From Thermodesulfobacteriota bacterium (GTDB lineage: Bacteria; Desulfobacterota; Desulfarculia; JACQYL01), in the NCBI GenBank assembly GCA_963675595.2, contig CAXXLZ010000002.1, forward strand, positions 2,432,001-2,496,000: a stretch of 64,000 nt of DNA. The letters run 5' to 3'. The first letter of the stretch is position 1. The number at the start of each line of letters is the position of its first letter. Below the pieces are notes generated by a model. The model was not told the origin of the DNA, searched no databases, and worked only from the letters and a program-made list of their open reading frames with translations. The position numbers were made by a program, and so were the translations under genes. Positions 1 through 64,000 of the stretch are shown here, piece by piece.

Positions 1-2
1 AC

Positions 3-578
3 GAGCAGTTCCAGTATTTCAACGGTTCCTCCTACACCACGGAGACCCGTCCTTTCACCCTGACCAAGGACCCGCCCGTGCTCGCCATTGCGGGTCAGGC
101 TGAAACCCAAAAGGTGCTCCCCGGGTCGTTGGCCACCTTTTCCCTCACCTGCGGCAACACCGGAGGTTTCGACAACGCCGTCTCCGTAATCAGCTACTTT
201 CCGGCGGAAGCTCCTTACGTTTCCGCGGTCCCCACGCCCACCATCGTCACGGGTACCGACGCGGTGGAATGGCAATTCCCCAATGGATTGAGCGTGGGCG
301 ACCCCTGCGGATTCGAGGTGACCGTTCAAATACTTCCGAACACTCAAGTCGGCACGCCCATCGTCATTTCCAACGTAATTGTCGGACATACCCGAGCCGT
401 GGCCGACATTTACCCGGATCCGGGAGATCCCCAGGAAGACCCTTATGTCTTCATTACCGGCGAGGAGCCGGATCCTCCGGCTACGGTCTCCACCTTGACG
501 GAATGGGGACTGTTGCTTTTCGCACTCCTGCTTGCCGTCGGCTCAGTCCTGGTCCTACGCAGGCACCACAAGGCCTGA
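3..578 (+). CDS. 5'-truncated surface protein with DUF11-like domain and IPTL-CTERM-like sorting tail
   Basis: Frame is open from the window edge. C-terminus VSTLTEWGLLLFALLLAVGSVLVLRRHHKA matches the IPTL-CTERM pattern (motif, TM helix, basic tail). Confidence 0.7.
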   Translation, partial: EQFQYFNGSSYTTETRPFTLTKDPPVLAIAGQAETQKVLPGSLATFSLTCGNTGGFDNAVSVISYFPAEAPYVSAVPTPTIVTGTDAVEWQFPNGLSVGDPCGFEVTVQILPNTQVGTPIVISNVIVGHTRAVADIYPDPGDPQEDPYVFITGEEPDPPATVSTLTEWGLLLFALLLAVGSVLVLRRHHKA

Positions 579-602
579 TCGGATTTCGCGGCCGAGCTGA
601 AT

Positions 603-631
603 CTCAAAGGGGGCCCCGGGCCCCCTTTGAG
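603..631. terminator. Hairpin between convergent genes, probable bidirectional terminator
   Basis: CTCAAAGGGGGCC-CCG-GGCCCCCTTTGAG, perfect 13-bp stem. Confidence 0.6.
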
Positions 632-639
632 TGGAACGA

Positions 640-1557
640 TCAGCCCTCCCCAGGCACCCTGCAACTTCGAATCCAGCGTCTCATGGAACCCTCCACACTC
701 AAGGCCAGGGCTTTCAGACCGAAGCCCACACAGGCCGGATTCGTCCGGAGAGCCGACCATAGATAAGGTACCGCCTCCCTCCTGCCTCCCATCGGTTTTT
801 TCATGAAAAGCAGAAATGCATACAGCAGAAGCTCCGCCCGGAACAACGACGGCAGGCCGGGAAAGGCGGGATCCTTCATCAGGATCAGCAAAGCCTGACG
901 CAGCCCGGTGCCGATCTTATCCGAAAAGCTGGTGGCGCTGACGTTATGCGTCCGATAGTATACCAGGGGCTCATCGATGTAAGCCGCTTTGAACCAGCGA
1001 CTCAGCCGAATGTGATACAGCCAGTCCTCCGCCCCTTGTCTGAGGGTTTCATCGAAATAGCCCACCTCCTCCACGCAGGACTTTCGAATCATCACCGTGC
1101 TGGGAACCGGGTTCCAGTCGAGGGGTTTCAAACGAAAATCGCCCGGAGTTCTCGGACGACGTCGAAAGCGCGGGCGTCGGCGCAACCTTCCGGGGCCCGT
1201 CAGCAGCATCACCTCCGAGCACACCAGCCCTACTTCGGGGTGGCGATCCAGATAAGCCGCCTGAATGCTTATACGGCTGGGAACGGAAACGTCGTCCGCA
1301 TCCAAAAAAGCAATGTACTCCCCTCGAGCCATCCTCATCCCGATATTTCTTGCCGCAGATGCTCCGCGGTTTTCCTGCTCCACATACACAATTCGGTCAC
1401 CGTAAGCCGCAGCCGTTTCCGCCGTTTGGTCCACGGACCCGTCATTGACTACGATCACCTCCCTCGTGGGTCGCGATTCGGCGAGAACTCCGTCGATGGC
1501 TTCCTTCAAATACTCCCCCTGATTGTAGCAGGGAATGATGACTGAGACTTTGATCAT
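640..1557 (-). CDS. Glycosyltransferase family 2
   Basis: VSVIIPCYN, VNDGS, GASAARN, FLDADD and ED motifs. Confidence 0.92.
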   Translation of the reverse strand: MIKVSVIIPCYNQGEYLKEAIDGVLAESRPTREVIVVNDGSVDQTAETAAAYGDRIVYVEQENRGASAARNIGMRMARGEYIAFLDADDVSVPSRISIQAAYLDRHPEVGLVCSEVMLLTGPGRLRRRPRFRRRPRTPGDFRLKPLDWNPVPSTVMIRKSCVEEVGYFDETLRQGAEDWLYHIRLSRWFKAAYIDEPLVYYRTHNVSATSFSDKIGTGLRQALLILMKDPAFPGLPSLFRAELLLYAFLLFMKKPMGGRREAVPYLWSALRTNPACVGFGLKALALSVEGSMRRWIRSCRVPGEG

Positions 1558-1664
1558 GTGAGTATCCCAATGATCTGAAATTTCTCGCCGGGCATGTCGT
1601 GGTCATTCCCATCCGGACGCGTCGGATGGCCGGAGCGATGTTTTCCGAACCCCTCCGACCATCT

Positions 1665-3236
1665 TCATTTTTCAACCCCCCGAAGCAGTTGAACAAGTCG
1701 GGCTGCCCGCTTGGTCAGCCATTTTGGACGGAACAACAGGATCGTCCCATAGAAGAACAGTCCGGTCATGGCCGGCTTCAAAAACAACCTCAAGGCCGCG
1801 TCCCAGTGGGCCACGGGAGTGAGAACGGAAACTCCGTGTACCACGGGGACGGTGGCCAGGGCCGCCCAGAAAGCCGGGAACACGGTTTCCCTAAATCGGG
1901 GCGATACGTAGCGCCGGACGGCCAGAAACAACAGGAACAGACCAAAAGCAAACGCGGTTCCCACCCCGATGCACGTGCCCGCAGAGCCCAAAAGCAGGGT
2001 GAGCGGCGTGCCGCACAACATGAGGACTCCGGCTTGAAGCCAGAAGATTCGAGCGCTTTTTCGGGGTTCCCCCAGGGCGTTAAGCAGTTCACCGCCGATG
2101 TCCGTCAGGGGACTGACCAGGGAGACCACCACCAGAAAACGGACGAAGACCACGCTTGGAAGCCAAGTTTCCCCGTAAAGTACTTCAACGAGTTCCGGCG
2201 CGGCCAGGAAAATACCCAGTGCCAACGGCAACCCGAAAGCCGAAGTGATCCACAGTACCAGCCCGGCAAAGGCGTCCAGTTCTTCTCTCTTCTCGGCCAA
2301 CCGGGCGAACGTAAAAAAGAATATCCGGTTGGAGGCTCCGGCGACGAGAATGTTGGGCCAGAACGCGATACGGTAGGCCCGATCGTAAAACCCCAGGGCG
2401 GCGGCCCCGACAAAAGTGCCCACCAGGAAGTCGTCGAAATGGCCGAGGAGGCTGCGAGCCAACCCGGCCAAGCCGACCAAGCCGCCGAATCGAATGAGGC
2501 CGACCGCGATTCTCTTGTCGAAGCTCCACTTGAATCGGAAGATCCCGGGCATTCCTTTGAGGAGCGACCACCACATACCTGCGGACACCAAGACCATGTT
2601 GCACGCGAACTGGACCGCCAGGGTCCAGTATCCCCATCCATGGTAAGCCAAGTAGAAAGCGGGGAGGTAGGATAAAGGAAATGCCGCGAGCCGGATCAGC
2701 CCTGTTCTCGAAAACTGCAGGTCTCGATCCAACAGAGCCGCCGGACCCGTCCCCAGAGAACCCACCAGACCCGCGGCGGCCAGGGCCAACAGCACATGAG
2801 CCACTCCCACGGGATAGCCCAAGCGCGGCAATATGGGCCAGGCGCACAGAGCGAGTGCCAAACCGAGCAGGCCGGCCGCCAGGTCGAGGGACAGACGGGT
2901 CCCCACGAGCTCACCCGTAATCTCGCCCTGGCGTGTGAGGGCCTGGTCAATGCCGAGTCGCGCCTGAATGTTCATGATGGAAAAGAAGAAAAGCCCCAGG
3001 GCGAACACCCCATACTCGTCCGGACGGATGAAGCGGATCAGAAACAGATTGGACAGGAACCCGAAAAAAATATTGAAATACGAAGCGCCGACGAAGATCA
3101 AGCCGCCTCGGGCGACCTTGACGGCCAATGAAGGTCCGTCTGAAGGAATGGGTTTCATGAATGGTATGGGCTCCGGTTCCCGATTCAAGCATCGTTCGGA
3201 AGCTTCCCGCGTCGGAACCGGTAACCCCTCCGCCAC
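1665..3236 (-). CDS. Wzx-type polysaccharide flippase (WzxC-like); start may be a downstream Met
   Basis: Many TM segments; PDEYGVFAL, GYWTLAVQ and LGFYDRAY resemble PST-family flippases. Confidence 0.85.
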   Translation of the reverse strand: MAEGLPVPTREASERCLNREPEPIPFMKPIPSDGPSLAVKVARGGLIFVGASYFNIFFGFLSNLFLIRFIRPDEYGVFALGLFFFSIMNIQARLGIDQALTRQGEITGELVGTRLSLDLAAGLLGLALALCAWPILPRLGYPVGVAHVLLALAAAGLVGSLGTGPAALLDRDLQFSRTGLIRLAAFPLSYLPAFYLAYHGWGYWTLAVQFACNMVLVSAGMWWSLLKGMPGIFRFKWSFDKRIAVGLIRFGGLVGLAGLARSLLGHFDDFLVGTFVGAAALGFYDRAYRIAFWPNILVAGASNRIFFFTFARLAEKREELDAFAGLVLWITSAFGLPLALGIFLAAPELVEVLYGETWLPSVVFVRFLVVVSLVSPLTDIGGELLNALGEPRKSARIFWLQAGVLMLCGTPLTLLLGSAGTCIGVGTAFAFGLFLLFLAVRRYVSPRFRETVFPAFWAALATVPVVHGVSVLTPVAHWDAALRLFLKPAMTGLFFYGTILLFRPKWLTKRAARLVQLLRGVEK

Positions 3237-3462
3237 GGCAAACAGTATCCATCACAGTAACGCGCCCCCGCCTGACTGCATGCTTCATGCGCCGAAGAGC
3301 GCCTCCGACCTTTTTCCGACAGCGATTGGCTCACCGCCGTATCGTCTCTCCTTGTTCCGGAACCCGGGTTTGGAACGTCCGTGTTGAGTGGTGACAAGAT
3401 TCGGCGGCGTTCGGGTGATTATTTCATCCGCTTGGGAAGGCGGCAAGCGCCGAAACAAGACA

Positions 3463-5019
3463 TTAGTGCACGCTTGGTGCGTCTACAGGCTTTTTCGGTC
3501 GTTTAAGCAGGAGAGCCAGAGGAAGCAGCCCTATCGTCACCCAAGACAGAAGCCGGAACGTGTCATTGAAAGCCAACATGTTGGCCTGCCTGACGATTTC
3601 CCGATAGATCGCTGCATGCACAAGCTCATCGGAAGTCCACGTATAATGAGTCTCCAGCCACTGCCGGATTTGATCGAAATGTTGTTGATAATTTGGGTTG
3701 AAGGGCGTCGCCCGCTCCACCAGGAAGTTCTGATGCTCCTGGGCCTTTCTGGCCAAGAACGTTGCACTCACGGCAACACCCACGCTGCCTCCGAGGTTGC
3801 GCAGGAGGTTGAACATGCCGGACGCGTTGCCCGTCTTCTCTTTAGGGATGGTTACAAAGGTCGCGGTTGCCAGGGGGACGAAGAAGAGTCCGATGCCGAA
3901 CCCCATGATGACCCGCGGCAAAATGATGGCGGGAAAATTCGCCTGCAGGTTGAAATCCGACATGAGCCACATGGAATAAGCGGAGATGCACAGCCCCATG
4001 GCAAGCAGATTTCTGGGATTTATCCCCTTTTGCATCAGAAATCCCGCCATCGGCATGATCACAAAGGCGGCCACCCCCCCAGGACCAAGGACCAAGCCCG
4101 CCAACAGAGCCGTGTAGTTCATCAGGTTCTGCACATATAGAGGCAGGAGGACAAGACTTCCGAATAGGGCCATAAATCCCGCGAACATGATGATGCATCC
4201 GCCGCTGAAACTTCGATCTCGAAAGACCTTCAGGTCCACCACGGGGTGCGGGGCCCTCAGCTCGACCAACACAAAGGCGATGAGAGCCGTTATCGAAATC
4301 AGACTCAGGTAGACGATGAACCTCGAATCGAACCAATCCTCCCTCTGACCTTTGTCCAGCACGATCTGAAGGCATCCTAGCCCAATGCATAGGAAAAACA
4401 GACCCCAACGGTCGATTTGTTGCACTTTTTTACGAATGTACGGTGGATCATGTATCAGGGCCCCGATCAGGAGAATCGCAATCACGCCCGCAGGCAGGTT
4501 AATGTAAAAAATCCATCTCCAGCTCCATTGGTCCGTGAGCCATCCTCCAAAAACCGGGCCCAGGATGGGCGCCAGGACAATGCCCATTCCAAAGAAAGCC
4601 ATGGCCATGCCTCTTTGCTCCTTTGGAAAAGACTCGAAGAGAATGGCTTGTGACAAAGGCTGCAGACCTCCTCCGCCCACGCCCTGGAGCACCCTGAAAA
4701 GCACCAGAGCGGCGAGGGAAGGAGCCAATCCGCAAGCAAGGGAACTCGCCGTGAAAATGAAAAGCGAAATCAGGAGATATCGCTTTCTGCCCAGCAGGCC
4801 CGCCAGCCACCCGCTTATGGGTATCACCACCGCATTGGAAACAAGATAGGACGTCAGCACCCAGGTTACTTCATCCAGTCCGGCGTTGAGACTTCCCTGG
4901 ATGTGTGGAAGGGACACGTTGACCACGCTGGTGTCCATAATCTCGATAAAGGTGGGAAACATCACCGTCATGGCGACAACCCACTTGTTGACGTGAGGTA
5001 TTTCGGAATGTCCGTCCAT
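3463..5019 (-). CDS. emrB: DHA2 family MFS efflux permease
   Basis: DTSVVNVSLPHI, WVLTSYLVSNA, RVLQGVGGG, WRWIFYINLP. Confidence 0.92.
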   Translation of the reverse strand: MDGHSEIPHVNKWVVAMTVMFPTFIEIMDTSVVNVSLPHIQGSLNAGLDEVTWVLTSYLVSNAVVIPISGWLAGLLGRKRYLLISLFIFTASSLACGLAPSLAALVLFRVLQGVGGGGLQPLSQAILFESFPKEQRGMAMAFFGMGIVLAPILGPVFGGWLTDQWSWRWIFYINLPAGVIAILLIGALIHDPPYIRKKVQQIDRWGLFFLCIGLGCLQIVLDKGQREDWFDSRFIVYLSLISITALIAFVLVELRAPHPVVDLKVFRDRSFSGGCIIMFAGFMALFGSLVLLPLYVQNLMNYTALLAGLVLGPGGVAAFVIMPMAGFLMQKGINPRNLLAMGLCISAYSMWLMSDFNLQANFPAIILPRVIMGFGIGLFFVPLATATFVTIPKEKTGNASGMFNLLRNLGGSVGVAVSATFLARKAQEHQNFLVERATPFNPNYQQHFDQIRQWLETHYTWTSDELVHAAIYREIVRQANMLAFNDTFRLLSWVTIGLLPLALLLKRPKKPVDAPSVH

Positions 5020-5074
5020 GAATTACGACTCCGGAGACGCCGCCGCCTCGGATGGGTTCAGGGGGTCACCGTAA

Positions 5075-6307
5075 CTATTTCGGCCGAACATCCACGGCGA
5101 CCGTCAGCGACAGCCCGACTCTGAGCGCATGGTCCTTCGGCAAGGGACGATCGAACTCTATTTTGACCGGGACGCGCTGGACGACCTTGATCCAATTCCC
5201 GGTGGCGTTCTCCGGAGGGAGAAGGGAAAAAGCAGCGCCCGTCCCGGCTCTGATTCCGGCCACTCGACCCGAGTACGTGAAATCCGGGTACATATCCGCT
5301 GTGATTTTCACCGGCTGACCCACTCGTACGTGCTCCAGTTGCGTCTCCTTGAAATTGGCTTCCACATACACGGCATGCAGGGGAACCACGGCCATGACCG
5401 GCTGACCGACGACCAAACGGTCCCCGACCTGAACGCTCTTTCGGGCGACATGCCCTTTGATCGGTGCCTTGATCGTACAATATTTCAAATTCAGGAGGGC
5501 CTGCTCCAATTGAGCGCGAGTCTCGTCTCTCCGGGCCTTCAAAGAATCCAGTTTATGACGCTCGACCTCCGCCTTTTTTAGATTGCCTTGAGCGATCTTC
5601 AGCTGGGCTTGCGCACTCTCCACCCCGGCTTCGACCACATTGAGAGCGGACGTGCCGACGTCAATGCCGGCATCCAATGCCTTCACCTCCGCCTCGGCCG
5701 TCTTCAACCTGGCCCGAGCGCTGTCCAGGGCATTTTCGGATACGCTTCCTTTCCGGAACAAAGCCTCGAATCGCTTGAACTCCTTCTCGGCGTAGTTGAG
5801 CTCTGCAAGTGCGGCCTGACGTTTCTTGCCAAGCTCTTCTATCCGGTGGCGTTGGGCCTTCACCTGATCTCTCGTTTCCTGCAAGGCCGCTTGATCCAGC
5901 TCCACCTCTCCACTCGTGCTGCTTTCGGTGACCAAAACAGCGGCCTCTTCACCCCTGATTTCCGACTCCAGCCTTTCCAGAGACGCTCGAGCCGCATCCA
6001 CCGCCACCTGGTAGTCCGTCGGATCCAACTCCAACAAGATATCGCCTTTTTCGACCGCCTGATCGCTCTCCACCAGAACCATTGCCACCGTTCCGGATAC
6101 CCGCCCGGTAATCCGGGCACTGTCGGCCTTGACATAGGCGTCGTCGGTTTCCACCCATCCCCGCACAAAAAACCACCAGTATCCCAGCACGAGCGCAGAG
6201 ACGAGTAAAACACCAATAATGATGATACGGTGATTTTGTCTGATAACGTCGGGAAGCTTACGCTTTTCGTCGGGAACACCCTCTTGCGTCGTCGCTTTCT
6301 CTTCCAT
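5075..6307 (-). CDS. emrA: HlyD/EmrA membrane fusion protein
   Basis: TDDAYV, ANFKETQL, FSLLPPENATGNWIKVVQRVPV; directly upstream of emrB. Confidence 0.92.
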   Translation of the reverse strand: MEEKATTQEGVPDEKRKLPDVIRQNHRIIIIGVLLVSALVLGYWWFFVRGWVETDDAYVKADSARITGRVSGTVAMVLVESDQAVEKGDILLELDPTDYQVAVDAARASLERLESEIRGEEAAVLVTESSTSGEVELDQAALQETRDQVKAQRHRIEELGKKRQAALAELNYAEKEFKRFEALFRKGSVSENALDSARARLKTAEAEVKALDAGIDVGTSALNVVEAGVESAQAQLKIAQGNLKKAEVERHKLDSLKARRDETRAQLEQALLNLKYCTIKAPIKGHVARKSVQVGDRLVVGQPVMAVVPLHAVYVEANFKETQLEHVRVGQPVKITADMYPDFTYSGRVAGIRAGTGAAFSLLPPENATGNWIKVVQRVPVKIEFDRPLPKDHALRVGLSLTVAVDVRPK

Positions 6308-6781
6308 TCCAAAACACCCTAAGAACGTGAACCGGCCACGCCATGCCGTTCAACATGAATACTTTCACGATTGATCCGCTTCTCAGTCCGGCCTCCAAAC
6401 GTTCAAGACTACCGCCATGCTTGGCTCATTGTCCATCCGTGTTCACGCATACCGGCAAATCATCTTCGTCGACGAGCTTCAAGCACGACGGATTCCCTGA
6501 GCGTCGCAGCCATAGAGCACAATTCCTCAATTCGGTCGACCAAGCCATACAAGTTCGCAAACGCCGAATCTTTAATTCATTCTCGAAAAAATCACAAGGA
6601 CTGTGACCGTTGAGGCCCACGGAGCAATGACACAACGTTTTGTCCGCCCACGCCCGTCTGATATAATCAAAAGCAGCCGGTCGGATTCGGCGGTACACCG
6701 ACCCGGACCGCGCCCCCCGGCCCCGGAGAAGCATTGGGAATATTCAACAACCACGACGGACACGCTTCGTTGCTCCCCGAT

Positions 6782-7621
6782 ATGAGAACCATCGCGGGGT
6801 TGTTGTTCCTCGCCCTCATCCTATTGGGTCCCAACGGTCGCACCGAGGATTTCACCGTCTCGAGTTTCCCTCTTTCCGAGTCCGTGAGCCCCCACAAACC
6901 GCACCCGCACTTTCGGCGTCCTTCACCCGGCACTTCCTGGCAGATTCAGTTAAGCGGAGAGATCGACACCTCCTTCGATGTCCAGGTGTACGACATCGAT
7001 CTGTTTGACGCGCCTCAAACGGTCATTGACGCATTGCACCACAAAGGACGAATGGTCGTTTGCTACTTCAGCGCGGGTAGTTGGGAGGATTGGCGGCCGG
7101 ACGCCGATGAGTTCCCGGAATCGGTCAAGGGTCACGATCTGACCGGTTGGCCGGGAGAAAAATGGCTGGATATCCGGCGGCGGGACGTGCTCGGACCCAT
7201 CATGCGGGCGCGCTTGGACCTGGCCGAACGGAAGCGGTGCGACGGCGTGGACCCCGACAACGTCGATGGATACGCCAACAACACGGGTTTTGCCCTGACG
7301 GCCGAGGATCAAATCGACTTCAACCGCTGGATTGCGGATGAAGCGCACGCCAGGCATCTTTCCGTGGGCCTCAAGAATGATCTCGATCAGGTGAAGGTCT
7401 TGGAGCCCTATTTCGATTGGGCGCTGAACGAGCAGTGTTTCGAATATGAGGAATGCGACGCCCTTGTTCCCTTCGTCCAAAACAGGAAAGCGGTATTGGC
7501 CGTTGAATATGACGGGAACCCGGAAGATTTTTGCGCCGAAGCCTTTGCCATGGGCTTCGACCGGCTCCAAAAACATTGGGACTTGGATGCGTGGCGCATG
7601 GATTGTCGCGACTATCGGTAA
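6782..7621 (+). CDS. Secreted endo-alpha-1,4-polygalactosaminidase (GH114-like)
   Basis: Signal peptide; WQIQL, CYFSAGSWEDWRPD, DGVDPDNVDGY, GLKND, NEQC. Confidence 0.85.
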   Translation: MRTIAGLLFLALILLGPNGRTEDFTVSSFPLSESVSPHKPHPHFRRPSPGTSWQIQLSGEIDTSFDVQVYDIDLFDAPQTVIDALHHKGRMVVCYFSAGSWEDWRPDADEFPESVKGHDLTGWPGEKWLDIRRRDVLGPIMRARLDLAERKRCDGVDPDNVDGYANNTGFALTAEDQIDFNRWIADEAHARHLSVGLKNDLDQVKVLEPYFDWALNEQCFEYEECDALVPFVQNRKAVLAVEYDGNPEDFCAEAFAMGFDRLQKHWDLDAWRMDCRDYR

Positions 7622-7692
7622 CCACCGGACGGGATCCTCCCATCCACGGGAGTTCTTCAGACAACGGAGAAAAAGATTCGGAAACCTTCACG

Positions 7693-7782
7693 GAGGAGGA
7701 CTTTCGGAAAAGGCCTCACCGCCTTCGGCGGAGAGGCTGAGTTTCCTCACTAATTCCCAACGTTCCTTACATGTGCTGAATC
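7693..7782 (+). repeat. REP/MITE-like intergenic repeat, family A
   Basis: GGAGGACTTTCG, CCTCACCGCCTTCGGCGGAGAGG and CTAATTCCCAACGTTCCTTACA modules recur at other loci. Confidence 0.75.
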
Positions 7783-8025
7783 GGCTGAGATGCTCTCCAA
7801 GTCCGGCTTCGTCCCAAAGGGGACAACGTACGGATCAGGAGGCCTTGGGGAACGACGTTCCCCAGGGGGGGACCAATATGAAAATTCCCGCCGTGAACGA
7901 TGACGACAATCCAGCGGACCGTCGCGGTTTCCCGCATATCGGTCCGTTGCGTAAGGGCGCGGTTTCCCGGGAGAGGACCGTGCCCGCCGACAAATCCGCC
8001 CGGCAGGTCCGTCACACGGCTGCCG

Positions 8026-9600
8026 TCACATGGGATAATCCGGATCGACCACGGGCGCGATGGACTCGAAAAAGTCGCATTCCTTATCCGCAAGTCCTTG
8101 GATCAGGTCGTAGTCTCCAGGGCCGTTGATCCTGAGAATCAACTCTTGACCAACCTCATAATTGGGCCAGTCGGGTACTCCTTCGGCCGCAGGAACCCCC
8201 GTATAGGCAAAGGACGTCCACAATTCCATGAGCTTGCTGGAGAGCAGCGTGTCCTCAGGGCCGTACCCCTCATTCGGGTCCAGATTCCCAAATACGTACG
8301 CCAGTTCCGAACCATGGAAGCAGCCCAGGTAAAAACCGGCTTCCGTGGGGGGAACGTGCCTATAGTAGTAACGATACACGGGCACGGAACCCGAGGCTCC
8401 CCGCGCCGTGCGCCGCACCGGCTCCTGAAATCCGGCCGATCCTTGAACAACCGCCGCCTGGTAAACCGCTTCGTCGTCGTTGGAGGCGGGGTACCGCTCC
8501 CACACCAGTCCCGCATTCTCCCCGAAATATGCTTCCAAGGCCTGTTCGTAGTCGGTCAGGGTTTCGATACCCAACTCATAGATGAACAATGTACCTTCAT
8601 CCATGACGGACCCGATCATCATGGGAGCATGGGCGGGTTCGGAAACAGTACGCCCGGGGTCGTCGCTCAAAATGATGCCGTCCATGACCGGCCCGAAAGG
8701 CAATTGATTCGCCTTGGCGATTCGGATGATTTCATCGGCGGGAATTGCCGTCATGTCATCGACGTCGGCCGCTCCCAGAGCTTCCTGAAGCAGGCGGCCA
8801 TAGCCGGCGGCCTCTTCCCAGGATCCGGTCAGATTCAAGACATATTTCGTGGAGGCCACGGTTCCGCTCTGGGCGATGGCACGATGGAACAACCCCTCGG
8901 CCGGCTCGGCGTTTTGGAGCAAGGTCACGCTGCACGCGCCTGAGGATTCCCCAAAAATGGTCACATTGTCGGGGTTGCCCCCGAAAGAAGCAATATTGCC
9001 CCGCACCCACCGCAACGCCGCAATGATGTCGAAAAGGCCGTAATTGCCCGCTTGTCCCCGACGATCGTACAACTCTTCATGAACCAGGAACCCCAGAGGT
9101 CCCAACCGATGGTTGACGCTCACCACCACGACCCCTTTCGCGGCCAGGGCGGCTCCGTTATATAGGCTTTGAGAAGCCGACCCGCCCATATACCCGCCTC
9201 CGTGAATCCAGAACATGACCGGCAAGGAACCCGTTTTCGACGCCTCCGGGGTCCAGATGTTCAGGTACAGACAATCTTCGTCGCATTCCGTCAAGCCGTA
9301 GAGTTCGTCCCCTGTGAGGTCCTGGGGGCAGGCCGGGCTCAGGTGATCGGCTTTGAAGACGCCTTCCCAAGGAGTCTCTTCCACGGGCAGCCGCCAGCGA
9401 AGGTCTCCCACTGGAGGCGCCGCGTAGGGAATGCCCAAGAAGGCTTGAACACCGTTATCCTCAATGCCGGATACTCGCCCGGATCGTGTCTGCACTACGG
9501 ATGCGGCTCCGTCATCCACCGAGTTCCCGCAACCGATCAACCCGAGAAACAAGACCAGGATCAATATGCCCACAAGACAATTCGCTTTTCCGGAAATCAT
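8026..9600 (-). CDS. Carboxylesterase type B lipoprotein
   Basis: Lipobox LIGC; FLGIPYA, EDCLYLNIW, WIHGGG, GESSG, catalytic His in FHGSEL. Confidence 0.92.
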   Translation of the reverse strand: MISGKANCLVGILILVLFLGLIGCGNSVDDGAASVVQTRSGRVSGIEDNGVQAFLGIPYAAPPVGDLRWRLPVEETPWEGVFKADHLSPACPQDLTGDELYGLTECDEDCLYLNIWTPEASKTGSLPVMFWIHGGGYMGGSASQSLYNGAALAAKGVVVVSVNHRLGPLGFLVHEELYDRRGQAGNYGLFDIIAALRWVRGNIASFGGNPDNVTIFGESSGACSVTLLQNAEPAEGLFHRAIAQSGTVASTKYVLNLTGSWEEAAGYGRLLQEALGAADVDDMTAIPADEIIRIAKANQLPFGPVMDGIILSDDPGRTVSEPAHAPMMIGSVMDEGTLFIYELGIETLTDYEQALEAYFGENAGLVWERYPASNDDEAVYQAAVVQGSAGFQEPVRRTARGASGSVPVYRYYYRHVPPTEAGFYLGCFHGSELAYVFGNLDPNEGYGPEDTLLSSKLMELWTSFAYTGVPAAEGVPDWPNYEVGQELILRINGPGDYDLIQGLADKECDFFESIAPVVDPDYPM

Positions 9601-9963
9601 GGCAGCCCTTTCGTTGCACCGGCGAGATCGGCTCGCCGAGATTTCGAACCCACGTTATCGAATACCTCCACCACGAGTCTTACGCAAACATGGAATGAAC
9701 AGAGCATCGAATTTGCCGTAGGCATGGACCGGAATCGCACAATCATGAGGATTCGGTCGGACGAGCAAAACACCGCGCTTCCTAACCGATCCGGAAGACC
9801 TTCCGTCTTACCGGAGCGGCAAAAGCGCAACTTGTGACGTTGCGCTTCATCTTGCGTCGCTGTGGCGTGCTTCCAGGTTTGCCTTGTACTCCTCGGGATT
9901 CCCGCGCCCTGGATATCATCGGCTTTCATCAGTCCGCCGCAATCGGACTTTTTCAACGAACGA

Positions 9964-10788
9964 TTATCGTTCTCCCTTTCGTATGGATAGAAGGGCGTCC
10001 CGGAATCGGCGTGTCACCCACTGCTTGCCGTCGCGATGGAAAATGCGCTCCGCCGTTTCTAGATGCTCCCTCAGGAGATCGACCTGTTCCTCGGTAAAAC
10101 CCTGCGCGTACCGAAACATTTTCAACTGAAGTTCCAGAGGCAACTCGAAATCGCGCGTGAAGACTTCGAGCTCCGCAGGCATGTCCAGTTCATTCAGCAC
10201 CCCCAGCAAGGTAGCCAATTCCGGCATGGATCCGCCTTCCCCTCGGATCTCGCGCATGGGCTTCTGAAGATCATGACTTTCCAGATGAACCAGGAACAAA
10301 CCGTCCCGGGCCACCTCGTACATCTTACGGAGCGAAGATGAAATATCCTCCATGAACAGACAATAGCTCGCGATCACCACGTCATGAAGACCGATATCAC
10401 GGACGTGGATTTCCTCCCACGTCTTCGGGATCATGGTGACGTTGTCGATGCCTTTGTTTCGGACAACAGTGGTGAGCCGTGCGATCTGTGCCGACGAGGG
10501 CTCCAGCGCCGTGACCCATCGACACTTCTGCGCGAGAGGAATCGATATGCACCCGCTTCCCGCTCCGATGTCCAGCACCGTCGTTTCGGGCCCGATCCCG
10601 GCGAGGATGGGTTCAAACAGCGCCCCCGGGTAGTTTACGTATTTCTCGTATTCCTCCCACAGATCAAATCCGTCCCAAAACGCCTTGGAACCGGGATCGC
10701 GCCTCTCTCCCGCTTGCCGGCGCCATGTTCGAATTCCCTCATCCCAGACCCGGGTGAAACTCGTCGCTTCTCCTGAATTCGCGTTCAA
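9964..10788 (-). CDS. Class I SAM-dependent methyltransferase
   Basis: VLDIGAGSG; last gene of the ABC operon. Confidence 0.85.
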   Translation of the reverse strand: MNANSGEATSFTRVWDEGIRTWRRQAGERRDPGSKAFWDGFDLWEEYEKYVNYPGALFEPILAGIGPETTVLDIGAGSGCISIPLAQKCRWVTALEPSSAQIARLTTVVRNKGIDNVTMIPKTWEEIHVRDIGLHDVVIASYCLFMEDISSSLRKMYEVARDGLFLVHLESHDLQKPMREIRGEGGSMPELATLLGVLNELDMPAELEVFTRDFELPLELQLKMFRYAQGFTEEQVDLLREHLETAERIFHRDGKQWVTRRFRDALLSIRKGER

Positions 10789-11492
10789 CCGGAAACCTCC
10801 CTTTCCATGGAAAACTCCCTCAAGATGCCGTCTTCAAGCGCTAGCGCTCGATCGCTGAACAGCCGAACCAGTCGATGGTCGTGACTCACGAAAATATAGC
10901 TGATACCCGTTGCCCGCTGAATTTCCTTCAACAGATGCAAAATCCTGGCTTGTGTGACGGTGTCGAGCATACTGGTGGGTTCGTCCAGAATCAAGAGCCG
11001 CGGCTTGGAAGCCAGAGCCCGTCCGATGGCCAGTCGCTGGAGCTCTCCGCCGCTCAGGCAGTCCGGTCGGCGCTCCAGCACATCGATCCCCAGCTCCACC
11101 TGGGCCGGCATTTGTTCCAAAAATTCCTCGGACACCGGAATCCCGTGCAGGCGAAAAGGTTCGAGGAGGCTTCGCCTCATCTTCCACCGTGGATTGAAAG
11201 CCGTTTCAGGATGTTGCCAAACGATCTGGATACGACTTCGTAGAGGCTTCCAAGCCTTGCGGTTGCCGCTTCGAATGCTCACCCCCTGAAAGACGATCTC
11301 CCCGGCATCGAAATCCATGAGCCCGCACAGGATAAGCGCCAGGGTGGTCTTGCCCCGGCCGCTGGACCCCACTATGCCCACGGTCTCGCCCCGCGCCACG
11401 GACAAGTCCGCTCCCTTCAAGACAGGTAAGGCTCGCCTTTTCCACCAATTCACGGAGAACGATTTGTGTAGGTTACGAGCTTGTAGAACCAT
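10785..11492 (-). CDS. ABC ATP-binding protein (DppF/NikE-like)
   Basis: Walker A GSSGRGKTT, LSGGELQR, ILDEPT, SHD; start set at MVLQARN. Confidence 0.88.
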   Translation of the reverse strand: MVLQARNLHKSFSVNWWKRRALPVLKGADLSVARGETVGIVGSSGRGKTTLALILCGLMDFDAGEIVFQGVSIRSGNRKAWKPLRSRIQIVWQHPETAFNPRWKMRRSLLEPFRLHGIPVSEEFLEQMPAQVELGIDVLERRPDCLSGGELQRLAIGRALASKPRLLILDEPTSMLDTVTQARILHLLKEIQRATGISYIFVSHDHRLVRLFSDRALALEDGILREFSMEREVSG

Positions 11493-13281
11493 ACCGCCAA
11501 CACCGAATGAGACGTCCGGAACGTTCCACCAGGGGCGGCACGGACGAACAAAGAGAAAACGCCTCGTCGCACCACGGGAGGAACGGACAGGCAGCCCCAT
11601 GGTTCTCCTCTTCGAAGGAACGCATTCGCATCGGAACCTTGAGCCCCCGTTCGGGCTGAGCCTCCAGCAGCGCCTTGGAATAGGGATGCAACGGACCCGC
11701 GAAGAACGTTTCTTTGGGAGCCGACTCCACAATTCTCGACGCATACAGGACCGCCACATGATCCGCGAACCGCTCGGCGAATTCGAGATCGTGGGTCACC
11801 AACAGTATGGTCTGAGTGTCCAACCGCGCCAGGCTGCGAAAAACCTCCTCTCTGCCGGCCGGGTCCAGCCCTTTGGTGGGTTCATCGACCAGAAAGAAGC
11901 CGGACCCGCAAGCCAGGGCCGTCCCCAGCAAAGCACGCTGCATCATCCCTCCGCTATATCGATGAGGATAATCCTTCGCTCGTTTTTCCGGGTTTTCGAT
12001 ACCCATGGCTCGGAGCAATGAAACGGCTTCGTCGAACGCCTCCCTTCGGCCCATGCCTCGATGGATCCTTGCCGACTCGGCGATCTGAAAGCCCACGGAA
12101 AGCATGGGGTTCATCGCGTTGCCCGCTCCCTGAGGAACATAGGCGAGCTCTCTGCCTCTCAACCTCGCCATTTCCTTCTCGGAGAGGCCGAATAGATTGG
12201 TCCCTCGATAATAGACCCTTCCGTGAAAGGAAGCGTTTTCGGGCAGCAGCCTCAACAAGGCCATGAGCAGAACACTCTTCCCGCTTCCAGTATGGCCCAC
12301 CAAGGCCAACCGGCCACCCTCCGGCAATCGGAAGTCGACGTCGGCCAGCGCATGATGGTTCCCGCCTTCTGCGTCCGAGAAATCCACCGTGACGTGTTCG
12401 ACGGACAGGAACTCTCTCTGTGGCGCGGAAACGGATTCCGGAGAAGGCAAAGGAGTCCTTCCATGCTGCGCAGTCGGAGCGGAACGGATGTCCGTCACAC
12501 TCTGTCCCACGAACAGCACCGCGGAAACGGATACTGAAATGCAGACCACCGGAGGCAGATACCACCAATAGGCTCCATTTACCAAGGCCCCGCCCGTGAA
12601 GGCCTCATGAATCATGGTTCCCCAGCTCATCGCGGCGGGATCCGTCAATCCCAGAAAGCTCACTCCCGCCTCGGCCGTCATGGCCGCCGCTGCGGTCAGC
12701 ATGGCTTTGGCGAGGACCACTTCGGAAATATTGGGAAGAATGTGACGTATCATGGTGTACAAAGGCCCCGCTCCGAGAGCCCTCGCCGCCCGAACGAAAC
12801 CGGTTTCGCGCATTGAGAGCGTCACGGATCGAACAATACGGGCGGTGCTCGCCCACGACGTGGCCGCCAGAACCACGATGATGCCCACCGGCCCCGGATT
12901 CAGGTATGCCGCCAACAAGAACAGCAGAGGCAGCCTGGGAAGCACGAGAAACAGATCGGTCAGTCGCATCAGGGCCTCATCGACGGCCCCTCTTCGGTAT
13001 CCCGCCGCCAGGCCCACCAACGTACCCAAACAAGTCGCCGAGAAGGCCGCACCCAGGCCCACGGTCAATGAAGTGCGGGCGGAGAAGATCAGAACGCTCA
13101 GAATATCCCGTCCGATGGAGTCGGTCCCCAACGGATGGCTCAAGACGGGCTTTCCATAAGGATCATGGAGCGCATCCCGATCATAGGGCGCGAAGAACCC
13201 GGGCAGGAGGGCCGTCAAGAAGAGAACGGCCAACAAAGCGGACGCTGCTTTCGTCGTTTTCCGATCAGATGAACGTAACAC
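11473..13281 (-). CDS. Fused ABC permease + ATPase (DppC-DppD-like)
   Basis: N-terminal HPLGTDSIGRD and AARALGA; C-terminal GHTGSGKS, YSGGMMQR, HPYSKAL and Cys-rich tail. Confidence 0.88.
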   Translation of the reverse strand: MLRSSDRKTTKAASALLAVLFLTALLPGFFAPYDRDALHDPYGKPVLSHPLGTDSIGRDILSVLIFSARTSLTVGLGAAFSATCLGTLVGLAAGYRRGAVDEALMRLTDLFLVLPRLPLLFLLAAYLNPGPVGIIVVLAATSWASTARIVRSVTLSMRETGFVRAARALGAGPLYTMIRHILPNISEVVLAKAMLTAAAAMTAEAGVSFLGLTDPAAMSWGTMIHEAFTGGALVNGAYWWYLPPVVCISVSVSAVLFVGQSVTDIRSAPTAQHGRTPLPSPESVSAPQREFLSVEHVTVDFSDAEGGNHHALADVDFRLPEGGRLALVGHTGSGKSVLLMALLRLLPENASFHGRVYYRGTNLFGLSEKEMARLRGRELAYVPQGAGNAMNPMLSVGFQIAESARIHRGMGRREAFDEAVSLLRAMGIENPEKRAKDYPHRYSGGMMQRALLGTALACGSGFFLVDEPTKGLDPAGREEVFRSLARLDTQTILLVTHDLEFAERFADHVAVLYASRIVESAPKETFFAGPLHPYSKALLEAQPERGLKVPMRMRSFEEENHGAACPFLPWCDEAFSLCSSVPPLVERSGRLIRCWRYGSTSS

Positions 13282-14257
13282 CGTCCCTTACCCGGGGGTC
13301 TACGAGTGAATAGAGAACATCGGCGGCGGCGTTCACCGGAACCACGCACAAGGAAGCCATGACCAGGCATCCCGACAGCAGAGGATAATCCCGCAGCCGT
13401 ACGGCTTCATAGATGAGAGACCCCATTCCCTGCCATGAAAACACCACTTCCACCAGCAGCGTCCCGCTGAAAATCGCTCCGAACTGCATGGCGAAAGCGG
13501 TGATGAACGGAAGCGACGCGTTGATGAGTACATGCCGGAACAGGATGTACCGATCGGTGAAACCTCGAGCCTTGAGATTGGACACAAAGTTTTCGGCGCA
13601 AACCAAGCGCACCGAATTGCGCATGATCATGTAATGGTAGGCGGCGGCATGAAGAGCGACCACGGAGAGCGGCAGGATCCCGTGCTGCAGAAGGCCCCAT
13701 ACACCGCCGTCCCCACTTCGGGCCCCACCGGTCATTCCCCGAAGAGGCGCCATGTCGGCGTAAAAGGCGAAAAAAAGAAGAAACAGAAATGCCAGGCAGT
13801 ACACGGGTATGGAGTAGACGGCCATAAGAACCGGAGTCAACACCCGGTCGAACCGGGTTCCTCCACGCATGCCCGAAAGAGCCCCCAGCAGGCCCCCCAC
13901 GGGACCGGAGACGCAAAGGGCGGGCAACAGAAGCAGCAGCGTCCATTTGAGCCTGTAAAGGATCACGTCAAGCACGGGTCGATTATACTGGTACGACCAG
14001 CCCAGGTCTCCCACGGCCAGATTTCGGAGATAACCGACATACTGCGCCAAGGTGGAATCATCCAGACCGTATTTAGCTCTGAGCTCCTCCAGTTGCTGAG
14101 GGTTTCGCGCCCGGATCCGTCCGTAGTTGTCCTCTCCCAACAGGTGAATCAGAGGGTCTCCGGGCATCGAATGAACGAGAAAGAAGTTCAATGTGATAAT
14201 GCAAAGTATCGCCGGAAGGTATCGGGAAACCTTGCCCCAGGGAAACGACGACGGCAT
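13265..14257 (-). CDS. ABC permease (DppB/NikB-like)
   Basis: MPGDP, GDLGWS, VEVVFSWQGMG, RDYP, DPRVR. Confidence 0.9.
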   Translation of the reverse strand: MPSSFPWGKVSRYLPAILCIITLNFFLVHSMPGDPLIHLLGEDNYGRIRARNPQQLEELRAKYGLDDSTLAQYVGYLRNLAVGDLGWSYQYNRPVLDVILYRLKWTLLLLLPALCVSGPVGGLLGALSGMRGGTRFDRVLTPVLMAVYSIPVYCLAFLFLLFFAFYADMAPLRGMTGGARSGDGGVWGLLQHGILPLSVVALHAAAYHYMIMRNSVRLVCAENFVSNLKARGFTDRYILFRHVLINASLPFITAFAMQFGAIFSGTLLVEVVFSWQGMGSLIYEAVRLRDYPLLSGCLVMASLCVVPVNAAADVLYSLVDPRVRDGVTFI

Positions 14258-15940
14258 CTATTTTTCGTCCTTTGTTCCCGAACCCGTCCGTCTGAGGGTC
14301 TTCCAGGAAAAGGTGTTGGCCAAGCCGCCCTCCAGATGATTCATCTGGAACCCTTGCCATCCGGCCGAATAGGGGAAAAAGCTCTTCCCCCAACAGAGAG
14401 CCGTGGCGGGAAGTTTCCGAGCGTACCAGGCCTGAAGTTCCCCATACAGGTCCTTCCGTAAATCGGGGCGAGTTTCCGCCAATACGGCGTCACACAGTTT
14501 GAACAACTCGGGGTCATGAAGCCTGCAGATATTGAGACTGCCTTTTTCTCTCGAATCGAAATATCCGGTTCCGTACCCGGCGTGCATCATCATACCCCAA
14601 GGTGTGGTCCTGAAAAGCACCAGATCATAGCGCCCTCCTTCAAGGAAGGCCTGCCACGCGGCAAGGTCCACACATTGGACGTTCAGGCGTATGCCGACCT
14701 GTCCAAAATCGTGGGCGAGCAGCTTCACAAGTCGGCTGTCCCCCCACAAATCCGATCGAGCCAGCAGAGTCAGAGAGACCGCTTCACCGTGAGAGTCCTC
14801 GATATAGCCGTCCCCGTCCCGATCCTCCAAACCTTCTTCAGTCAACATTCGCCTGCTCTCCTCCACATCCCGCTCCCACGAAGGAAAACGGACGTGGGAG
14901 GCCAGTGACGGCGGAATCAGACCGGGACCGGGTACGGTGCCCTTGCCGTCCATCAAGCATTGGTTCACTCGTCCGTAGTCCACGGCAAGCGCCAGAGCCT
15001 TGCGGACTAAGAAACGTCGGAGAAGAGGCCGCTCGAAATTGAAGCCCAGGAGGGCCGGTATGCCCAGGGAATCCGCTTCGACGAAATTGATTCCCGGGCG
15101 GTCCCTCAAGGATTGCATATGAGGAGCTGGAATGCCCGAGGCATAATTATAGAGCACGTCGACTCCGCCTTTTTTCAAGGCCAAAGCCAACACGTCCATC
15201 GTGCCGAACAGATGGAATTCCACCACATCCACTCGGGGCGTACCTCCGTGATATTGTCGATTGCCTCGGAAGCGGATCGTGCCGGAAGTGGGCTCAAACT
15301 CCTCTAATACGTACGGGCCGCTGCCCACGGCCATGTCTTTGGCCGGCTCTTTGTAAGGATCGCCGATCTTCTCCCAGATGTGGCGCGGGAGAATGCGGAT
15401 CACGAAACCCGCGTTGACGGGGAAGAGACTGCAGGGACGTTTCAAATGGAAAATCACCTCACGATCCACAAGGTCGATGCGATCGATGAGGTCCACGATC
15501 CACTGCGAAGGCAAATTGTACGCTGCGATATACTCAAAGGTGAATCGAACGTCGTCGGGCGTGACCGGCAGACCGTCATGCCACTTCGCACCGTCGGCAA
15601 GTCGGAAGGTCCAGACCAGACCTGCGGCATCGGAGCCGAACTCGGATGCCAGACAAGGCACGGGCTGCAACTCAGAGTCGAATCGAACCAGCGACTCATG
15701 GGTCATGAGCATGGCCAAAAGACTATAATAGTAGTCCGTGACCGGGTTCGGTTGTTTGATGTGCATGGTGGTTCCGACGCGGAACGGATGGTCCGCGTCG
15801 GCCGTTTCGCCCGCGCCTTCACGGGTGCAGGCCATGGCGCAAATAAACGACAAGAGGCATCCCACGGCGAGGATCGTGGGCAGGATCCGGGCGGAAACAA
15901 TGGCCCGGCGCGAGATTCCATGGACAGCCGGTTTCAACAT
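14258..15940 (-). CDS. Family 5 ABC substrate-binding lipoprotein (peptide/nickel type)
   Basis: WHDGLPVTPDDVRFTF, VGSGPY; lipoprotein-like leader. Confidence 0.88.
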   Translation of the reverse strand: MLKPAVHGISRRAIVSARILPTILAVGCLLSFICAMACTREGAGETADADHPFRVGTTMHIKQPNPVTDYYYSLLAMLMTHESLVRFDSELQPVPCLASEFGSDAAGLVWTFRLADGAKWHDGLPVTPDDVRFTFEYIAAYNLPSQWIVDLIDRIDLVDREVIFHLKRPCSLFPVNAGFVIRILPRHIWEKIGDPYKEPAKDMAVGSGPYVLEEFEPTSGTIRFRGNRQYHGGTPRVDVVEFHLFGTMDVLALALKKGGVDVLYNYASGIPAPHMQSLRDRPGINFVEADSLGIPALLGFNFERPLLRRFLVRKALALAVDYGRVNQCLMDGKGTVPGPGLIPPSLASHVRFPSWERDVEESRRMLTEEGLEDRDGDGYIEDSHGEAVSLTLLARSDLWGDSRLVKLLAHDFGQVGIRLNVQCVDLAAWQAFLEGGRYDLVLFRTTPWGMMMHAGYGTGYFDSREKGSLNICRLHDPELFKLCDAVLAETRPDLRKDLYGELQAWYARKLPATALCWGKSFFPYSAGWQGFQMNHLEGGLANTFSWKTLRRTGSGTKDEK

Positions 15941-16092
15941 GACACCGATTCTTGAAAACCTGCGTCCGACAAAATACAGCCGGCGGGCGCAGAGAAGGAG
16001 TCCGCGAGTGTCCCTCTACGTGACACACTCCTCGACGAGGGACGGGGGAAGGCCGCCTTCGGCGGGCTTCCCCCCCCAAAAAAAGATCTCGT

Positions 16093-16134
16093 GAAAACGG
16101 TGTTCGGCGCCGCGGCCAACGCGGCGCCGAACAC
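16093..16134 (-). terminator. Strong hairpin after the TonB receptor gene
   Basis: GTGTTCGGCGCCGCG/CGCGGCGCCGAACAC 15-bp perfect stem, short T run on the minus strand. Confidence 0.55.
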
Positions 16135-16152
16135 ACGGTACGCTGAAAAGCA

Positions 16153-18162
16153 TCAGAACTTGATACTGATTTCACCGAAGAAGACCCGACCGGGGTCCTC
16201 ATAAATATAGAAGGTTCGGTATGTCTCCTCGAACAGGTTATCCACGCTGAAGGACGCGTCGATCCGTTGGATGGGACCCCAGTTGACCAGGAAATGCTTG
16301 GTTGCCTTCAAGTCCACTACGAAGGAGGACTTCATGAAGCGCTCCTCGCCGGAACCAGTATACTCGAGATTGTCTTCGTTGGTCTGCTGTCTGCTCAGAT
16401 ATCTGCCGAACGCACTTACGGTGAAGTTTTCGGGCCAGGCATAGGTGACGCCCAGATTGGCTTTGTGCTTCGGGCAGAAAGGCAGTTCGTTGCCTTCTTG
16501 GGACGGGTCCGCTTCGTTCTCGTCAATTTCAACGGGATTATAAGTATAATTGGCGTTGATGGTCCAATTCTCCGTCATACGCAAAAGGAAATCCAACTCC
16601 ACTCCGTAGGATTGGGTGCGTCCGATGTTGTTGTTCATCCAGATGTTGTCCGGGCTGAACCACGAAATGATCTTGTCTTCCGTGAAACTGTAAAAGCCCA
16701 CCGCTCGAGTTCGGAGCATGTCTCCAACAAACCAACGCTCCAAACCCAGCTCCCAGGAATGCGTCTTTTCCGGCTTCAGATCCGGGTTGGGCACTCTTGG
16801 GTTGCCGCCCGAGGTGCGGTCGTCATAGAGCTGTTCGGGAGTAGGCGCGATGAAGCCCATGGCGTAGTTCGCCCATATGGACGTCGCGTCGTTGAAGGAA
16901 TACTTGACGCCCACCTTGGGGCTCCAATTTTCGTCCGTCCGGTTGTCCGGATGTGTGTCCTCGAAATTATAGAACGTGTTGTCGTAGTTCTTCCACTGGT
17001 CGAATCGAACACCGGCGGTGAAGGTCAAATCATCGAGAGGCTTCCACACATCCTGCAGATACCCCGCCAGGGTTCGTATTTTGTACTTGTTGGTTCCGAT
17101 GGCGGAACCCTCCGCATCCTTGAACTCCTGCTCGCTGTCCTGATGGTTCATAAAGAACCCCGCGGTCGCCGTGTTTCCCCATCCCACGTCGGCCGTGACC
17201 TGAAGCTCCAGCGGAATCTCGCTATAATCCGTATAACGTTTCTGCCGGAGTTCGTAATTGGTGCCTCCTTTATCATACCAGTGTATCAGATCATCATAAC
17301 GATAGCCCACATACCCCTTGAACAAAACACGGTCGCCGAGGGGCTGATCGAGGGTCAGGGTGGTCAGGTATCGGTCCCAGTCGCCTCTCACGTTCGGACG
17401 ACCACGGGTGTAGTAGTCATGGAAGTAATTGAACAGAAGCGATACCTTGCCCTCGGTGGGAAGATCGTAGGATCCCGTGATGGAAGCGCCGTCCTTCTCG
17501 TATGAGCAATCCTGAATCATGGTGATGCTCTCGTTCACGTGGTTTTCCACGATGTTCGTGCCGTCGGATTTCTCTTTGTAAGCCGCCGCGGCATAATGAA
17601 AATTACCGGCGCTCCCGCTTGCCGCGCCGTTACCTCGCACGGTGTTGAAGCTTCCATATCCGCCCGTGGCGGTGGCTTCGAATTTTTCTCCGCCTTCCTT
17701 GGTGATGATGTTCACCACGCCGCCGATGGCGTTGGCGCCGTAAAGAGCCGAAGCGGGACCGCGCAAGATCTCTACCCGTTCAATATTGTCCACGGGAATG
17801 GCCTGGGATATCTCCCAGTTGGTGGGAACGCCGTTGACCAGGACCACGGTTCCGTCGCTCGTTCCTCCTCGAATGTTGAGATAGGCCGGAAAAGGCGCGT
17901 AGGCTCTTCGTAGGGTGATGCCGGCCACGGAGCGCAGGGCGTCCGCCACATCGTTGTTGGGAAAGTTCTGTGCCTCAAGGTCTTCCCTCTTGATCACAGT
18001 AACGGAGGCGGGGACTTCTTTGGTGGAAGTCTCATACTTGGTTGCGGTAACGAAGACTTCATCCAGTCGATGCGCGGTTTGGGGTTGGTCTTCCGCAAAA
18101 GCGGCAGCCGAAAACGCCGCTACGACGGCAGTCAGGAAAACGATCAGCTTGACGGTTCTCAT
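16153..18162 (-). CDS. TonB-dependent receptor
   Basis: Signal peptide, TonB box DEVFVTAT, IERVEILRGPASALYG, GGVVNIITK, NPDLKPE, terminal Phe. Confidence 0.93.
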   Translation of the reverse strand: MRTVKLIVFLTAVVAAFSAAAFAEDQPQTAHRLDEVFVTATKYETSTKEVPASVTVIKREDLEAQNFPNNDVADALRSVAGITLRRAYAPFPAYLNIRGGTSDGTVVLVNGVPTNWEISQAIPVDNIERVEILRGPASALYGANAIGGVVNIITKEGGEKFEATATGGYGSFNTVRGNGAASGSAGNFHYAAAAYKEKSDGTNIVENHVNESITMIQDCSYEKDGASITGSYDLPTEGKVSLLFNYFHDYYTRGRPNVRGDWDRYLTTLTLDQPLGDRVLFKGYVGYRYDDLIHWYDKGGTNYELRQKRYTDYSEIPLELQVTADVGWGNTATAGFFMNHQDSEQEFKDAEGSAIGTNKYKIRTLAGYLQDVWKPLDDLTFTAGVRFDQWKNYDNTFYNFEDTHPDNRTDENWSPKVGVKYSFNDATSIWANYAMGFIAPTPEQLYDDRTSGGNPRVPNPDLKPEKTHSWELGLERWFVGDMLRTRAVGFYSFTEDKIISWFSPDNIWMNNNIGRTQSYGVELDFLLRMTENWTINANYTYNPVEIDENEADPSQEGNELPFCPKHKANLGVTYAWPENFTVSAFGRYLSRQQTNEDNLEYTGSGEERFMKSSFVVDLKATKHFLVNWGPIQRIDASFSVDNLFEETYRTFYIYEDPGRVFFGEISIKF

Positions 18163-18212
18163 TTCTCTCCTCTCTTCTCCGTTTCAAGCGAATCCGCCGC
18201 AGCCCGGGTTTC

Positions 18213-18268
18213 AAAAAAAATAGGCCGCGAAGCGGCTCCCTATATGGAAGCGACGACCTTCGTGGCCT
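18213..18268 (-). terminator. Intrinsic terminator inside the 5' leader of the TonB/ABC operon
   Basis: Minus strand AGGCCACGAAG...CTTCGCGGCCT-A-T8, about 50 nt before the ATG. Confidence 0.7.
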
Positions 18269-18403
18269 GTGTCGATACGCTATGAATGGCTCGCGAAAAA
18301 TCGCGAGCGCCGCATGGTGCTGAAATTCACAAACTCCGGCCTTCAAGGGCCGAAAACTCGTTTCAACGATACGTGCGGCTTCTGCCGCAAGCAGAGGCCA
18401 TCT

Positions 18404-18432
18404 TGTGTAGTCCCGGGCGGGGACTTTGTCAA
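18404..18432 (-). promoter_or_regulatory. Putative sigma70 promoter of the TonB operon
   Basis: TTGACA-17 nt-TACACA on the minus strand; weak -10. Confidence 0.5.
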
Positions 18433-18624
18433 GACCTTTCGCCGTTGCCGTTGAAGAGCGGTCAAGAACGAAGCAAAAAGCCGCAAATCTCATCTATACG
18501 ATTGGACGACAATAATTACTTGGCTTTCCGTCGAGTACCCACCAAAAACATGGGGGAAATCCGATCGAAACGAGATTTCCCCCAAGCATCAAACAAAGAG
18601 ACGCGAAAAGAACGCGTATCAAGG

Positions 18625-19521
18625 TCAGAATTTCAGTTTCTGCGGGGCAAGCGGCTTGCCCTGCCACCAATCGGGATCGTGGGGCGGCACAAGCTGGGCC
18701 CCCAACACGGTCATGGCTTTAAAATGGTGAATGCTGATCATCGCCTCCGGAATATCATACGCCAATCCCGGGGGTATGTCGGCGAACATGTTTTCGAGCG
18801 TATAGCACGCATCCTGCGCCAAGATCAGATTCTGTCCGCCGCTTGTCCTGACCAGAACCGACTGATGGCCCGGCGTATGACCGGGTGTGGGCAGCACGAT
18901 GACGCTCTGGTCTCCGAACACATCGAGCATGCCGTCCAGTGTCCGTATGTTGCACTGCCCCATTTTGTCGAAATCGGCGGGAATATACGCGGTTCTCTTG
19001 CCGGAAGCCACTTGTTCCTTGATATGATCCAGTTCCGCCTTCTGGAAATAGATGGGTATGTCGCTTCCCGCCAAATCTTCCAGAGCGCCGCAATGATCCA
19101 AATGACCGTGGCTCATGATGACCGCCGATAAATTCTGCGGCTTGAGCCCCAGTTTCTTGAGCTGAATTTGGAACTCCTCGTACGGCTGCATGACGGGCAT
19201 GTAGGCGTTACACACGGCCTCACCCCAGTATTTGATGGGATCGACCGCCACTGCGGCGTTATTTCCGCTGTCATAGGCCACCCAGGAGGAACCGTGCCGA
19301 ATCACGTAGAAAGGAACGGGGATATCGAAAGGCACTCCGACGCGGGTATCCTTCAGAATATACTGCGTCTGGGTCTTCAATATCCCGCATCGGAAAGCAT
19401 AGACATCCACCCCCGTCGTGGGCTCCATGGCATACGTATTCAAGACTTTGCACTGGGAGGCCCCTAAAGCGGCCGCTGCGGTACCGCCCAGCTTCAATAG
19501 ATCTCTTCTTGACAAATCCAT
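18625..19521 (-). CDS. Tat-exported metallo-beta-lactamase-fold hydrolase, AHL-lactonase (AiiA/AttM)-like
   Basis: SRRDLLK Tat motif; SHGHLDHCG, TPGHTPGHQS, DACY, PHDP. Confidence 0.85.
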   Translation of the reverse strand: MDLSRRDLLKLGGTAAAALGASQCKVLNTYAMEPTTGVDVYAFRCGILKTQTQYILKDTRVGVPFDIPVPFYVIRHGSSWVAYDSGNNAAVAVDPIKYWGEAVCNAYMPVMQPYEEFQIQLKKLGLKPQNLSAVIMSHGHLDHCGALEDLAGSDIPIYFQKAELDHIKEQVASGKRTAYIPADFDKMGQCNIRTLDGMLDVFGDQSVIVLPTPGHTPGHQSVLVRTSGGQNLILAQDACYTLENMFADIPPGLAYDIPEAMISIHHFKAMTVLGAQLVPPHDPDWWQGKPLAPQKLKF

Positions 19522-19882
19522 CTCGCACCTCCTTCTGGTCTAAGGGATTTCAGACGAAGACAGTGAACGGAATTGTCTCGACACTCACCTCCTTTCCCGA
19601 CTTTTCGCAACGTCGTATGGGGATACTGAATCCTCATCAACCGGCGGATCGCCTCCCTCTTTACCGTCGACGAATCTTTCCGAAAAGCCCATCCGTCACG
19701 GAGAACCCGGATAAGGAGGGACACGGCCGCCGGTCGTGTCGGCATGGAACGACACTCTGCATCGAGCCGCAGTGCGGAACCCGGCGGATTACCGGGTTCC
19801 CCTTTGCTCATAAATGGAAACCGGTTAAAGGTACGTCATGGAGATACCGCCGAGCGGAACCGCCCGTCCAAAGCAACCAACG

Positions 19883-19898
19883 TGCAACGGATGTGCCG
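19883..19898 (-). promoter_or_regulatory. Putative sigma54 -24/-12 promoter upstream of the lactonase gene
   Basis: CGGCAC-ATCCG-TTGCA (GG-N10-GC); palindrome ATTGC-N6-GCAAT about 180 bp further upstream. Confidence 0.55.
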
Positions 19899-20828
19899 GC
19901 AGGCGCAAACAGACTCTATCTACCTGAATTTACAGGAAACGTTCAAAGAGAGATCGTGAAGATGTGAGAACCGATCCTGCGATTTCGCAAGGGCAAGAGC
20001 AACCAAAAACAGTGCCGTAAGGGCGGAAACCGCCGGATTATAAACACTTGGGAAATTCATGCATTGCCGCACGATATTGCATTTCCGCAATACACGACGG
20101 CTCGGCAATGCGCTGGACACCGCTCCCCACTTTGAACCCGGGGCAGGCGGCGGGACCATCCCCCCGCCAAACGGACCCCCGAAATCTTGTTTAAGATTTC
20201 CCTTCTGTTATAATATGTATTCTTTCGTTTCGTCTGGAAGCGACGACTTCAAGGCTCGGCAGACAGGCGCTTCCATCCGAGTCTTTCCGAACGAAAAAAA
20301 CGATCGGAGTCCATGTCGGCTTGGCCGCGCTTTGAATCGTCGCCCGTTTGAATCTCTCACCATGCAGGATGACGGATGACTCGAAGCCCTGCGTTTTTTG
20401 GGGTCCCACACTGCGTCCCGAATCAACGTCGCGCCGCACCCTCACTGCTGTTTCCTACGCCTCCCGTGCCGTTCCAGTCCCCTTCGACCGGATTCTCCAC
20501 ATGCATGAAATAAACGGATCGCCCATAAACGCTCACTCCGCAGCTTATGAACCGCAAGCATTGTTTCCGCCGTTGAACCGATACCAGGCGCCGATTAGGC
20601 ACGTTTAACCATCACCGAAAGAGGGGTCTCCTTGTACACGGCTTTCCAAGGGACGCACGGTCCCGATTTTGGAATGCCCGGTCGGGTGTATAGACTCTTC
20701 CACCGGAAAAGAGATGGGGATACGGCCCGTGAACGCGAATCGACTCTCTCCGAGACGAATTGTCGGCATTCAATGTATTGACTCTTGAACTCAAGTCCAT
20801 CACTTCGTTGTTCAATGTTGAGGCTTTC

Positions 20829-23800
20829 ATGCAATACGAATTCAAAGAACTGGTCGACGTCGCCAAATTGCAGGAATTGACGGACGAGCTCTACGAGGCG
20901 GCCTCCATACCGTCCGCCATCATCACCATGGATGGGGAAATCCTCACCGGATCGGGATGGCAGGAAATCTGTACGGAATTTCACAGAAGACACCCACTGA
21001 TTGAACGCGAATGCGTCAAGAGCGACACAATGATCAGGATGCGATTGGACCGGGGCGATCCTTTCGTCATCTATCAATGCCCGCACGGACTGGTGGACGC
21101 ATCGTCTCCCATCCTCATCGCCGGAAAGCATGTGGCTAACGTGTTTTCGGGACAAGTCTTTCTGTCCCCACCGGATGAAAGCACCGAGGAATTCTTCAGG
21201 CAACAGGCGCATAAGTTTGGTTTCGACGAAGTCGCTTACATGAAGGCGTTCAGGCAGATCCCGGTATTGACTGAGGCCAAGTTTCGATCCGGAATTTCCT
21301 TCCTCGCCAAGCTGGCTCAGATTATCGCGGAGATGGGATTCACGCGGCTCAAGGAGCTGGAGGCCACGGCCGGGCTTCGAGAGAGCGAAACGAAGTTTCG
21401 CAGTCTGTTTGAAAATATCAATGCCGCCGTGGCCCTACATGAAATCATTGCCGACGAAGCCGGTCGGCCGGTCGATTTTGTCCTTCTGGACGTCAATCCA
21501 AAATACGAAGAAATGATTCAATTAGGTGCCTCAAAGATCGTGGGAAGACGGGCAATGGAAGTCATGCCCAACCTCGCGGCCAAATGGCTGGAGCCTTTCG
21601 GGCAAGTGGCCGAAACCGGAATCCCCATCACCATCACCGATCATTCCGGTCCCCCGGACAGGTACTGGGAACTGAAGGCTTTTTCACCGGAAAAGGGACG
21701 TGTTGCCGCAGCAATCACGGACGTCACCGATCAGAAGCTGGTGGAAGCGTCGTTGCGCGAAAGCGAGACCCGCTACCGTCTGTTGTTCGACAACGCGGAT
21801 GCCCTCGTTTCCGTTTACGATCGCAACGGTATCTGCCTGTTGATGAACCGCAAGATCGCCGGTTTGTTCGGCGGAGAGCCTGCGGAGTTCCTTGGAAAGT
21901 CATTCGCGGAACTACATCCTGAAGAGGGAGACGAGTATGTAAGACGCGTTCGCGATGTCATTGAGAACGAATCCTCTGCGGAGTACGAAGATGAGGTCGC
22001 TTTTCCCCAAGGTTCCCGTTGGCTGTTTTCCAAGGTGCACCCCGTGGAGGACGCATCGGGGCATGTTTACGCCGCTCAGATCATTTCCCAAGATATCACC
22101 ATGCGTAAACGCGCGGAAGAAGAGCTCCGGAAGAGCCGTGAACGATTCGAACTCGCCATGAAATTCTCGCATGACGGTCTGTTCGATTGGGACTTCGAAA
22201 CCAACCGCGTTTACTTCTCTCCCGGCTGGAAAAAGATGCTCGGCTATGAAGAACATGAGATCGAAAATGAACTCGCCGAATGGGAACGACTCACCAAACC
22301 GGAAGACGTGCGGGATTCCTGGAGAATGCTTCAGCAAGTGATCGACGGGAAGCGGGGCCGCTTCGAAAAAGAGTTTCAAATGCGGCACAAGGACGGGCAT
22401 TGGGTGGATGTTCTTTCTCGAGCGAACGTGGTCTTCGATGAGACGGGCAAAGCGGTTCGGGCCGTCGGCACTCACGTGGATATCACGGAGCGAAAAAGGA
22501 CGGAAAAAGCTCTGGAATGGAGCGCCCGTCGAAACGAACTCCTTTCCGAGACGGCGGCCCGCCTGCTCCGGGGAGGCTCCCCTCAAGACGTGGTGGAAGA
22601 CCTCTGCCGGGAAGTCATGGACTTTCTCGACTGTCAGACTTTCTTCAACTTCCTGGCGGACCAAAGGACCGGAGGATTGCGCCTCAACGCTTATGCCGGT
22701 ATCCCCGAACAAGAGGCACGAGAGATCCACCTACTGAATTACGGTGAGGCGGTTTGCGGGTGCGTCGGTCAAGACCGTAGACGTTTGGTTTTCGAAGACG
22801 TGTCCAATTCCACCGATTGCAGACTGGACTTGGTCAAGGCCTACGGCATTCAAGCCTACTGCTGCCACCCGCTCATCATCGAGGACCGGCTCATCGGCAC
22901 CCTGTCCTTCGGCACCCACACACGCTCGCGCTTCGACTCCCAGGATTTGGAGGTCATGGAGGCGGTTTCGCACCTCGTAGCCATTGCCATGAGCCGTATT
23001 GAAACAGAGGAAGCGCTGCGAGAACGGGAAGAAAAATATCGTGGTATCTTCGATGACTCCATTACAGCCGTCTATCTATTCGACGACCGGAAACGTTTTG
23101 TCGATTCCAACAAAGCCGGTATCGATCTGCTGGGCTACTCAAAAGAAGAGTTGCTTCGCATGAGCATTCCCGACGTGGACGCCGATCCCGCTGCGGTCCT
23201 CCCGGCTCACCGGCAACTTCTAAAAGGGGATCGGCTCATCAACTACGAACATAGGCTGAAACGCAAGGACGGCGAAATCGTCACGGTTCTGAACAACTCC
23301 ATACCCATTACCGACGCCGAAGGTCATGTGGTGGGAATGCAGAGCACGCTCATCGATATCACGGAACGCAAGCGGGTGGAAAAAGAACGGGAAAGGATTC
23401 AATTGCAGCTTTCCAACGCCATGGACATGGCCAAACTGGGCCACTGGGAATACGACATTGAAAAGGACTCTTTTGTCTTCAATGATCATTTTTACAAATT
23501 ATTCGGCACCACGGCCGAGGAAATGGGCGGTTACATCATGACTTCTCAGGAGTATGCCCGTCGCTTCGTCCATCCCGACGACAGGGCCGTGGTCGCGGAG
23601 GAAACCCGAAAAGCCGTGGAGACTAAAGACCCTCGATTCAGCAGGCAGTTGGAACATCGGATGCTGTACACGGATGGAAGGGTCGGCCATATCGCGGTTC
23701 GTTTCTTCATCGTCAAAGACGTGGAGGGCAGAACCGTGAAGACCTACGGAGTGAACCAAGACATCACGGAGCAGAAAAGGAATGAGGAAAGGATCGCCCA

Positions 23801-24983
23801 GTTACAGAAGATGGAATCCATCGGTCGATTGGCCGGTGGGGTGGCCCACGACTTCAACAACATGCTGGGCGTGATCTTGGGTCACACAGAGCTGGCCCTC
23901 GATCGAACGGACCCACACCAGCCGGTCTCCTCGGACCTTCGCGAAATCCTGAGAGCCGCCCGGCGTTCCGCGGACCTCACTCGTCAACTTCTGGCGTTTG
24001 CCCGCAAACAAACCATCAGCCCGGAGGTGCTGGACCTGAACGCCACGGTGGAAGGAATGCTCAAAATGCTGAGGCGCCTCATCGGCGAAGACATCGAACT
24101 GACATGGCGGCCCGGACGGATTCTGTGGCGCGTGAAAATGGACCCCACGCAAGTGGATCAGATATTGGCCAACCTGTGCGTCAACGCTCGGGATGCCGTG
24201 CAAGGGCACGGCAAGATCACCATCGAGACCGCGAATACAAGCTTTGACGAAGCCGATTGCACGGACCGTCCAAAGTGTATGCCCGGGGATTTCGTGCTAT
24301 TGACCGTGAGCGACAACGGGTGCGGCATGGACAAAAGGACCATGGCTCATCTGTTCGAACCGTTCTTCACCACCAAAGAACTGGGAAGAGGTACGGGGCT
24401 GGGGCTCGCCACCATTTACGGCATCGTCAACCAGAACAACGGGTTCATCGACGTGAACAGCGAGCCCGGCAAAGGGAGCAGATTCAATATCTATCTACCG
24501 AAACACCACATCGAACCGGAGAGCGCACACGAAATGAACCCCGCAGCACCATCGACGGAAAGGGGGCACGAAACCGTTCTGTTGGTGGAGGACGAAGAAG
24601 CCATGCTCAAAATGGCCAAGGCCATGCTGGAAAGGCTGGGTTACAGAGTCCTGGCCGCGCAAACTCCGAAGGAAGCCTTGCGCCTGGCGAGCAACTACAC
24701 GGGAGAACTACATTTACTCATGACCGACGTGGTCATGCCGGGCATGAACGGCCGTCAATTGGCGGACCGCCTGCTCGCCGATCATCCCAATCTAAAGGTC
24801 CTGTACGCCTCCGGCTACACGGCGGACGTCATCGCGCATCACGGTGTGTTGAACGAGCGTGTGCACTTCATTCAAAAGCCTTTCACGTTGAAGGACGTGG
24901 CGGAAAAAGTGAAGGAAGCCTTGGGAAGAGCGAAAGAGGACCGCCCGATCGGCGCAGCAAATGAGGCCGTTCCCCGCGATTGA
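20829..24983 (+). CDS. Hybrid sensor histidine kinase (PocR-like + multiple PAS + GAF + HisKA/HATPase + REC)
   Basis: N-terminal GWQEICTEFHR...C...CPHGLVD; PAS repeats; GGVAHDFNN; FTTKELGRGTGLGL; receiver domain. Confidence 0.92.
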   Translation: MQYEFKELVDVAKLQELTDELYEAASIPSAIITMDGEILTGSGWQEICTEFHRRHPLIERECVKSDTMIRMRLDRGDPFVIYQCPHGLVDASSPILIAGKHVANVFSGQVFLSPPDESTEEFFRQQAHKFGFDEVAYMKAFRQIPVLTEAKFRSGISFLAKLAQIIAEMGFTRLKELEATAGLRESETKFRSLFENINAAVALHEIIADEAGRPVDFVLLDVNPKYEEMIQLGASKIVGRRAMEVMPNLAAKWLEPFGQVAETGIPITITDHSGPPDRYWELKAFSPEKGRVAAAITDVTDQKLVEASLRESETRYRLLFDNADALVSVYDRNGICLLMNRKIAGLFGGEPAEFLGKSFAELHPEEGDEYVRRVRDVIENESSAEYEDEVAFPQGSRWLFSKVHPVEDASGHVYAAQIISQDITMRKRAEEELRKSRERFELAMKFSHDGLFDWDFETNRVYFSPGWKKMLGYEEHEIENELAEWERLTKPEDVRDSWRMLQQVIDGKRGRFEKEFQMRHKDGHWVDVLSRANVVFDETGKAVRAVGTHVDITERKRTEKALEWSARRNELLSETAARLLRGGSPQDVVEDLCREVMDFLDCQTFFNFLADQRTGGLRLNAYAGIPEQEAREIHLLNYGEAVCGCVGQDRRRLVFEDVSNSTDCRLDLVKAYGIQAYCCHPLIIEDRLIGTLSFGTHTRSRFDSQDLEVMEAVSHLVAIAMSRIETEEALREREEKYRGIFDDSITAVYLFDDRKRFVDSNKAGIDLLGYSKEELLRMSIPDVDADPAAVLPAHRQLLKGDRLINYEHRLKRKDGEIVTVLNNSIPITDAEGHVVGMQSTLIDITERKRVEKERERIQLQLSNAMDMAKLGHWEYDIEKDSFVFNDHFYKLFGTTAEEMGGYIMTSQEYARRFVHPDDRAVVAEETRKAVETKDPRFSRQLEHRMLYTDGRVGHIAVRFFIVKDVEGRTVKTYGVNQDITEQKRNEERIAQLQKMESIGRLAGGVAHDFNNMLGVILGHTELALDRTDPHQPVSSDLREILRAARRSADLTRQLLAFARKQTISPEVLDLNATVEGMLKMLRRLIGEDIELTWRPGRILWRVKMDPTQVDQILANLCVNARDAVQGHGKITIETANTSFDEADCTDRPKCMPGDFVLLTVSDNGCGMDKRTMAHLFEPFFTTKELGRGTGLGLATIYGIVNQNNGFIDVNSEPGKGSRFNIYLPKHHIEPESAHEMNPAAPSTERGHETVLLVEDEEAMLKMAKAMLERLGYRVLAAQTPKEALRLASNYTGELHLLMTDVVMPGMNGRQLADRLLADHPNLKVLYASGYTADVIAHHGVLNERVHFIQKPFTLKDVAEKVKEALGRAKEDRPIGAANEAVPRD

Positions 24984-25023
24984 GCAACAATTGGGAAGAA
25001 CGGACTTCCACCAGGGAGCACCT

Positions 25024-25803
25024 ATGAGAAATCAATGCCGTTTTCTCCGCTTCCAATGCACCGCAGGAAGAATCAAGAGGCTATTATGTCGTTTCAGTTT
25101 CCTTCTCTTGGGCCTAGCGACGCTTTCGTCCCTTAATGCGGCCGAGGGGAACGACAACACGAAAATCATTTCCGGAATCTTGGACGATCAGCCGCACGCC
25201 ATGGCGGAAGAGGTACTACGTGTCGCTTATGGGCGCATGGGATACAAGGTGAAGTTCGAACTCTTTCCGGGGATACGATCCTTGGAATTGGCCAACAAAG
25301 GCGAAACGGATGGGGACATTGCGCGCATCTCCGGAACTCAGAAAGAATTCCCCAATCTTCGCCCCCTGGCAACGCCCGTCATCCACATTCAGGGAGTCGC
25401 TTTCACCAAATCCGTCACCAGGAAGATCAAAATCTGGGGCGACCTAGAGGGCCTTCGGATCGGAGTAATTCGCGGCATACGTTACTCCACTATCGGGACC
25501 GAAGGCTTGAACCGATACTTCGCCGAAGATACGACCCACTTGTTCAGGCTGCTGGCGGATGATCGAATTCAGATAGCCGTTGCGGTGTTGGATGCCGGCA
25601 GAATAGAACTGCATAAGAACTTTAAAGACAGCGGAATTCATGTCGTCGGCAGCCCTCTTTACGAAGCGCCGCTGTTTCACTTCGTTCACAAGAAGAACGA
25701 GTATTTGATCGGCGATCTAAACCGAATTTTGCAGGATATGGCGGCCCATCGAGAGATTGATCGAATTCTAAATGCTGCAATGATCCGATTAATGAATAAA
25801 TGA
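25024..25803 (+). CDS. Periplasmic substrate-binding protein (family 3-like)
   Basis: Signal-like N-terminus; RSLELANKGETDG, DLEGLRIGVIRG; start uncertain (24961 or 25024). Confidence 0.72.
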   Translation: MRNQCRFLRFQCTAGRIKRLLCRFSFLLLGLATLSSLNAAEGNDNTKIISGILDDQPHAMAEEVLRVAYGRMGYKVKFELFPGIRSLELANKGETDGDIARISGTQKEFPNLRPLATPVIHIQGVAFTKSVTRKIKIWGDLEGLRIGVIRGIRYSTIGTEGLNRYFAEDTTHLFRLLADDRIQIAVAVLDAGRIELHKNFKDSGIHVVGSPLYEAPLFHFVHKKNEYLIGDLNRILQDMAAHREIDRILNAAMIRLMNK

Positions 25804-25828
25804 TCATTCTTGGGAAATATAGGACGCT

Positions 25829-28141
25829 ATGAAACCAGGAAAACGAAAAGCTACCTTTAAAAGCATACGGAAGCGCTTCATTCTCGGACTCGCTGTTGTT
25901 GTCGGCAGCATTCTGGTCGTTTTTTCAGGTATAGCCATCATATATAACACTCAATCTCTTGAAGAAAGGCTTCGCTCTCGCCTAAACACTTTGATAAACC
26001 TATCAGTTACAGGACTTTCAAGCGCCTTATGGCAATATAACTACGACTATGTGGAGGACTATATAGATTCTCTGTTTTCATACGGAGATGTTGTATTCGT
26101 TACCGTCGTTACTGATAATAACAAAACAATAACAAAAACACACAACGGCATCCAAAACCAGGACCTTGAACCCGTCACGTCGGATTCCCAACTGATGTGG
26201 AGGGAGGCGGATATTCGATACAATGACGTGGTCATCGGCCATATAAAGATCGCCTTGTCCCGCCGGCGGATCGACACATTGATTGTTGAAAACAGCGTTC
26301 TGGCCATTATGCTCCTGTTCCTGTTGCTGTCCGGAATCTTATTGACGGTATTCGGACTTTCCAAGAAATACATATTCGAACCTTTGGAGCTTTTGGAGCA
26401 TTTTGCCCATTCCATTTCGGAAGGCCGGCTCGACTCTCAACTTGAAATAGACACCAAAGACGAAATGGGACGATTGGCGCATTCCTTCAACCAAATGGCG
26501 ACGAGATTGAAATCCATTATGGCCTCTCGTGATGAATTGGAGGAAGAAATCACCGAGCGCAAACGCGCCGAGGAAGCGCTCAGGAACAGCGAGCAGCTTT
26601 TAAACGAGATGGGACGTATGGCCAAGATCGGTGGATGGGAACATGATCTCATCACGAGACAGGCCTCATGGACCAAGGAAATTTACCGTATCGTGGAGAT
26701 CGAATCCGATCCGATTCCCGGGCCGGATGAGCATCTGGCATACTATCCCCCCGAGGACCGCCGACTGCTGGAGACAGCTTACCTTCGAGCCATACAAACC
26801 GGAGAAAAGTTTGATCTTGAGCTGCGGTGCACGACCATCAAAGGGCGGCCCCTTTGGGTCCGGGCCAAAGGCCGCCCCGAGTTTGAGAACGGCGTTTGCG
26901 TCAAAATGCGGGGTACGTTCCAGGATATTACAGAACGGAAGAAGACGGAGACGGAAAAAGAGCAGCTTCAATCACAGCTTGCTCAGGCTCGAAAGATGGA
27001 GGCCATTGGGACCCTCGCAGGCGGCATCGCTCATGACTTCAACAACATTTTATCGGCCATCCTGGGCTACACCGAACTCGCTCTTACCGATATTCCCGAC
27101 GGCGTCGAAGCCAAGGAGTGCCTGGAGCAGGTGCTGAAATCGGCGGTTCGAGCCAAAAACCTGGTACGACAAATTCTGAGTTTCAGCAGGCCCGGGACGC
27201 AGGAAAGAAAGCCCATAGCATTGGGCCCGATCATCGAAGAAACCATCAAGCTGCTGAGAGCGACTCTCCCGGCAACCATTGAAATCGTGCCGGACATGAA
27301 GTCGGAGGTCGGCACGGTCTTGGCCGACCCCACCCAGATTCATCAGTTGCTCATCAACCTGTGTACCAATGCCGCGCATGCCATGCGTGAGCGGGGCGGG
27401 ATTCTCACCGTCGGGCTCGAAACCGTCGTTCCGGACAAGACGGTCCTTGCCGCACAAGCGGAACTGAAGCCTGAGCCGTATGAAAGAATGACGGTCACCG
27501 ACACCGGAGAAGGCATGGATCCCGCGACTCTCGAACGAATTTTCGAACCCTTCTTCACCACCAAGGAGGTGGGCCAGGGCACGGGCATGGGACTCGCCAT
27601 GGTTCACGGGATCGTGAAAGCCCATGGGGGAGCCGTGGAGGTTCGCAGTGAACCGGGCAAGGGGTCGACGTTTCAGATTTACCTACCGCTTACGGAGGCC
27701 CATGCCGAGGAGGCCGAATCCGCCCAACCGGCACCGTCTCCCGTTGGGGTCGAGCACATCCTTCTTGTGGACGATGAAGAGTCCGTGATGCACATCGAAA
27801 AAAGAATGCTTGAACGCCTCGGATACAAGGTGACCGCCGATACTTCCAGCACTCGGGCATTGGAGGTCTTCAAGTCCGGACCCAACGACTTCGACCTGGT
27901 ACTCACCGATCAAACCATGCCCCAAATGACGGGATTGGACTTGGCCCAAAGACTGTTCGACATTCGCTCGGACATCCCCGTGATCATCTGCACCGGGTAC
28001 AGCACGGAGATATCGCCTGAGAGCATCGGGGAAACCGGGATCAAACGGGTCCTCATGAAGCCCCTGGCGATTCGGGAGGTGGCCGAGGCCGTCAGGCGGG
28101 TGCTGGACAACCATAACAGCCGGCAGGCTGTGTCAACCTGA
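25829..28141 (+). CDS. Membrane hybrid histidine kinase (HAMP-PAS-HK-REC)
   Basis: 2 TM, DEMGRLAHSFNQM, GGIAHDFNN, GTGMGL, C-terminal receiver. Confidence 0.92.
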   Translation: MKPGKRKATFKSIRKRFILGLAVVVGSILVVFSGIAIIYNTQSLEERLRSRLNTLINLSVTGLSSALWQYNYDYVEDYIDSLFSYGDVVFVTVVTDNNKTITKTHNGIQNQDLEPVTSDSQLMWREADIRYNDVVIGHIKIALSRRRIDTLIVENSVLAIMLLFLLLSGILLTVFGLSKKYIFEPLELLEHFAHSISEGRLDSQLEIDTKDEMGRLAHSFNQMATRLKSIMASRDELEEEITERKRAEEALRNSEQLLNEMGRMAKIGGWEHDLITRQASWTKEIYRIVEIESDPIPGPDEHLAYYPPEDRRLLETAYLRAIQTGEKFDLELRCTTIKGRPLWVRAKGRPEFENGVCVKMRGTFQDITERKKTETEKEQLQSQLAQARKMEAIGTLAGGIAHDFNNILSAILGYTELALTDIPDGVEAKECLEQVLKSAVRAKNLVRQILSFSRPGTQERKPIALGPIIEETIKLLRATLPATIEIVPDMKSEVGTVLADPTQIHQLLINLCTNAAHAMRERGGILTVGLETVVPDKTVLAAQAELKPEPYERMTVTDTGEGMDPATLERIFEPFFTTKEVGQGTGMGLAMVHGIVKAHGGAVEVRSEPGKGSTFQIYLPLTEAHAEEAESAQPAPSPVGVEHILLVDDEESVMHIEKRMLERLGYKVTADTSSTRALEVFKSGPNDFDLVLTDQTMPQMTGLDLAQRLFDIRSDIPVIICTGYSTEISPESIGETGIKRVLMKPLAIREVAEAVRRVLDNHNSRQAVST

Positions 28142-28230
28142 CTTCTTCAACGGCCGGATAGAAAAATCGTATGCCTTTGCGGGGTCGTCGGAACCCTTCC
28201 AACCGACCGATCCGAAACAGGGATGCGCAC

Positions 28231-28923
28231 ATGTACGATAACGCCTACATGGTCGGGGTCGTTTATCTCTTCGTACTACTGCTTTTCCCGTCTCTGCTCC
28301 ATAAGAATAGGAGCTTCATGATCTGGTCGGGCTTGATCTGGGCGCCCGCCGCTCCCATTCTCGAATATTGGCACCATCAAGACTATTGGAGTCCAGTCTA
28401 CCTGCTGCCCGTTCAAATAGGCGCGTGGCGCTTCGGAGTCGAGGATTACCTGTTTGGCCTCGTATTCGCGGGAATATGCTCCGGCTTGTTCAACCGGTTC
28501 GCCGACGGGCTCGGCCCGAAGACGGGAGGAAAATTCCGGCCCTCCGGTTTGGTCGTTCTATTGGTCTTTTCCGTTGTGGGAGGGCCGATGGGCATGTTCA
28601 TCCTGAGCACGCTTCTGGGAATCAATTCCATCTACGCGATTGGGGTCATGGAACTTTCCCTGGCGGTCATTATTTGTTTCAGACGCCCCGACTGGATCAC
28701 CGCCGCCCTCCGAACGGCGGTTCTGATCGGAGTCGGTTTTTGGGCTTCCTATTACCTATTCTATCTCAAGCTTTTTCCCGGCATCATCCATCAATGGTGG
28801 CACAAGGACATTCTCGCGGGGGCCTCTCTCGTCGGAATCCCTTGGGAAGAAGTCATGTGGGCCATGATGTCCGGCTTGTGCATCGGACCGGTATCGCGTT
28901 TTTTCCTGATAACGGACCGCTGA
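28231..28923 (+). CDS. Membrane protein with lycopene-cyclase-like domain
   Basis: Hydrophobic, with duplicated motifs DYW...GVEDYLF and WW...GIPWEEVMW. Confidence 0.6.
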   Translation: MYDNAYMVGVVYLFVLLLFPSLLHKNRSFMIWSGLIWAPAAPILEYWHHQDYWSPVYLLPVQIGAWRFGVEDYLFGLVFAGICSGLFNRFADGLGPKTGGKFRPSGLVVLLVFSVVGGPMGMFILSTLLGINSIYAIGVMELSLAVIICFRRPDWITAALRTAVLIGVGFWASYYLFYLKLFPGIIHQWWHKDILAGASLVGIPWEEVMWAMMSGLCIGPVSRFFLITDR

Positions 28924-29524
28924 AACCGCAAACCGCGTCCTGGGATTCGTGAAAGGACCGAGCGGCCCCTCCTTGGTTCAGGGTTGTTCGGTCGATTGGG
29001 CCTCCGCTGTAGACGACATCGGTAGTCCTACGATCGACGGACCACCCCGGCGAAGCCCTGAAACTCCTCCCTTTCCTTTCTCTTTTTTCCATGTTGGCGC
29101 CCCTGTTGTTTTGCTTTCCATTTCTGATATAATTGAATCCACTGATAAGCGCCTCCGGCTTCCGCAGTTTCCAATTTCATTCCCGAGAATACGGTCCGGC
29201 CGTTTCTCCCAAATGCTTCCAGATTCGAATCCGGCTGTATATCGGACGCGGGTACCGACGTTCTCCTTTCCTCACACGGTTTTACGGTCTTCCACTCGAG
29301 CGGCTTCGGCTCATCGCACGAATATTAGGCAATGTCTCCGGATGAGAAGCACTGTTTCCATCTCTTCAGGCGCATCTCCCAATTGAGCCCCTGAACGAGG
29401 CGGTCCATATTCGTTGCCGTGCGTGTCGATGCCCATCAGGCCGATCCCGGTCCGAGAGCGCTTTTCATTTTCCGAGACAGGTAAGCGTTTTCTCTTTTCC
29501 TTTAATAAGGAAATCGGACCTGCC

Positions 29525-30556
29525 ATGCCCCGGAAGAATCCGGAAATCTCCAAGGAACAGATCCTACTCAGTTGGGCCATTCTTGCGGTCCTGGCGGGGA
29601 TCGCCGTGGGAGTCTACTTGGAGCAGTTTCGCCTGAATCCGGCCGTCATGGCCTTTCGTGCGCCCACTTCGATGCAACGTCCATCCGAGTCCTTAGGCGG
29701 AACCTCATCCACGGAAACCTTGTTCCCTACGCCGCCGGGCATGGTCCCATTCTCGCCCGTGGAAGTTTTCAATCCGGACACCCTCTCCGACAAGATCGAT
29801 GGAAAAGCGGACTTCTATTTGTCGGCGGGATTCCGCGCGCTGGAAAGCCAACGAATCAAGCGGGAAGACGGTTCCGGTTCCTGGATGGAGATTTCCATCT
29901 ACGACATGGGAAGCGAAGCCAACGCCTATGCCGTGTACAGCGCCCAGAAGCGTGAAGACGCCGAACCCGCCGAGGTGGCCCCTTTCTCTTATGGGACAAA
30001 GAATGCACTCTTTTTCGTTCACGGCCCTTATTACGTGGAAGTGATCTCTTCGGAGCCCGGAGAGAAAGCCTTCCATGCCATGACCACCCTGGCGCGGAGC
30101 TATATGGAAAACACGCGCGCGGAAGCTGAAGCCATCCCGGAAATCGCACTTTTTCCACCCGAAAACCGGACCGAAGGCGATATTGTGTTGCTTACGGCCG
30201 ACGTCTTCGGCTGTGAATGCCTGGATCAGGTATTCACAGCGGATTACCGTTCAGGAGACCTCCAAGCCACCGCTTTTCTGTCCCGCCGTGATTCTCAAGG
30301 GGAAGCTCGGCGGCTCGCCCTCGAGTTTCATGATTTTCTCACCGCATATGGAGGAAAGGACGTGGCCTATACGGGACCGTTGCCCGAGGCGAAAATGGTG
30401 GAGCTGTTCGGCGCCTACGAACTGATTTTTGTTCGGGGTCCGTTCCTCGCCGGAGTCCATGAAGCGACCGGCCGAGGAATCGCCCAAGACCTGGCAGGGG
30501 CCTTGGATCAAAGGCTTTCGGAGTTTGTCGGTGGAAACCGATCCGACCCGCAATGA
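29525..30556 (+). CDS. Membrane-anchored DUF6599-like protein
   Basis: LSDKIDGKADFYLSAGF, IYDMGSEANAYAVYS; first gene of the DUF362 cluster. Confidence 0.6.
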   Translation: MPRKNPEISKEQILLSWAILAVLAGIAVGVYLEQFRLNPAVMAFRAPTSMQRPSESLGGTSSTETLFPTPPGMVPFSPVEVFNPDTLSDKIDGKADFYLSAGFRALESQRIKREDGSGSWMEISIYDMGSEANAYAVYSAQKREDAEPAEVAPFSYGTKNALFFVHGPYYVEVISSEPGEKAFHAMTTLARSYMENTRAEAEAIPEIALFPPENRTEGDIVLLTADVFGCECLDQVFTADYRSGDLQATAFLSRRDSQGEARRLALEFHDFLTAYGGKDVAYTGPLPEAKMVELFGAYELIFVRGPFLAGVHEATGRGIAQDLAGALDQRLSEFVGGNRSDPQ

Positions 30557-30557
30557 A

Positions 30558-31526
30558 ATGGACAGGAGGAAGTTCCTGGCTCGTTCCACCAAGGCGGGCT
30601 TGTGCATCGCAGCGGCCTGCGCTCTGGGTTACGGGTTTCACGACCCAGTGGGACCCGTGAAATCACCCGACGGCAGCGGCTCCCTCCAATTACCCGATTA
30701 CTCCACCAATCGCGCGGAGGCCGGTTTCTGCGTCGTAAGAGGAAACGACAGGACCCAAACCGTGCGACTGGCTTTGAAAGCCCTGGGAGGCATGGAGACC
30801 TTCGTCAAACCGGGCGACCGGGTCCTTTTGAAAGTGAACGCGGCCTTCGCAACGCCCCCGATCCTGTCCGCCACCACCCATCCGGACCTGGTGGCGGAAA
30901 CCGCCCGCCTCTGTTTTCAAGCGGGAGCCTCTTCCGTGGTTGTGGCCGACAATCCCATCAACGACCCCGCCCTGTGCTTTGCATTAACGGGAATCGCCGG
31001 GGCGGCGGAGTCTGTTGGAGCCCGGATGCTCCCACCCAAAGATCAATATTTTCAAGCCGCAACGGTTCCCGGAGGCCGTCTCATTGTGGATTGGCCCGTT
31101 TTCTACGAGCCGCTCAAAAATATCGACAAGGTGATCGGCCTTGCACCCGTCAAGGATCATCATCGAAGTGGGGCGTCCATGACCATGAAGAACTGGTACG
31201 GCCTGCTGGGAGGCAGGCGTAACGTCTTTCATCAGGATATCCACAACATCATCAAAGAATTGGCCATGATGATAAAACCCACGTTGGTGCTGCTGGACGG
31301 AACGACCACCATGATGACCAACGGTCCCACCGGAGGGTCCCTGTCGGACCTCAACCCAACGGACACCATGATTGCGAGCACGGATCAGTTAGCGGCCGAC
31401 GCCTTCGGAGCGACCCTTCTCGGAAAGACCTGGAAGGACTTTCCTTTCATTGCAAAAGCCCGGGACGCCGGCGTGGGAACGGTGGATTATCAACGTTTGA
31501 AACCGGGAATCATCTCTCCGGACTAG
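30558..31526 (+). CDS. DUF362 domain protein with Tat-like leader
   Basis: MDRRKFL; LGGMETFVKPGDRVLLKVN, TTHPDLV, TMKNWYG. Confidence 0.85.
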   Translation: MDRRKFLARSTKAGLCIAAACALGYGFHDPVGPVKSPDGSGSLQLPDYSTNRAEAGFCVVRGNDRTQTVRLALKALGGMETFVKPGDRVLLKVNAAFATPPILSATTHPDLVAETARLCFQAGASSVVVADNPINDPALCFALTGIAGAAESVGARMLPPKDQYFQAATVPGGRLIVDWPVFYEPLKNIDKVIGLAPVKDHHRSGASMTMKNWYGLLGGRRNVFHQDIHNIIKELAMMIKPTLVLLDGTTTMMTNGPTGGSLSDLNPTDTMIASTDQLAADAFGATLLGKTWKDFPFIAKARDAGVGTVDYQRLKPGIISPD

Positions 31527-31571
31527 TTCGAATTTAGAATTCGGCATGTTTCCGAATCACGCGGGAAGACT

Positions 31572-33530
31572 ATGAGAATCGTACTCGCCCGACGCATCAG
31601 CCAGTGTTTCTTTCTCGCACTTTTCTTGTGGTTCTGTCTGGTCGCCGTCTTGGGGGAGCATTGGTGGGAGCTGCGGGGCTGGCCGGTAAACTGGTTCCTG
31701 GAGCTCGACCCGCTGGTGGGCGCGGCCACCCTGCTGACTACTCACACCCTGTATTCCGGCCTCATTTGGGGAGTCGTGACCGTGGTGCTCACCGTACTAT
31801 TGGGAAGGTTCTTCTGCGGTTGGCTCTGTCCCTTCGGCACGATGCATCAGTTTATCGCTTACTTGGGTTTTCGTAAGAAATCCAGCGCGGAGAAAGCCGA
31901 AGTCAATCGTCCCCGCGATGCCATGTCTCTGAAGTACTGGATCCTGATTGCGCTGCTGACCTCCGCCGGTGCTCACCTGCTTTTCCACCCGACTCCTTTA
32001 AGCACGGAAGCATACCCGCTCATCCGCGGTTTGATCGGCGTTTTCCTGGTTGCCGGGGCGGTGGCCACGGCCTTTCTGCTATCGTCACGCCCCTGGAAGG
32101 GAGTCGCTCTGGTCGTCGCTTTGATCGGTATCCGCGTGCTCCTCGGCCTCTGGGTCCCCATGAATCGGATCACCGTGGGAGCGCTTCAAACCGGCCTCCT
32201 GGACCCCATACCCTTGGTGCACCGCTCGGTGAATCTCGCCCTCCTGCCTCTTCTGGACCGACTCGGCCTCGGCACGGCCGTTCATCCGCGTTCCTACGAC
32301 GGTGTTTGGCCCATCGGCATCTTCTTCCTGGCGGCGCTCCTGCTGAACCTGCTCGTACCTCGATTTTATTGCAGGTTCGTATGCCCATTGGGGGCGCTCT
32401 TCGGTGTGCTCGGCCGCTTCAGCCTGTGGAGGATCGGCAAAACGCGCGCGGAATGCCTTAACTGCGACCTGTGCGAAGCGGAATGTGAAGGAGCCTGTAG
32501 ACCCTCCGGAAAGATTCGAACGGGCGAGTGCGTTCTCTGCATGAAGTGCCTCGATCGCTGCCCCAAAGGGCTTATCGTCTTTGGCACCGCACCCTCTGCG
32601 TCGGGGGAAACCCTCGCTCCGGACATATCCAGGCGCGCCTTTGTGACCTCCTTTGTGGTCGGCGCGGCGGCGATTCCCATGCTTCGCTTGCAGGGCGGCG
32701 TCGGGTCGAACTGGAATCCCCGTGTTCTGCGCCCCCCCGGAGCGTTGGCGGAAAAGGAGTTCCTATCCCGATGCATCAAGTGCGGCCAATGCATGCGCAT
32801 CTGTCCCACCAACACGATACACCCGGCGGGTTTGGATTGCGGATTCGAAGCCCTGTGGACTCCCGTTCTCAATTACCGCATCGGCAGCAGCGGCTGCCAG
32901 CTCAGGTGCATCGCCTGCGGGCATGTGTGTCCCACCGCGGCCATCCGCCCTCTCACTCTCGATGAAAAATTGGGGAAAGAAGAATTCGCCGCCTTTGGTC
33001 CGATCAGGATGGGCACGGCGTTCATTGACCGCGGACGCTGCCTGCCGTGGGCCATGAAGAGACCGTGCATCGTGTGCCAGGAAAACTGTCCGGTGAGCCC
33101 CAAGGCGATCACCACCCGGGAGCATTTATACGAGATCGAGACGGAGTCGGAGCTTCGCGTTCAACAGGCCGCACCAAACCAGGCGGACTTGCGGGACTCG
33201 CCTCTGAACCCGGAACGCTTGTCCACCGGCGATTACTTCTGTTCCGTGGTCGGCGGAGCGGACCACCGGCCCAGGCTGATTACGGGAAACAGCTCCGGGA
33301 CCCTGGTCATCGCACCGTCGGATCCCTGGCGGCCGCCGCCCGAGCCCGGAGACGAAATCCGTCTGCTCCTTCGGGTCCAAAGGCCTGATGTGGACCCCGA
33401 TCGGTGCATTGGTTGCGGTATTTGTGAACACGAATGTCCGGTGAAGGGAACCGGAGCGATCCGTGTTTCTCCGGAGAATGAAACTCGAGACCGAAACCAC
33501 TCCCTGCTGCCGCCCACAAGCCGAAGCTGA
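31572..33530 (+). CDS. Membrane 4Fe-4S protein (NapH/MauN-like fused to NapG/MauM-like)
   Basis: GRFFCGWLCPFG, RFYCRFVCPLGA, LRPPGA, several CxxCxxCxxxCP motifs. Confidence 0.88.
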   Translation: MRIVLARRISQCFFLALFLWFCLVAVLGEHWWELRGWPVNWFLELDPLVGAATLLTTHTLYSGLIWGVVTVVLTVLLGRFFCGWLCPFGTMHQFIAYLGFRKKSSAEKAEVNRPRDAMSLKYWILIALLTSAGAHLLFHPTPLSTEAYPLIRGLIGVFLVAGAVATAFLLSSRPWKGVALVVALIGIRVLLGLWVPMNRITVGALQTGLLDPIPLVHRSVNLALLPLLDRLGLGTAVHPRSYDGVWPIGIFFLAALLLNLLVPRFYCRFVCPLGALFGVLGRFSLWRIGKTRAECLNCDLCEAECEGACRPSGKIRTGECVLCMKCLDRCPKGLIVFGTAPSASGETLAPDISRRAFVTSFVVGAAAIPMLRLQGGVGSNWNPRVLRPPGALAEKEFLSRCIKCGQCMRICPTNTIHPAGLDCGFEALWTPVLNYRIGSSGCQLRCIACGHVCPTAAIRPLTLDEKLGKEEFAAFGPIRMGTAFIDRGRCLPWAMKRPCIVCQENCPVSPKAITTREHLYEIETESELRVQQAAPNQADLRDSPLNPERLSTGDYFCSVVGGADHRPRLITGNSSGTLVIAPSDPWRPPPEPGDEIRLLLRVQRPDVDPDRCIGCGICEHECPVKGTGAIRVSPENETRDRNHSLLPPTSRS

Positions 33531-33640
33531 GCCGGAGAGCGTGGTCGACGCCTGCTCGCAGGAGCATCCCGCTTCGCCCGTAGTTGCATGCGCGGAGGGC
33601 GCATTCAGTCGGATGACAACCCTGGAAAGGAGAAGTTGTT

Positions 33641-34864
33641 ATGTCTTCGGAAAAGAAAACATGGTCGCGCAGGAATTTCCTGATCACCGCCGGTGCGGCG
33701 GGCGCGGGGTCTCTGCTGTTCCCAAGGAGCGGGCAGGCCGATCAATCCACATCCAACGAAGACGCGCCTTCCCCAATTCGCGTGCCCAAACGGCCCTTGG
33801 GAAAAACCGGTGTGGAAGTTCCCATACTCTCCCTTGGAGGCGCCATCGACCTGGTTTCGAGACAACTCCTGCTAAGGCAGGCTCTCAAATGGGGAGTGAC
33901 GTATTGGGACACCGCGGCATCCTACACGCGCAGCGAGGAAGGCATAGGAGCCTATTTCAGCAAGAATCCCCAAGACCGCACCGAAGTTTTTCTGGCGACC
34001 AAATCCTCGGCGAGGGATGCATTCGGCATGTCCATGGCCTTGGACAGCGCCTTGGAGAGAATGAACACTTCCTATGTGGACCTCTACCTGGTCCACATGC
34101 TCGGAAGCATCGAAGACCTGTTTCCCTACCAACCGGTTGTTCGGTGGATCGAAAAGACAAAAAAGGCCGGCAAGATTCGCTTCTTCGGGTTCAGCACCCA
34201 TAAGAATATGGAGGCCTGTCTGCTGGGAGCGGCCAAACAGGGATGGATCGACTGCATTATGACTTCCTACAACTATCGACTCATGCACACGGACCGCATG
34301 AAGGCCGCTGTGGAAGCGTGCGTCCAAGCGGGAATCGGTCTGGTGGCCATGAAGACGCTGGCCGAAGGTCAGGTGAAGACGAACACGGAGGCGGAACTGG
34401 AACTGGCCGGACGTTTCGTCCAACGAGGGTTCACCGGAGCCCAGGCCGCCCTCAAAGCCGTCTGGGAGAACCCGCACATCACATCCATCTGTTCCCAGAT
34501 GCCGAATCTGAACATTCTTTCGGCCAATGTAGCCGCGGCTTTGGACAGGACCCGACTGACGGAACGGGAAAGGGACCTCCTTCACCGTCATGCCCGAGAA
34601 ACCTGTTCCGGTTACTGCGCCGGCTGCGCCGGGATTTGCGAAGCCCAAACGGACGGTCACGTGCCCATCGGCGATGTGATGCGGTATCTCATGTATGCCC
34701 GAACCTACGGGAACCGTGATCTTGCCGGAACCCTCTACGGAGACATTCCCCCGGACGTACGAGAGCGCATCACCCGCGTGGACTACACCCGGGCGGAACG
34801 CATGTGCCCGCAGAACATGGAAATTGGACGGCTCATGAAAGAAGCCGCAATGGAACTGGGATGA
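33641..34864 (+). CDS. Tat-signal aldo/keto reductase with C-terminal Fe-S motif
   Basis: SRRNFL; RPLGKTG, WDTAASY, GFSTH, AMK, YCAGCAGIC...CPQ. Confidence 0.88.
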   Translation: MSSEKKTWSRRNFLITAGAAGAGSLLFPRSGQADQSTSNEDAPSPIRVPKRPLGKTGVEVPILSLGGAIDLVSRQLLLRQALKWGVTYWDTAASYTRSEEGIGAYFSKNPQDRTEVFLATKSSARDAFGMSMALDSALERMNTSYVDLYLVHMLGSIEDLFPYQPVVRWIEKTKKAGKIRFFGFSTHKNMEACLLGAAKQGWIDCIMTSYNYRLMHTDRMKAAVEACVQAGIGLVAMKTLAEGQVKTNTEAELELAGRFVQRGFTGAQAALKAVWENPHITSICSQMPNLNILSANVAAALDRTRLTERERDLLHRHARETCSGYCAGCAGICEAQTDGHVPIGDVMRYLMYARTYGNRDLAGTLYGDIPPDVRERITRVDYTRAERMCPQNMEIGRLMKEAAMELG

Positions 34865-35301
34865 GCGGTACCGTGACGTAAGGCACAGTACCGAACCGCG
34901 CCGTAGGGATTCCGTAAGGACTCGATTCTTGATCCCACGGCGGAGTCCGAAGCAGGGCCGGGGGGGTCAGGGCATGCATGCCGCATTCGCCAAGAAGGAT
35001 GCCGACTTTTTCTTCGCCTCCGAAAGAAGAAGCTTGGCGGTTTTCCGAGAGCTCCGCGGCCCACCGCTTACAAGGCCGAGCGCTGCAAACGGCACAACCT
35101 CGTGGAGCCGCGGCCCACCCGCCCCGTACTTGGAGGAAAGCCTCGACGGCTCGCCCAACGGCAAGCCTGCGATGGGTGGAACCTTATGCAGGGTTCCTTA
35201 GGTGACCGTGTGAATGATTGCCGTTTTCATTCTTTGGACAGTCTCATCTAACCGGATTCATCGTACCAAACCCACCAGAAGAGGACGGGAGGACCGGAAC
35301 C

Positions 35302-35862
35302 ATGAGCAGTCTCACGAATCGAAAGTCTCTTTTCATTCTTTTTGCCTTGGCCTGCATTTTGGCCTTTTCCACAAGTCAGGCGATTTGCGAGGAACCGAAA
35401 CCCGAGCCCGCGACCGCCGAAACTCCGGAGCAGCCGCCGGAGAAACTGGAAGTGAGCGGCAAGCGTTACAACGTCGAGACCTCGCGCAAGATGATCAAGA
35501 TCGAAGACGTCGAGGGGCACTATGTGGGCATCAGCGAGACCGTGGGTGTGGATGTCAAATCGGGCCATCAGACTTTCACAACGAGTGTCTCGGACACAAT
35601 CATGGGGAACGGCTCCATGTACGGTTACTACAAGATCGTGATGCCCGACGGCGGCGTTTGTTTCGGCAAGGCGGAAGGAAAGATCACTACCGTTCTTTCA
35701 CCCAACGGCAAGCCGATCACTACCGCGGAAGGAACCTGGACCATGCCCGAAATGATCATGGCCGACAAAATCTATGAAGGCAGCGGAACGTTCTACAGCA
35801 GAGTCATCGGCCCCGGGGTCAGCAGCATGCAGTACGAAGGAGAGCTGAGACAGAAAAAATAG
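35302..35862 (+). CDS. Secreted hypothetical beta-rich protein
   Basis: GGAGG RBS, signal peptide, Pro/Glu linker. Confidence 0.65.
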   Translation: MSSLTNRKSLFILFALACILAFSTSQAICEEPKPEPATAETPEQPPEKLEVSGKRYNVETSRKMIKIEDVEGHYVGISETVGVDVKSGHQTFTTSVSDTIMGNGSMYGYYKIVMPDGGVCFGKAEGKITTVLSPNGKPITTAEGTWTMPEMIMADKIYEGSGTFYSRVIGPGVSSMQYEGELRQKK

Positions 35863-35942
35863 CTTGCCGAACCCACGAGTTCGGGAGTCACCGGGAACCT
35901 CCCGGTGCGGCAAACGGCCTGTGCACATCCCCCCATGTAAAA

Positions 35943-36002
35943 AAGGGGCAGGTCTCCACTTACTCTTTTTCACAGAGAGAGTAAGATGAGACCTGACCCC
36001 TT
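35943..36002. repeat. Inverted repeat resembling REPs found beside RAYT transposases
   Basis: AAGGGGCAGGTCTC ... GAGACCTGACCCCTT; related half-site near 46050. Confidence 0.45.
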
Positions 36003-36264
36003 ATCCGAACAACAGCCCATACGATTTGAGTCCATAAGCCCGCAAAAATGACGGGAATTCCCAATTGACACCGACCATCATTTCCGACGATAACTCTTGA
36101 GACGACCTATTGGCCTATTCTTTCGATAGCGCAAGGAATCTCGCTCGCATCCACCGGCGTCGGAAGGCCGGCACAGAAGCCGGAGCACGGTGTCGACCCG
36201 CCATCGTTTCCTTCGCTTGGACACGCGGGACCGTCTCACAACCCCAATGAAAAGGAGAAGAAAC

Positions 36265-37587
36265 ATGGCCCAAAAACACATCGGATCGGGTTGGAAGTGG
36301 TGGATGGTTCTCCTGTTGGTGCTCGTTATGAACGTGGGAGGGTTGGCTTTCGGGCAGGCTACCACTGAGTGGATCAGTGTGTCTTACGACACGTTGTCAT
36401 CGGCTTATCACAGCAACCACCCAGGAATTACATCAGATGGGCGATATGTGTCGTTCGGCTCCGACGCGAGAGACATAATCGTCGGAGATAACAACAACTA
36501 TTCGGACGTGTTCGTGTACGACCGCGAACTGGACGAATTTGAACTGGTTAGCGTATCATCTGGAGGCACGCAAGGAAACGGTGTGAGTTTCACCAACAGA
36601 ATTTCACCGGATGGCAGATATGTGGTGTTTGTCTCCAACGCAACCAATTTGGTCGCCGGAGATACCAACTCCATGTGGGACATTTTCGTTCATGATCGCG
36701 AAACCGGCAACACTGAGCGTGTGAGTGTGTCTACGGCGGTCACTCAGGCCAATAGTCACTGCTGGTACCCATGGATATCCGAGGGGGGCCGATATGTGGT
36801 TTTCGAGAGTTATGCAAGCAACTTGGTCGCCGGAGATACAAACGGCTACTCCGACGTGTTTCTCCGTGATCGGGAACTGAATACGACTACGAGAATCAGT
36901 GTGTCCGCAGACGGAACGCAAGGGAATGGAAATTCTTGCGGAGCGGTTATTTCCGCAGATGGAGACTACGTCTCGTTTACGTCCGGCTCGAGCAATCTCA
37001 TCGACTGCGACACCAACGGAGTGGCCGATGTTTTCGTGGTGCAGCTCAGCACCGGGACCGTCAGGAGGATCAGCGTCCCATCGGGAGGGTGCTCCGAAGC
37101 CAATGGAGCAAGTGACATTTTCGCCAGAATGAGCATGAACTCCCGCTACGTGACTTTCATCTCCTCCGCTACGAATTTGGTTCCCGACGATACCAACGGG
37201 CATGCAGACATTTTCGTACACGACCTGGTAAGTGGATACACGGAACGAGTGAGTGTGGCATCGGACGGCACCCAGGCCAACGAGACCAGTTATCACCCGA
37301 GTGTTTCCTTGGACGGCAGGTTTGTGGTGTTCGGATCCGCAGCTACAAACTTGGTACCCAATGACACCAATGGATACGTCGACGTGTTCCTCCGGGACCG
37401 GCTCGAAGGCACCACCATCCGCATCAGCGAGGCGGACGACGGCACTCAGGGAAACAATCACAGCAACACAACCTTCATGGCGCAGGGTGTGCCCTACGCC
37501 GCGTATGTATCCCTGGCAAGCACCATTGTTTTCGGAGATACCAACGGTCGAAGGGACATCTTTCTTTACGGCCCGTTCGACGAGTAA
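36265..37587 (+). CDS. Secreted TolB/PD40-like beta-propeller repeat protein
   Basis: About 7 repeats of ISxDGRYVxFxSxAxNLVxGDTNGxxDVFVxD; AGGAG RBS. Confidence 0.85.
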   Translation: MAQKHIGSGWKWWMVLLLVLVMNVGGLAFGQATTEWISVSYDTLSSAYHSNHPGITSDGRYVSFGSDARDIIVGDNNNYSDVFVYDRELDEFELVSVSSGGTQGNGVSFTNRISPDGRYVVFVSNATNLVAGDTNSMWDIFVHDRETGNTERVSVSTAVTQANSHCWYPWISEGGRYVVFESYASNLVAGDTNGYSDVFLRDRELNTTTRISVSADGTQGNGNSCGAVISADGDYVSFTSGSSNLIDCDTNGVADVFVVQLSTGTVRRISVPSGGCSEANGASDIFARMSMNSRYVTFISSATNLVPDDTNGHADIFVHDLVSGYTERVSVASDGTQANETSYHPSVSLDGRFVVFGSAATNLVPNDTNGYVDVFLRDRLEGTTIRISEADDGTQGNNHSNTTFMAQGVPYAAYVSLASTIVFGDTNGRRDIFLYGPFDE

Positions 37588-37785
37588 GGGCTTTCCGGTT
37601 CCTCCGAACGGAAGGCTGATCCGCAGGCTGTCGGCTCGGGGGAACCGAAAGCACGGAAGTTTAAGGCATTCAGCCCATAGCGGCGGAGACCGAATGGGCG
37701 ATGGGTGACTCGAAAATCATAAGGGAATCTGCATTCGGAAAAATAGCGCGAATCCGTTCTGCAGGGAATTGAAAGGCATACGGCG

Positions 37786-38451
37786 GTGAAAAGCGAAGAA
37801 CGTGAAAAAAATATCCTGAATGTCATCCTGAAGGAATATGAAATCACTCGAAACGAGCTGCGAGCGATACACGGCACTCACGAAAAGACCATGTTCTGGC
37901 TCAGTTCCGGTTTACTTGCCGCAACTGCGGCCTGTTTCAAACAGGAATTCAACATCGGCTTCGCATTTATTCCATTGGTCATAATCTCCTATTACGCACA
38001 TCGGATGTATCGATTCACATTGCATATCAACATGTTATCAAGATGGAACATGCGAAACGAAGAGCTGGTGGATTTGCTTTTGAACACAAAAGGCTTGCTT
38101 GATTGGGAACGCCGTTTTGTTCGACGCGGGCTGAAAACAGCCTCCTGGAAATCCATTCTTTCCGCACACTATTTTGCAGAAGGCCTTATGTTCCTTCCGA
38201 GCCTGGTGGTATTCGGAATCTGTCTATTGTTCGCTCCCGCCCCTGCCGCCCAAAAGCTTCAGATTTCCCCTTGCATCCTGAATCCGGTCATCTGGTACGG
38301 CTATCCGGTCCTCGCGTTGAGCGTCTTCATAAGATTCGCGTTTGCCGTTCGGAAGATGAAATTGGACCATGAAAAAGGCCAATCGGTCAGGGACGCCTAC
38401 CAATCAATCACGGGAGGGTCATCAAAGCTCATAGACAAGAATTCCGAGTGA
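37786..38451 (+). CDS. Hypothetical membrane protein (about 4 TM), lower GC
   Basis: 221-aa ORF with hydrophobic segments. Confidence 0.6.
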   Translation: MKSEEREKNILNVILKEYEITRNELRAIHGTHEKTMFWLSSGLLAATAACFKQEFNIGFAFIPLVIISYYAHRMYRFTLHINMLSRWNMRNEELVDLLLNTKGLLDWERRFVRRGLKTASWKSILSAHYFAEGLMFLPSLVVFGICLLFAPAPAAQKLQISPCILNPVIWYGYPVLALSVFIRFAFAVRKMKLDHEKGQSVRDAYQSITGGSSKLIDKNSE

Positions 38452-38552
38452 GGGGTCGAGCTTTCTCATCCTGTAATCGTTATCACGCCGGCCCACCTTG
38501 TATGCGCAGTCCCCCCCTTTGGGACGAAGCCGAACTTGGCAGGACCTTCTTG

Positions 38553-38693
38553 GATTCAGCAGATGTAAGAAACGTTAGGAATTAGTGAGGAAACCTGATT
38601 TCGCCCGCAGCCTTTCCGCCGGAGGCGGTAAGGCCTGTCCAACGTGCTTTGGGAGGGGGCTCGGGGGAGGACTTTCCCGAAAGTCCTCCCCCG
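38553..38693 (-). repeat. REP/MITE-like repeat, family A
   Basis: Reverse complement of the 7.7-kb modules plus palindrome CGGGGGAGGACTTT-CCCG-AAAGTCCTCCCCCG. Confidence 0.8.
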
Positions 38694-38744
38694 CTAGCCG
38701 GCCTCACCTTCCCCCGAGCGCATCGATCAATGCTGTCGGCCCGT

Positions 38745-40136
38745 TCAGAATTGAGGAGCAGCGTCCGGGAGACTCGCGCTGTCGATGCCTTCGCAAAGCG
38801 CGTTGTGCACGGTCAAATTGCCTTGGGCGTCCAGCGTCACCGTCCAGATGGTGTCGTAGTCGTCGGCCGGCCAAACATCGCCGGGCACCATCTCGCCGGT
38901 GCCTCCGTAGCCTGCAAGCAGCACGTTTACCGTGGGTGGATAGTGATCGTGTTCCCACGCCAGCAGGATGGTCTGGTTGGAGAACCTACCGCCGGTGAAG
39001 AAGAATTTGGCGGTGGCCGCAAATGAGCTCAGCCCGTAGAAATCGATCCCGTCCGCGCTGGTTGCCAGACCATAGGGCAGGTTGTTGGCGATGGCATACG
39101 GCTCGGCCGTCAATGACGGCCTGACGTAGGAATAGTCGATATCACCGGGGATCGGCAGCGATGGATCGATGGAATAGACCCGATCCGGACTGATTTTGCC
39201 TTTCAGCGCGCCGGGGAGGGCGAGTGCGCGCCATTGCCCCGTACCCACCAGGTTGCCGTCCTCCCAATTGTCGGTCGGGTGAGCCTCCGCATGGCGGATC
39301 ATGTACACCGTTTCGTTGGTGTTCATCCCCTCCGGAACGACCGCCCCGTCGACTCCTCCGGTCCTCGTGATGTTGAAAGGCGTCTGCAGGCCGCATTCCG
39401 CGGGCGCCACCGGCGACGGCAGTTCCGGGTAGCCGGCGGGAGGGTTCAGATCGGCGTTGTAGGCGGCCAGGGCGACTTCTCCGGATGGGGCGATGGAGAT
39501 CGCATAGACATAATCGGGCCCCCTGTAGCTCGTGGGAATTTTCAGATTGTAACCTTGGGCGCTGTTGATGCCCGTCAAAAGAACGCCGATGGTTTCCCAG
39601 GGCGCGCAGAAGACATAAAAGCCCGGATTGTCCGCTTGGATGACGCCGGTTGCCAGGGTGACGTTGTTGTCCGCCGTGTTGTTGAAATCCAGCCCCCGGC
39701 CCGCTCCGGTATACGAAGCATTCAGCGGGTAGCTGTCCGCGGTGTATGAATCCAGCGTGATCTGGTTGAGAAGGGCGAACTGCTGAACGTACCAGATGGC
39801 CGCCATGTCCGGATAATCATGTTCGGTTTGAGGATGGGTCATGGGCTCAAGAGTGTAAATGCGGGTTACGTTGTGCCCCCCCAGCACCTCTTCTTTCAGA
39901 TACCCGGCCAAGAGGAGCGATCGCTGCAGACCCCGGTTGGTGAGGTTTGCCGTATCCGGATTGACATCGCCGGATCCCTGGTAGACCAAATCGGGACTTA
40001 CCACGAAAATCAGATTCAGGTTTTCGGAACTCAACGGAGTGGTTGCGTCGGGAGGGAACGCACGCTCGTCGCGATTATCCCCGCATCCCGCGACCAGGGT
40101 CAGGACAAGACACAAAAACAGGAAAATTCTATTCAT
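38745..40136 (-). CDS. Hypothetical lipoprotein with histidine-phosphatase-like motif
   Basis: Start MNRIFL, lipobox VAGC; YMIRHAE, RPSLT, LAWEH in the C-terminal half. Confidence 0.65.
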   Translation of the reverse strand: MNRIFLFLCLVLTLVAGCGDNRDERAFPPDATTPLSSENLNLIFVVSPDLVYQGSGDVNPDTANLTNRGLQRSLLLAGYLKEEVLGGHNVTRIYTLEPMTHPQTEHDYPDMAAIWYVQQFALLNQITLDSYTADSYPLNASYTGAGRGLDFNNTADNNVTLATGVIQADNPGFYVFCAPWETIGVLLTGINSAQGYNLKIPTSYRGPDYVYAISIAPSGEVALAAYNADLNPPAGYPELPSPVAPAECGLQTPFNITRTGGVDGAVVPEGMNTNETVYMIRHAEAHPTDNWEDGNLVGTGQWRALALPGALKGKISPDRVYSIDPSLPIPGDIDYSYVRPSLTAEPYAIANNLPYGLATSADGIDFYGLSSFAATAKFFFTGGRFSNQTILLAWEHDHYPPTVNVLLAGYGGTGEMVPGDVWPADDYDTIWTVTLDAQGNLTVHNALCEGIDSASLPDAAPQF

Positions 40137-40515
40137 CGTCGTCACCCTCTTTGATTCATTTGTTCGGACATCGCGCGAAAGCCGGAAACAGCTCCGGTTG
40201 CTTCCGGTATATCTTATTACAAAGCGGGAAGAGTAAAAAGACCGTAACCATTCGGACCGAGAGACTTCCGTATTTATTCTCACCGTCTCCGCCGACACAC
40301 CATTCCCGGGCCCTCCCCAATTCTCCACAAACACGCACCAAACGTCTTCGGATCCTACGAAGGGACAAGACTCCGACGACATCCCCCACGCAATGTCCGA
40401 ATCCTGAAGCCCTTCATGCGCTTTTCACAATACGATACTTGATTTTTTCTACCGGATTGCCGATGGTTGGGCATCCCCGCACGTGCGGGCCCACCAACCC
40501 CGACACGAGACCTTT

Positions 40516-42195
40516 ATGTCCGTAGTCCGACTGGCCGCCATGGCGACCCTCATATGTGCGCTTGTCGCCGCTTGTGCCCCGCGTCCGACCGGGGACGTCG
40601 GCACGCGGCCTACGGAGATGGGCCTGCTGGAAGACCCCGGCGGCCTCATGGACATCGGCCAAGCCGCCGCCCCGGACCGCGCCGGCGATTACCGCATGGA
40701 GCCGGGCAACCGCCTCTCCCTGGGCTTTTCCCTCTCCACCCTGTGGGTGCGCCTAGCCCTGGAACAAACGCCGCCCACCGGCTCCTGGGTGCTGGAGCTG
40801 CCCTCGCCCTGGCTGGATCGAGTGGAGCTCTATCTGCCCCGTCCCCATGGAGGCCGTCTCAGGTTGGCCACCGGCCTGCTGCTGCCGCCGGCACGGGCGG
40901 ACGCCGACTGCTTCGTGCTGACCGCCCCGGAGGACACTCCCCGGCACGGCTACGCCTATCTGCGCCTCAGCGCCCGCTTGTCCCTCAACGCGGCCCTCAA
41001 CATCCGGCCCAAAGCGGCGCTGGAAGGGCACGCGGTGCGGCGAGCCTATCTGCTGGGCGCCCTGTACGGCATCATGGGGGCCATGGTCATGGTCAACCTC
41101 CTGGTGTTCATCACCACCCGCGACCGGGCCTACCTGTATTATGTGCTCTATTTGTTCAGCATGAGCTTCCATCAGTTCTGCCTGCAGGGTCAGGTGCTGC
41201 TGCTGCCCACCTCGGCCTGGCCCCTGATCCCGCAACTCAGCCTGGGGATCACCTCGGTCATGTTCTTTTTCGGGGCCGCCTTTTGTCGCTCCTTCCTGCA
41301 CGTGCGGGTGAACGCCCCCATGTGCGCCCGCCTGCTCACCGGGGTGCAGGCGGCCGCGGTGGTGCTCATGGTGCTCGTCCTGGGGGGGCGCGTTTTTTGG
41401 GGTACCTGGCTGGCGCACTCCATGGCCCTGGTGGGGCCCCTGGTGGGCATTGCCGCCGGTTTTTTCGCCCTGGCCCGGGGCTTTCGGCCGGCCCGGTTCT
41501 ACCTGATCGCCTGGTTGGTGCTCCTGTTGGGGGCCATGGCCTGGGGAGCGTGGAGCATGGGACGGCATCTGCCCGTTCCCCTGGCGCTGGCCGATCGGGT
41601 AGCCACCATGCAGCGCGAGCGCCTGGTGCTGGCCCGACGGGAGCGGCGATACCGCCAAATGAGTGTCACCGACGAACTCACCGGGCTGTACAACGCGCGT
41701 TATTTCTGGGGTTGTTTGGACACGGAGATCGACCACGCCCTGGCCACCGGCCGTCCCTTGGGTTTGGTCCTGCTGGACGTGGACGACTTCAAGCTCTTCA
41801 ACGACACCCACGGCCACTTGGAGGGCGACCGAGTGCTGGCCGAGCTGGGCCGGCTGCTGTGGAACGCCGTGCGCCCCACGGACTCGCCCTGCCGTTACGG
41901 GGGCGAGGAGTTCGCCCTGGTGCTGCCCGACTCCGGAGATGAGGCCCTGCACCAGGTGGCCGAACGGGTACGGGCGACCCTGGCCTCCAGACCTTTCCCC
42001 CTGCAGACCGGCCGGGTGGTCACGGTAACCGCCAGCCTGGGCACCGCCCAGTTCCGGCCCGGCGACGACGCCAAGACCCTGATGGGGCGAGCCGACCGAG
42101 CCCTCTACCAAGCCAAGGCCCGAGGCAAGAACTGCACCGTCGTGGCGGATGAAGACCACCCCCCGCGACCCGACTTCACGATCCCGCCCGCATAG
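40516..42195 (+). CDS. 7TMR-DISM sensor diguanylate cyclase
   Basis: LWVRL and WLDRVELY (DISM2-like), TM region, TDELTGLYN, NDTHGHLEGD, RYGGEEF. Confidence 0.88.
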   Translation: MSVVRLAAMATLICALVAACAPRPTGDVGTRPTEMGLLEDPGGLMDIGQAAAPDRAGDYRMEPGNRLSLGFSLSTLWVRLALEQTPPTGSWVLELPSPWLDRVELYLPRPHGGRLRLATGLLLPPARADADCFVLTAPEDTPRHGYAYLRLSARLSLNAALNIRPKAALEGHAVRRAYLLGALYGIMGAMVMVNLLVFITTRDRAYLYYVLYLFSMSFHQFCLQGQVLLLPTSAWPLIPQLSLGITSVMFFFGAAFCRSFLHVRVNAPMCARLLTGVQAAAVVLMVLVLGGRVFWGTWLAHSMALVGPLVGIAAGFFALARGFRPARFYLIAWLVLLLGAMAWGAWSMGRHLPVPLALADRVATMQRERLVLARRERRYRQMSVTDELTGLYNARYFWGCLDTEIDHALATGRPLGLVLLDVDDFKLFNDTHGHLEGDRVLAELGRLLWNAVRPTDSPCRYGGEEFALVLPDSGDEALHQVAERVRATLASRPFPLQTGRVVTVTASLGTAQFRPGDDAKTLMGRADRALYQAKARGKNCTVVADEDHPPRPDFTIPPA

Positions 42196-42296
42196 GCGCC
42201 CGCCGGACCACCCATGTTCACTGGGGGAAATACCATGTTGGCCTCAGGTGCTCGATCGTTATGATGGAGCATCACCCAAACAGAAAGGAGACCAAC

Positions 42297-43385
42297 ATGG
42301 TAGCAACGAAAGTAACAGAATTGGCCAAGTTTTTGGAGCTGGATATCGACCGTGATTTCCACGTCGGGATCGACGTACACAAAAAGAGCTACCACGTGGC
42401 CGTGCTTCGCAGCGACGGCGAGGTGAAGACTTTTGTGTCCTCGGCCTCTCCGGAGGCCATCGTGGCCATGTTGCTCCCCCACTTGAGGCGCATCCGAGCC
42501 GTAGCCTACGAAGCGGGGCCCACCGGCTTCGGCCTTGCGCGCACTTTGGCCAAAGCCGGGTTCAGCGTGATCGTGGTGGCGCCGAGTCGGGTCCCTAGGC
42601 CGGTGACTGCGGGGGCCAAGACCGACCGCCTGGATTGCATGCGGTTGGCGGACCATGCCGCCCGAGGGATATTGAAGTCCATCGCCGTTCCCACGGAGGA
42701 AGAGGAGGCCGAACGCAGCGTAATTCGCCGTCGGCACGATCTGGCCGACGGCACTCGACGCGTTAAGCAGAGAATTCAATCCCTTCTGCTGTTTCACGGT
42801 GTGGAGGCGCCTCCCGGGCTCAATCATTGGGGCCGAAGCGCTGTGGCGCAACTTCGAAAGCTTCGTCTGCCGAAGGAGGCCAAAGCGACGCTGCTCAGCT
42901 TGCTCCGTGAGTTGAATTTCCTCACAAAGGAAAAAGCCTTCATGGAGGAAAGGACTTCCAGTGTGTGCGAGAAACCTGAACACTTTGAGGAAATGCGATG
43001 CCTTCGAAGCGTCCCCGGGGTGGGTCCCATCACAGCGGCTACCTTCCTCCTGGAATTGTTTCGCCCGAGTCGGTTCCATCGGGTGGAGGAAGTGACCAGC
43101 TATCTGGGACTCGCACCGTTGGTAAGACAAAGCGGAGAGCGGAAATCTCGAGTGGCGCTTCCTCCCGTGGGTCAGACGCGACTGCGGAGTCTGTTGGTGG
43201 AGGCGGCCTGGACGTGGAAGTCCAGGGATCCGGCCATTGATTCGCATTATCGAAAACTCCTGTCGCGAACGGGCCTTCCACAAAAGGCCATTTGTGCGTT
43301 GGCACGGAAACTGGCCGTTGTTCTATGGCGATTGACCATGGAAAAACGGACCTATGAATTTCGTCTCCAAGCGGACCAAGCATGA
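42297..43385 (+). CDS. IS110-family DEDD transposase/recombinase
   Basis: GIDVHK, YEAG, KTDRLD; SVPGVGP, YLGLAPLVRQSG, ALARKL; AGGAG RBS. Confidence 0.95.
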   Translation: MVATKVTELAKFLELDIDRDFHVGIDVHKKSYHVAVLRSDGEVKTFVSSASPEAIVAMLLPHLRRIRAVAYEAGPTGFGLARTLAKAGFSVIVVAPSRVPRPVTAGAKTDRLDCMRLADHAARGILKSIAVPTEEEEAERSVIRRRHDLADGTRRVKQRIQSLLLFHGVEAPPGLNHWGRSAVAQLRKLRLPKEAKATLLSLLRELNFLTKEKAFMEERTSSVCEKPEHFEEMRCLRSVPGVGPITAATFLLELFRPSRFHRVEEVTSYLGLAPLVRQSGERKSRVALPPVGQTRLRSLLVEAAWTWKSRDPAIDSHYRKLLSRTGLPQKAICALARKLAVVLWRLTMEKRTYEFRLQADQA

Positions 43386-43601
43386 GCCGGTTAGGACTTG
43401 TTTAGGAGAACCCAACCGGCTCGGGACCCATACTTGAGGTGGGTCCCGAGCCTCAAGCCGGGAGAAAAAAGCGGAGACGGCCGCGATAAAGTTTGGCTGC
43501 ATCGGTAGCGCTGGGGAAATGGCGGCATCTTCGCTTCTACATCGCATGTGTACTTGGCGCTTCGGGCGCGAATAGGAAACGGTTATCCAATTCCGGCTTG
43601 A
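43384..43601 (+). ncRNA. Predicted bridge/seek RNA of IS copy 1
   Basis: Structured region with AAAGTTT and CTGGGGAAA (target matches) and GTACTT and ATAGGAAA (donor matches) flanking inner hairpins. Confidence 0.75.
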
Positions 43602-43620
43602 CTTGAGGCCACATAGGAAA

Positions 43621-43691
43621 CTTTCGAGAAAGTTACCCCCAGTCCCCTTTCCAAGCTCTTCAAGAACGCCTCACCGCCTTCGGCGGAGAGG
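43621..43691 (+). repeat. Family A repeat interrupted by IS copy 1 (left part at 42221-42230)
   Basis: Rejoined site CTGGGGGAAA|CTTTCGAGAAAGTTACCCCCAG...CCTCACCGCCTTCGGCGGAGAGG. Confidence 0.85.
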
Positions 43692-43718
43692 AGAGAGATA
43701 AGCAGGCCTTGGGCGCTA

Positions 43719-43979
43719 TTATAGCTTTTGCAGCAAAAATTCCTCCATCTTGCTTTTATTAATGGCGATACGAGGGGGCACCCATTCGTTATTCAAAAAG
43801 ACATTTGTCGAACCTTTGAATTTATGGGCATGCGGTTTGGCCTCTTCCGAATCGAGAGTGTATATCTTCACGTCCAGTCTTCCCTCGAATTTTTCCCGCA
43901 TGTCTTCGGCTACACCTATAGCCCTTCCGCATGCGATTCAACGGGCATTGCCGCTGTGAAACACGATCAACTCAGCCAT
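43719..43979 (-). CDS. Small thioredoxin-like selenoprotein (UxxC), 86 aa
   Basis: AAGGAGG RBS; MAELIVFHSGNAR-TGA-IACGRAIG in frame with the 60-aa ORF; hairpin immediately after the TGA. Confidence 0.82.
43897..43937 (-). promoter_or_regulatory. Bacterial SECIS-like hairpin
   Basis: CGCATG..GGCTA-TAGGTG-TAGCC..CATGCG directly 3' of the UGA at 43940-43938. Confidence 0.72.
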
Positions 43980-44112
43980 TTTCCGTTCCTCCTTATTTCC
44001 GGTTCGGTAGCTGTTGGAGGTCGAATGGATTCACTGTATTCTTCCTTGTTCATAGCACGTCCGGCCGACATTTTCCTGCGAGTTGATTTGACCACCGCTC
44101 TATAGAGATTCA

Positions 44113-44189
44113 CTGTGGGAAACTTTCGGGAACGTTTCCCACAGTTCCTCTTCCAAGCTCTTCAAGAAGGCCTCACCGCCTTCGGCGGA
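44113..44189 (+). repeat. Uninterrupted family A repeat (empty IS target-like site)
   Basis: CTGTGGGAAACTTTCGGGAACGTTTCCCACAG...CAAGCTCTTCAAGAAGGCCTCACCGCCTTCGGCGG. Confidence 0.85.
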
Positions 44190-44237
44190 ATGAAATGCGG
44201 CTTGTGCGCCGAAAAACCATCCAGAGGGATCGGTCGG

Positions 44238-44987
44238 CTAAACGATGCCGCCGTTCACATAGATTGTCTGGCCGTTCACCCAGCCGGCATCCGGACCGAC
44301 CAGAAACGCCACGGCATCGGCGATGTCCTCAGGCCGACCGAGCCGCTCCAACGGCGGCATCTTGGCCAATTGTTCGACCTGTTCGTCCGTTTTGTTTTTC
44401 AGAAAAAGGTCGGTTGCCGTTGGTCCGGGTGCGACGGCGTTCACCGTAACGTTTCGGCCGCGCAATTCCTTGGCGAAGATATTCGTCAGCGTCGCCACGG
44501 CGGATTTCGTGGCCGCGTACACCGAATAGCCGGGCAAGCCGAGCTTGCGCACGCTGGAAGAAAGATTGACGATTCGCCCGCCGTCGCGCAGTTTTCCGGC
44601 TGCAACCCGCAGTGTGTTGAATGTGCCCTTGAAATTGACGGCGACAATTTTGTCGAAAAGCGCATCATCCGTATCGGCCAGAGAAATCAGGCCCGGCTGC
44701 ATGATTCCGGCGTTATTCACGAGAATATCAACACCGCCGAAAAGCGCGGCGGTTTGGTCGAACATGGCCGCCACCTGCCCGGGCACCGAAACATCGGCCT
44801 GGATCGCCACTGCTCGGCCTGGTCCGGCTTCGATCTCTCGCACTACGACATCGGCTGCATCGGCCCGACCCGCATAGTTTACAATTACGGCGATGCCGTC
44901 GGCGGCCAGACGTTTGGCAATGGCTGCGCCGATTCCGCGCGATGATCCTGTGACAATGGCCACTTTGGTTTCCGTTGAAGTCTTCAT
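44238..44987 (-). CDS. SDR family oxidoreductase
   Basis: TGSSRGIG, NNAG, YAATK. Confidence 0.93.
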   Translation of the reverse strand: MKTSTETKVAIVTGSSRGIGAAIAKRLAADGIAVIVNYAGRADAADVVVREIEAGPGRAVAIQADVSVPGQVAAMFDQTAALFGGVDILVNNAGIMQPGLISLADTDDALFDKIVAVNFKGTFNTLRVAAGKLRDGGRIVNLSSSVRKLGLPGYSVYAATKSAVATLTNIFAKELRGRNVTVNAVAPGPTATDLFLKNKTDEQVEQLAKMPPLERLGRPEDIADAVAFLVGPDAGWVNGQTIYVNGGIV

Positions 44988-45096
44988 GGCAGCCTCCTTT
45001 GTTCTGTTTGAATGCTTTATACTTCACCGACAATATGGTACCGAGTTTTGAATTTCGGTAGACGCATAAACGGCATGACGGCTATACTGTTTTGGT

Positions 45097-46017
45097 ATGA
45101 CCGTATTCGACGACCTCTCTTTGGTTCGGGCTTTCGTCTGCATCGTGGAAAACGGCGGCATTTCCGCTGCGGCCCGCAAGCTCCGGCGAACTCAACCGAC
45201 GCTGAGCCGTTATTTGCGCACACTGGAAGATCGCTGCGGCACCGTATTGCTGTATCGGGATACGCACCGCATACGCCTCTCGTCCGCCGGCCATCAATTC
45301 TTGGAGGACGCGCGATCCCTCCTGGCATTGGCGGAAGAAGCCGAACAACGCCTGCGCAACGACCAGGCAACCCTTCAGGGTAATATCCGCCTGTTCGCGA
45401 CCATCGACTTCGGCCAAAGTGTCGTCAGCCGCATGATTACCGGTTTTATTCAGGCCAACCCCGCCGTAACCATCGACCTGGCTTATTCCAACCGCCCTTT
45501 GCATATGCTCGAAGAAGGATGCGATGTCGGCATCGTCGCGGGCGCCGTCACGGATGATACGGTTGTCGCATGCTCCATCGGCCCCATTAAACGCTATCTT
45601 GTCGCCTCTCCAGCGCTCCTGAGAACGCATAAAGCCGTTTCCAGCCCCATGGAACTTCAATCCTGGCCGTGGTTGACGTTGTCCGGCGCGCAATTCGGCG
45701 GTGGGCGGGAAGTAACGCTTTATTCGTCGGAACAAGAAGAACAGAAGTTGACCGTATCACCGGTCATGACATCCGAAGGTGTGAGCAGTCTGCGTGAAGC
45801 GGTACGTTTGGGGCTTGGGATCGCCGTTTTACCGGAATGGCTGATTGAGGAGGACATTGTTTCGGGCCGGCTTATCAGGGTTCTGCCTGAGTGGCGAAGC
45901 GGAAACCTACCGGCCCACATCGTTTACCCGGTGCAGCGACGCTTGCCGTCGCGCGTCCGAACTTTCATTGACTTTGCGACCGCTTATATGACCACGGTTT
46001 TGCAGTCAGGTAGGTGA
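45097..46017 (+). CDS. LysR family regulator, divergent from the SDR gene
   Basis: HTH ISAAARKLRRTQPTLSRYLRTLE; LysR substrate domain. Confidence 0.93.
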   Translation: MTVFDDLSLVRAFVCIVENGGISAAARKLRRTQPTLSRYLRTLEDRCGTVLLYRDTHRIRLSSAGHQFLEDARSLLALAEEAEQRLRNDQATLQGNIRLFATIDFGQSVVSRMITGFIQANPAVTIDLAYSNRPLHMLEEGCDVGIVAGAVTDDTVVACSIGPIKRYLVASPALLRTHKAVSSPMELQSWPWLTLSGAQFGGGREVTLYSSEQEEQKLTVSPVMTSEGVSSLREAVRLGLGIAVLPEWLIEEDIVSGRLIRVLPEWRSGNLPAHIVYPVQRRLPSRVRTFIDFATAYMTTVLQSGR

Positions 46018-46236
46018 ATCCAACTGTTTCAAGACAAAGAAACCAAAAGAGGCCTGACCCTTTCGGCTTGGCTTGAAAAGAGGTTTGCAGCCCTTCAACG
46101 GAAGGAGTATTTATTAGGTAGATCTAGAGCAAGAGCCTCGTACCGGTTTGAAAGGAGTCACGGCGTGGGTTCCTTCGGTTTCGAGGCGGTTTCCGTCCCC
46201 ATGAGGACGGAGCCCATCCCGTGAGCTTCTTTGCCC

Positions 46237-46368
46237 ATTCAGAAGAGGTAAGGAACGTTGGAAATGGGCGAGCAGCCCTTCTTTCCCCCCGGGCTCTCCG
46301 CTGAATGCGGTGAGGCCTGTCCAACGTGCAAGGTGGCTCGGGGGAGGACTTTCCCGAAAGTCCTCCCC
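46237..46368 (-). repeat. REP/MITE-like repeat, family A
   Basis: Similar to 38553-38693 (GTAAGGAACGTT, GAGGCCTGTCCAACGTGC, GGGGAGGACTTT-CCCG-AAAGTCCTCCCC). Confidence 0.8.
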
Positions 46369-46428
46369 TGTGAAGGATTCCCTCGTTTCGTCTTTGCTGC
46401 GTCCCTCCGGGAAGAAAGGATGTGGAAA

Positions 46429-48012
46429 ATGAGGATTCGGCTTGCGGTATTCGCTCTTGTCCTGATTTTCGCGGCTGTTCTCTGTTCCTGCGACTCCGGT
46501 ACCAAAACGGACGGCGTTCCCGGCGACAACAAGGTCCCGGCCTCCGTCCTAGCCCTGGCCTCCTCCGTGACCGAGGACCTGGAGGCCCGGGGGTACGAGG
46601 TGGTGCGAGGCTACATGCAGCTCTTCACCATGGACGATTGCGCCCTGGCCATCGCCAAGACGGGCCAGTGCTTCGGCAACAACCCCACCGGACCTTATGT
46701 CTTTCCCGTGGTTCCCGCCTGGTCCGAGGAATACATCGACCCCACCACCCTCAACGTCTTCGGGGAAAACGCGGACGGGTACCTGACCATTCGGCGCTTC
46801 GACCCGCGGGAAGCGACCCTGGTCTTCGGCGTCATGCCGCCGGCGGCCCGCTACTTCGGCTTGCAGACCTACCAGTACACCCGCGAGGGCACGGTGGATA
46901 CCGACAACGAGGTGTATCAGTTGGTGCTGAACACCTTCCCCTTCATGCTGGACCAGTTCTTCGGCCCCGCACCCAACGGGCGGCTCCTTTCTTTCGCCAG
47001 CATCAGCAACAACAATAACAACGCGGTGTTCGAGCGCCGGGCCGGCTCCTTTTTCGATCAAGTGCGGTTCTTCGTCGTCACTCCGGACCAGGCCATGGAC
47101 ACGGCCGTGCGCGCGGCCCTCGCCCGGGCCGAGGTTTCCGACAGCGACATCGTCACCGAATCCATCGCCTCTCCGGTAACCCTGGGCCTGGACAAGGAAG
47201 CGGACGACCTCATCACCGTGATACGCTACGCCCTGCCGGACGACGAGGAAGCCGGAGAGTTGTGGCGCCATGACCTTCCCCTGGTGGTATTACGCGTGCG
47301 GGACCGCGGCGACCGGGCTCCGGAACCCTGGCCCGCTTTCGAGCACCCCCAGGAACGCTTCGACACGAGCGAACTCTATCTTTCAACCGACTTGAATGCC
47401 TTGAACAACAACGTTCGTGCCGCCTGGGGCCTCGACCCGGCCCCCAGCCCGCCCGGCGTGGCCGACCGCATGCTGGACCTTCAACGGGCCTACCCCTTCG
47501 ATCTGGTGGGACCGGACTGCATCCGGAACACCATGAACTGCCTGGCCGACACCCAGGACACCTCCTATGCCGGCACCGCCAACGTGTATCTGGAAAACGA
47601 CGCCGGCGACCAGTTCCTTTATGCCGTTGTCGGCACCCTGGGCACGGAAACGGGGAACGCCACCTACACCAGCCTGTCCGTGTACCGGGCCGCCGTGGTC
47701 ATGGGCGTGGCCAACGTGGACGACGGACAACTGCTGCAATCCCAGTCCTACTTTCCTCAAGAGCCCAACTCTTTCAACAACCAGGACAAGTTCTACCTCT
47801 GGTACTTCGGCCGGACCTGCGCGGCCGCGCCCGAAGCAATCTGCACCGAGATCAACGAGGACCAGATTCCCTTGGGCGAACCCATGAAGTTGGCCCTCCG
47901 GAACTACATCCGGCCCGGCGATGTCCGGGGGCCCAACACCGATCCGCCCGACGATCCCAAAGGCGTCAGTCCCCTGCTGCCGGCCTGGGTCACCGCCATT
48001 CCCCTGCCCTGA
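46429..48012 (+). CDS. Hypothetical lipoprotein
   Basis: Lipobox LCSC, strong GC3 bias, no family recognised. Confidence 0.75.
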   Translation: MRIRLAVFALVLIFAAVLCSCDSGTKTDGVPGDNKVPASVLALASSVTEDLEARGYEVVRGYMQLFTMDDCALAIAKTGQCFGNNPTGPYVFPVVPAWSEEYIDPTTLNVFGENADGYLTIRRFDPREATLVFGVMPPAARYFGLQTYQYTREGTVDTDNEVYQLVLNTFPFMLDQFFGPAPNGRLLSFASISNNNNNAVFERRAGSFFDQVRFFVVTPDQAMDTAVRAALARAEVSDSDIVTESIASPVTLGLDKEADDLITVIRYALPDDEEAGELWRHDLPLVVLRVRDRGDRAPEPWPAFEHPQERFDTSELYLSTDLNALNNNVRAAWGLDPAPSPPGVADRMLDLQRAYPFDLVGPDCIRNTMNCLADTQDTSYAGTANVYLENDAGDQFLYAVVGTLGTETGNATYTSLSVYRAAVVMGVANVDDGQLLQSQSYFPQEPNSFNNQDKFYLWYFGRTCAAAPEAICTEINEDQIPLGEPMKLALRNYIRPGDVRGPNTDPPDDPKGVSPLLPAWVTAIPLP

Positions 48013-48104
48013 CGCGGTATGAAATGCCTCTGGGGAAATACCATGTTGGCCTCAGGTGCTCGATCGTTATGATGGAGCATCACCCAAACAGAAAGGAGAC
48101 CAAC

Positions 48105-49193
48105 ATGGTAGCAACGAAAGTAACAGAATTGGCCAAGTTTTTGGAGCTGGATATCGACCGTGATTTCCACGTCGGGATCGACGTACACAAAAAGAGCTAC
48201 CACGTGGCCGTGCTTCGCAGCGACGGCGAGGTGAAGACTTTTGTGTCCTCGGCCTCTCCGGAGGCCATCGTGGCCATGTTGCTCCCCCACTTGAGGCGCA
48301 TCCGAGCCGTAGCCTACGAAGCGGGGCCCACCGGCTTCGGCCTTGCGCGCACTTTGGCCAAAGCCGGGTTCAGCGTGATCGTGGTGGCGCCGAGTCGGGT
48401 CCCTAGGCCGGTGACTGCGGGGGCCAAGACCGACCGCCTGGATTGCATGCGGTTGGCGGACCATGCCGCCCGAGGGATATTGAAGTCCATCGCCGTTCCC
48501 ACGGAGGAAGAGGAGGCCGAACGCAGCGTAATTCGCCGTCGGCACGATCTGGCCGACGGCACTCGACGCGTTAAGCAGAGAATTCAATCCCTTCTGCTGT
48601 TTCACGGTGTGGAGGCGCCTCCCGGGCTCAATCATTGGGGCCGAAGCGCTGTGGCGCAACTTCGAAAGCTTCGTCTGCCGAAGGAGGCCAAAGCGACGCT
48701 GCTCAGCTTGCTCCGTGAGTTGAATTTCCTCACAAAGGAAAAAGCCTTCATGGAGGAAAGGACTTCCAGTGTGTGCGAGAAACCTGAACACTTTGAGGAA
48801 ATGCGATGCCTTCGAAGCGTCCCCGGGGTGGGTCCCATCACAGCGGCTACCTTCCTCCTGGAATTGTTTCGCCCGAGTCGGTTCCATCGGGTGGAGGAAG
48901 TGACCAGCTATCTGGGACTCGCACCGTTGGTAAGACAAAGCGGAGAGCGGAAATCTCGAGTGGCGCTTCCTCCCGTGGGTCAGACGCGACTGCGGAGTCT
49001 GTTGGTGGAGGCGGCCTGGACGTGGAAGTCCAGGGATCCGGCCATTGATTCGCATTATCGAAAACTCCTGTCGCGAACGGGCCTTCCACAAAAGGCCATT
49101 TGTGCGTTGGCACGGAAACTGGCCGTTGTTCTATGGCGATTGACCATGGAAAAACGGACCTATGAATTTCGTCTCCAAGCGGACCAAGCATGA
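48105..49193 (+). CDS. IS110-family DEDD transposase/recombinase
   Basis: Same protein as copy 1. Confidence 0.95.
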   Translation: MVATKVTELAKFLELDIDRDFHVGIDVHKKSYHVAVLRSDGEVKTFVSSASPEAIVAMLLPHLRRIRAVAYEAGPTGFGLARTLAKAGFSVIVVAPSRVPRPVTAGAKTDRLDCMRLADHAARGILKSIAVPTEEEEAERSVIRRRHDLADGTRRVKQRIQSLLLFHGVEAPPGLNHWGRSAVAQLRKLRLPKEAKATLLSLLRELNFLTKEKAFMEERTSSVCEKPEHFEEMRCLRSVPGVGPITAATFLLELFRPSRFHRVEEVTSYLGLAPLVRQSGERKSRVALPPVGQTRLRSLLVEAAWTWKSRDPAIDSHYRKLLSRTGLPQKAICALARKLAVVLWRLTMEKRTYEFRLQADQA

Positions 49194-49409
49194 GCCGGTT
49201 AGGACTTGTTTAGGAGAACCCAACCGGCTCGGGACCCATACTTGAGGTGGGTCCCGAGCCTCAAGCCGGGAGAAAAAAGCGGAGACGGCCGCGATAAAGT
49301 TTGGCTGCATCGGTAGCGCTGGGGAAATGGCGGCATCTTCGCTTCTACATCGCATGTGTACTTGGCGCTTCGGGCGCGAATAGGAAACGGTTATCCAATT
49401 CCGGCTTGA
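49192..49409 (+). ncRNA. Predicted bridge/seek RNA of IS copy 2
   Basis: Same sequence as 43384-43601. Confidence 0.75.
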
Positions 49410-49428
49410 CTTGAGGCCACATAGGAAA

Positions 49429-49497
49429 CTTTCGAGAAAGTCTCCCCCAGTCCCCTTCAAAGCTCTTCAAGAAGCCTCACCGCCTTCGGCGGAGAGG
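49429..49497 (+). repeat. Family A repeat interrupted by IS copy 2 (left part at 48030-48038)
   Basis: Rejoined site CTGGGGAAA|CTTTCGAGAAAGTCTCCCCCAG...CCTCACCGCCTTCGGCGGAGAGG. Confidence 0.85.
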
Positions 49498-49728
49498 GGG
49501 AAGAGGTGTGCGCCTTGCGTAGTAGAAATCCCGCGACTGCAGAAGGAGCACAAAAGGCATCGGGAGGACTCCGTGAACATGGATCCTGTTTCCGATAGAC
49601 ACTATAAGGTCGACGACGAAAGAGTCTTTCGCCCCCGATCCCCATCCCATTGAATACCCCAGTCCGATTGTGTATCCTGAAATACCATCGTAACGCGGAA
49701 AAAATGGAATAAAGAGGAGTTTCTCGCC

Positions 49729-49941
49729 GTGAAGAACGAATACACCGCTGTGCTCAAACAGGAAGGTGGTTGGTGGCTGGGATGGATCGAGGAAGTCCCC
49801 GGGGTTAATTGCCGGGAGAAGACCTATGAAGAATTAAAGGAAACATTGGCGGTAACACTGAAGGAGGCCCTGGAGTTCAATCGGCAAGACGCCTTGTCCG
49901 CCGCCGGCACCGGCTACAGCGAAGAAAAAATCGCCGTATGA
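49729..49941 (+). CDS. hicB: HicB-like antitoxin (short form)
   Basis: YTAVLKQEGGWWLGWIEEVPGVNC...LKEALE; GAGGAG RBS. Confidence 0.85.
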   Translation: MKNEYTAVLKQEGGWWLGWIEEVPGVNCREKTYEELKETLAVTLKEALEFNRQDALSAAGTGYSEEKIAV

Positions 49942-50131
49942 GGGAAAGGGACTTCTCCAGTATCCGCACAGCCGAGGATGTACTCTCTTGAGGGAAGGGG
50001 CAAAGCATTCATGGTGGTGTAATCCCGCCCTGAATAAGCGCTCGGCGATCCCCCGACATTCCGAGATCGTAGACATCCTTGCAAACAAAATCTGCAAAGA
50101 CCTTGGTGTCCCGCCCGTCAAACAGCCATAA
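49938..50131 (+). pseudogene. hicA: Frameshifted HicA toxin
   Basis: ATG overlapping the hicB stop is out of frame with GCTLLREGAKHSWWCNP...IPRHSEI...ICKDLGVP. Confidence 0.75.
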
Positions 50132-50221
50132 CGGCGGCATGTTTGAGGAAGGGGTTATGGGATGAAAGGGTGAAGAGGATTGCCCCCTTGGCGAAAAGAT
50201 GCAGTTCAAGTAAAGCCAAAA

Positions 50222-51223
50222 TCATTCTGAGCTTAGTGGGGGCAGCTTCCTTTTCCAAGGTGGCGGTTGAAGTAAAATACTACCGTTGTTCACAACAAAC
50301 CTTCTTTTTAATGCCGTGCTTACATTTCTAAGACTAACCAGCATATTTCTGTAGTTAAGGTGAGCCTCCCTGATGGACATAGGCGGCGCTTCACCATATC
50401 TATGCTTTATTGCCTTCTTATGGCAAGAAAATAGTCGAATAGTATCACCATCTATTGATTTTTCAGTTTCTTCATTTATCGTATTAGCCAGAGCAGCCAG
50501 ATCATGATGTCTCGGTATACTCAAGCCATACTGAGCAATTATAAGTTTTAAGGCTTGCTCCAAAGCAAAATGCATTTCCCAATAGGCAGTCGAGACACGC
50601 GACTCTTCGAGACTTGCAATATCCCTCACAGCCCTTGTAAGATTATCCAAAATGATGGAACGGGCTCTTCTCAATTCCGTTTGATTGAGATCAGCGGTCA
50701 ATAGATTAATATGGATCGTCCGGGTATCAGATGCTACATCAACCATATCCTCTCTTATAGCTACAAGCGCTTCCTTGTCTATTTTGGACAAATTTGGAGG
50801 ACTTTGAAACCAAGTCATAATATTCTGATCTTTTAGCCTATCGTTACTAAAGTGAAACCACCTTCTATTTGGACCATCCATTTCTCCCGCCAACATGAAA
50901 GGAACAATAAATTCAAAAGGAGTATTATAAATAAGAACTAAACCTCTACTGTCTTGCGATATTTTCGACTTCATTGCAGCGCCATATCGTTCAATATACC
51001 ACCTCTCGATTTTTTCAACGACTGCGCTAAACCAGGACATCTTTAGTATATCCTTCTTATCACAACCCTTAGTCTCTATAATGCAGAAATCCACGAAGAG
51101 TGCGACAGCCGCGTCAGGTCTGTCTTTTAAAGGAACGCTTTGATCGGCAAAAGTTTCGTCGAATATAGGCAATTGATATTCAAGAAACTCATAAATATCA
51201 GCAAATTCAGGATGGGTGGTCAT
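50222..51223 (-). CDS. Low-GC hypothetical protein with C-terminal HEPN-like domain
   Basis: HFALEQALKLII...IPRHHDLAALA...HRYG; AT-rich. Confidence 0.65.
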   Translation of the reverse strand: MTTHPEFADIYEFLEYQLPIFDETFADQSVPLKDRPDAAVALFVDFCIIETKGCDKKDILKMSWFSAVVEKIERWYIERYGAAMKSKISQDSRGLVLIYNTPFEFIVPFMLAGEMDGPNRRWFHFSNDRLKDQNIMTWFQSPPNLSKIDKEALVAIREDMVDVASDTRTIHINLLTADLNQTELRRARSIILDNLTRAVRDIASLEESRVSTAYWEMHFALEQALKLIIAQYGLSIPRHHDLAALANTINEETEKSIDGDTIRLFSCHKKAIKHRYGEAPPMSIREAHLNYRNMLVSLRNVSTALKRRFVVNNGSILLQPPPWKRKLPPLSSE

Positions 51224-51530
51224 GCACGTCTCCGTCCATCTTGAAGGATACGGTAAACCCATGGAATGGGGCTCATCTGTCCTACGCGACGAGGTTCTGC
51301 CTCTATGGCCAATCGTATCTATCGGGGAAAATGGTCAAAAAGCGTCACGGGTTATTGCTTCGGGGATATGCGTTCACACACTTCTCTAATACATGGCAAC
51401 AACGGATACGGATACGGCCTTTCTGCAACGCCGTCCCCCGTTTGCCTACAGGGAGCCTCTTCCCTTCCGAACTTCACCCAGTCCGCACGCAGTGGCGCAT
51501 AGTGTCAAGCTCCCTTGGATCGCGGATGGC

Positions 51531-53432
51531 TCAAGGCTTTCCCTCCACCTCCCTCCCCTCCCCCACCTTTTCCAACTCCACGTTCAGGCGTTTGACCTCC
51601 GCGGCCGGAGTCCAGCGGGCTGCGAAGGTCAGGGCGGATTCAGAAGGAACGGTCGGGGAGGAGACCCAGATTTCCGGGGGATTTTTCAGTTCGCCGGCCC
51701 ACACGGTCTTGGGTTTGACCATGAGTCCGCACACCTTGCGGCCGGCCAGATCCGGATCGTCGTCCACGAACCCCAGGACCCGGTACCGGCTCATGTCGGG
51801 GTTGAACAGAATCTCCTCGCACAAGAAGCGTCCCGCCTTGCCGGCTCCGTAGATCAGCACGGCGCGTCGTCCCTTCACGTGGGGCCGGGGGGCCCTTTTC
51901 TGCACGAAGTCGTCCAATGCGCGGAAACTCACCCGCGCCACGCTGATGAACAGGAACAATAGCACCCCGAAAATCAGAAACGCGCTTCGGGAATGCCCCT
52001 GGCCGAACCGGGTGAACAGGGTGACCACGGCCAGGCTGAGCACGGTGGCCAGAAAAGACCCCAGGGCGATACTCGGTAATTCGGACAGACCCACCAACCG
52101 CCAGGTGCCCGTATACACCCCGGCCACTCGGAGAGCGATGAGGCTGCTCACCACCACCAGGGGCAGGGACCGCACCATGGCTTCCTGCATGGCCGGGTCC
52201 AGGCTCAGTTCGAAACGCAGCAAATAAGCGCTGTAGAAGCTGATGCTCACCACCACCGCGTCGAAGATCGCCTCCCCCAGTCTTTGCCTGGAATCCAGGT
52301 TGCCGGCGAACCGAAGCCAGAACGGCAGGTCGGTGCGTTCCGCCCTGGGGTCGGAAAATCGGCCCAGGTACGCCCCCACCAACGCCAGGAACAGGCAGAA
52401 TCCCCCGAACAGGGGAATGGATTGTTGCGGCACGGTCTGGATGAGGGAGGCCATGAGCCCGCCGAACAGGGAAATTCCATAGAGCAGCGCCAGGGTTCGC
52501 CTCGGTGAAAACCCCAAAGACATCAAGCGATGGGACGTGTGGTCCTTGCCTCCTTTGGTGACCACCTGAGCGCGCAGGGTGCGGGTGATCATCACGAAGA
52601 GGGTGTCGAAAATGGGCACGGCCATGGCCGCGATGGGAATCAGCAGAGTTTCGAAACCCAAGGGGGGGGCGGAGGACGTTTTGGACAGAAAATACCCGTT
52701 CATGGGACTGGGAATGGACACGGCCGCCAGGAAGAATCCCATGGTCAGGCTCCCCGAATCTCCCATGAAAATCCGGGCCGGAGGCTTGTTGTGCAGCCAG
52801 AACCCGAACACGGCCCCAAGGAACAACAGGATCAAAGGCAGGGCCGGCGTGGTCCAGCCCACGGCCCGCCAGGTCAGAAAAGCCAGTGCGGCTCCGGAAA
52901 GCAGGGCCACGCCCGACGCGAGGCCGTCCATGTTGTCCAACATGTTCATGGCGTTGGTGATGCCGGCGAACCAGAGGAAGGTGACCAGGAGATCGATGAT
53001 CTTGTAATCGGTCAGAGGCAACACGCCGCCGGTGTACATGAACAGGCTCGAGGCCCCCAGTTGCCAGATGAGCTTGTTGGAGGGCCTCATGGCGCGAAGG
53101 TCGTCCCACAGACCGCAAATGAACAACAGGCCCGTGCCCAGCACCGTGGCGGTGGACGGGGAGACTTGCGGCTCCAACGCCTGAAACAGAAAAAAATGCT
53201 CCCTCAAAGAGGGATATTCAACTAGCAGAAACAGGAAGGAAAAGACCAGGAAAGGCAGGCCGAAACCCACTCCCCCGTGCACCGCGGTGGGTTCCTTGTG
53301 CCATCGGTCCGGCCTGGGCTGAACCACCCATCCGTTGCGACGGCCGAGCTTGCGCATGCATCGCGTGCCCAGCCACGATACGGGAAGGATAAGCAACAGC
53401 AGGAGATTGAAAACCCAGGAAAATGGATGCAT
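51531..53432 (-). CDS. WecA/MraY-family polyprenyl-phosphate sugar-1-P transferase fused to a CapD-N-terminal-like/Rossmann region
   Basis: GLWDD, NAMNMLDNMDG, IFMGDSGS, DHTSHRL; then LIYGAGKAG and GFVDDDP. Confidence 0.85.
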   Translation of the reverse strand: MHPFSWVFNLLLLLILPVSWLGTRCMRKLGRRNGWVVQPRPDRWHKEPTAVHGGVGFGLPFLVFSFLFLLVEYPSLREHFFLFQALEPQVSPSTATVLGTGLLFICGLWDDLRAMRPSNKLIWQLGASSLFMYTGGVLPLTDYKIIDLLVTFLWFAGITNAMNMLDNMDGLASGVALLSGAALAFLTWRAVGWTTPALPLILLFLGAVFGFWLHNKPPARIFMGDSGSLTMGFFLAAVSIPSPMNGYFLSKTSSAPPLGFETLLIPIAAMAVPIFDTLFVMITRTLRAQVVTKGGKDHTSHRLMSLGFSPRRTLALLYGISLFGGLMASLIQTVPQQSIPLFGGFCLFLALVGAYLGRFSDPRAERTDLPFWLRFAGNLDSRQRLGEAIFDAVVVSISFYSAYLLRFELSLDPAMQEAMVRSLPLVVVSSLIALRVAGVYTGTWRLVGLSELPSIALGSFLATVLSLAVVTLFTRFGQGHSRSAFLIFGVLLFLFISVARVSFRALDDFVQKRAPRPHVKGRRAVLIYGAGKAGRFLCEEILFNPDMSRYRVLGFVDDDPDLAGRKVCGLMVKPKTVWAGELKNPPEIWVSSPTVPSESALTFAARWTPAAEVKRLNVELEKVGEGREVEGKP

Positions 53433-53619
53433 GGAACGAAGCGCTCTGTCTCGGGCCGGTGAAGAACGCGGGCGGCACGCCCAGCAAATCGCCGTTCTTC
53501 GCCTGCCCGCGGCAAACGGGCGTTTTCAAAGGGGTGGCATGGGACCTCTTACCGAGGATGACCCGGGTCGGCCTCCTCGGTGCTTTCTCCAACTCTACGG
53601 GCGACGGTCATGGAAACTC

Positions 53620-53658
53620 GGTTACGACGCGTAAGCAAGCAACCCTCTCAAGAAGTTG
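53620..53658 (+). repeat. Short palindromic repeat, family B
   Basis: GGTTACGACGCGTAAGCAAGCAACCC. Confidence 0.6.
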
Positions 53659-53881
53659 AGACCATTCACACGGCCGCCGGGGGAACGCCGGCACGGGGGG
53701 CACAGCGGAAGAGGTGGGCCTTCGGCCGTTTCTTGGGCAGGCACTATGGCCTGCCCCTACAATAGACGAGCCCCCCCGTGAATGATTACATCCGGTTTCC
53801 CCACCGATTTCCAACGCCCCACCATCTCCTGAATCGACAAGGGAACTCCCTGCTTCGGATTCGGAACGAGCCCTTGGCCCT

Positions 53882-53960
53882 GGTTGCGACGCGTAAGCGA
53901 GCAACCCGTTCAAAAAGCTCGGGAAAGGGTTCGGGAAAACCCATTTCAAAAGGATTCCCC
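53882..53960 (+). repeat. Short palindromic repeat, family B
   Basis: GGTTGCGACGCGTAAGCGAGCAACCCG... Confidence 0.65.
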
Positions 53961-53983
53961 GAAGCTCCCGTGATTACATACCA

Positions 53984-55090
53984 TCATCCTCCGATTTTGG
54001 AGGGCCGGCAAGCATGAACTTGTCGGTAGACTTCCTCCACGCCCGAAACCATGTCTTGGATGCGGAAGGAGGTTTCGACCCGTTTCCTGCCGGCCGCGCC
54101 CATCCGGCAACGAAGGTCCTCGTTTTCCACCAGTTGGTTCAGGGCGTGGGCCATGGCCTCGGGATTCCGGGGCGGCACCACGAAACCCGTGACGCCGTGC
54201 TGCACGATCCAGGAGGTTCCGGTGCCGATCTCGGTGGTCACGCACGGAAGGCCGCTCGCCATGGCTTCCAGCAGCACCATGCCGAAGGCCTCGGCCCGGC
54301 TGTTGGACGGAAGCACAAAGACGTGCGCCCTGCGGTAATGCGCCGGCAGGCCCGCGTCGGACACTTCTCCAAGGAACTCCACGCGATGTCCCAGGCCCAG
54401 GGCGGCGCCTTCCGACTCCCATTGAGCACGCATGGGACCGTCTCCCAGGATACGCAGGCGAGCATGCGGCACTTGAACCACGGCCTTGAGCAGAGTCCCC
54501 ACGTCCTTGTAGTAACGGTGTTTTCCCGTGAACAGAATGGTCGGATACGGGTCCTTTTCGTCGGGCCCGGGAGCAAACCGCTCCGGGTCGATGCCATAGG
54601 GAACCAAGCGGCATTTGGCGCGATGAGGAGAAAGCCAAGGCGATCCGTCCCGGTACGCTGGAGAGGCCGCGATGATGCGATGAGCGCTGCGAAGGACCCT
54701 GCGATAGATGGGAGAATAGAGTGCCAAGAGCCGCTTCTGGCGCACCACGTCCGCATGGTGCGAGATGACGGTCGCTCCCCTTCCCCATTGCCGATGAGCC
54801 CACTCTCCCAAGGGAAAGGGCGAATGGATGTGGGTCACGTCCGGCCTTTCCCTGCACAAACGAAAAACGAAATCCAGGCTCAGGGGCATGGACGCAACGG
54901 TACACAAACGCCCGGCCCGCACCACCCGCACGCCTTGTTCCATGCGCACCGACGGCCTCATACCCGGAGCGCACACCAGCACGGAGACGTGATGTCCGTT
55001 TCGTACCTGGGCCTCGGCCAGGGTCTTCACCAGGTTTTCGATGCCGCCCACAACCGGAGCGTAGTCCTTGTACAGATGAAGAATCCGCAT
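53984..55090 (-). CDS. Glycosyltransferase family 4
   Basis: GGIE, HIHSPFP, EAFGMVLLEAMASG. Confidence 0.92.
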   Translation of the reverse strand: MRILHLYKDYAPVVGGIENLVKTLAEAQVRNGHHVSVLVCAPGMRPSVRMEQGVRVVRAGRLCTVASMPLSLDFVFRLCRERPDVTHIHSPFPLGEWAHRQWGRGATVISHHADVVRQKRLLALYSPIYRRVLRSAHRIIAASPAYRDGSPWLSPHRAKCRLVPYGIDPERFAPGPDEKDPYPTILFTGKHRYYKDVGTLLKAVVQVPHARLRILGDGPMRAQWESEGAALGLGHRVEFLGEVSDAGLPAHYRRAHVFVLPSNSRAEAFGMVLLEAMASGLPCVTTEIGTGTSWIVQHGVTGFVVPPRNPEAMAHALNQLVENEDLRCRMGAAGRKRVETSFRIQDMVSGVEEVYRQVHACRPSKIGG

Positions 55091-55120
55091 GACACCCCGT
55101 TCGGCCCGAAACCCCATCCG

Positions 55121-56233
55121 TCAGCTCAAGCCCACCGTACGACGATAGATGTCGAGGGTCATGGCCGCGGTGCGGGCCCACGTGAACCAGGCCGCGCGTT
55201 CCAGCCCCCGTTCTCTCATGCGGCGCAGCCGGTCGGGATTTTGAAGCAGCGCGGTCACCGTGTCCGCGATGCAGGCGGGACTTTCGGTTTCCAGGTACAC
55301 CGCGGCGTCTCCCCCCACTTCCGGGAGGCTGGACCGCTTGGAACAAACCACGGGAACGCCGGCGGCCATGGCTTCCAGCACCGGAAGCCCGAATCCCTCG
55401 TACAGGGAGGGGAAGACGAAAAGCTCGGCCCCCGCATACAACAGCGGAAGCTCGTGGTCCTCCACCGGCCCCAGGCAGTGAATCGGTCCCTGGTTGCGGT
55501 GGTTGCTCCCTCGGGGCGGCGGGCCGCCGCCCAATACCAGGGGAAGGCCGTGCCGTTGAAACGCATCGGGCGCCCAGGCGCCGATGACCTTATCACGGTT
55601 CTTGTTGGGCCGGTCGGACCCGAAGTACAGACAGTACCTGGAGGGGAGTTTCCGCTGTTCCTTCCATCGGGCGACCTCGTCGGGGTCCCTTGGATGAAAA
55701 CGCGCATCCACGCCCAGAGGCACGATCTTGAGCTTCCGCCCGCTGCCGAAACGGTCCCTGATGTCTCGTGCCGTGCACCGGGAATCCACAATCACGGTGG
55801 AGGCGGCGAGCAAGGAGGCCAACACCGCGAACCGATAAAACAGCCTGGACTTGGCCGTGCTCCGCTCGGGCAGAATCATGGGGATGAGGTCGTGCACGGT
55901 GACCACGGTTCGGGCTCCCGAGATATACGGCATCACGCAATAAGGGCTGTGGTACACGTGAATCCCCGCGCGTTTGAGAATGAGCGGGGAAATCCACTGC
56001 TGGGAAAGGAAAAGAGGCTCGACGGAAACGTCGAGCCATTGAAGACGCGGGTGCTTGATGAGGGAAAGCCCGAACACGTCGAGCTTCCAGGGATTCCGGA
56101 ACGCGAAGAGAAATTCCCTCTCATCCAGTTGATCGAGCATTTCGCGCAGCAGATTGGCGGTATAGCGCCCAATACCGGTAAAACCCATATTGGCGGTTCG
56201 GGCGTCGAGGCAGTAGTGAATATTGGAACTCAT
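55121..56233 (-). CDS. Glycosyltransferase family 4
   Basis: TGIGRY, VTVHDLIP, FPSLYEGFGLPVLEAM; start set at MSSNIHY. Confidence 0.9.
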   Translation of the reverse strand: MSSNIHYCLDARTANMGFTGIGRYTANLLREMLDQLDEREFLFAFRNPWKLDVFGLSLIKHPRLQWLDVSVEPLFLSQQWISPLILKRAGIHVYHSPYCVMPYISGARTVVTVHDLIPMILPERSTAKSRLFYRFAVLASLLAASTVIVDSRCTARDIRDRFGSGRKLKIVPLGVDARFHPRDPDEVARWKEQRKLPSRYCLYFGSDRPNKNRDKVIGAWAPDAFQRHGLPLVLGGGPPPRGSNHRNQGPIHCLGPVEDHELPLLYAGAELFVFPSLYEGFGLPVLEAMAAGVPVVCSKRSSLPEVGGDAAVYLETESPACIADTVTALLQNPDRLRRMRERGLERAAWFTWARTAAMTLDIYRRTVGLS

Positions 56234-56601
56234 ATTTCGGCCGAGTGGGAGGTTTTGCCTGCATAAGCGGATGTGCATGACAAGGCTCCTCGTCCTTTTG
56301 TCCAATCCGGCCTGACAAGTCAAGCACGGAAACGGCCGAGGAAAATGCGTTTGAAAGTGTCGTATTCGGTGGGACTCGTCGTATGTTCGGCTGACATCAA
56401 GATACGGAACATCCGGAAACCACGGACAGGATGATATTTCTATACAAAGCGCCCCCTGAATTCTATAATGATTCCAAGGTGGAAGGCCCCGTGAATCCCC
56501 GAGCGGTAATCTCCTCGAATTCGCCCGCCGCAGTGGACTTTTTTCAGCCCGCCTCCGACGGAACAAGCTATTCGCCCTATGCCTGAAAGGAACATTCGAT
56601 T

Positions 56602-56997
56602 TTGGCCGGGATTCTTGTCATAGACGACGACATTCAGATCAGGAACATGCTCAAAGCCATCCTGGAACGTGAAGGGCACCGGGTGGAGTTGGCTTACGAA
56701 GGCGAGGAGGGCCTGCGCAAATGCCGTGAATCGAGACCCGACCTGGTCATCACCGATCTGATCATGCCCGGCAAAGAGGGCATCGAAACCATCAAAGAGA
56801 TGAAGCGAGGATTCCCCGGCATTCTGATCATCGCCATGTCCGGCGGGGGGCGCAACCGACCCGAGGTCTATCTGGACCTTGCCGGCGCCATTGGAGCGGT
56901 CCGCACCTTTGCCAAGCCCATCCGAAAAGACGAACTGCTGGCCGTGGTTCGTGAAGTCCTGGACCTACGGACGGATGCTACGGTCCAAACCATCTAA
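56602..56997 (+). CDS. Single-domain response regulator
   Basis: ILVIDDD, ITDLIMP, IAMSGGG, KP. Confidence 0.9.
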   Translation: MAGILVIDDDIQIRNMLKAILEREGHRVELAYEGEEGLRKCRESRPDLVITDLIMPGKEGIETIKEMKRGFPGILIIAMSGGGRNRPEVYLDLAGAIGAVRTFAKPIRKDELLAVVREVLDLRTDATVQTI

Positions 56998-57011
56998 TAA
57001 GCATTTACGGT

Positions 57012-57090
57012 GGAGGACTTTCGGGAAAGCCCTCTCTCGTACCCCATCCCAAAGCACGTTGGACTGGCCTCACCGCCTTCAGCGGAGAGG
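57012..57090 (+). repeat. REP/MITE-like repeat, family A
   Basis: GGAGGACTTTCGGGAAAG..GCACGTTGGAC..GCCTCACCGCCTTCAGCGGAGAGG. Confidence 0.78.
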
Positions 57091-57150
57091 CTGAGGAAGC
57101 AGCATGTACCGTACAACGCATTAAACTGCTTACAGTTTTTAGGAGAGAGC

Positions 57151-57186
57151 CCGAGGGAACCCTTTTTTCAAAAAGGGTTCCCTCGG
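57151..57186. repeat. Perfect 17-bp inverted repeat
   Basis: CCGAGGGAACCCTTTTT-TC-AAAAAGGGTTCCCTCGG. Confidence 0.7.
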
Positions 57187-57382
57187 ATACCCCTTGTGAA
57201 TGCTCACTTGGAAAGCTTTTCCGGAATAGCCTGTGAACGCGTACAACGCGCGACTCTTACCGCCGGCGGCGGAAGACCGCCTCACTATTAGGCCGGTTCG
57301 GCGCGGCCCCCATTTCGCTTGTCCTTCTTTCCTCCCCTGTGCTAAATTCCGGCGGTTACTAATGCACACAGAGAGGATTCCC

Positions 57383-57667
57383 ATGAAGATTTCCCCGGAA
57401 GAAGTCCGACACGTCGCCGACTTGGCCCGCCTGGATTTGAACGAAGAACTGGTAGAACTGTTCACCACGCAGCTCAATTCTCTGCTGGGATATATGGAAA
57501 AGCTCAACGAGCTGGATACCACCGGCGTCGAGCCCACCAGCCACGTGGTGGATATGAAGAATGCGTTTCGCGAGGACGTGGTCACCGAATCCCTGCCTTT
57601 GGACAAAGCGCTGGCCAATGCTCCCCAAGAGGATCGAGGCTGTTTCGTGGTTCCTCGCGTCATCTGA
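57383..57667 (+). CDS. gatC: Asp/Glu-tRNA amidotransferase subunit C
   Basis: EEVRHVADLARL, LDTTGVEPTSH, FVVPRVI. Confidence 0.95.
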   Translation: MKISPEEVRHVADLARLDLNEELVELFTTQLNSLLGYMEKLNELDTTGVEPTSHVVDMKNAFREDVVTESLPLDKALANAPQEDRGCFVVPRVI

Positions 57668-57793
57668 CCCGGACTTCGACACCCGCCGGAAGGCGCCTTT
57701 GGTGCTTTCTGCGGCGACGACTCCTCAAATCCATACGATCCGGCCGAAGGATGAGACTTTCCCGTCCGGCCGCAACCCTATAAGGCGAATCCC

Positions 57794-59251
57794 ATGCAGC
57801 CCTATGAATTAACACTCACCGAGCTCCATGAGCTGTTCAAAAAGCGTGAACTCTCTTCCGTGGAGGCCACCCGAAGCGTGCTGGACCGCATCGCGTCCCT
57901 GAATCCGCAGCTCAACTCCTACATCAGCGTGACTTCGGACATGGCCCTCAAGTCGGCTCAAGAAGCCGACGAGGTCATGAAACGTGGCAACTTCGACCCG
58001 CTTTGCGGTATTCCCGTGGCCGTCAAGGACGTCATCTGCATCGAAGGCATCGAGTGCACCTGCGGATCCAAGATTCTGCACAACTACGTCCCTCCTTACG
58101 ACGCCACGGTCATTTCCAGACTGAAGGACCGACATGCGGTGTTCGTGGGAAAGACGAACATGGACGAATTCGCCATGGGGTCTTCCACGGAGAATTCGGC
58201 GAGCGGCCCGGCCCGCAACCCCTGGAATACGGAATGCGTCACCGGAGGCTCCAGCGGCGGTTCGGCCGCGGCCCTGGCTTCGGACCAGTGCATGGGCGCC
58301 CTGGGTACGGACACGGGCGGTTCCATCCGACAGCCGGCCTGCTTCTGCGGCATCGCGGGCCTCAAGCCCACGTACGGTCGCGTATCGAGGTACGGCATGG
58401 TGGCTTTCGCGTGCTCCCTCGAGCAGATCGGTCCCATGGCCAAACGCGTGGAAGACCTTGCCCTGCTCATGAACGGCATCGCGGGCTACGATTCCATGGA
58501 CTCCACCTCGGTGAACATGCCGGTTCCCGATTACACTTTGGACCTCAAAAAGGACCTCAAAGGACTCAAGGCCGGCATTCCCAAGGAATTTTTCACCGAA
58601 GGCACGGACCCGGAGGTGGACGCGGCCGTGAAACAGGCCATCAAAACCATCGAGTCCATGGGGGTGGAACTCCAAGAAGTGTCCCTCTCGTACAACGACT
58701 ATGCCATCACGGCGTACTACATCATCGCTCCGGCGGAAGCGAGTTCCAACCTGGCTCGATTCGACGGCGTGAAATACGGCTACCGGGCCGAAGGCGCTCA
58801 AGACCTTCGCGAGATGTACCGCGTCACGCGCACCCAAGGGTTCGGACGCGAAGTGATTCGCAGGATCATGCTGGGCACCTACGTTTTGAGCGCGGGTTAC
58901 TACGACGCTTTCTACCGTAAAGCATGCCAGGTCAGAACCTTGATCGTGAAGCAGTTCAAGAGCGTGTTCGAGGACGTGGACTTCCTCATCACGCCCGTGT
59001 CTCCCATGCCGGCGTTCAAGATCGGGGAGAAACTGGAAGACCCCCTCACCATGTACCTGGTGGACGTGTTCACCCTGTCCACCAACTTGGCGGGCATTCC
59101 CGGCATCAGCGTGCCCTGCGGCCTGACCCAATCCGGACTTCCCATCGGAGTCCAATTCCTGGGCCGGCATTATGGAGAAGACACGCTCCTTCGAGTGGCG
59201 CATCAGTTCGAACAGGCCACCGAACACCACAAAGCGAAACTCACTCTTTGA
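57794..59251 (+). CDS. gatA: Asp/Glu-tRNA amidotransferase subunit A
   Basis: GKTNMDEFAMGSSTE, GGSSGGS, GTDTGGSIRQPA, EASSNLARFDG, RRIMLG. Confidence 0.96.
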   Translation: MQPYELTLTELHELFKKRELSSVEATRSVLDRIASLNPQLNSYISVTSDMALKSAQEADEVMKRGNFDPLCGIPVAVKDVICIEGIECTCGSKILHNYVPPYDATVISRLKDRHAVFVGKTNMDEFAMGSSTENSASGPARNPWNTECVTGGSSGGSAAALASDQCMGALGTDTGGSIRQPACFCGIAGLKPTYGRVSRYGMVAFACSLEQIGPMAKRVEDLALLMNGIAGYDSMDSTSVNMPVPDYTLDLKKDLKGLKAGIPKEFFTEGTDPEVDAAVKQAIKTIESMGVELQEVSLSYNDYAITAYYIIAPAEASSNLARFDGVKYGYRAEGAQDLREMYRVTRTQGFGREVIRRIMLGTYVLSAGYYDAFYRKACQVRTLIVKQFKSVFEDVDFLITPVSPMPAFKIGEKLEDPLTMYLVDVFTLSTNLAGIPGISVPCGLTQSGLPIGVQFLGRHYGEDTLLRVAHQFEQATEHHKAKLTL

Positions 59252-59289
59252 ATCGTCGCCGCCCTCGGGGCGGCGATGTTCTTCCACGC

Positions 59290-60672
59290 ATGCGGTCCAA
59301 GAATTCCGATCCGCCTGAATCTCCGGAAACGTCCGAAACCTCTCCGCCCCTGGAACGTGTGGAAATCACCGGCTTGGCCCACGGCGGCTCGGGATTGGGA
59401 CGGATTCAGGGAAAGGTGATTTTCGTTCCCTTGTCGGTCCCCGGCGACGTGGTGCTGGTGGAACGCGTCCCAGGCAAGAAAGCCTACGACTGGGGACGGC
59501 TTCATCGGATTCTCGAGGACTCCCCGGATCGCCGCTCAACGCCTCCCTGCCCTTTGTTCGGGGACTGCGGAGGCTGCTCCTCTCAGCACATTCGCGACGA
59601 AGCCCAGCCCCGTCTCAAGGAAGCCCTGTTTCGAAACATGCTCGAACATCGCTGCGGCACGGACCCCGCACGGGTCCGGCCCGTGGTTCCGTCCCCGCTT
59701 CCCTTTGAGTACCGCACGAACCTCACCCTGAAGGTAAAAGGCGGACGCGCGGGCTTTTTCGCTCTTCGAAGCCATCACCTGGTTCCGGTAAACCGCTGCA
59801 TGCTCGCCCTGCCGCCCATCAATTGGGTCCTGGAACACCTGGACGGCGAGGTCGCGACCCTCAAGGCCGCGCGAGTCTCCGAAATGCGCCTGGCCACGAG
59901 TCCTTCGGACCCGCGCGTGCAGGTAAGCGTCAAAACGGAGGGAACCGTTGAAAAGGGCGCACTGCGGCGATTGACTTCCTGTTTCCAATCCGTGCCCGAA
60001 GTAATTTCCCTCACGGTGGAAGGAACCCGCCGCCGGCTCGTGTTTCCCGAAGACCCCTCACAAGCGCTTTTGTCTTTTCCCCTGCCCTCTTCCGGCATCC
60101 CTCGGCGGGAAAACCACACGACCGCTCTCGGTCCGGACGTATTCCTCCAAGCCAACCACCAGGTGAACCTCCTGATGATCCAGGAATTGCTCGCCTTTCT
60201 CGCCGGTCTGGGAAGCGGTTTGGACATTCTGGAGCTCTACGCCGGAGCGGGAAACTTCACCATCCCCATGGGCTTGGCGGGGCATAGGGTGACCGCCTGC
60301 GAGCTCCACCGACTTGCGGTGGAGAACGCGGCTCGGAACCTCGCGGAATTCGGTTTGGATTCGTGCTCCGTCCATCCCGTGGGAGCCGCACGGTTTCTAG
60401 AACGTGAACTCGCGGAGAGCAAGGTGCGGGACGTGCTGCTCGCGGACCCTCCCCGGTCGGGAATGAAAAAAGAGGCGGCACTCATTGCCGCCTTGCGCAC
60501 GCCTTATGTGCTGCTGGTCTCCTGCGAACCCGCCATGCTCTGCCGGGATCTGGGCGTGTTGTTCGAGGCGGGATACGTACTGGAATGGTCCCTTCCCCTG
60601 GACCAGTTTCCACAGACCTATCATCTGGAATCATTGAACGTGCTGCGGTTGTCGAAAACTCATGGAAGGTGA
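59290..60672 (+). CDS. rlmD: RlmD/TrmA-family RNA uracil-5 methyltransferase
   Basis: TRAM domain, CPLFGDCGGC, FLQAN, DPPRSG, VSC, DQFPQTYHLE; start uncertain. Confidence 0.85.
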   Translation: MRSKNSDPPESPETSETSPPLERVEITGLAHGGSGLGRIQGKVIFVPLSVPGDVVLVERVPGKKAYDWGRLHRILEDSPDRRSTPPCPLFGDCGGCSSQHIRDEAQPRLKEALFRNMLEHRCGTDPARVRPVVPSPLPFEYRTNLTLKVKGGRAGFFALRSHHLVPVNRCMLALPPINWVLEHLDGEVATLKAARVSEMRLATSPSDPRVQVSVKTEGTVEKGALRRLTSCFQSVPEVISLTVEGTRRRLVFPEDPSQALLSFPLPSSGIPRRENHTTALGPDVFLQANHQVNLLMIQELLAFLAGLGSGLDILELYAGAGNFTIPMGLAGHRVTACELHRLAVENAARNLAEFGLDSCSVHPVGAARFLERELAESKVRDVLLADPPRSGMKKEAALIAALRTPYVLLVSCEPAMLCRDLGVLFEAGYVLEWSLPLDQFPQTYHLESLNVLRLSKTHGR

Positions 60673-60920
60673 TTGAGACAAGCGGCCGGGGGGCGCTTTT
60701 TTTGACTCACATCGTCGCCGGGGGAACACGGTTCCCCCGGACCCCCTTGCGGGCTCCGTCCCTGGCGGGACGAAGCCGATCCGGGCATTCAGGCTGCAAC
60801 GCGCTGCGAACGACCCGTTCAGCAAATCCTACGAAGGCTCGGGAAGAAGTAGTGCAACCGTACGCCTCGACGGCCGTTTCCTTTGTCCGGAAAGGCCGAG
60901 CCGCCTGAAATCACCGGGGA

Positions 60921-61532
60921 TCAACCCGCGGAAGGTTCCAGCGTTTCGAGGATCAGCCGTTTCAATCTTTCCACTCCCACGGCTTCCCGCCGGATGAAAG
61001 GCAGGCCGGTTCGCTCCACGGTGCGATGAACCGCTTCCGAAGCCTCTTCCAGATTCCCTAAGGAGTCCAGCACCACGATCCCGTCCAACATGGAATACAT
61101 TCCGCGATGCCCCTCACGGTCCTTCACCACATGCGTCTTGGCGAATTCAACGAAACCGGGGGTCAGGAACAGCAGTTTGTGCTCAGGATCGATTTCGAGC
61201 AGCCTTCCATGTCCGCCGAGCAGGCAATCGATGCAATTGAGCGCGTCCACTTTCACGGCCCCGAACTCCTCCATCAATGCCCGCATTTCCCCATGGAAGC
61301 CCAGGCACAGGTCGCCGTAAAGGATCACGGGCCGTTCACAGCCGCGCGCCTTCTCCTTCTGGATTGCACCTCGGAGTCCCTTTTCCAGCAATCCGTAGTC
61401 GGTATGTAGCGCAGACGGCAGATAACGTACCGGGAGCTCCAAATCCCCGGTCCGGATGAGTGCGTCCACTTCCTCACGCAGGATCCCGCAGGAAATGAGA
61501 CACGAAGAGACGGTCTTTTCGGGGGAAGGCAT
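60921..61532 (-). CDS. DUF1638 family protein
   Basis: LISCGIL, LH, LYGDLC, NCIDCLLG, FLTPG. Confidence 0.8.
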   Translation of the reverse strand: MPSPEKTVSSCLISCGILREEVDALIRTGDLELPVRYLPSALHTDYGLLEKGLRGAIQKEKARGCERPVILYGDLCLGFHGEMRALMEEFGAVKVDALNCIDCLLGGHGRLLEIDPEHKLLFLTPGFVEFAKTHVVKDREGHRGMYSMLDGIVVLDSLGNLEEASEAVHRTVERTGLPFIRREAVGVERLKRLILETLEPSAG

Positions 61533-61628
61533 GTGCTTTTTCTCCTTATTCCCGGCCGGCTTTTTTCAACGGGCTTTTGTGGGTACGATTAACGGGGGAG
61601 GGAACGTGAGCGGAAAGCCCCCCACCCG

Positions 61629-61700
61629 GGTTGCGACGCGCAAGCGAGCAACCCGCTCAGGAAGTTTTGGAGAGGGTCATGGAGAACCCATGCATGAATC
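61629..61700 (+). repeat. Short palindromic repeat, family B
   Basis: GGTTGCGACGCGCAAGCGAGCAACCCG... Confidence 0.65.
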
Positions 61701-61746
61701 CCCCGACTGAATCGGGTCCTTCGGCCCCCCCTGCGGACGCGGGAGA

Positions 61747-62742
61747 TCAAGAAGCCGACGCCGCGTGCACGAAGACTCTCAGGTTTTCGATCTTGGCGGG
61801 AGGGTAGACGTCCGGCGGAGGCAGGACCACATGGGCTCCCCGGTCCAGAGCCTCCCGCACGACTCCCGCCACTTCGTCGCCGGTTCCGCGTGCCAGGAGG
61901 GTATATTGCCCGTAGATGGCGAACAGAGGCATGCCCTCGGGCAACCGTTCCCGCGTGGCCGCGATATCGCTTTCCTGGTCGATGCCCATGCCGTCGGGTT
62001 CGCATTCGAGCATGAGATCCAGCACCTTTCCCGTATGACCCGTAAGGGAAAGGAGCATGGGGCCGCGTTTCTCCGCAAACAAAGATTTGAGGTGCGGGAG
62101 CAGAAGATTTCGGAATACTTTGGGGGACACGGACGTTGCGGCTCCGTCCTCCACGGTGACGAACTCCGCCCCGGCTTGGACATAAAGGTCCCTGAGCCGC
62201 CGGAGAAACTCGGAGAGGCGAGCGATGATCGCTTCGGCACCGGCGGGATTCTTGAGCGTCATCACGAAAAAACGGTCCACGTCCATTACTTGCCCCGCCA
62301 AGGTGAACGGACCGGTGAGAAACATGCCCACGGCGCCCCGACCTTGTGATTCTTTTTTCGCCCGGTTCAGAGCTTCGAGAATCACAGGGATTCGCCCCGC
62401 TTCGGAGAGATCGTCCGGCACGACCAAGTCGTCGGCGCTTTGCACCGGTCGCTCCCTGATGGTGGGATAGATGGGGTTGCCGTCGATGGCCTCATGATAT
62501 TGCACCACCGCTCCCAGGACCTCGGCTTCCACGTTGAGATCGAAGGGCAAAGCGGTTCCTTCGAAACCGAGATCGAGCATGGACGTCGCCGCCTCGGCCA
62601 TGGCCCCCGCTTCCTGCAAAACCCGATTGAATTCCAGGTTCCGCTCCCGGAGCAGGGCCAGGGGGAGGTAAGGCATGGGGCAGAATACGGATCTCCGGCC
62701 TTTGCGATATCGGTTCATCAGGTCCGTCAAGGGATGGGTCAT
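61747..62742 (-). CDS. Uroporphyrinogen decarboxylase-fold / MtaA-CmuA-like protein
   Basis: PFDLNVEAEVLGA, GRIPVILEA, GPFTLA. Confidence 0.8.
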   Translation of the reverse strand: MTHPLTDLMNRYRKGRRSVFCPMPYLPLALLRERNLEFNRVLQEAGAMAEAATSMLDLGFEGTALPFDLNVEAEVLGAVVQYHEAIDGNPIYPTIRERPVQSADDLVVPDDLSEAGRIPVILEALNRAKKESQGRGAVGMFLTGPFTLAGQVMDVDRFFVMTLKNPAGAEAIIARLSEFLRRLRDLYVQAGAEFVTVEDGAATSVSPKVFRNLLLPHLKSLFAEKRGPMLLSLTGHTGKVLDLMLECEPDGMGIDQESDIAATRERLPEGMPLFAIYGQYTLLARGTGDEVAGVVREALDRGAHVVLPPPDVYPPAKIENLRVFVHAASAS

Positions 62743-62987
62743 ACGCGGGCTCCTCGGATGATCACCTAAAGCCTGTTGGTCGAAAAGCGAATCGCCAACG
62801 ACCAATTTGGATGACGGGAAGCAGCCTGTCAACCCTGCCCGCGCCGCACCCACTCCCGATCGCGCGGACCGGAATCCGGATCACCCGGCCTCAGCCGCAG
62901 CTTTCCTCGGCTTGGAATTTGTGCGAAACTGATGCCCGATGCATAACACAGACGGACCGTTGGACCGACGAACCTCCGGATATCACC

Positions 62988-63434
62988 GTGCAGACCTTTC
63001 TACCTTATGCGGATTTTGACCGTTCCGCCCGTTGCCTGGATTCCCGAAGACTCGGGAAACAACGCGTGGAAGCGCTGACGTTGCTGAACATCCTTGAATC
63101 CAGGACCGTCACCAAAGGCTGGAGAAACCATCCGGCCCTGCATATGTGGCAAGGGTACGCCGAGGCCCTCAAGCTCTATCTGAACGCATGCATCAACGAA
63201 TGGCTGCGGCGAGGATTTGTCAACCGGATTCCTTTGGAAGAGGTGGATAAGGACCGGTTGGTGATGCCTTGGTGGCTCGGGCGGGACGAATTCCATGCCT
63301 CCCACCGAGCCAACCTGCTGCGCAAGAACCCGGATTTCTACGGCGAATACGGGTGGACGGAAAACCCGGACACGCCTTACTGGTGGCCCACGCGTCACCT
63401 GAACCTGAAATCATCCGATGATTCCGTGAAATAA
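62988..63434 (+). CDS. MSMEG_6728 / pyrimidine-dimer DNA glycosylase-like protein
   Basis: (M)QTFLPY, LDSRRLGKQRVE, NHPALHMW, HASHRANLLRK. Confidence 0.8.
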   Translation: MQTFLPYADFDRSARCLDSRRLGKQRVEALTLLNILESRTVTKGWRNHPALHMWQGYAEALKLYLNACINEWLRRGFVNRIPLEEVDKDRLVMPWWLGRDEFHASHRANLLRKNPDFYGEYGWTENPDTPYWWPTRHLNLKSSDDSVK

Positions 63435-63495
63435 CCGCGAAGCACGGATTTTCGATCCGCGTCTCAATCGCTCGTCTACGCGGATCACCTTTTCT

Positions 63496-63525
63496 TTGAC
63501 ACCGCTTTCCCACCCTACGTATACT
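63496..63525 (+). promoter_or_regulatory. Putative sigma70 promoter
   Basis: TTGACA-18 nt-TATACT upstream of the ATG at 63579. Confidence 0.6.
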
Positions 63526-63578
63526 GTTTCCAGCTCAACACATTACGATCATCTCACCTTTCCATGTGAGGACCGCCC

Positions 63579-64000
63579 ATGAGGCACGTGATCATCGGTA
63601 ACGGTGTGGCGGGTGTCCATGCGGCCGAGACCATCCGGCACCTCGACCCCCAGGCTTCCATTACCATCATTGCCGGAGAGATTTTCCCTCCCTATTGTCG
63701 GCCCATGATCAGCTTGGTACTCGAAGGCAGTGTTCAACCGAAACAACTCCCCATCCGAGCTCCGGACTTCTATTCCAGACTGGACATCGAACCCATGACC
63801 GGGACCCGGGTTTCGGAAATCGACGTGGACAACCGGGAAGTGCGCACGAGCCGCAATGATCGGGTGGCTTACGACCGGTTGCTTATCGCGTCGGGCGCCG
63901 AACCGAGACCCCTCAACGTTCCCGGAACCGAACTCCGGAACATCTTTTTCATGCGGTCCGAAGGCCACGTGAACGGAATGATCGAGGCCTTGGAGAACGC
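63579..64000 (+). CDS. FAD/NAD(P)H-dependent oxidoreductase (NirB/rubredoxin-reductase-like), 3'-truncated
   Basis: MRHVIIGNGVAG, PPYCRPMIS, YDRLLIASGA; absent from the ORF track. Confidence 0.88.
   Translation, partial: MRHVIIGNGVAGVHAAETIRHLDPQASITIIAGEIFPPYCRPMISLVLEGSVQPKQLPIRAPDFYSRLDIEPMTGTRVSEIDVDNREVRTSRNDRVAYDRLLIASGAEPRPLNVPGTELRNIFFMRSEGHVNGMIEALEN

Follow-up and report, generated by a model that had tools for sequence, protein, structure and literature searches.

Insertion sequences (IS) of the IS110 family have been shown experimentally to be RNA-guided (PMC11187229, PMC11208160). ISPa11, an IS1111-family element of Pseudomonas aeruginosa, is described as encoding a seekRNA downstream of its transposase gene (tnp), as having a fixed insertion point within a chromosomal REP, and as having the match to the top strand of its target 5′ of the match to the bottom strand (PMC11187229). 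IS621 of E. coli (IS110 group) has a DEDD and Tnp recombinase and is reported in REP at 144 of 173 mapped sites (PMC11208160); its bridge RNA comprises a target loop and a donor loop, and donor and target have a short core in common. For ISPpu9 and ISPpu10 of Pseudomonas putida, labelled “IS110-family” in a sense that covers both the IS110 and the IS1111 groups, multiple copies inside REP sequences have been described (PMC12288879, 10.64898/2026.03.19.712850). Features of this kind are seen or predicted in the element presented here, which occurs twice in the window, the 64,000-nt stretch of DNA that was analysed. It is very probably an active or recently active IS1111-group IS that carries its own guide for a palindromic repeat occurring in many, mostly intergenic, copies.

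The element and its assignment to the IS1111 group

The following features delimit the element:

42231-43620 (+): IS copy 1, TACCATG...CACATAGG plus a copy of the AAA core; skipped exactly (1,390 nt) in a contig of a related organism
48039-49428 (+): IS copy 2, same sequence as copy 1
42231-42302 (+): left end, of which the first 15 nt are able to pair with the tnp ribosome-binding site and start codon at 42288-42302 (I2, 15 nt, 93%)
42238-42265 (+): promoter-like site TTGGCC-16-TATGAT within the left end
42239-42249 (+): left subterminal inverted repeat, pairing with 43601-43611 (I18, 11 nt, 91%)
42297-43385 (+): transposase, 362 aa, with DEDD RuvC-like and Transposase_20 domains and the motif GLAPLVRQSG
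43601-43620 (+): right end, with the subterminal inverted repeat followed by AGG and then AAA

The two 1,390-bp copies are identical, and the identity between them spans 42224-43633 and 48032-49441, the first difference lying in the right flank. Eight full copies were found genome-wide, of which seven are 100% identical, while the eighth (99.2%) carries 11 differences, at 43082-43140 and 43459-43469, outside both RNA loops described below. Among 30 related species genomes no near-identical IS was found, and relatives of ~70% identity were present in two of them. A natural empty site is available for copy 1: a contig of run X4, from a related organism with a flank ~91% identical, joins 42226 to 43617 and thereby skips exactly 1,390 nt.

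The transposase matches PF01548 and PF02371 (E 1.4e-15 and 4.3e-22), the NCBIfam model NF033542 “IS110 family RNA-guided transposase” (228.5 bits, cut-off 140) and, in the PDB, the transposases of ISCro4 and IS621. Candidate DEDD residues (D26, E72, D110 and D113) and the SG motif were read by eye. A DEDD transposase places the element in the IS110 family, as do site-specific insertion, a short core at both junctions and the lack of a conventional target-site duplication. Within this family it is a member of the IS1111 group: the C-terminal domain has the GL-P----S(T)G motif as GLAPLVRQSG, and a long non-coding region of 235 nt lies downstream of tnp, compared to 66 nt at the left end. IS1111 elements are described as usually having subterminal inverted repeats of 11-13 bp with asymmetric terminal extensions of 7 and 3 bp (PMC11187229); here, with AAA counted on the left, the extensions beyond ATGTTGGCCTCA and TGAGGCCACAT read, by inspection, AAATACC (7 nt) and AGG (3 nt). 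The order of the guide matches is also that of the IS1111 group, the top-strand complement (43488-43494) standing 5′ of the bottom-strand complement (43511-43519) with an overlap on AAA. By inspection, TTGACT (43599-43604) would stand 17 nt from the left-end TACCAT in a circle junction, suggesting a junction promoter in the circular form; a −35 TTGACA of this putative promoter is kept in relative L001.

The target repeat and the predicted guide RNA

The target sites in the window belong to one repeat family:

42221-42230 (+): left half of target hairpin 1, CTGGGGGAAA, 26 nt past the stop of a GGDEF gene (inverted repeat I17)
43621-43696 (+): rest of repeat 1, with hairpin loop and 3′ arm, linker and tail hairpin CCTCACCGCCTTCGGCGGAGAGG
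44113-44189 (+): uninterrupted repeat copy, arm TGGGAAACTTT, one mismatch to the 11-mer, at −7
46340-46368 (no strand assigned): GGAGGAC-class hairpin of the same family, in reverse orientation, unoccupied
48030-48038 (+): left half of target hairpin 2, CTGGGGAAA, the one 13-mer in the genome that matches both guide halves perfectly
49429-49497 (+): rest of repeat 2, with loop, 3′ arm, linker and tail

Each window copy interrupts a hairpin in its 5′ arm, at GGGGAAA/CTTT (the slash marks the insertion point). Excising TACCATG...CACATAGGAAA restores CTGGGGGAAA/CTTTCGAGAAAGTTACCCCCAG and CTGGGGAAA/CTTTCGAGAAAGTCTCCCCCAG, which fold into DNA hairpins (−13.0 and −7.7 kcal/mol), the split arms corresponding to inverted repeat I17. 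A linker and the CCTCACCGCCTTCGGCGG tail follow both occupied hairpins and likewise the uninterrupted hairpin at 44113-44189, which reads TGTGGGAAA/CTTT. Variants of the type GGAGGACTTT occur at 7695, 38666, 46343 and 57012, together with an unrelated one at 50796, all without IS. The first-pass annotation had placed both copies at the same base of a repeated hairpin that is restored on IS removal, with a tail common to occupied and uninterrupted copies and with the GGAGGACTTT variants (7.7k, 38.7k, 46.3k and 57.0k) unoccupied, and it is borne out on all these points. It had also given GGAAA as present at both IS ends, which is true of the two window copies; genome-wide, AAA is what the right IS end shares with the end of the left flank in 8/8 copies. 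The shared core is thus AAA and not GGAAA, since GAAAA is found in the copy at C2:3243946.

The repeat, a two-hairpin module restricted to this lineage, has more than 120 copies. Genome-wide, 124 tail motifs (at most one mismatch) and 146 hairpin-plus-tail elements were counted. The hairpin centre falls inside an ORF of at least 150 aa in 55 of the 146, compared to 87% of the genome lying in such ORFs, a statistic that uses crude ORF calls and not gene predictions. Like REP and REPIN sequences, the repeats are short imperfect palindromes, of high copy number and mostly extragenic. Neither the hairpin nor the tail occurs within 1.5 kb, in either direction, of any of the genome’s three PF01797 (Y1_Tnp) matches; since no RAYT gene is flanked by the repeat, we refer to it as REP-like, and not as REP or REPIN. 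It may be undescribed, the sole and hence weak basis for this being that no paper was found to match a 12-nt stretch of its hairpin.

That two copies sit at the same hairpin base is best explained by a guide RNA, carried by the element itself, that matches the arm. The 235-nt right non-coding end would encode this bridge/seekRNA, for which two loops are predicted:

43483-43534 (+): predicted target-binding loop, from the fold and the matches to the target flanks
43550-43579 (+): predicted donor-binding loop, from matches to the IS’s own ends; invariant in seven relatives

In the target loop, AAAGUUU on the 5′ side (43488-43494) is complementary to the top strand AAA/CTTT (core and right flank), as is CUGGGGAAA on the 3′ side (43511-43519) to left flank and core on the bottom strand; read as DNA, AAAGTTT at 43488 is antisense, while CTGGGGAAA at 43511 is sense to left flank and core. 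An inner hairpin (43496-43509) closes the predicted internal loop on whose opposite sides the two halves lie, and both matches arise together in 3 of 200,000 shuffles. IS1111 seekRNAs are described with the same order of matches, top strand 5′ of bottom strand, and with the matches overlapping (PMC11187229). The donor loop has its inner hairpin at 43556-43569; its GUACUU (43550-43555) on the 5′ side fits AAA/TACC of the left end at all but one of six positions, the mismatch being at the third core base and recurring in relatives, and AUAGGAAA (43572-43579) corresponds to right end and core. This loop is unchanged in seven relatives, whose IS ends are conserved too. The 3′ halves of both loops have one extra base fitting the product junction. 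An Rfam scan of 41500-50000 (E up to 1) returned no family for the IS RNA or the repeat. According to this model, one internal loop would pair with both strands of the target GGGGAAA/CTTT, its matches overlapping on the AAA core, the second loop would pair with the element’s own joined ends, and the circular form would recombine at the core; production of the RNA, its binding and the circular intermediate are putative steps. No circle junction was seen among the contigs, which do not reveal rare forms.

Loops and flanks vary together across relatives, in the case of the left guide in four and of the right guide in three. In copies from a Desulfovibrionaceae metagenome-assembled genome (MAG; 50% aa identity) the flanks YYCAAAA/CTTT go with the loops CUCCAAAAU and AAAGUUUU; in relative G007 the left flank CTAAAAAAA and the right flank GCAATAG go with GAUAAAAAAAG and CUAUAGCU; in relative G015 the left flank TTAAAAAAA goes with loop GGUAAAAAAAU and the right flank GCTCTAG with CUAGAGCUU. 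The scaffold stems still pair through compensatory changes, at 9 of 20 pairs (four sequences) and 8 of 19 pairs (seven sequences). A decayed sister copy on C1, a dead element with the guide CCUGCAAA, has a single genomic match as predicted target, outside the repeats, and the insertion sites in G007 and G015 are A-rich without an obvious hairpin. Both findings weaken the idea that this IS clade always targets the present repeat family.

Site occupancy and competing explanations

Of the 8 IS copies, five interrupt the repeat at exactly the base seen in the window, a sixth occupies a variant hairpin, and the remaining two are in non-repeat DNA. A perfect left half GGGGAAA is found in 7/8 copies and a perfect right half CTTT in 5/8. 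Occupancy falls steeply with mismatches to the 11-mer GGGGAAA/CTTT, from 5/24 sites (no mismatch) to 1/247 (one), 1/2283 (two) and 1/16867 (three), numbers that are small given 8 copies, and from an 11-mer consensus that was partly learned from occupied sites but is contained in the IS-internal guide. Among the 146 tail-bearing repeats, 5 of the 11 with a perfect arm are occupied versus 0 of the other 135 (hypergeometric ~9e-7). Where both arms match, either may be used (tail-distal three times, tail-proximal twice). The guide fits a minor repeat subclass, represented by 11 of the 146 tail-bearing elements and by 14 hairpin loci in all. The 11-mer resides mainly in one or both arms of this minor subclass of the hairpin-linker-hairpin repeat; in the proposed scheme, as it is thus offered by a multicopy, mostly intergenic repeat, independent insertions would arise at the same base. 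The subclasses GGAGGAC, GGGGAAC and GGAAGAC, which have neither the left-guide match nor the AAA core, remain empty.

Two copies are at sites with a poor right half, AACT (1/4 matching) and CCTT (3/4). The second of these sites is that of the 99.2% copy, and an altered guide as its cause was rejected, as the differences of this copy fall outside the loops. Since 1 of 35 CCTT sites is occupied, the rules for the right half are not fully explained.

The first-pass annotation had named as a check whether occupancy tracks the match and had inferred that the guide is tuned to a multicopy intergenic repeat; the mismatch series shows that occupancy does so, and the inference is supported by the internal loop, the covariation and the occupancy. 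Insertions in GGAGGA variants or in unrelated sequence, which it had named as evidence to the contrary, gave 0 cases for the former, and the two non-repeat copies both keep the GGGGAAA half-site. For the empty 44113 copy it had noted a mismatch to the guide: there is indeed one mismatch to the 11-mer, but with 19 of 24 perfect sites empty a mismatch is not needed to explain the vacancy. “Safe-harbour” targeting is likewise to be read as a tendency and not a rule, the repeat being mostly intergenic but one IS copy cutting off the last 53 codons of an ORF of 900+ aa; ISPpu10 has been said to steer its integration towards intergenic “safe zones” (PMC12288879, 10.64898/2026.03.19.712850).

An unlikely alternative is that recognition by the transposase requires the repeat’s DNA to form a hairpin or cruciform, alone or with sequence, so that RNA pairing alone does not decide the site. 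Six of the 8 targets fold as DNA hairpins (−7.7 to −16.7 kcal/mol), of the seven copies of the MAG relative five are inserted 3′ of a hairpin, at a distance of 12-17 nt, and ISPpu10 is reported to need a stem-loop 5′ of its target (10.64898/2026.03.19.712850). Perfect 11-mers are occupied at 0/5 sites outside hairpins versus 5/19 in hairpin arms, a difference that is not significant. Against it, two of the 8 copies are in non-hairpin DNA (−4.8 and −2.8 kcal/mol), and hairpins of this family that lack the sequence match are empty in all 135 cases, so structure alone does not attract the IS.

It is very improbable that the protein alone recognizes the site, the transposase reading GGGGAAACTTT directly and the IS-internal motifs being coincidental or structural. 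AAAGUUU is common to the window IS, the decayed C1 fragment and MAG L001, and this set on its own would allow for a conserved scaffold; in G007 and G015, however, both loop halves vary with the flanks, coincidence is opposed by the shuffle result, and the family is RNA-guided in experiments (PMC11187229, PMC11208160). Non-independent insertions, whether through duplication or recombination of IS plus flank or through repeats derived from the IS (footprints, MITE), are scarcely credible. The 55-61-nt flanks of the copies at C2:1357374 and C2:3698756 are nearly identical, which would fit such an origin, but the similarity of the flanks does not extend beyond the length of a repeat (at most 168 nt adjoining the IS) and hence falls short of kb-scale duplication, and segmental duplication was rejected as the source of the common flanks. 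Moreover, more than 120 repeat copies are without any IS sequence, repeat and IS ends have no sequence in common beyond the core, and in the run X4 relative site 1 is empty while its IS contig abuts a flank resembling site 2. Guidance by an IS-borne RNA thus accounts best for the distribution.

Implications and comparison with known systems

A more specific proposal, which we consider rather doubtful, is that the left half of the guide selects among stem-variant subclasses of the repeat, while the right half reads ACTTT, which is loop-proximal in the commonest subclasses. If true, re-tuning a few left-guide bases would shift an IS lineage between sub-sites of hairpin repeats (a hairpin arm here; in the Desulfovibrionaceae MAG relative, the linker immediately 3′ of a comparable hairpin), and the gain of a multicopy target would have triggered the burst to seven identical copies, in contrast to the dead sister copy on C1 with its one genomic match. 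In a stronger form, the compensatory stem variants of the repeat would partly represent escape from RNA-guided insertion.

Irrespective of this, the locus is a well-resolved natural case of predicted bridge/seekRNA targeting outside Gammaproteobacteria. Among what it offers are a predicted guide with a 3-nt, A-only core, a target within the arm of a hairpin, and naturally occurring examples of on-target insertions, half-site insertions and an empty site; it may also provide a compact IS1111-type system for probing the effects of DNA structure and half-sites on targeting. For genome annotation, it explains IS copies at identical positions in repeats and describes a lineage-restricted repeat family of more than 120 copies.

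The first-pass annotation had compared the element to IS621. This is apt as regards REP targeting in the IS110 family, but the layout is that of IS1111, with the RNA 3′ of tnp as in ISPa11. IS621 encodes its RNA in the left end, ahead of tnp, and has the strand matches in the opposite order; its core is the 2-nt CT, versus AAA (at most 3 nt) here, its subterminal repeats are very short, unlike those of the window IS, and its transposase is only weakly similar (E 3.9e-10, confined to the C-terminal half). The extra base in the 3′ loop halves recalls the handshake guides described in PMC11208158. The two non-repeat copies with a poor right half resemble the half-match off-targets reported for IS621 (10.64898/2026.08.31.748434), which come from in vitro and editing data and serve as an analogy for two natural insertions. 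Whereas the hairpin reportedly needed by ISPpu10 is 5′ of its site, the window IS cuts inside the hairpin arm, and two of its 8 copies have no hairpin. Compared by description with ISPa11, the element belongs to another host lineage and uses an unrelated repeat, and its target is a two-hairpin module of which only a minor stem-variant subclass matches. The case is a new example of an already known behaviour and leaves the knowledge of the mechanism unchanged.

Insertion sites in the window and the repeat they interrupt

Two copies of the 1,390-bp IS (TACCATG...CACATAGGAAA) lie in the window, and comparison of both elements revealed that 42224-43633 is identical to 48032-49441.

42231-43620: IS copy 1
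43731-43979, minus strand: 83-aa ORF between both IS copies
44113-44189: uninterrupted copy of the repeat
48039-49428: IS copy 2

According to folding, excision of copy 1 restores CTGGGGGAAA|CTTTCGAGAAAGTTACCCCCAG (the vertical bar marks the insertion point), a DNA hairpin of -13.0 kcal/mol, and excision of copy 2 restores CTGGGGAAA|CTTTCGAGAAAGTCTCCCCCAG, a DNA hairpin of -7.7 kcal/mol. A linker and then a second hairpin, CCTCACCGCCTTCGGCGG(A/T)GAGG, come after each of them, as in the uninterrupted copy, and the GGAGGACTTT-type hairpins at 7695, 38666, 46343 and 57012 are all without IS. The first-pass annotation had described the sites in this way (restored hairpins, common tail, unoccupied GGAGGACTTT-type hairpins), which was borne out by the sequence check.

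Boundaries were checked by comparing contigs of four public sequencing runs with 41900-43900. The flank in run X4 differs from the window at 25 of 286 letters and therefore belongs to a related organism. One contig of this run joins 42226 to 43617, with exactly 1,390 nt missing and four letters fitting either side, and represents a natural empty site 1. The IS contig from this run adjoins a flank similar to that on the left of site 2. It follows that the two window copies inserted separately and do not form a composite transposon.

The 83-aa ORF between the copies contains an in-frame TGA at codon 14 (U-x-x-C context) and a stable hairpin about 11 nt 3' of it (z = -3.4), and may therefore be a selenoprotein gene, a candidate with a SECIS-like element; no Pfam match was found for this ORF.

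The repeat is a REP-like, lineage-restricted, two-hairpin repeat, whose tail motif (at most one mismatch) occurs 124 times in the source genome, 14 times in one same-family genome, and 0 to 2 times per genome in the other 29 relatives searched. Stem differences between its subclasses are compensatory changes. In 55 of 146 cases the hairpin centre falls within an ORF of at least 150 aa, compared to 87% of the genome. Based on crude ORF calls, 53/146 elements have a co-oriented ORF (at least 200 aa) ending within 120 nt upstream, and only 18/146 have a convergent stop after the tail; from this orientation bias we would guess that the repeat acts at transcript 3' ends. No RAYT gene linked to the repeat was found in the genome, Rfam returned no match for it, and a literature search limited to its hairpin stretch retrieved nothing.

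The repeat is modular, as a third conserved module (...GAGGCTGAG..TTTCCTCACTAATTCC.AACGT...) follows the tail hairpin in some copies, in both orientations (7695-7800 and 38570-38700 in the window). A second hairpin family, CGGGGAAACCTTTT..AAAAGGTTTCCCCG, with its own flanks (TTCACAGGGTAGG / GACCCCATCCAAAA), is present at about 14 loci of the source genome (G000), including C1:514980, C1:608983, C2:196025 and C2:4187384; most loci have no tail match within 95 nt, and all arms with GGGGAAACCTT are unoccupied.

Genome-wide copies, targets and occupancy

In the assembly (6.79 Mb, 3 contigs) eight full IS copies were identified, seven at 100% and one at 99.2% identity, together with a 69-bp solo left end and the 3' half of a sister element (81.6% identity). 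Five of the eight reconstructed targets are GGGGGAAA|CTTTC..GAAAG within a tail-bearing repeat, one is a variant hairpin without tail (CCGGGAAAA|CCTTTTCAAAAGG), one (GATGGGGAAA|CCTTTGG) falls within a long ORF encoding Flg_new and fn3 domains, 160 nt short of its end, and one is non-hairpin DNA (CATGGGGAAA|AACTCTCC). Similarity between flanks of different copies is repeat-sized only. Where both arms match, either is usable (tail-distal, n=3; tail-adjacent, n=2).

The 99.2% copy (G000:C2:2980052-2981442) truncates the 3' end of the long Flg_new/fn3 ORF, and carries eight clustered substitutions close to the SG motif in the transposase gene tnp (window-equivalent 43082-43140) plus three changes at 43459-43469. 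Runs X4, X8 and X11 contain this same variant with the same 11 differences, which suggests that the seven identical copies arose in a recent burst of a derived variant.

The decayed sister (G000:C1:339447-339997; locus L018:447-997, minus strand) shares the right-guide motif of the IS and has another left guide (CCUGCAAAU), and the genome contains a single match to the target predicted for it. The solo left end (G000:C2:3813470-3813538, 97% identical) ends precisely at the start codon of tnp, and its left flank ends in CACGAAA.

Occupancy by number of mismatches to the target 11-mer GGGGAAACTTT, counted on the genome with IS copies cut out
0 mismatches: 24 sites, 5 occupied
1 mismatch: 247 sites, 1 occupied
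2 mismatches: 2,283 sites, 1 occupied
3 mismatches: 16,867 sites, 1 occupied

The 24 perfect sites comprise 19 hairpin arms (14 loci), three junctions between repeat and spacer in a CRISPR-like array, and two others. A perfect arm is present in 11 of 146 non-redundant hairpin-plus-tail elements, and five of these 11 are occupied versus 0/135 of the remainder (hypergeometric probability about 9e-7). Arms belong mainly to the classes AGGACTTTC (n=27), GGAACTTTT (n=24), AAGACTTTC (n=13) and GAAACTTTC (n=12), so the subclass of the repeat that the IS fits is a minor one. With CCTT in place of CTTT, 1/35 sites is occupied. The empty copy at 44113, with one mismatch at -7, had been explained as empty because mismatched; no special explanation is needed, since 19 of the 24 perfect sites are also empty.

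The CRISPR-like array lies at G000:C2, about 4368550-4371850, where a 29-mer that ends in GGGGGAAAC recurs at multiples of 61 nt. Three of its junctions match the target 11-mer by chance, and all three are empty.

The predicted guide RNA and its covariation with flanks

The right non-coding end of the IS contains AAAGTTT (43488-43494), antisense to AAA|CTTT, and CTGGGGAAA (43511-43519), which is sense to the left flank and the core (AAA). In the predicted fold these face each other across a single internal loop, which hairpin GCUGCAUCGGUAGC closes, and shuffling the region 200,000 times reproduced both matches together only 3 times. In a second predicted loop GUACUU fits AAA|TAC of the left end at 5/6, and the other side, AUAGGAAA, equals the right end plus core; these sides flank GGCGCUUCGGGCGC.

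Across relatives the scaffold, the donor loop and the IS ends (TACCATGTTGGCC... and ...CCACATAGGAAA) are kept, and the target loop varies together with the flanks.

Flanks and target-loop halves in relatives (G007 and G015, genomes of related species)
Desulfovibrionaceae MAG (50% aa identity, 7 copies): flanks YYCAAAA|CTTT; loop halves CUCCAAAAU / AAAGUUUU
Gammaproteobacteria MAG: left flank TTGTAAA|; loop half UCGUAAAU
G007: flanks CTAAAAAAA|...|GCAATAG; loop halves GAUAAAAAAAG / CUAUAGCU
G015 contig C55: flank TTAAAAAAA|; loop half GGUAAAAAAAU
G015 contig C23: flank |GCTCTAG; loop half CUAGAGCUU

RNAalifold recovered a conserved architecture of outer stem, internal loop and inner hairpin, with compensatory changes at 9/20 pairs (4 sequences) and 8/19 pairs (7 sequences). 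Loop-flank covariation and compensatory pairs are the strongest support for the putative RNA-guide mechanism short of experiment. The first-pass interpretation of an IS-borne guide tuned to a multicopy palindromic repeat is supported, with corrections: the element has the IS1111 rather than the IS621 layout, the shared core is AAA and not GGAAA, a minor subclass alone of the repeat fits the guide, the mismatch argument for 44113 is superfluous, and safe-harbour targeting holds as a tendency, since one copy truncates an ORF.

In the Desulfovibrionaceae MAG (loci L001-L004 and L013) the 50%-identical relative is inserted 12-17 nt 3' of hairpins, and therefore in the linker, not the arm; these hairpins resemble those of the source genome (GGGG..CTTTTT..AAAAAG..CCCC, then CCCCTTTYCAAAA|CTTT).

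Element identity and comparison with known systems

The 362-aa transposase contains PF01548 and PF02371, passes the NCBIfam model "IS110 family RNA-guided transposase", and is weakly matched by the ISCro4 and IS621 transposase structures. It carries GLAPLVRQSG, and the IS has subterminal inverted repeats, terminal extensions of 7 nt and 3 nt (with AAA assigned to the left) and non-coding ends of 66 nt (left) and 235 nt (right), the features by which the IS1111 group is told apart from the IS110 group (PMC11187229; PMC11208160).

Pairing is possible between the first 15 nt of the IS and the tnp RBS and start codon (93% over 15 nt; 42231-42302 and 48039-48110), so that the start would be hidden in read-through transcripts from the upstream gene. 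At a circle junction, right-end TTGACT would sit 17 nt from left-end TACCAT, forming a promoter for transcripts without the 5' arm.

In the IS the top-strand guide match precedes the bottom-strand one and both overlap in the target, as reported for IS1111 seekRNAs and in the reverse order of IS110-type elements (PMC11187229). Two insertions lie off the repeat and match the left half perfectly, a pattern that fits the "half-match" insertion idea (10.64898/2026.08.31.748434). A hairpin requirement like that reported for ISPpu10 (10.64898/2026.03.19.712850) may or may not apply to the IS, as six of its eight targets fold as hairpins and two do not. REP targeting is already established in this family for IS621, ISPpu9, ISPpu10 and the IS1111-type ISPa11 (PMC11208160, PMC12288879, PMC11187229). 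The IS makes a tidy natural system and comes as no surprise.

What the first reader, a model, noticed from the sequence alone, without database searches (positions are those of the whole stretch)
43384..43601. IS110/IS1111 3' non-coding end encodes a readable RNA guide: one loop matches the target, a second matches the donor junction
Seen: after the transposase stop are two hairpins (43384-43422, 43423-43447). A stem TCAAGCCGG(43453)/CCGGCTTGA(43593) then encloses two parallel modules. Module 1 is GCCGC..AAAGTTT(43488-94)-hairpin GCTGC/GTAGC-CTGGGGAAA(43511-19)..GCGGC. CTGGGGAAA equals the genomic left flank of copy 2 (9/9; 7 contiguous nt for copy 1), and AAAGTTT is the reverse complement of the target core plus right flank (AAACTTT). 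Module 2 is GTACTT(43550-55)-hairpin GCGC/GCGC-ATAGGAAA(43572-79). ATAGGAAA equals the element right end plus core, and GTACTT is a one-mismatch reverse complement of the circle junction AAATAC. Known: IS110-family DEDD recombinases use a non-coding bridge/seek RNA, encoded downstream of the gene in IS1111-type elements. Inference: this is an intact, naturally programmed RNA-guided recombinase whose specificity can be read off and possibly reprogrammed. The class is described; this member and its target may not be.
Basis: partly seen in the sequence, partly recalled or inferred. Interest (0 to 1): 0.93.

Follow-up and report, generated by a model that had tools for sequence, protein, structure and literature searches.

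The report
IS1111-type insertion sequence with guide RNA
This is a jumping gene of a known RNA-guided kind whose own non-coding tail spells out both the DNA site it inserts into and its own right end; it is a clear natural example but not a new kind of system.

Summary
The window holds two identical copies (42228-43617 and 48036-49425) of a 1.39-kb IS110-family element. The genome holds eight copies that encode an identical 362-aa DEDD transposase.

Downstream of the gene, a long closing stem encloses two modules. Module 1 is an internal loop. Its 5' strand (AAAGTTT) is the reverse complement of core plus right flank. Its 3' strand (CTGGGGAAA) equals left flank plus core. The target is a REP-like palindrome that also occurs unoccupied in the genome.

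The decisive evidence is comparative. In 30-31 related elements with other targets, each element's loop strands match its own flanks far better than other elements' strands do (p about 1e-14 and 2e-11). Twelve of 15 stem pairs show compensatory changes.

The 3' strand of module 2 tracks the element's right end across relatives. The proposed 5' donor guide (GTACTT) is no better than chance in this element, so that part stays open.

RNA expression could not be tested. The architecture matches published IS1111-type seekRNA/bridge RNA. Verdict: real, correctly read, a new member of a known kind, of moderate to low interest.

The parts
42221..42230 (+). Left target half (CTGGGGG) plus the ambiguous core AAA (42228-42230) at copy 1. 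The same AAA recurs at 43618-43620, so there is no target duplication beyond the shared core.
   Evidence: all 8 genomic copies have (G)GGGAAA or GGGAAAA immediately before TACC.
42231..42249 (+). Left end: TACC followed by the subterminal inverted repeat IRL (ATGTTGGCCTCAGGT, 42235-42249). TACCAT (42231-42236) would serve as the -10 of a circle-junction promoter.
   Evidence: pair I17 (42239-42249 with 43601-43611, 11 nt, 91%). The left end is conserved in relatives. The promoter reading is by inspection.
42297..43385 (+). DEDD transposase gene (362 aa from the ATG behind the GGAGA ribosome-binding site).
   Evidence: There are 8 loci with a 100% identical protein in the genome.
43384..43447 (+). 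Two hairpins directly after the stop codon (43384-43422 and 43423-43447). No U-tract follows them. Their role is unknown. In the one relative aligned over this stretch (L009, 82% DNA identity), the second hairpin is kept and the first has diverged.
   Evidence: 0 terminator-like sites were found.
43450..43463 (+). 5' arm of the long closing stem. It pairs with 43591-43598 and 43604-43609.
   Evidence: A compensatory G>A with C>T change is seen in the 82% relative L009.
43469..43536 (+). Target-binding arm. It consists of a lower stem (43469-43477 with 43528-43536), an upper stem GCCGC/GCGGC (43480-43484 with 43522-43526), an internal loop and an inner hairpin (43496-43509).
   Evidence: helices 1 and 2 have 9 of 11 pairs with changes on both sides.
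43488..43494 (+). 5' target guide AAAGTTT, complementary to the top strand of core plus right flank (AAACTTT).
   Evidence: Family test: the cognate junction-anchored run averages 5.48 against 1.70 for non-cognate pairs, n=31, p=2.3e-11.
43511..43520 (+). 3' target guide CTGGGGAAA, the same sense as left flank plus core, so it would pair with the bottom strand. The next base, T43520, matches the element's own first base (T of TACC), not the target.
   Evidence: Family test: the cognate run averages 6.53 against 3.34, n=30, p=1.3e-14.
43539..43549 (+). Small hairpin ACAU-CGC-AUGU between the two modules.
   Evidence: Sequence inspection. The 82% relative L009 has GCAU-CGC-AUGC, a compensatory A-U to G-C change. 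Other relatives have GUACC-loop-GGUAC instead.
43550..43556 (+). 5' donor strand GTACTTG. Only GTA (against TAC of the left end) and TT (against the core AA) are complementary, with a C opposite A between them. This is a possible left-end guide and is weakly supported.
   Evidence: not beyond chance. (GGTA with TACC ends, ATTA with TAAT ends, with exceptions).
43557..43569 (+). Donor-module hairpin (GCGC/GCGC).
   Evidence: helix 3 has 100% of cells paired and 3 of 4 pairs with changes on both sides.
43572..43580 (+). 3' donor guide ATAGGAAA, the same sense as right end plus core. The next base, C43580, matches the target's first base after the core, not the element's left end.
   Evidence: The guide hexamer follows the right-end variants AGGAAA, AAGAAA, AAGATA, AACAG and AGCAG in relatives.
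43598..43620 (+). Right end. It holds a -35-like TTGACT (43598-43603), IRR ACTTGAGGCCACAT (43601-43614), the terminal AGG and the core AAA (43618-43620). In a circle, TTGACT would sit 17 nt from TACCAT.
   Evidence: TTGACA sits at the same place in relatives. The promoter reading is by inspection.
43621..43690 (+). Right target half (CTTTCGAGAAAGTTACCCCCAG) and the rest of a REP-like composite repeat. With the left half it forms a palindrome of the type GGGGGAAACTTTCGAGAAAGTTTCCCCC.
   Evidence: Unoccupied palindromes occur elsewhere in the genome.
48036..49425 (+). Copy 2 of the element, identical to copy 1. All features are offset by +5808, so its guides lie at 49296-49302, 49319-49327, 49358-49363 and 49380-49387.
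   Evidence: both copies score 110.2 bits with model R1.

Best explanation
The finding lies in the 3' non-coding region of an active IS1111-type member of the IS110 family. That region encodes a seekRNA/bridge RNA on the transposase strand.

**Proposed mechanism**
1. Excision gives a circle. Its RE-LE junction assembles a promoter (TTGACT, 17 nt, TACCAT).
2. The transcript runs through the transposase gene into the NCR. The structured part, about 43450-43609, is retained by the DEDD transposase.
3. The internal loop of the first arm reads the target on both strands. AAAGUUU pairs with the top strand of AAA-CTTT. CUGGGGAAA pairs with the bottom strand of CTGGGG-AAA. The two overlap on the core.
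4. The second module reads the donor junction. AUAGGAAA pairs with the bottom strand of the right end plus core. The 5' strand GUACUU may touch TAC of the left end.
5. Strand exchange happens within the shared AAA core. It places the element, without duplication, in one arm of a REP-like palindrome.

**What is shown**
- The anatomy and the intact catalytic residues.
- Eight identical copies at sites that fit the guides.
- Guide/target and guide/right-end covariation in relatives, and compensatory stem changes.

**What is inferred**
- Transcription and processing of the RNA.
- Binding of the RNA to the transposase.
- The circle promoter and the exact cleavage positions.
For: 1. **Family.** The protein matches Pfam PF01548 and PF02371 and NCBIfam NF033542 'IS110 family RNA-guided transposase' at 228.5 bits. 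The IS621 catalytic D, E, D, D and S columns are conserved (residue names come from passages of PMC11208158).
2. **Recent activity.** The genome holds 8 full-length copies with a 100% identical transposase.
3. **Sites.** All 8 copies sit after (G)GGGAAA. Seven are followed by C(T/C)TT and one (L006) by AACT. Five are in the same REP-like palindrome, in both orientations. Unoccupied palindromes exist.
4. **Structure in this element.** The fold has z = -4.18.
5. **Structure across relatives.**
   - A covariance model built from 10 NCRs finds 41 matches in 91 sources.
   - 12 of 15 pairs change on both sides, and 87.8% of cells are paired against 76.3% in shuffles.
   - Sliding the partner columns gives 14.9-48.3% paired.
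   - G-U pairs occur on the + strand, which fits an RNA of transposase sense.
6. **Covariation with targets.**
   - The junction-anchored match of each element's 3' loop strand to its own left flank averages 6.53 nt against 3.34 for other elements' strands (30 elements, 868 controls, p=1.3e-14).
   - The 5' strand against the right flank averages 5.48 against 1.70 (31 elements, 930 controls, p=2.3e-11).
   - Example L026 reads GUUCUAAUUUU with flank AAAATTAGAAC (11/11).
   - Example L031 reads GAUAUCAAAAU with flank GATATCAAAAT (11/11).
7. **Redirection within the genome.** The truncated 82% relative L009 keeps the donor module but changes the 3' target guide to CCTGCAAA. Its 5' guide matches its own right flank over 9 nt.
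8. **Donor 3' strand.** It follows the right-end variants in relatives.
9. **Strand order.** The top-strand match lies 5' of the bottom-strand match and the matches overlap on the target. This is as reported for IS1111-family seekRNAs (PMC11187229, Results read).
Against: - No RNA evidence exists.
- Rfam 15 gives no hit, so identification rests on my own model.
- Within this element alone the two target matches together arise in 14 of 5000 shuffles. That is suggestive but not overwhelming.
- The 5' donor strand is no better than chance here (3235 of 5000). It carries a mismatch that is conserved in relatives. In most close relatives it is one arm of a small hairpin. One lineage (L029-L031) does not fit the guide reading.
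- The related elements are not independent samples, so the p-values are overstated.
- 7 of 37 distinct elements were dropped from the left-flank test and 6 of 37 from the right-flank test. They lacked a recognisable end motif or enough flank.
- Several cognate runs are short (0-4 nt).
- The 5' target guide predicts AAACTTTATC, but real sites match only 7 nt.
- The transposase has 362 aa, slightly above the 330-350 aa given for IS1111 transposases in PMC11187229.
Confidence: 0.88

Rival explanations
1. Only module 1 is an RNA guide (a seekRNA for the target). Module 2 is a protein-binding scaffold, or an internal DNA copy of the right end. Under this reading the ends are recognised by the transposase through the subterminal inverted repeats, not by RNA pairing.
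For: - The 5' donor strand is not beyond chance in this element.
- It is sequestered in a GUACC/GGUAC hairpin in most close relatives, and it fails in L029-L031.
- PMC11187229 reports that the short 82-nt ISEc11 seekRNA suffices for transposition, and stresses target-derived flanks rather than a donor loop.
- The element has long subterminal inverted repeats.
Against: - The 3' donor strand matches right end plus core over 8 nt (61 of 5000 shuffles). It changes together with the right end in relatives, with four or five distinct states.
- Both modules have the same layout: guide, hairpin, guide ending in the core.
Confidence: 0.08
2. The matches are coincidence. On this reading the region is just a structured 3' UTR (stabiliser or terminator) of the transposase mRNA.
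For: - Individual matches are short.
- Single-match chance within this element is 2% for the left flank and 10% for the right flank.
- No RNA data exist.
Against: - Covariation of both loop strands with the flanks is seen across about 30 elements with different targets.
- Compensatory stem changes support the structure.
- No terminator-like site is present.
Confidence: 0.02
3. The architecture is a bridge/seek RNA, but the element is now silent in this genome: the RNA is not made, or the copies no longer move.
For:
- No promoter was found inside the NCR; the only internal promoter-like site is at 42238-42265.
Against: - Eight copies are identical over 1.39 kb, and all have an intact transposase.
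- A 99% variant with unchanged guide loops occurs in runs labelled as another organism.
Confidence: 0.02

Closest known systems
IS1111-family seekRNA elements: ISEc11, ISPa11, ISKpn4 (Siddiquee et al. 2024, PMC11187229)
   Same: - The NCR lies downstream of the transposase gene and the element has subterminal inverted repeats.
- A 7-nt left extension is counted with the core.
[quoted passage not shown] - There is no target duplication.
- A junction promoter forms on the circle.
- ISPa11 also targets a REP.
   Different: - The transposase is only about 25% identical to the IS1111-type IS5075/IS4321 proteins.
- It has 362 aa against the 330-350 aa given for the family.
- The target is different (GGGGAAA|CTTT, in a palindrome of this genome).
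- There is no experimental evidence here.
- The published folds are in supplementary figures that I could not open.
IS621 bridge RNA (Durrant et al. 2024, PMC11208160; Hiraizumi et al. 2024, PMC11208158)
   Same: - It uses a DEDD/Ser recombinase.
- One RNA carries a target loop followed by a donor loop. Each loop reads both strands around a shared core.
- It targets a REP.
- Catalytic residues are conserved in alignment.
   Different: - The RNA is encoded at the 3' end, not the 5' end.
- The order of strands within each loop is reversed.
- The inverted repeats are long and subterminal.
- The core is A-rich (within AAA) instead of CT.
- The protein matches IS621 only weakly (E = 3.9e-10, in two partial stretches).
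- The 5' donor strand is poorly complementary.
ISPpu9 with its downstream Ssr9 small RNA in Pseudomonas putida (PMC12288879; search listing and start of abstract only)
   Same: It is an IS110-family element inserted in REP sequences, with a small RNA gene downstream of the transposase gene.
   Different: I did not compare the sequences. The paper reports extra free-standing ssr9 copies. Here model R1 was run only on the window and fetched loci, not on the whole genome, so free-standing copies were not looked for.

Membership tests
IS110 family (DEDD RNA-guided transposases) | Transposase with the DEDD_Tnp_IS110 and Transposase_20 domains | tested here: met
   PF01548 at 1.4e-15 and PF02371 at 4.3e-22. 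NF033542 at 228.5 bits against a cut-off of 140.
IS110 family (DEDD RNA-guided transposases) | Catalytic D, E, D, D of the RuvC-like domain, and the Ser of the G--P----SG motif | tested here: met
   The alignment to the IS621 chain 8wt6 shows GIDV, YEAG, KTDRLD and GLAPLVRQSG in the matching columns. Residue roles come from passages of PMC11208158. The motif comes from PMC11187229.
IS110 family (DEDD RNA-guided transposases) | Site-specific insertion without target duplication | tested here: met
   All 8 copies share the same junctions and only the core AAA recurs. Unoccupied sites exist.
IS1111 subgroup | Subterminal inverted repeats of 7-17 bp with short terminal extensions | tested here: met
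   Arms 42239-42249 and 43601-43611 are 11 nt and 91% complementary. They extend to ATGT/ACAT with one indel by inspection. The extensions are 7 nt on the left (AAATACC) and 3 nt on the right (AGG). The 7-bp left extension is named in PMC11187229. The 3-nt right extension is recalled.
IS1111 subgroup | Long NCR downstream of the transposase gene | tested here: met
   There are 232 nt between the stop codon (43385) and the right end, against 66-69 nt upstream of the start codon.
IS1111 subgroup | Transposase related over its full length to the IS1111 transposase and clustering with that clade | tested here: inconclusive
   tblastn gives 25.5% identity over 92% of the query to the IS5075/IS4321 proteins. 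No tree was built and no ISfinder set was available. The length of 362 aa lies outside the 330-350 aa quoted in PMC11187229.
seekRNA / bridge RNA | One internal loop with segments complementary to both strands of the target, overlapping at the core | tested here: met
   The strand order fits the IS1111 type.
seekRNA / bridge RNA | Guide segments covary with the targets of related elements | tested here: met
   (p=1.3e-14 and p=2.3e-11).
seekRNA / bridge RNA | A second loop complementary to both strands of the donor junction | tested here: inconclusive
   The 3' strand is met. The 5' strand is not beyond chance here and is inconsistent among relatives.
seekRNA / bridge RNA | The RNA is transcribed and bound by the transposase | not testable with these tools
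   No RNA run is listed.
seekRNA / bridge RNA | Match to a curated RNA family | tested here: not met
   No Rfam 15 match at E up to 1 in 41500-44500.

The most novel reading that the evidence does not exclude
In this clade the donor may be read asymmetrically, and strand order may be mirrored relative to IS621.

**Asymmetric donor reading.** The RNA reads the right end plus core with a full guide. The left end meets only 3-4 complementary bases (GUA or GGUA against TAC or TACC) and a conserved C opposite A. In most relatives that strand is locked in a hairpin that mimics the left end. The left end may therefore be recognised mainly by protein, through the subterminal repeat, or by a switchable hairpin.

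**Mirrored handshake positions.**
- The base after the core in each 3' guide matches the other DNA partner. U43520 equals the donor's T, and C43580 equals the target's C.
- That would put handshake-like positions on the guides that read the bottom strand. It suggests that IS1111-type elements exchange the opposite strand first, or that these guides are tuned to the integrated junctions used in excision.
Probability: 0.2. Interest if true: 0.55.

Novelty: new member of a known kind. Interest (0 to 1): 0.3.

Why it matters
It adds a clean, multi-copy natural example of an IS1111-type RNA-guided recombinase whose target, a REP-like palindrome, can be read from the RNA. The related metagenomic clade also provides some 30 natural guide/target pairs. 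Those pairs could help define programming rules for 3'-encoded bridge RNAs, which are less studied than those of the IS621 type. It opens no new question. NCBI's own annotation model already names the protein family 'RNA-guided transposase', and published surveys predict a bridge RNA in 93% of IS1111 elements (PMC11208160, passage).

Tried and rejected
- **Rfam.** The scan of 41500-44500 gave no hit.
- **Plasmids, DNA search.** Megablast of the element against plasmids gave no match.
- **Loop parser.** A hand-written parser for internal loops gave unreliable loop calls. I replaced it with covariance model R1.
- **First covariation test.** This test took the longest common substring over 750-nt flanks.
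  - The result was significant but noisy, because the core-adjacent bases are shared.
  - The 3' guide averaged 7.0 against 5.9, p=3e-5. The 5' guide averaged 7.48 against 5.44, p=5e-12.
  - I replaced it with the junction-anchored test.
- **RNA runs.** No RNA holder was listed.
- **Laying DNA runs.**
  - Four DNA runs laid on 41700-44200 gave contigs only.
  - Contigs break at the element's ends, and no contig joins across an empty site.
  - So this gave no independent check of the boundaries and no circle junction.
  - It did show a variant with 10 substitutions and one inserted base, with unchanged guide loops, in runs labelled organism B.
- **Tritonibacter plasmid relative.** This relative is 46.8% identical at the protein level.
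  - R1 finds the RNA at 41.9 bits, and the left flank matches the 3' guide over 6 nt.
  - I could not locate the right end, so it is left out of all counts.
- **Protein cluster.** The look-up shows only 3 members at 90% identity and no names.
- **Supplements.** Paper supplements are closed. The long seekRNA folds and any donor-side analysis of IS1111 elements in PMC11187229 and PMC11208160 are in supplementary or extended figures that I could not see. They may bear on the 5' donor strand.
- **Literature search.** My paper searches were for the class. I did not search print for this particular element, so 'not described' is not claimed.
Full report
**What is there**

The finding lies in the 3' part of a 1.39-kb insertion sequence. 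The window holds two identical copies of it, 5808 bp apart.
- With the ambiguous AAA counted on the left, copy 1 is 42228-43617 and copy 2 is 48036-49425.
- The element's single gene (42297-43385, 362 aa) matches Pfam PF01548 and PF02371.
- It also matches NCBIfam NF033542, which NCBI names 'IS110 family RNA-guided transposase', at 228.5 bits against a cut-off of 140.
- In alignment with the solved IS621 transposase, the columns of the catalytic D, E, D, D and Ser are conserved: GIDV, YEAG, KTDRLD and GLAPLVRQSG (residue roles from passages of PMC11208158).
- The genome is 6.8 Mb in 3 contigs. It holds 8 full-length copies, all encoding the identical protein.
- It also holds a truncated relative at 82% DNA identity (L009) and a 73-bp left-end fragment (L010).

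**The observation**

The RNA fold of 43384-43640 reproduces the described layout.
- Two hairpins follow the stop codon.
- A long closing stem pairs 43450-43463 with 43591-43598 and 43604-43609.
- An arm at 43469-43536 carries an internal loop around hairpin 43496-43509.
- A GCGC hairpin lies at 43557-43569.
- The MFE is -107.1 kcal/mol and z is -4.18; 1 of 200 shuffles folds as well.

Taken alone, the matches are suggestive rather than conclusive. In 5000 dinucleotide shuffles of the NCR:
- a left-flank match of at least 9 nt arose 109 times;
- a right-flank reverse-complement match of at least 7 nt arose 513 times;
- both together arose 14 times;
- a right-end match of at least 8 nt arose 61 times;
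- a left-end reverse-complement match of at least 5 nt arose 3235 times.

So the proposed 5' donor guide GTACTT is not beyond chance in this element.

**Ends and target**
- All 8 copies begin after (G)GGGAAA. Seven end before C(T/C)TT and one (L006) before AACT.
- The AAA, or up to GGAAA, is present at both junctions, so there is no duplication beyond a shared core.
- Subterminal inverted repeats lie at 42239-42249 and 43601-43611. They extend to ATGT/ACAT with one indel.
- This leaves a 7-nt left extension (AAATACC) and a 3-nt right extension (AGG), the IS1111 pattern. The 7-bp extension is named in PMC11187229. The 3-nt figure is recalled.
- Five of the 8 copies sit in one arm of the same REP-like palindrome, GGGGGAAACTTTCGAGAAAGTTTCCCCC, in both orientations. 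One sits in a related palindrome and two elsewhere.
- Unoccupied palindromes exist in the genome. They form part of a longer composite repeat whose other half has about 90 or more copies.
- By inspection, a circle junction would place TTGACT (43598-43603) 17 nt from TACCAT (42231-42236). TTGACA stands at the same place in relatives.

**Comparative test of structure**

- Protein-guided scans gave 15 loci from genomes and 80 from metagenomes, at 36-58% protein identity.
- Ten NCRs of the closest group aligned well and gave a consensus of three helices.
- A covariance model built from them (R1) found 41 matches at E up to 1 in 91 sources.
- Twelve of those matches scored 88-112 bits, including both window copies.
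- On that alignment 12 of 15 pairs change on both sides, and 87.8% of cells are paired against 76.3% in shuffles.
- Sliding the partner columns gives 14.9-48.3% paired. The alignment was fitted to the model, which favours it somewhat.
- G-U pairs on the + strand fit an RNA of transposase sense.

**Guides against flanks**
- I took the loop columns of that alignment as guides and located element ends by their conserved motifs.
- I then measured the contiguous match of each guide to the flank, anchored at the junction.
- Of 37 distinct guide pairs, 30 had a usable left flank and 31 a usable right flank. The rest lacked a motif or enough sequence and were dropped.
- The 3' guide matched its own left flank over 6.53 nt on average, against 3.34 nt for other elements' guides (868 comparisons, p=1.3e-14).
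- The 5' guide matched its own right flank over 5.48 nt, against 1.70 nt (930 comparisons, p=2.3e-11).
- The elements are related, so these p-values are overstated. Several cognate runs are short (0-4 nt).

Individual cases are clear:
- L026 has guides GUUCUAAUUUU and CCCAAAAA, with flanks AAAATTAGAAC and CCCAAAAA.
- L031 has GAUAUCAAAAU with flank GATATCAAAAT.
- A seven-copy element in a Desulfovibrionaceae MAG has UCUCCAAAA and AAAGUUUU, with flanks (T)TTCCAAAA and AAAACTTT.
- Inside the window's own genome, the 82% relative L009 keeps the donor module but carries a different 3' target guide (CCTGCAAA). Its 5' guide matches its own right flank over 9 nt. It also shows a compensatory change in the closing stem.

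**The donor module**

The 3' strand (AUAGGAAA, 43572-43579) equals the right end plus core. In relatives it changes with the right end: AGGAAA, AAGAAA, AAGATA, AACAG and AGCAG. Most elements agree at 5-6 of 6 positions, and a few have one mismatch.

The 5' strand is a different matter.
- Relatives with a TACC left end mostly carry GGUAC, and those with a TAAT left end mostly carry AUUA. That is a two-state agreement.
- However, a C always faces the A next to the core.
- The window element has only GUA.
- In most close relatives GGUAC is one arm of a GUACC-loop-GGUAC hairpin.
- The lineage L029-L031 fits the hairpin but not the guide.

I therefore count this strand as open.

**A small detail**
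- The base after the core in the 3' target guide (U43520) is the element's own first base, not the target's.
- The base after the core in the 3' donor guide (C43580) is the target's first base.
- So each 3' guide matches the integrated junction one base further than it matches the substrates.
- This resembles the handshake positions of IS621 (passages of PMC11208158). There they sit beside the guides that read the top strand.
- With one base in this element, and mixed agreement in relatives, this is a lead only.

**Comparison with the literature**
- PMC11187229 (outline and the whole Results section read) reports several features for ISEc11, ISPa11 and ISKpn4.
  - A seekRNA derived from the 3' NCR co-purifies with the transposase.
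[quoted passage not shown] - The RNA can be reprogrammed.
- The window element has exactly this arrangement.
- PMC11208160 (passages only) states that a bridge RNA was predicted in 93.0% of IS1111 elements, in the right end.
- A 2026 review (PMC13604230, passages) treats both systems as established.
- The element is therefore a new member of a known kind.
- Its protein cluster has only 3 members at 90% identity and no name. The best relatives are 46-58% identical.
- Subgroup membership by phylogeny was not tested. Identity to the IS5075/IS4321 proteins is 25.5% over 92% of the query.

**What could not be done**

No RNA run is listed for this sequence, so transcription, processing and protein binding are inferred. 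Laid DNA contigs break at the element's ends and gave no empty-site or circle joint.

**Verdict**

The exception is the 5' donor guide, which stays open. Confidence in an IS1111-type seekRNA/bridge RNA that reads GGGGAAA|CTTT is 0.88. Interest is 0.3, because the class, its location and its logic are already in print and in annotation pipelines.

Noticed in passing
window 42231-42245 with 42288-42302: The left end, including the inverted repeat (TACCATGTTGGCCTC), is 93% complementary to the ribosome-binding site and start codon region of the transposase gene (GAGACCAACATGGTA) (pair I2). The CCATGTTGG/CCAACATGG pairing is also present in relatives. It looks like the usual device that blocks translation of read-through transcripts from outside. 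Transcripts starting at the junction promoter or the internal promoter-like site would lack the 5' arm.
   Followed up: partly
window 43621-48035: The two direct copies flank a 4.4-kb segment. It holds a short-chain dehydrogenase (44238-44987, minus strand), a LysR-type regulator (45097-46017) and a 584-aa ORF with no Pfam match (46258-48012). The segment could be excised or inverted by recombination between the copies. This was not examined.
   Followed up: partly
G000 C1:339442-339997 (L009), about 3 kb from copy L003: This is a truncated relative at 82% DNA identity, with 71% protein identity over residues 236-362. Its donor module is the same but its 3' target guide is different (CCTGCAAA). 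Its left part is missing, so its left flank cannot be checked.
   Followed up: partly
G000 C2:4378307, 4378551 and 4381544: A CRISPR-like array has a repeat ending in GCGGGGAAAC, spaced at multiples of about 61 bp. The repeat end equals the element's left target half plus core plus C. Where the next bases are TTT, the full 11-nt target arises. No copy is inserted there. The array itself was not verified with a tool.
   Followed up: no
G000, several places: Two further IS110-family groups are present in the same genome. One has 5 loci at about 30% protein identity to this transposase. The other has 7 loci at about 28%. Their RNAs were not examined.
   Followed up: no
window 42238-42265: One sigma-70-like site (TTGGCC, 16 nt, TATGAT) lies inside the left end, upstream of the transposase start (0.3 expected in shuffles). 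It may be a weak resident promoter for integrated copies.
   Followed up: no
window 43459-43469, in runs X4 and X5: Runs labelled as another organism hold a variant of the element with 10 substitutions and one inserted base. In the NCR the changes are one inserted G behind 43459, and A>C at 43466 and 43469. All lie outside the guide loops.
   Followed up: partly
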